Shown here piece after piece: positions 1-12,560 of a DNA stretch of 12,560 nt. The stretch comes from Candidatus Nanohalobium sp. (GTDB taxonomy: Archaea > Nanohalarchaeota > Nanosalinia > Nanosalinales > Nanosalinaceae), in assembly GCA_042216335.1 (NCBI GenBank), contig JBDGTY010000009.1, positions 1 to 12,560 of the forward strand, given 5' to 3'. How positions within the stretch are numbered: position 1 is the first letter of the stretch; the number at the start of each line of letters is the position of its first letter. A program made the position numbers and the translations under genes. The notes beneath the pieces were generated by a model. It ran no database searches. It saw only the letters and a program-made list of their open reading frames with translations, and had not been told where the DNA came from.

Positions 1-17
1 ACGACAGTTGTGCCGGA

Positions 18-71
18 GGTCGAAAACTCGAGCGAGTTTTCTCGACCCGCAGCAAATATGACAGTATTTGC
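18..71. repeat. Two inverted repeats directly upstream of the tRNA
   Basis: GGTCGAAAACTC-GAGC-GAGTTTTCTCGACC (18-47) and GCAAATA-TGACAG-TATTTGC (52-71). Confidence 0.75.
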
Positions 72-279
72 CGGAGTGACAGAGTCTGGCTAATTGTGCC
101 GGTCTTGAGAACCTCAAATTCTGCCTTGTGCAGAATGGGGGAAGGAGAAGATCTCTGATCTTCGAAACGCACCTTCTCAAATGAGAAGCGTGCTCAGACA
201 GGTTTCCGAAAGGAAAGCTGATACAAGACAACCGGTGAGGCATACCCGCCTCTCCTGGGTTCAAATCCCAGCTCCGGCG
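70..279 (+). tRNA. tRNA-Ser(UGA), intron-containing (exons 70-109 and 230-279; CCA not encoded)
   Basis: Acceptor stem GCCGGAG (70-76)/CTCCGGC (272-278), discriminator G279. D stem ACA/TGT. Anticodon stem CCGGT (99-103)/ACCGG (231-235), loop CT-TGA-G|A. Long variable arm GAGGC/GCCTC (class II). T arm CTGGG-TTCAAAT-CCCAG (255-271). Confidence 0.95.
110..229 (+). other. 120-nt tRNA intron at canonical position 37/38 with a relaxed bulge-helix-bulge motif
   Basis: CTTG (104-107) pairs with intron CAAG (224-227), flanked by AG|A (108-110) and AC|A (228-230). Cutting after the second nucleotide of each restores a 7-nt anticodon loop. The intron-side closing helix is not formed (A111 opposite A223). 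Confidence 0.88.
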
Positions 280-280
280 T

Positions 281-703
281 TTATTCTTCGTTCTCACCGG
301 TTTTTCCTGGTATTTCTAGTTCTCCGCCTTCTATGTCCATCTTGAGCCTTTCTTCTGCGGCCGTGGCTATTAGTATGTCTCTCTGTACGTGGTAGTCTTC
401 CCGGTAAAGCATCGAGAAGTAGCTGATAAGTGCGTAGAGTGCGAGTATGACAGTGAATCCTAGGTATGATGCTATCTTGTTGATGATGGATAGGTTGACG
501 TTGAATGTTGCGGCGACGGATGTTATTATGGATGCGTATAGTAGCACTCTAACTGCCTGTTGTGCGATCTTTGCGTTTCTGTATCGATTGAGTGAGTCAT
601 TGTATCTTTCGAACTGGTGGTCTTCTAGACGCATCTCGAGGAAGGCGCGTATCTTGCTGTCCGCCCTTCCAAGTGGTGTGAGCTTGAAGAGTTTCTTTAT
701 CAT
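281..703 (-). CDS. Small hypothetical membrane protein (140 aa, two hydrophobic segments)
   Basis: ATG ORF with hydrophobic stretches VLLYASIITSVAATF and IASYLGFTVILALYALISYFSMLY, an acidic C-tail, and a well-placed upstream TATA/BRE. No family recognised. Confidence 0.8.
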   Translation of the reverse strand: MIKKLFKLTPLGRADSKIRAFLEMRLEDHQFERYNDSLNRYRNAKIAQQAVRVLLYASIITSVAATFNVNLSIINKIASYLGFTVILALYALISYFSMLYREDYHVQRDILIATAAEERLKMDIEGGELEIPGKTGENEE

Positions 704-723
704 AAGGTTTTCTGGACAGCGGA

Positions 724-741
724 GCTTAATAGATGTTTTCG
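724..741 (-). promoter_or_regulatory. Probable archaeal BRE + TATA box for the 281-703 gene
   Basis: The minus strand reads CGAAAACATCTATTAAG. TATTAA (731-726) lies 23-28 nt upstream of the ATG at 703, as expected for a leaderless transcript. Confidence 0.55.
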
Positions 742-774
742 AGATTCAAAAACTTCAGGTTGTAATATTGCTTC

Positions 775-1926
775 ATGAACATTGAGAGCTGGAAGTTCTC
801 CCTCAGCCTTGTCGCGGCAGTCTTTATCGGAAGTCTGGCAGGTTCAGCTTTTATCTACCAGGATATGAACAGTGAGATCGATTCTCTGAAGGATAAGGTG
901 GCGAACAGCACCAGTACAAGACTCGTGTACGTGAACGGGACGGATGGAAGCCTCCATCCAGTCTTTGAGAAAGTTGATCAATCCGTCGTCTACATCGAGG
1001 CGCGTGGCGACAAGTCGACACAGGGCTCGGGCTTCGTTTACAGCCAGAAAGGATACATAATAACGAATGAGCACGTCGTGGATGATGCCGACACCGTGAC
1101 AGTCAGCTTCACCGACGGCACCACGAGAAAAGCAGAGATAGTTGGAACAGACCCATATACAGACCTGGCAGTCCTGAAAGTCGACAAGGCAGGCCTTAAA
1201 CCGCTTGAACTCGCGAACTCGTCGCAGGTAGTGACCGGGCAAAGGGCTATTGCGGTAAGTAACCCATATGGGTTCAGAGGCTCTCTTACAGCAGGTTTCG
1301 TATCACAGGTAGGTAGAAGCCTGCCAGTGCAGGAAGTTGGTCTAGAAGGCTTCAGGATAAGAAACGTTATTCAGACAGACGCCGCCATCAATCCCGGAAG
1401 CTCCGGTAGCCCGCTGTTAAATAAGTACGGAGAAGTTATAGGCGTCAATACAGCTATCGAAACCCAGACCGGAGGTTTCTCAGGTATAGGATTCGCTGTA
1501 CCTTCAAACACTGTAAAAAGAGTAGTTCCAGACATCATAAAATCAGGGGATGCCAAGCATCCATGGATAGGAGTAACAGGAAGAGATATGAACCGGAAAC
1601 TAGCGAAGATAATGAATACTACACAGGAAACCGGCTTCCTTGTTATGAACGTCTCCAGGAACAGCCCAGCCAGCAGAGCAGGTCTCCAAGGCGGAAACAG
1701 GACCGTCAAGATAAACGGGCTGCGTTACATTATCGGAGGAGACATCATAGTAGGGATGGGTGGAGAAAGGATGCGCGACATTGAAGACATTAAGAACTTC
1801 CTTGCCACAGAAGCAGATGTTGGGGAAACAGTCAAAATCACAGTACAGAGAAACGGAAAAGAAGTGACTATGCCGTTGACGCTGGCAGACCGGCCTGACG
1901 ACAGGCTACCGCCAGCACAGAGATGA
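775..1926 (+). CDS. htrA: HtrA/DegP-family (S1C) serine protease with N-terminal membrane anchor and one PDZ domain
   Basis: Motifs QGSGFV, ITNEHVV (His), TDLAVL (Asp), IQTDAAINPGSSGSPL (Ser), GEVIGVNTAI and GIGFAVP. PDZ motifs HPWIGV, SPASRAGL and GDII. Confidence 0.95.
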   Translation: MNIESWKFSLSLVAAVFIGSLAGSAFIYQDMNSEIDSLKDKVANSTSTRLVYVNGTDGSLHPVFEKVDQSVVYIEARGDKSTQGSGFVYSQKGYIITNEHVVDDADTVTVSFTDGTTRKAEIVGTDPYTDLAVLKVDKAGLKPLELANSSQVVTGQRAIAVSNPYGFRGSLTAGFVSQVGRSLPVQEVGLEGFRIRNVIQTDAAINPGSSGSPLLNKYGEVIGVNTAIETQTGGFSGIGFAVPSNTVKRVVPDIIKSGDAKHPWIGVTGRDMNRKLAKIMNTTQETGFLVMNVSRNSPASRAGLQGGNRTVKINGLRYIIGGDIIVGMGGERMRDIEDIKNFLATEADVGETVKITVQRNGKEVTMPLTLADRPDDRLPPAQR

Positions 1927-1933
1927 ATGAGTT

Positions 1934-2920
1934 TCAGGGTTTATAGCGGAGGATCGCGGCGATACCCCCAAAGTTTTCGAGTCTTTCACCGGCTTCATGG
2001 TCGGTGTGAACAACCTGTACATCTCCCCCCTGCTGCTCGACTTCCTCGACTATCTCAGGGCTTTCCCTCTGCTTCTCCTGCGTTATGAGCAGCTTCTTCA
2101 CTGCTCCCATCTCCGCCAGTTCCTCTACCGGCTCGCCGTACTCCGCTGCGCCGTCCTTTTCAAGAGTTTCAAGGAAGTCTTCGACAGCAGAGGATTCTTC
2201 AGAGATCCTGGAGTTCTCCACCACTCTATCAAGCGCTCCCCTCTTAATCGCCTCATTCAGGCCAGTTTTTCCTATGACAGAGGTGTCCTGCATCAGGACT
2301 TTGTCCTTTACTTCGTCGCTGAGCATGTTTTCCAGTCTCTGCTTTGTGAAGCCCGGGCCTCCGATGACGATCTTGTCGACTTTCTCGGCCGTCCTCTCCA
2401 CGTAGTTTGAAACGTCCGTGAAGAATGAGTCGCCGGTGTCCTGGTCCTTGTAGAGCTTGCCGGGGATGTTCTGGTCGAGCTTCGAAAGGTCCTGGATGCC
2501 TGACTCCTCGACAAGGTAGAAGTCAGCCTCGCCTTTCTGTATCAGGCAGAAAAGCACGGTGTAACTTCTCTTTTCTTCGGCTTCCTGGAGATCTTCCCAC
2601 TCCGTATCCGTAAAGTCCTTGTACAGCTTGAATCTTTTTCCGGGCTCAAGGTTGAAGGTATGATATCCGAGTTCGATGTCTTCGGCTCCTTCTGTGATCT
2701 CTCCTGTAAGTCTGAGGCGGTCTTCCTGGTACTCTATCTTCTCTACCTCCAGTGTCAGGGTGCAGGTCTTCTTCTCTCTGCCGTCGAGCTTGGTTCTCTG
2801 AGTCTTCGCCCTGACCTCGTCACCCTGTTTGATAATCTCCTTCAGGTGCCAGAGGTCGTCCTCGTTCTCTATCTCTATCTGGGCAAAACCTTCCTCCCTG
2901 TCCTGGTTTAGAATCTTCAT
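1934..2920 (-). CDS. pelA: Pelota (aPelota/Dom34) ribosome-rescue / mRNA surveillance factor
   Basis: N-terminal MKI...EDDLWHL..II..GD.V, RLRLTG.I, G.HT.N; central GPGF; C-terminal eRF1-like AGERLENFGGIAAILRY. Start placed at ATG 2920 from the family N-terminus and TATA spacing. Confidence 0.95.
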   Translation of the reverse strand: MKILNQDREEGFAQIEIENEDDLWHLKEIIKQGDEVRAKTQRTKLDGREKKTCTLTLEVEKIEYQEDRLRLTGEITEGAEDIELGYHTFNLEPGKRFKLYKDFTDTEWEDLQEAEEKRSYTVLFCLIQKGEADFYLVEESGIQDLSKLDQNIPGKLYKDQDTGDSFFTDVSNYVERTAEKVDKIVIGGPGFTKQRLENMLSDEVKDKVLMQDTSVIGKTGLNEAIKRGALDRVVENSRISEESSAVEDFLETLEKDGAAEYGEPVEELAEMGAVKKLLITQEKQRESPEIVEEVEQQGGDVQVVHTDHEAGERLENFGGIAAILRYKP

Positions 2921-2940
2921 ATCCCGAGGTTTGTGTGGAG

Positions 2941-2950
2941 AAAATAAAAA
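2941..2950. promoter_or_regulatory. AT-rich element, probably a TATA box for pelota and possibly shared with the divergent 2972 gene
   Basis: AAAATAAAAA reads TTTTTATTTT on the minus strand, 21-30 nt upstream of the pelota ATG (2920) and 22-31 nt upstream of ATG 2972. Confidence 0.5.
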
Positions 2951-2971
2951 CATGCTTGAGAAAACCGGGTT

Positions 2972-4120
2972 ATGGACGATGCATTTCCGATCGTAGTAGT
3001 GCTAGGTCTCGCAGTCTTCGGCATGTTCTGGATAGGAAGCCAGGCCTCAGGTAACGGTTTCAGCCTGGGACTGGGCGGTAACCAGCCGGACAGCATGATG
3101 CTTCTATCTTCAAATCCGGGAACGGTCGGGGAGTCTAACGAGGACTTCAGGACAGTCAACTTCGGAACTTTCACGGTCGGAGAAATCAGAGGTGACGTTC
3201 AGGCATACACCGCTGAGAGAACGCAGATATCGAACGGCTTGATCGGAGGAAAAAGCATAACTATAGAGTACAATGCTACGCAGCCAGGTCAGGGCCAGGT
3301 CAGCTTCGAGGTACTCGGAAGGCGGAGCAAGGGAGAGATTTTCGTGAAAGTGAACGGCAGAGAGGTGTTCAGCGCGGCTACGGTTTCCGGTGCGACACCA
3401 GTCATCAATATAAGCCAGAACTACTTCAACTCCGGCATGAACAGGATAGTGATAGGGACAGAACAGTCCAGCATCTTCCAGAAAGCAGTCTACACACTTG
3501 AGGACATCGAGGTGACGGTCGAGGACAGGAAGTTCCACGCCTACAGATCTTACTTCCAGATGTACGACCACGAACTCGACAGCTTCCGGCCCAGCAACCT
3601 CACCTTCAGGATACCGATTGACCAGTCCATCCCGCAGGAACCCCTCCAGGTAGAGGTCAACGGAGAACAGGTATTCAGCCAGAGAATAGGCAGATCAACA
3701 CAGGAAGTCACCATCACGCCACAGAACTCCGACCTCAAAACAGGATACAACACCATCGAGTTCAGCACAGACGGCGAATCCAAATACACAGTCAAAAACG
3801 CCGAACTCCAGATAAGATACTCAGTCAACGTACAGCCCGCCCGGAAAAACCTCGACTTCCAGCTAAGCCAGAACCGCCTCAACTACGTCGAAAGAGACAA
3901 CACGAAAGAGACTCTCAGCTTCCAGTACCAGAGAAGCACCACAACAGCACCGATACAGATCCGGTTGAACGACGCATACTACCAGATCGACCCAGAAAAC
4001 GGCCAGAACACAGTAGAACTCGGAGATACCGCATTCCAGCAGGAAAACACCCTGACAGTCTCCAGCAACCAAACCTTCACACTACAAAACCTCCAGATAG
4101 TTTCTGAAAGGCAGGAATAG
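2972..4120 (+). CDS. Membrane-anchored extracellular protein with 2-3 repeated beta-sandwich modules (382 aa)
   Basis: N-terminal hydrophobic helix. Internal repeats IFVKVNGREVFS...SGMNRIVI and LQVEVNGEQVFS...TGYNTIEF, plus a degenerate IQIRLND...QQENTLTV. Several N-x-S/T sequons. Confidence 0.88.
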   Translation: MDDAFPIVVVLGLAVFGMFWIGSQASGNGFSLGLGGNQPDSMMLLSSNPGTVGESNEDFRTVNFGTFTVGEIRGDVQAYTAERTQISNGLIGGKSITIEYNATQPGQGQVSFEVLGRRSKGEIFVKVNGREVFSAATVSGATPVINISQNYFNSGMNRIVIGTEQSSIFQKAVYTLEDIEVTVEDRKFHAYRSYFQMYDHELDSFRPSNLTFRIPIDQSIPQEPLQVEVNGEQVFSQRIGRSTQEVTITPQNSDLKTGYNTIEFSTDGESKYTVKNAELQIRYSVNVQPARKNLDFQLSQNRLNYVERDNTKETLSFQYQRSTTTAPIQIRLNDAYYQIDPENGQNTVELGDTAFQQENTLTVSSNQTFTLQNLQIVSERQE

Positions 4121-6481
4121 ATGTCTGAAAATAGTGAAGTAAAGAAAGGATTTGAGAAAAAACTTATACAATATCTAATCGGGTCAGCAATACCTTATGC
4201 AGGGGATGCTTACTTGTGGTGGAAATATGACGATATTGGAGCCTTAAAAGTAATAGTAGGCGGACTTATCCCGGGTCCATTCATAACCGATCTAGTCTAT
4301 TTTCTAGGAGGGAGGGAAGAAGATGAGGAAGAAAGTCCAAATCAAAACAGTGAGAACTACAGAGAAAACGGTCAGAGTGTAGCTACGGACGGCGGACAGA
4401 ATAGTGGAAATCAGGGAAACAGCAATCGTACTGTAGGGAACAACGGTGTTGGTATAGATCAAGGGGTTTACGAAGATCTTTCGATGGATAATCCGAAAGG
4501 CAGGCTCAACTCATTGACACAGAAGATTCCTTTCGGTAAGAAGGCGTTACTTGTGGTGGCTGCGGTAGTTGCTGCGGTCGGCGGTTTTTTCATGGGCGGA
4601 CCTATACTGACTTTGGGCGGTTTGGCCGCAGTTGGCAGTGTTTACGGTGTTTACAGTAAGTGGGGTGTTAAAGGTCTTATGTTCGGTGCTCTGCCTGTTT
4701 TGGCCTTAGTAGGCTTGGTTGCGGTCACAGGTGTCGGTGCTGGTTATGGCGGACTGATCAATGACATGTTTGGAAGTTATGCTACTGGTTTGGATGATCT
4801 TGGTGGGGAGATAAGTTATCAGGCTGGGCAGGCGTGGAAGACTATTACGTGTTTCGGGAATGCTGGTTGTATCCGTGAGTGGCAGTTGAATCAGACTCGT
4901 CAGCCGGGTTCTGAGGATACTGGTGAGACGTATCGTCTGCGTGTGCAAAATTTAATGGTTTCTGGGCAGGATAACGGGGTTGATATTGCCTATCAGAGGA
5001 AGGATGCTCCTATCCCTGTCTATTTTTTGCTGAAGAATACTCGCCACGGTTTGAAGGGGATCAAGGCTAAGGATGTGAAGTACCGGCTTAAAGTACGTAA
5101 TGACCAGTTAGTGAGTCAGAACGATGTTTTGTGCAGTACTAAAGAGAAGCCTGATGCAAACAGCAGAGGATGGATTCCTTTGAACAAGTTCCCTGAGGGT
5201 TCGAGTATACCGGACGAATTTGACAGGAATACTCTTCTTCCTGGTGAGCCAGTGAGTCCTTTGAATTATAACGGGGAGAATCAGCTTACCTTGAAGGAGT
5301 GCGGCTTGCTTCAACCGGGGCCGAGCGAGTCAGTTACCTTCGTTTTGCAGATAAAGTACCAGTACTCTTCGCAGTCGACACTCCCGATCACTGCGATGAG
5401 CCGGGATCACAGGAGAGCTGAAAACATCCCTATAGAGTTCAAGAGGTCGAAGACCGCCGATACACCAGTTGAGACGTTCATTCAGGCCCGTAAACCTATA
5501 CTTTTCCAGGACTTTGAGTCGGGTAGACGCCCTATACCTTTCCAGACACGTATAGGGGTCAGTACCGACGACAGGAACATCAGGTACCGGATTGATGTGA
5601 ACAAGTTCAAGATGCAGGACTCAAGCAAGACGACTCATCTCAAGAGTAAAGGATCTTGCAGTGATTTGAATTACCTTAGCAACAACAAGTACGAGTTCTC
5701 AGAGGAAGTTAAAGACAGAATTCAGAGGATGCAGCTGAAAGGTGGTTGGTGGTCGAAGAGGAATCCTCCTCCACCTGCGTCATGCACATTTACTCTGGCC
5801 AACAACGGGAAAGGCATCAGCCCTACCGGGGAAACACTGACGATGAGCGCCGAGGTAGAGTATACTGTGAAGCAGGAGCCGGAGCCGAAGACATTCAAGA
5901 TCTCCAACACCATCTGCACCACGAGGAACTGTCCAAGAGTCGTCCCGCTCAAACCGGAAGAACTAACCCAGGACATAGCCACAAGCAAGCTTGGAACCGA
6001 ACTCACGCTGGGAGAAAAAGGCTACTGGACAAAGGAATACGCACACTGCGGAGACCATCAGGACGCCCAGTCAGGGTGCTCTGTCATATCAAGTTTCAAG
6101 CTGAAGGACAGGACCGGGGAGGCCTCCAGCAGCACAACCATCCGAAACGGCGATCTTGCACTCAAACTGGACAGAGGCCTCAAAGGTAAAGGAAACAACT
6201 TTTACACATGCTACGTCAGGAACAAACTTGCAGCCAGCAAGTTCAGAGTTATCAGCATCAGCGAATCCCAACTGGAGCGTGTATGGAGCAAGCCCGATAG
6301 GGCCCTGAACTATTCGAAAGGAAGCGGTAACGATGGATGGGTAGAAACCGACATCACACGTTCAGACCCACAACCTGATAACGGATGTAAAATCCCCGGC
6401 AAGAAGACATCTTCGAGTGGCGGAGGTAGCAGTTCCAGCAGCGGAACCAGCTCGCAAACCACTAACATGTACCAGTACTGA
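4121..6481 (+). CDS. Large membrane protein (786 aa): N-terminal module, Gly-rich TM bundle, ectodomain with 12 Cys and Ig-like domains, Ser/Gly tail
   Basis: Long ORF starting immediately after the upstream TAG. About three Gly/Ala/Val-rich helices at ~4545-4745. Ectodomain motifs align with the downstream lipoproteins. Confidence 0.9.
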   Translation: MSENSEVKKGFEKKLIQYLIGSAIPYAGDAYLWWKYDDIGALKVIVGGLIPGPFITDLVYFLGGREEDEEESPNQNSENYRENGQSVATDGGQNSGNQGNSNRTVGNNGVGIDQGVYEDLSMDNPKGRLNSLTQKIPFGKKALLVVAAVVAAVGGFFMGGPILTLGGLAAVGSVYGVYSKWGVKGLMFGALPVLALVGLVAVTGVGAGYGGLINDMFGSYATGLDDLGGEISYQAGQAWKTITCFGNAGCIREWQLNQTRQPGSEDTGETYRLRVQNLMVSGQDNGVDIAYQRKDAPIPVYFLLKNTRHGLKGIKAKDVKYRLKVRNDQLVSQNDVLCSTKEKPDANSRGWIPLNKFPEGSSIPDEFDRNTLLPGEPVSPLNYNGENQLTLKECGLLQPGPSESVTFVLQIKYQYSSQSTLPITAMSRDHRRAENIPIEFKRSKTADTPVETFIQARKPILFQDFESGRRPIPFQTRIGVSTDDRNIRYRIDVNKFKMQDSSKTTHLKSKGSCSDLNYLSNNKYEFSEEVKDRIQRMQLKGGWWSKRNPPPPASCTFTLANNGKGISPTGETLTMSAEVEYTVKQEPEPKTFKISNTICTTRNCPRVVPLKPEELTQDIATSKLGTELTLGEKGYWTKEYAHCGDHQDAQSGCSVISSFKLKDRTGEASSSTTIRNGDLALKLDRGLKGKGNNFYTCYVRNKLAASKFRVISISESQLERVWSKPDRALNYSKGSGNDGWVETDITRSDPQPDNGCKIPGKKTSSSGGGSSSSSGTSSQTTNMYQY

Positions 6482-6483
6482 TT

Positions 6484-7080
6484 TCATGCCGTACTGAAGA
6501 TCAGGTAGAGCGAGCGGGAGCTGAGTGACAGGCCGAGCACGAGCACTGTTCTCACGAAAAGGTCTGCAGCCTCGTCTTCAAGGAATCTGTAGGAGTAGAG
6601 GAGGGGCAGCCCCACCAGAACGGTTTTGGATATAAGGAGCGCCGGGTAGTCTCCGAATGTTTTCATCATTTCTGACATGAAAGGGTTCGCCTCATCCAGT
6701 CCTGTTATTCCTGCTGTGATGAGGGCATCCGCTACATGGGTCGAGAACGAGTTGAGGTATTCTCTGCCCGGGGTTTTCCGGAACGGTGTTGTAATCGTCG
6801 CAGCCATGAAGACTGCCAGCATCGAGTAGAGATAGGGATAGGAAAGCAGCAGGATCAGAGCCGAAAGCAGGATGCTCAGGACGGCCTGAAAATCCGGGAG
6901 ATATCCCTCCAGTGCGTGAAGAAGGTAAATCAGAGAGGTTATCGACACAGCAGTAATGATAAACTGCATCACGGGACTCAGGAATCCCAGTTCCAGGGAG
7001 GTGAGTGCTGCTGTCATAGAGATGAGGACGAGGTTGAGATCAGTGGTTTGCTGTGTAAATCTTTTAATCAGGGCCTGCAT
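6484..7080 (-). CDS. Polytopic membrane protein with a DUF5658-like (D..T...EANP) C-terminal half; start uncertain (7080 or 7017)
   Basis: About six hydrophobic segments. Motif HVADALITAGITGLDEANPFM followed by ALLISK. Family assignment is from recalled motifs, not a search. Confidence 0.75.
   Translation of the reverse strand: MQALIKRFTQQTTDLNLVLISMTAALTSLELGFLSPVMQFIITAVSITSLIYLLHALEGYLPDFQAVLSILLSALILLLSYPYLYSMLAVFMAATITTPFRKTPGREYLNSFSTHVADALITAGITGLDEANPFMSEMMKTFGDYPALLISKTVLVGLPLLYSYRFLEDEAADLFVRTVLVLGLSLSSRSLYLIFSTA
7056..7068 (+). promoter_or_regulatory. Probable TATA box of the lipoprotein operon
   Basis: TTTTAAT at 7062-7068 lies 22-28 nt upstream of ATG 7090 and is preceded by GTAAA. 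Confidence 0.55.
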
Positions 7081-7089
7081 ACTGTATGT

Positions 7090-7962
7090 ATGGATCGTTG
7101 GAAAGTAATAGGTTTGCTTCTGCTGGCTGTCCTGGCTTCAGGATGCGGTGAGTCTCAGGGTCAGGGCATCGTTGTCAGCGAGTTGAGTGTTGAGCCGTCG
7201 AGCATCCGGGCTGGGAGGCCTGTCTCGGTGAACATGCAGGTTGTCAACGCCGGAATGTTGAAGGGTTCGATAAACGTCGGAGATCCTTCTACCGGGGATG
7301 CCATACTGACGAATCACTGTCCGGATTACTTCAGCGTACAGGATTTCAGCGCTTCTTCGACACGGGACAGCGGAAGCCAGAAGACCTACACTGTCGGCAA
7401 AGGAGAAGTCGCAAGGTTTTTCTGGCGCCTGAACCAGGATAAACCAGATGAAATTCCTCTGCAGGGCTATACATGCAATATGAAGTTCGAGGTACCTTTC
7501 AACTATTCTGTGAGAGCGTACAAGCAGATCCAGGTGAAGAGGAGTCGGAACGTGTCCGGTACTCCGAAGCTTGCTACGGATATCTCTCCCGGACCGCTCT
7601 CAATCGATATGAAGATAATCGGATCGACTGCAGCCCGGAAGAACACTATCATCAGGGGTGACAACGCCTCGCTCTACCTGACGGCGTACAACCAGGAAAA
7701 GGATGAGAGCGCGTACCAGGGACTGATCAACATAAACGATATCAGGATCAACGGCGGCGGAGCAATCAGTGTCGGGGAGAGCTGCGGTAAGAGGGATTCG
7801 GTAACGCTTGTATCCGGGAACCAGGAGATCTACCGGTGTGACATCGATTACAGCGAGTTGACTGCTCCGAGCGTCCGTGGAGAGATAGAGGTGCAGATCG
7901 ACTACACTTTCGTCAAACAGGTAGGAGAGAGAAAGGTGAAGGTGAAGTACGTTGGACAGTAG
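7090..7962 (+). CDS. Lipoprotein 1 (290 aa), two Ig/CARDB-like domains
   Basis: Signal peptide MDRWKVIGLLLLAVLASG-C with a lipobox. CARDB-like start EPSSIRAGRPVSVNMQVVNAG. Four further Cys. True start is ATG 7090 rather than 6736. Confidence 0.88.
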   Translation: MDRWKVIGLLLLAVLASGCGESQGQGIVVSELSVEPSSIRAGRPVSVNMQVVNAGMLKGSINVGDPSTGDAILTNHCPDYFSVQDFSASSTRDSGSQKTYTVGKGEVARFFWRLNQDKPDEIPLQGYTCNMKFEVPFNYSVRAYKQIQVKRSRNVSGTPKLATDISPGPLSIDMKIIGSTAARKNTIIRGDNASLYLTAYNQEKDESAYQGLININDIRINGGGAISVGESCGKRDSVTLVSGNQEIYRCDIDYSELTAPSVRGEIEVQIDYTFVKQVGERKVKVKYVGQ

Positions 7963-8734
7963 ACTCGTAGTGCTGCTGGTGATTACGGTGGCCGCCTCAG
8001 GATGCGGGCAGAAGTCTCAGGGCACCGGAGTGAAGATCCAGAGCCTCTCAGCCTCCGACACCTCCCTGAACCCGGGTCAGGAGTTCAGTGTCGAGGCCCA
8101 GATCGTCAACTATAATCAGGCACCGACCACGGTAAAAGCCGGAAACATCAGGCTTTACAACCTGGGACAGCTGAAGAAGGTCAGCGGCAGCAAGGGCTGC
8201 AACCCGGACAGCATCGGAGCCTCGAAGGAGAACTTCAACCCACGTATGGTGTGCACCTGGGTACTGAAGGCGCCGGGAAAACAGTTCGTCAAGGGTTTCA
8301 AGTCGAAGCCTCTCTCCTTCAAGATGGGTCTGGAGTACAGTAGCACCCTGGAGAACCGGGAACCACTGAAGATCGACTTCCAGAAGATGAGCAAGATAAG
8401 CCAGAGCAACGAGATAAAGAGAACTTTCAGCAACGGTGACATCACGGCCACGGTCACCGCACAGACACCTGTAGCACTGGGCAACCCTCAGAACCTTGAA
8501 ATCAAGGTGAAGAACACGGGCCCCGGTTACGTGGTTGGGAAGTACAGGGTCGATTTCTCACACGAGAACCTTGTGAACTGTCCCTCCAAAGGGAACAGGA
8601 AGCCTATACAGGGCACTGCAAGGCTGAGCTGTACGCTGAACGCGGACTCGGCCGGCAGCCGGAACCTGTTTATCTCCATATCTTATAAATACGAGAAAAC
8701 TCCAAACGTCGACATAAAGGTCGTGAACAACTAA
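7952..8734 (+). CDS. Lipoprotein 2 (260 aa), paralogue of lipoprotein 1; TTG start
   Basis: Signal peptide MDSRLVVLLVITVAASG-C. TTG at 7952 is preceded by SD-like GGTGA (7941-7945) and overlaps the previous gene by 11 nt. Four further Cys. Confidence 0.88.
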   Translation: MDSRLVVLLVITVAASGCGQKSQGTGVKIQSLSASDTSLNPGQEFSVEAQIVNYNQAPTTVKAGNIRLYNLGQLKKVSGSKGCNPDSIGASKENFNPRMVCTWVLKAPGKQFVKGFKSKPLSFKMGLEYSSTLENREPLKIDFQKMSKISQSNEIKRTFSNGDITATVTAQTPVALGNPQNLEIKVKNTGPGYVVGKYRVDFSHENLVNCPSKGNRKPIQGTARLSCTLNADSAGSRNLFISISYKYEKTPNVDIKVVNN

Positions 8735-9768
8735 TGCTAGGAGAAAAAAGACAGGTAATACTGCTTTTCGCCGTCGCAGTCATCGCCTCAGGATGCGGAA
8801 CGACAACAACACAGAACCAGAACACAGGAAGTTCAGTGATCTCTGTCAACACCTTTGAAGCCATTCCAAATCCTGTTCCGGCAGGACAGACCATGACACT
8901 GAACATGGAACTGGAGAACACGGGAGACGCACCTGCGAGACAGGTAGCGGCCAGGGTATTCGGACCGGCATGGCTGAACTCACAGTACAGCAAGGCGGAG
9001 AGAACCGAGACTTTCGGAACACTCAGAGCAAAGTCGGAGAGCAGTCCTTCAGTACCCAAGACCGCGACCTGGAGCTTCAGCAACACGCCAGGCCTCAAGG
9101 AGAACCGGGAGGCGACATACACGATATTCTCAAAGATATTCTACAGCTACGAGACAACCGCCACAGCAGAGTTCAAGCTGGTATCAGGAAGCAGGTACAG
9201 AGAGCAGGGCTACACACAGACCGACGCCTCGGTCGAAAACTCTCAGGCACCGATCCAGCTTGACATCAGAGGCACCACGCCCAAAATCTACTACGACAGC
9301 GACGGAGGAGATGTCACATCCGAGATATGCGTAGTCGTCAACAACGAAGGAGAAGGAACAGCATTCACAGGCGGAGAACAATCGGGAAGAGCCTACGAGA
9401 TGGGGAACGCGAAGAAAGACACCGTCAAACTGACGATCAGCGCAAGAGGAGACATCCAGTTCCAGAGAGCCGATAAAAACGGGAACTTCAGGAACCCATT
9501 GACAGTTCAAAACCTGAAATTGATCAATGGACAGGAAGGCTACCAGTGCTTCACGATGCGGGCAAGCAGCCTCACAAACTCCGAAACCAACGTCAACGTC
9601 AACCTCGAAGCCCAGTACAACTACAAGAAAGAAACGCAGACACAGGTAACAGTAGAAGGCCGCAGAGGAGCATCAAACACAGACACAGAAACTACAGACT
9701 CCTCAGACAGCGGGGACAGTTCAGGCGGCAACAGCGGAGCAGCGGACAGTGCTCCCGGCGTAAATTAA
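8734..9768 (+). CDS. Lipoprotein 3 (344 aa), paralogue with an acidic Ser/Gly-rich C-tail
   Basis: Signal peptide MLGEKRQVILLFAVAVIASG-C. TAATG stop/start overlap. Motifs PNPVPAGQTMTLNMELENTG, FYSYET and QYNYK. Confidence 0.9.
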   Translation: MLGEKRQVILLFAVAVIASGCGTTTTQNQNTGSSVISVNTFEAIPNPVPAGQTMTLNMELENTGDAPARQVAARVFGPAWLNSQYSKAERTETFGTLRAKSESSPSVPKTATWSFSNTPGLKENREATYTIFSKIFYSYETTATAEFKLVSGSRYREQGYTQTDASVENSQAPIQLDIRGTTPKIYYDSDGGDVTSEICVVVNNEGEGTAFTGGEQSGRAYEMGNAKKDTVKLTISARGDIQFQRADKNGNFRNPLTVQNLKLINGQEGYQCFTMRASSLTNSETNVNVNLEAQYNYKKETQTQVTVEGRRGASNTDTETTDSSDSGDSSGGNSGAADSAPGVN

Positions 9769-11574
9769 GTGGGGAGAATGAAGAAGCCTGTCTTTCTTTT
9801 TCTGGTTCTTATTCTCTCAACCGGATTGATTTCAGGAAGCGTGGAAAGAGAGGTAGAGTTAAATCCAGGATGGAATACTATTGGAGTCGATATCGAAGAT
9901 GTAAGTTTCAGTGAAGACATCAGGCCCAAATGTAACTTTGGAGGGTATAATCTCAGGTTGAGTGAGGGAGTAGATGAGGGAGATGTGGCACAGGAAAACA
10001 GGTATTTTGTCTGGAGCCAGGAAGGAGGGGACTGGAGTCATCCCGACCGTTTACAGCCCATGAAAGGATACAGTGTATATCTTGATCAGGAAAAATCATG
10101 CAGTTTCAGTCTGGAAGGCGAAACTTCAGGCATCGAAGAAATAGAACTGGAGAAGGGATGGAACCTCATCAACCTGAATTCGAACGAAGATATGGAGGAC
10201 GTATGGAACCAGTGTGGAGATAAACTGAACTGGTACAACATGGAACTGAAAGGAGAAGACGATCCTGTTATCGACGAATCTTCCAGATATTATTTCTGGA
10301 TTAATAATGGATATAACTGGGAGAATCCAATGAAGAAGGATTACTCGATAGATAAGGCTGATGCAGCCTACGTAAATGCCGAGAGCAGTTGCACGGTGAA
10401 TCTAGGAACATCAGATACCTCGGGTGAAAGTTCTTCTACAGAGGACGTCCAGAGATTTAAGTTGACGAGGAACAGCGATGGGCTTTATTCTATCTCTGGT
10501 AAGAACGGTTATATCGTTCAGAGCCCGGACGGAGCTTTCGGTTTCGGAGATGATGGCAGGAAGAAGATAACGTTGGTGAACAAGCAAAGGAGTAATCCTA
10601 CCGAGGAATACGTAACGCTGGAGAAGCCCAACTTCGATCTGAAAGTTGTTAGAAATCCTCCTATCGCTGAAACAGGTGAAGAAGTCAAGGTAAAGATTAC
10701 CGATTTCTCGGGAGGTAGTTCAACCGACCCTTATAATGGCATCAGAGCCGGGGGTAAAGAGTTCAACAGCGATGGCGATATGGAGACAAGTAGTACCGAT
10801 GAAAGTCCTGGGCCTGAAAAACTCATGGTTAGTTCTTCCGAGGCTGGCCCGGTCAACGTCTATGCGACCTTGACTGACAACACGCCAGGAGACGGAGTTC
10901 AGACCACGAAAAAGACCAGAGTTCATTTCTCAGATGGGTTCTTGAAGGATTACAGGGATGAAACTGTTTCTGGCCGTGCTATCAGCTTCACCAAGAAGCA
11001 GAATGAGATTACAGGAGATTGGACGATCCTACATCAGGAGAAGGGGAGTAAGGATTACCAGATACAGGATTGGAACTCTGACGTATACGATGGTTCTGAC
11101 AGGACTCCGTGGATAGAAAGAAGGCTTTTAGGTGGAAGATACAGAGGGGTTCTAAGTATTAAGGCGAACCACAAGGACAGGGACAGAGTAGTTAACGACA
11201 TCAGAGTTGAGAGGATAAAGGATGTGGGAAAAATCGCCAAGATAATGTTCAGAGTCTTCGCCAATACACAGAGTTCAGATGCGAAACTCTACCTAACTGA
11301 AGGAGACGAATTAAAGAGTGCTCCGTTGCGTGATGGAGTATATAGGCTGATCTACGATGAGGGCATAAGAGGCTACAGCCTTTACCGTTCAAATAGCCTG
11401 AGTTCGAAGGGAAGTAAGGTGAAAAGCTTCAGTAACTTCAATGTAGAGGCTTACGGTTTTGAAGTCGATACCAGTGTCAAAGGAGTTAAGAGAGGTCAAA
11501 ATGAGCTATACCTCGACTGGATAATGACTCAGTCACTGTGCAATAACCGGGACTACCCCGGCAAAACATGTTAA
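9769..11574 (+). CDS. Secreted protein (~600 aa) with two N-terminal 'L..GWN.I' repeats; start GTG 9769 or ATG 9778
   Basis: Sec-type signal MKKPVFLFLVLILSTGLISG. Repeats start at 9853 and 10141, each with two Cys. Two more Cys at the extreme C-terminus. No C-terminal TM. Confidence 0.85.
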   Translation: MGRMKKPVFLFLVLILSTGLISGSVEREVELNPGWNTIGVDIEDVSFSEDIRPKCNFGGYNLRLSEGVDEGDVAQENRYFVWSQEGGDWSHPDRLQPMKGYSVYLDQEKSCSFSLEGETSGIEEIELEKGWNLINLNSNEDMEDVWNQCGDKLNWYNMELKGEDDPVIDESSRYYFWINNGYNWENPMKKDYSIDKADAAYVNAESSCTVNLGTSDTSGESSSTEDVQRFKLTRNSDGLYSISGKNGYIVQSPDGAFGFGDDGRKKITLVNKQRSNPTEEYVTLEKPNFDLKVVRNPPIAETGEEVKVKITDFSGGSSTDPYNGIRAGGKEFNSDGDMETSSTDESPGPEKLMVSSSEAGPVNVYATLTDNTPGDGVQTTKKTRVHFSDGFLKDYRDETVSGRAISFTKKQNEITGDWTILHQEKGSKDYQIQDWNSDVYDGSDRTPWIERRLLGGRYRGVLSIKANHKDRDRVVNDIRVERIKDVGKIAKIMFRVFANTQSSDAKLYLTEGDELKSAPLRDGVYRLIYDEGIRGYSLYRSNSLSSKGSKVKSFSNFNVEAYGFEVDTSVKGVKRGQNELYLDWIMTQSLCNNRDYPGKTC

Positions 11575-11600
11575 AGTGAAGAAAGAGAGGAAAAAGGAAT
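11575..11600 (-). terminator. Pyrimidine/oligo-T tract after the stop codon of the rightmost gene
   Basis: The minus strand reads ATTCCTTTTTCCTCTCTTTCTTCACT directly after TGA, resembling archaeal U-rich terminators. Confidence 0.5.
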
Positions 11601-12560
11601 TCACAATTCCCTGATGAGGATGGCTGCTGTCACGATAGCGGCAACCAGGACTGCGAGTGCTGCTTTGGCTGCGGTGCCTGATGCCTGGATGTTTTCCAGT
11701 GCCTGAGTGAACTGGCCTGTGATTCCGTTGAATGCGTTGGAATCACTCTGAATCGCTTCTTCTATTTTCTTTCCTATGACCAGTTCTACTGTGTGGCTGT
11801 CGGTTGCGTTTTTGCCGACGGCTGTTGCTGTGATCTGGACGTTTCCTTCTTTCTTGAATGGGATTCCTGCGTACATGTAGCTGGTTTCCGTCTGTCCTGG
11901 TGCTACTGTCAGGTTCTTTGGCTTGATGCTGATCCACTGTGGTCCTTCGTAGGCGAGTTCGTAGGTGTTCTCTCTCGTTCCTGTGTTCTTAACGTTGACT
12001 TCGTACACTACTGACCTGTTTTCTCCTGCGCTTGCTACCTCCGGCACTGCGTTGACTGATACGTCCCAGCAGTTCTCTACTGTTACTGTGGCTGTCTTGG
12101 ATTTGACCGGTTCTCCGTAGGTCGATGCCGTGGCGGTTACCTTAACGTTGTAGCTTCCGGTCTTGAGACGTGTCGCGTCGACCAGGACCTCTACTGTCTC
12201 GGATTCCCCTGCGTCGACCTGGACTTCCTTCTGCTGGAGCGTGCCTCTCCCTGTTTTGAGGGCGAATGTCTCGTCTGTCTCCCCTGTGTTTTCGATCACT
12301 GCCTCGACTTCCGCTCTCTCGGTCTCACATGCAGTGACTGATGGGTTCTGGAAGCTGATCTTCATGTTGTTGCCGTTATAGACCTGGAGCTGTGCTGAGG
12401 CCGATGAGCTGCTTCTGCCCTCAGCCTTAATGTTGATCGTTCTTGTTCCAAGTTGCTCTGGCGTTACCTCAAGCGTTACTGTCTTTGATGATTCTCCATC
12501 CACTGTAACCGTGTCGTCGAACTTTCCCAGGTTAGTGGAGAGAGTGAATTCGTCTTCCTT
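11601..12560 (-). CDS. 3' part of a surface protein with tandem Ig-like (CARDB/NPCBM-associated, COG1470-like) repeats and a C-terminal TM anchor; 5' end outside the window
   Basis: The frame is open to the window edge (KEDEFTLSTNLGKFDDTVTVDGES...). Repeats IENTGETDETFAL...VDAGESETV and VKNTGTRENTYEL...VAPGQTET. C-terminal ALAVLVAAIVTAAILIREL. Confidence 0.88.
   Translation of the reverse strand, partial: KEDEFTLSTNLGKFDDTVTVDGESSKTVTLEVTPEQLGTRTINIKAEGRSSSSASAQLQVYNGNNMKISFQNPSVTACETERAEVEAVIENTGETDETFALKTGRGTLQQKEVQVDAGESETVEVLVDATRLKTGSYNVKVTATASTYGEPVKSKTATVTVENCWDVSVNAVPEVASAGENRSVVYEVNVKNTGTRENTYELAYEGPQWISIKPKNLTVAPGQTETSYMYAGIPFKKEGNVQITATAVGKNATDSHTVELVIGKKIEEAIQSDSNAFNGITGQFTQALENIQASGTAAKAALAVLVAAIVTAAILIREL

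Follow-up and report, generated by a model that had tools for sequence, protein, structure and literature searches.

Paralogous two-domain Ig-like proteins of a conserved gene cluster in Nanohaloarchaeota and Aenigmatarchaeota as a candidate envelope assembly

What does a cluster of genes for Ig-like surface proteins contribute to the cell envelope of a nanohaloarchaeon? We analysed a 12,560-nucleotide stretch of Candidatus Nanohalobium sp. DNA (the window), for which an earlier note had proposed a surface apparatus built from four related two-domain proteins, one embedded in the membrane and three lipid-anchored. The neighbourhood is anchored by the housekeeping gene pelota (1934..2953, minus strand; TIGR00111, E 5e-64, above cut-off), divergent from a 382-aa gene (U382; 2972..4120, plus) that is a constant operon partner and encodes an N-terminally anchored, Cys-free protein. 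U382 abuts A (A786, 786 aa; 4121..6481, plus), which encodes a multi-pass membrane protein carrying the two-domain module. B (B290, 290 aa; 7090..7962, plus), C (C260, 260 aa; 7952..8734, plus, TTG start) and D (D344, 344 aa; 8734..9768, plus) encode Sec lipoproteins; B and C carry the two-domain module, with two conserved Cys pairs in B, and D has a low-complexity tail after about residue 312. We took the ATG at 7090 as the start of B, whereas the mechanical list of open reading frames opens this frame at 6736. All four genes are thus present as first described, but they are not contiguous, since M198 (198 aa; 6484..7080, minus), encoding a shortened AliA/DUF63 (arCOG02177)-type membrane protein and overlooked in the earlier note, separates A from B. 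The 3′ part of a gene for a tandem-Ig surface protein with a C-terminal anchor (11601..12560, minus; FixG_C and HYDIN Ig matches) is a conserved convergent neighbour and a candidate member only. The overlaps reported between the lipoprotein genes are real (11 nt for B/C, 1 nt for C/D) and are kept, B/C in 24 of 24 family loci and C/D in 22 of 25; the gap between U382 and A lies between −4 and +11 nt in 20 of 23 loci.

We compared the proteins by profile–profile alignment with HHalign. Probabilities were 99.1% for B–D, 99.0% for C–D and 96.1% for A–D, with reversed-profile controls at 0.2–0.5%, and deeper alignments raised A–D to 98.4% over 257 columns. Direct A–B and A–C homology was below detection with the first, shallow profiles (2.0% and 1.4%). 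The two halves of D also matched each other (93.3%; reversed control 3.0%), indicating an internal duplication. We conclude that A, B, C and D are one family of diverged paralogues, as had been claimed, each other member matching D at 98–99%. All 13 sequence motifs checked from the earlier note were found in the proteins named. Its ungapped match of 8 identities in 50 residues between A and D is by itself at chance level, as shuffled sequences gave at least 8 identities somewhere in 200 of 200 trials and equalled the BLOSUM score in 5%, but the register that it proposed is correct by the deeper profile alignment. U382 was rejected as a further paralogue (5.2% at most against A, B, C or D); its look-alikes in the Atlas are exclusively archaeal, with BcsB at TM 0.35 as a lead. 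No Pfam or NCBIfam family matched A–D above cut-off, relatives (sets of 36 and 55) gave nothing beyond weak Ig-type matches or matches to appended domains, and the best hit of the family proteins in a PDB sequence search had an E value of 0.079, which bears out the view that these proteins belong to no characterised family.

AlphaFold2 models of D (pLDDT 93.6, pTM 0.87) and of the A ectodomain (residues 236–611; pLDDT 90.3, pTM 0.86) contained the expected two Ig-like halves, with the same order of strands and helices. According to the profiles and models, each subunit consists of two CARDB-like Ig halves related by duplication, and the first domain is closed by the strand at the end of the chain, so that both chain ends would lie in the membrane-proximal domain. 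We found no whole-length match among solved structures: VIA-align returned one-domain matches only, and Foldseek searches of the PDB and of viral models gave TM scores by query of 0.27 or less. Single Ig domains aligned to model ranges as wide as 13..289 and 36..360 while using only about 100–116 residues. Domain 2, taken inside the whole model rather than folded alone, matched WSSV VP37 (Z 8.1) and cohesins (Z 6.7–7.1). As modelled, the interlocked two-Ig architecture is unusual, with no solved match beyond one domain.

Domain 1 resembles CARDB (PF07705), with Z 8.5–9.2 against a solved CARDB domain (for the PF1109 CARDB domain Z 8.5, rmsd 3.8, 108 aligned), although unrelated Ig domains score as well, up to Z 11.1. 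None of the four window proteins matched CARDB in Pfam at E 0.1; among relatives, weak matches occurred in 13 of the 36 in one set and in 6 of the 55 in the other, the best at E 7e-6. Proteins with CARDB or COG1361-type S-layer domains (arCOG04400, arCOG02079) are likewise secreted archaeal surface proteins, but they consist of tandem repeats that match only profile positions ~30–140, whereas in A–D the two halves interlock, anchoring is through an N-terminal lipid or a multi-pass root, and one operon encodes four fixed paralogues. With the D profile, the tandem-CARDB proteins of this genome gave repeated matches to its first half only, and S-layer-domain models in the Atlas reach TM 0.35–0.38 over 121–132 residues. 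We rejected assignment to the COG1361-type proteins because A–D lack tandem self-contained Ig repeats along their whole length, and assignment to ABC solute-binding proteins because the models are nearly all β rather than two-lobed α/β, with no ABC genes seen in the cluster. Domain III of the fusexins HAP2 and Fsx1 was among the best single-domain matches (Z 9.5–10.2, rmsd 2.4–2.6, 99–105 aligned). A fusexin was also rejected, since only this domain aligns (residues 349–456 of the 477-residue chain in 7p4l), a generic Ig match tied with many unrelated proteins, and the remaining ~150 residues of the module are too few for fusexin domains I and II. Donor-strand-complemented Ig assemblies (chaperone–usher pili) and Vibrio RbmA also combine ordered paralogous subunits with Ig domains that take their completing strand from another place. 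A–D share both features, but here the exchange would take place inside one chain, and the predicted B–C contacts give no indication that strands are swapped from chain to chain; RbmA itself matches one domain only (Z 7.4; TM 0.20).

The proposed lipid anchors of B, C and D agree with their sequences, each of which has a short hydrophobic signal and an ASGC lipobox ending at Cys19 (B), Cys18 (C) and Cys21 (D). This Cys is conserved in 100%, 100% and 98% of aligned orthologues, respectively, the values for B and C being partly by construction because orthologue rows were trimmed at the lipobox Cys by pattern (two rows were missed). Counts of non-lipobox Cys are even throughout, as stated in the earlier note (12, 4, 4 and 2 in A to D), and the corresponding columns are 93–100% conserved in 44 B and 45 C orthologues, consistent with the disulfides suggested there. 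A is built differently: a variable N-terminal part, hydrophobic segments (~44–62, 135–171 and 181–213 by hydropathy), short Cys-linked helices (C244–C250), the two-domain module (~270–595) and a Cys-rich C-terminal extension.

AliA (arCOG02177, DUF63) is needed for archaeal lipoprotein lipidation, and the gene at the position of M198 in Nanohaloarchaea SG9 is arCOG02177 (PMC12462473, supplementary file 10). Two M198 orthologues match PF01889 (E 2e-35 and 5e-48). We found no such match in the M198 of the window or anywhere else in this genome, where a profile built from locus copies finds M198 only (E 0.0013). M198 keeps H115, D118, T122, E130, K152, G183 and R189 and is shortened, being without the N-terminal segment that bears the first conserved Arg; judged from the alignment, R189 and the Arg of this segment may be the two Arg residues of the putative pocket described for AliA (PMC12462473). 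Relatives of M198 at the cluster thus belong to the AliA family, from which the window copy differs by its shortening. AliA is also found next to Trm5/Dph5 in archaeon AR10 and in a genome of Micrarchaeota, in both cases where no cluster of this kind is shown, so the position of M198 may partly reflect old gene order.

We modelled one pair of subunits, B and C, as a complex. The score was 0.63, against 0.00 for the best of three controls, and it exceeded a pass mark reached by 116 of 157 solved pairs and 2 of 215 mismatched pairs. Runs agreed in at least 85% of contacts, with partner pLDDT of at least 86. The controls were unrelated proteins, and close cousins can pass too, which means that the pass does not prove specificity of B for C. 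In the predicted complex, a ribbon and the second domain of B pack on the first domain of C. A search of solved structures turned up no similar complex. Conservation at the predicted interface does not exceed that of the remainder of B or C (139 of 265 and, respectively, 66 of 236 shifted patterns scored at least as high), and the faces mapped on A, C and D carried no significant conservation signal. The hetero-oligomer envisaged by the earlier note is therefore supported, at the level of prediction, for this pair.

In a profile search of genomes from two phyla, D matched in 126 of 131: 67 of 70 in Nanohaloarchaeota and 59 of 61 in a second phylum, identified by named homologues as Aenigmatarchaeota. 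The order pelota, 382-aa gene, A and lipoproteins is kept in both, consistent with the proposed co-conservation. Among 24 second-phylum loci, pelota is present at 9, U382 at 10 and an A-type gene upstream of the lipoproteins at 14, with A absent from the other 10. Two near-complete genomes (G028, 93% complete; G035, 92%) yielded D as their sole full-length member, with A, B and C not found. D is the most widely kept paralogue and is often tandem-duplicated. In a tree of 140 sequences, a subset of the family loci in which deep branches lack resolution, A, B and C each formed a supported Nanohaloarchaeota clade (1.0, 0.99 and 0.98), and the D-type clade (0.97) spanned both phyla. Database searching returned 3,425 representatives at E 0.001 or better, a figure that overstates the size of the family, as 6 of 150 listed representatives are long CARDB-repeat proteins. 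Scanning genome contigs with the A ectodomain alone found no locus, and no relatives were found in viral contigs or plasmid records. Look-alike clusters in the Atlas are commonest in Woesearchaeota and Nanobdellota, so a wider DPANN range is possible; clusters with the label Methanobacteriota may come from nanohaloarchaea, as NCBI puts these archaea in that group. We found no published description of the cluster, although subscription journals and bioRxiv supplements were outside our reach and could hold one.

A type IV pilus ATPase gene lies within 30 kb of the cluster in 21 of 33 genomes (11 of 13 Nanohaloarchaeota against 2.1 expected, and 10 of 20 in the second phylum against 4.0 expected), counts in which kin are not independent, so that the 11 Nanohaloarchaeota cases are probably one event. 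Pilin-like genes occur inside or beside the cluster in some loci. The nearby ATPase genes are 7–29 kb away with other genes intervening; these include the housekeeping genes for Trm5, a Dph5-type methylase and the thermosome, and the association may therefore reflect old gene order. In these genomes the cluster is thus a physical neighbour of archaeal type IV pilus (Tad-like) loci. We rejected A–D as pilus components themselves, since they lack both a class III signal peptide and a pilin fold and lie outside the ATPase/TadC operon.

Together, these results suggest, tentatively and with a likelihood that falls a little short of even, that the cluster encodes an ancient envelope assembly of Nanohaloarchaeota and Aenigmatarchaeota, an ordered, membrane-rooted scaffold made from paralogues of one module. 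The two halves of each module would swap their last strands to form a rigid rod. B, C and D would be Sec-exported and would carry a lipid on the lipobox Cys, presumably attached by the Ali pathway known from the literature, and A would place the same module on a multi-pass membrane root whose variable N-terminal part probably faces the cytoplasm. Contacts of the B–C type, repeated in gene order as A-B-C-D(n), could then produce a ring or a curved chain on the external side of the membrane. Its most likely job would be that of a scaffold or collar under the S-layer, supporting a surface appendage or contact site; it probably acts together with the type IV pilus system nearby, and A would link the scaffold to the cytoplasm.

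Another role, in which the paralogues are lipid-anchored stalks or spacers that hold the S-layer and have nothing to do with pili or host contact, is unlikely but carries real weight. In arCOG, the gene at the position of D carries the label 'S-layer domain' (arCOG04400), and at the corresponding position of an Aenigmarchaeota locus a 276-aa gene is assigned to arCOG02079; large Ig surface proteins are convergent neighbours, near-universal presence is compatible with a basic envelope role, and the CARDB matches in 13 of 36 members point the same way. The half-profile matches of the tandem-CARDB proteins and the low TM scores of S-layer-domain models argue otherwise, and a stalk has no obvious need for a multi-pass subunit with a variable N-terminal part. 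Transcript levels are also modest: in two of the eight parts of a single table for the cultured strain Ca. Nanohalococcus occultus, the genes, assigned by gene order, range from 391 to 1709 RPKM, whereas the giant surface protein has 13,131 and the highest row in these parts has 55,024. The roughly four-fold spread among the genes of the cluster counts against the scaffold reading. A sequencing-run search listed no RNA data set.

We consider it improbable that A oligomerises into a membrane pore, with the lipoproteins forming a conduit for host molecules. Relatives of A have 2–11 predicted hydrophobic segments with a common helix-plus-Cys stretch after the last, and envelope structures of unidentified make-up do occur at DPANN contact sites, such as the 21-nm barrel under the S-layer of Microcaldus (PMC11329633) and the cone of YN1 (Nanobdellota), whose proteins 'remain unknown' (PMC11420986). 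However, the membrane part of A shows poor conservation of both length and sequence, which is unlike a channel; neither G028 nor G035 yielded an A gene, and the cluster showed no gene for a transport ATPase. That the proteins are independent adhesins or carbohydrate-binding lipoproteins, in tandem through duplication and with no fixed complex, is quite improbable. The Ig fold, the variable copy number of D-type genes and the variable C-terminal extensions of many members would suit such a role, but the B+C model passed, and across a whole family the gene order, the overlaps and the single copy of each paralogue are fixed, unlike variable adhesin arrays.

The cluster offers a defined set of genes for an envelope complex that has had no name, found in 126 of 131 genomes searched from two phyla of tiny, host-dependent archaea with reduced genomes, with aliA, a lipidation gene, sitting among its likely substrates. 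With models of high confidence, a single predicted interface and, in a cultured strain, transcribed genes at the orthologous positions, the proposal can be tested directly. The cell-surface structure is also a candidate part of the host-contact machinery. That the locus is the conserved core of a DPANN host-contact machine, in which A roots an A-B-C-D(n) ring or cone of Ig rods, is a stronger claim that we regard as distinctly doubtful. The proteins forming DPANN contact structures have so far gone unnamed (PMC11420986), and if this claim were true, the cluster would name proteins of structures of the type of the Microcaldus barrel or the Nanobdellota cone.

The window reads HtrA, pelota (minus strand), U382, A786, M198 (minus strand), B290, C260, D344, E601 and a tandem-Ig protein (minus strand), in which A786, B290, C260 and D344 (A, B, C and D) are the two-domain Ig-like proteins and U382 (U) is the 382-residue gene upstream of A. 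M198 (M; 6484–7080, minus strand), an AliA/DUF63-type gene missed in the earlier note, lies between A and B, whose ATG is at 7090. The three lipoproteins (B, C and D) each carry a Sec-type signal terminating in ASGC; A lacks a lipobox and shows hydropathy peaks at about 44–62, 135–171 and 181–213. Cysteine counts in A–D agreed with those reported earlier. Close homologues of D bear the name Ca. Nanohalobium, which places the window in a nanohaloarchaeon. The slot after D, filled here by the secreted protein E601 (9769–11574, plus strand), is variable, with other genes or none in relatives; in a seven-protein BLAST set, E601 weakly resembled the extension at the C-terminus of A (E 5e-4). The window ends at 12560, where a run of N immediately beyond it (G000:C74) breaks the tandem-Ig surface protein gene.

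That A–D form one family, as the earlier note had proposed, was settled by profile comparisons. Pairwise BLAST among the window proteins linked B, C and D mainly via their N-termini and gave no significant match for A; the 8 identities in 50 previously cited for A are not evidence by themselves, being matched or exceeded in 200 of 200 shuffles. Profiles with 22–25 orthologues related B to C (95.4%), B to D (96.1%), C to D (97.2%) and A to D (87.5%), with just 2.0% for A–B and 1.4% for A–C. A 133-row D alignment matched B (99.1%), C (99.0%) and A (96.1%; reversed-profile controls, 0.2–0.5%), and A–D reached 98.4% over 257 columns with 61 A rows. A-type proteins of a second phylum, Aenigmatarchaeota by its named homologues, matched A (95.9%), D (98.4%), B (95.3%) and C (94.1%; reversed control, 17.9%). 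U was unrelated by profile comparison. Nanohaloarchaeota A, B and C were each a clade (support 1.0, 0.99 and 0.98) in a 140-sequence FastTree, where D clustered with distal lipoproteins from the second phylum (support 0.97) and the deeper branching lacked resolution.

The D profile found matches in 67 of 70 Nanohaloarchaeota genomes (28 of 28 high-quality ones), a few of these matches weak (E ~1e-5) and possibly other Ig proteins, and in 59 of 61 second-phylum genomes, whose lipoproteins had four named close homologues, all Aenigmarchaeota/Aenigmatarchaeota. Within the Nanosalinaceae, the window's family, the complete order U-A-M-B-C-D was present at 21 of 25 loci (exceptions: two contig-end cuts, one B masked by the ORF filter, one without M) and at 14 of 20 further loci (five truncated at contig ends, of which one also lacks M, and one rearranged). 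Among 24 second-phylum loci (20 picked from the 59 genomes, mostly for strong matches and long contigs, plus four others), an A-type gene stood upstream of two to four lipoproteins in 14, with U in 10, pelota in 9 and DUF63 in 6. Second-phylum A-type N-terminal parts are highly variable, up to ~570 aa, with frequent Zn-ribbon-like Cys pairs (L063, L065, L076, L077, L079). One locus, L115 (G060:C4:8500-26500), is rearranged and partly duplicated: U is broken into three short frames, followed by B, C, D, A, DUF63 and then another B-type and another D-type gene, and its A (1157 aa) matches the module twice. Reduced loci (L050, L044, L045) hold solely U, DUF63 and D; U in L045 and L050 starts with a KGA motif resembling a class III (pilin) signal peptide. 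Atlas look-alikes (feature score 0.93–0.94, TM 0.77–0.78) were archaeal clusters seen most often in Aenigmatarchaeota, Woesearchaeota and Nanobdellota, a lead toward a wider range rather than a census. One neighbour gene is termed ‘PHP’, with which arCOG04881 concurs.

AlphaFold2 predicted mature D (pLDDT 93.6, pTM 0.87) as almost entirely β, with two long strands (106–131 and 264–288), and the A ectodomain (pLDDT 90.3, pTM 0.86) with the same element order and long strands at 167–192 and 336–360. Alignments of single Ig domains spanned positions 13..289 in D and 36..360 in A with only ~100–116 residues aligned, which indicates that domain 1 is closed by the chain's final strand. Profile comparison shows homology between the two halves of the module (93.3%; reversed control, 3.0%), and we infer from the models that the module is probably a duplicated Ig with final strands swapped between halves. 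The best-scoring structures were generic matches (up to Z 11.1, with rmsd 2.0 over 96 aligned residues); in Foldseek, none spanned both domains (TM ≤0.27). Some family members (P0146, P0150, P0144, L046:11903-14230) have doubled modules or long Cys-rich C-terminal extensions, which suggests that D-type subunits can carry variable cargo domains for display.

The earlier note had also proposed a hetero-oligomer. Genes overlap for B/C in 24 of 24 loci and for C/D in 22 of 25. In ESMFold2, B+C scored 0.63 and the highest of three controls, all unrelated proteins, 0.00; 116 of 157 solved pairs and 2 of 215 mismatched ones came up to the score mark, counts that hold only roughly because our own alignments were supplied. 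Runs shared at least 85% of contacts, with partner pLDDT at least 86. Predicted contacts involve one face of the long strand of B (124–130), 136–148 and 241–247, and domain 1 of C (50–56 and 97–109), and include strongly kept residues (B Q128 97%, Q130 90%, S148 97%; C N53 95%, G55 91%). The whole interface was no more conserved than shifted patterns (139/265 and 66/236). When the C-type face was mapped onto the remaining paralogues, its conservation was lowest in A and highest in D, the direction an A-to-D chain predicts, without significance (293/327 and 37/277). That the proteins form some hetero-complex is probable, and likelier than any single function.

M orthologues are DUF63, and DUF63 proteins make up the alignment of arCOG02177, which is AliA, important for lipoprotein lipidation in Haloferax volcanii deletion studies (excerpts of PMC12462473, Hong et al. 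2025). Its listing for Nanohaloarchaea SG9 (DegQ, PelA, an unassigned gene, arCOG04907, arCOG02177, two unassigned, arCOG04400 ‘S-layer domain’) has the window's order, and the excerpted text does not discuss the cluster. M is shortened and is the sole AliA/DUF63 candidate found in the 96%-complete window genome; the gene is short in 4 of 4 genomes of the genus (window, L021, L022, L023), where the segment bearing the first conserved Arg is missing. Either the lipidation enzyme is altered or the gene is decaying. Since AliA neighbours Trm5/Dph5 in other DPANN genomes too, inherited gene order may account for its position in the cluster.

Expression values come from PMC10266531 (Reva et al. 2023). 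In its excerpts, the gene order of SVXNc_1033-1043 around release factor (1041) and protease Do (1042) is that of the family, with RPKM of 1394 (U), 1701 (A), 387 (M), 762 (B), 391 (C) and 1709 (D), mapped by gene order, not sequence, and the adjoining operon SVXNc_1003-31 includes TadC and a pilus ATPase. In genomes picked for long contigs, with PIN-KH and very long ATPases excluded beforehand, a T2SSE-family pilus ATPase lay no more than 30 kb from D in 11 of 13 genomes of Nanohaloarchaeota, where 2.1 were expected, and in 10 of 20 of the second phylum, where 4.0 were expected (nominal P 0.003, a significance overstated by kinship). Pilin-like genes occur within the L065 cluster and adjoin the cluster at 8 loci; housekeeping genes stand between cluster and pilus genes. 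A divergent, ~750-aa pilus ATPase, partnered by a TadC-like protein of ~710 aa (L080:14694-16949, L044:1-2157 and relatives), is present in most of 33 genomes and, in Nanohaloarchaeota, is the one near the D locus.

Several readings compete. COG1361, which we take to be equivalent to the arCOG S-layer labels, is a name also used in Atlas rows. An S-layer stalk is, on balance, unlikely. In two genomes (G028, 93% complete; G035, 92%) only D was found, beside or near U and DUF63, which counts against a fixed four-part machine. Cryo-ET papers describe envelope structures of unassigned identity where DPANN archaea touch their hosts, in lineages beyond the genomes searched here (excerpts of PMC11329633 and PMC11420986). 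A contact channel and independent adhesins are both improbable. The cluster is not mentioned in excerpts of PMC9258230, PMC8204110, PMC5498576, bioRxiv 10.64898/2026.03.08.710431, or PMC11803251 and its supplement.

The cluster is real, strongly conserved and structurally distinctive, and our literature search found no published description of it. Chaperone–usher strand complementation offers a term of comparison. Our best, if tentative, reading is that A–D, as interlocked Ig rods, would build an ordered scaffold rooted in the membrane, which may support an appendage or a contact site.
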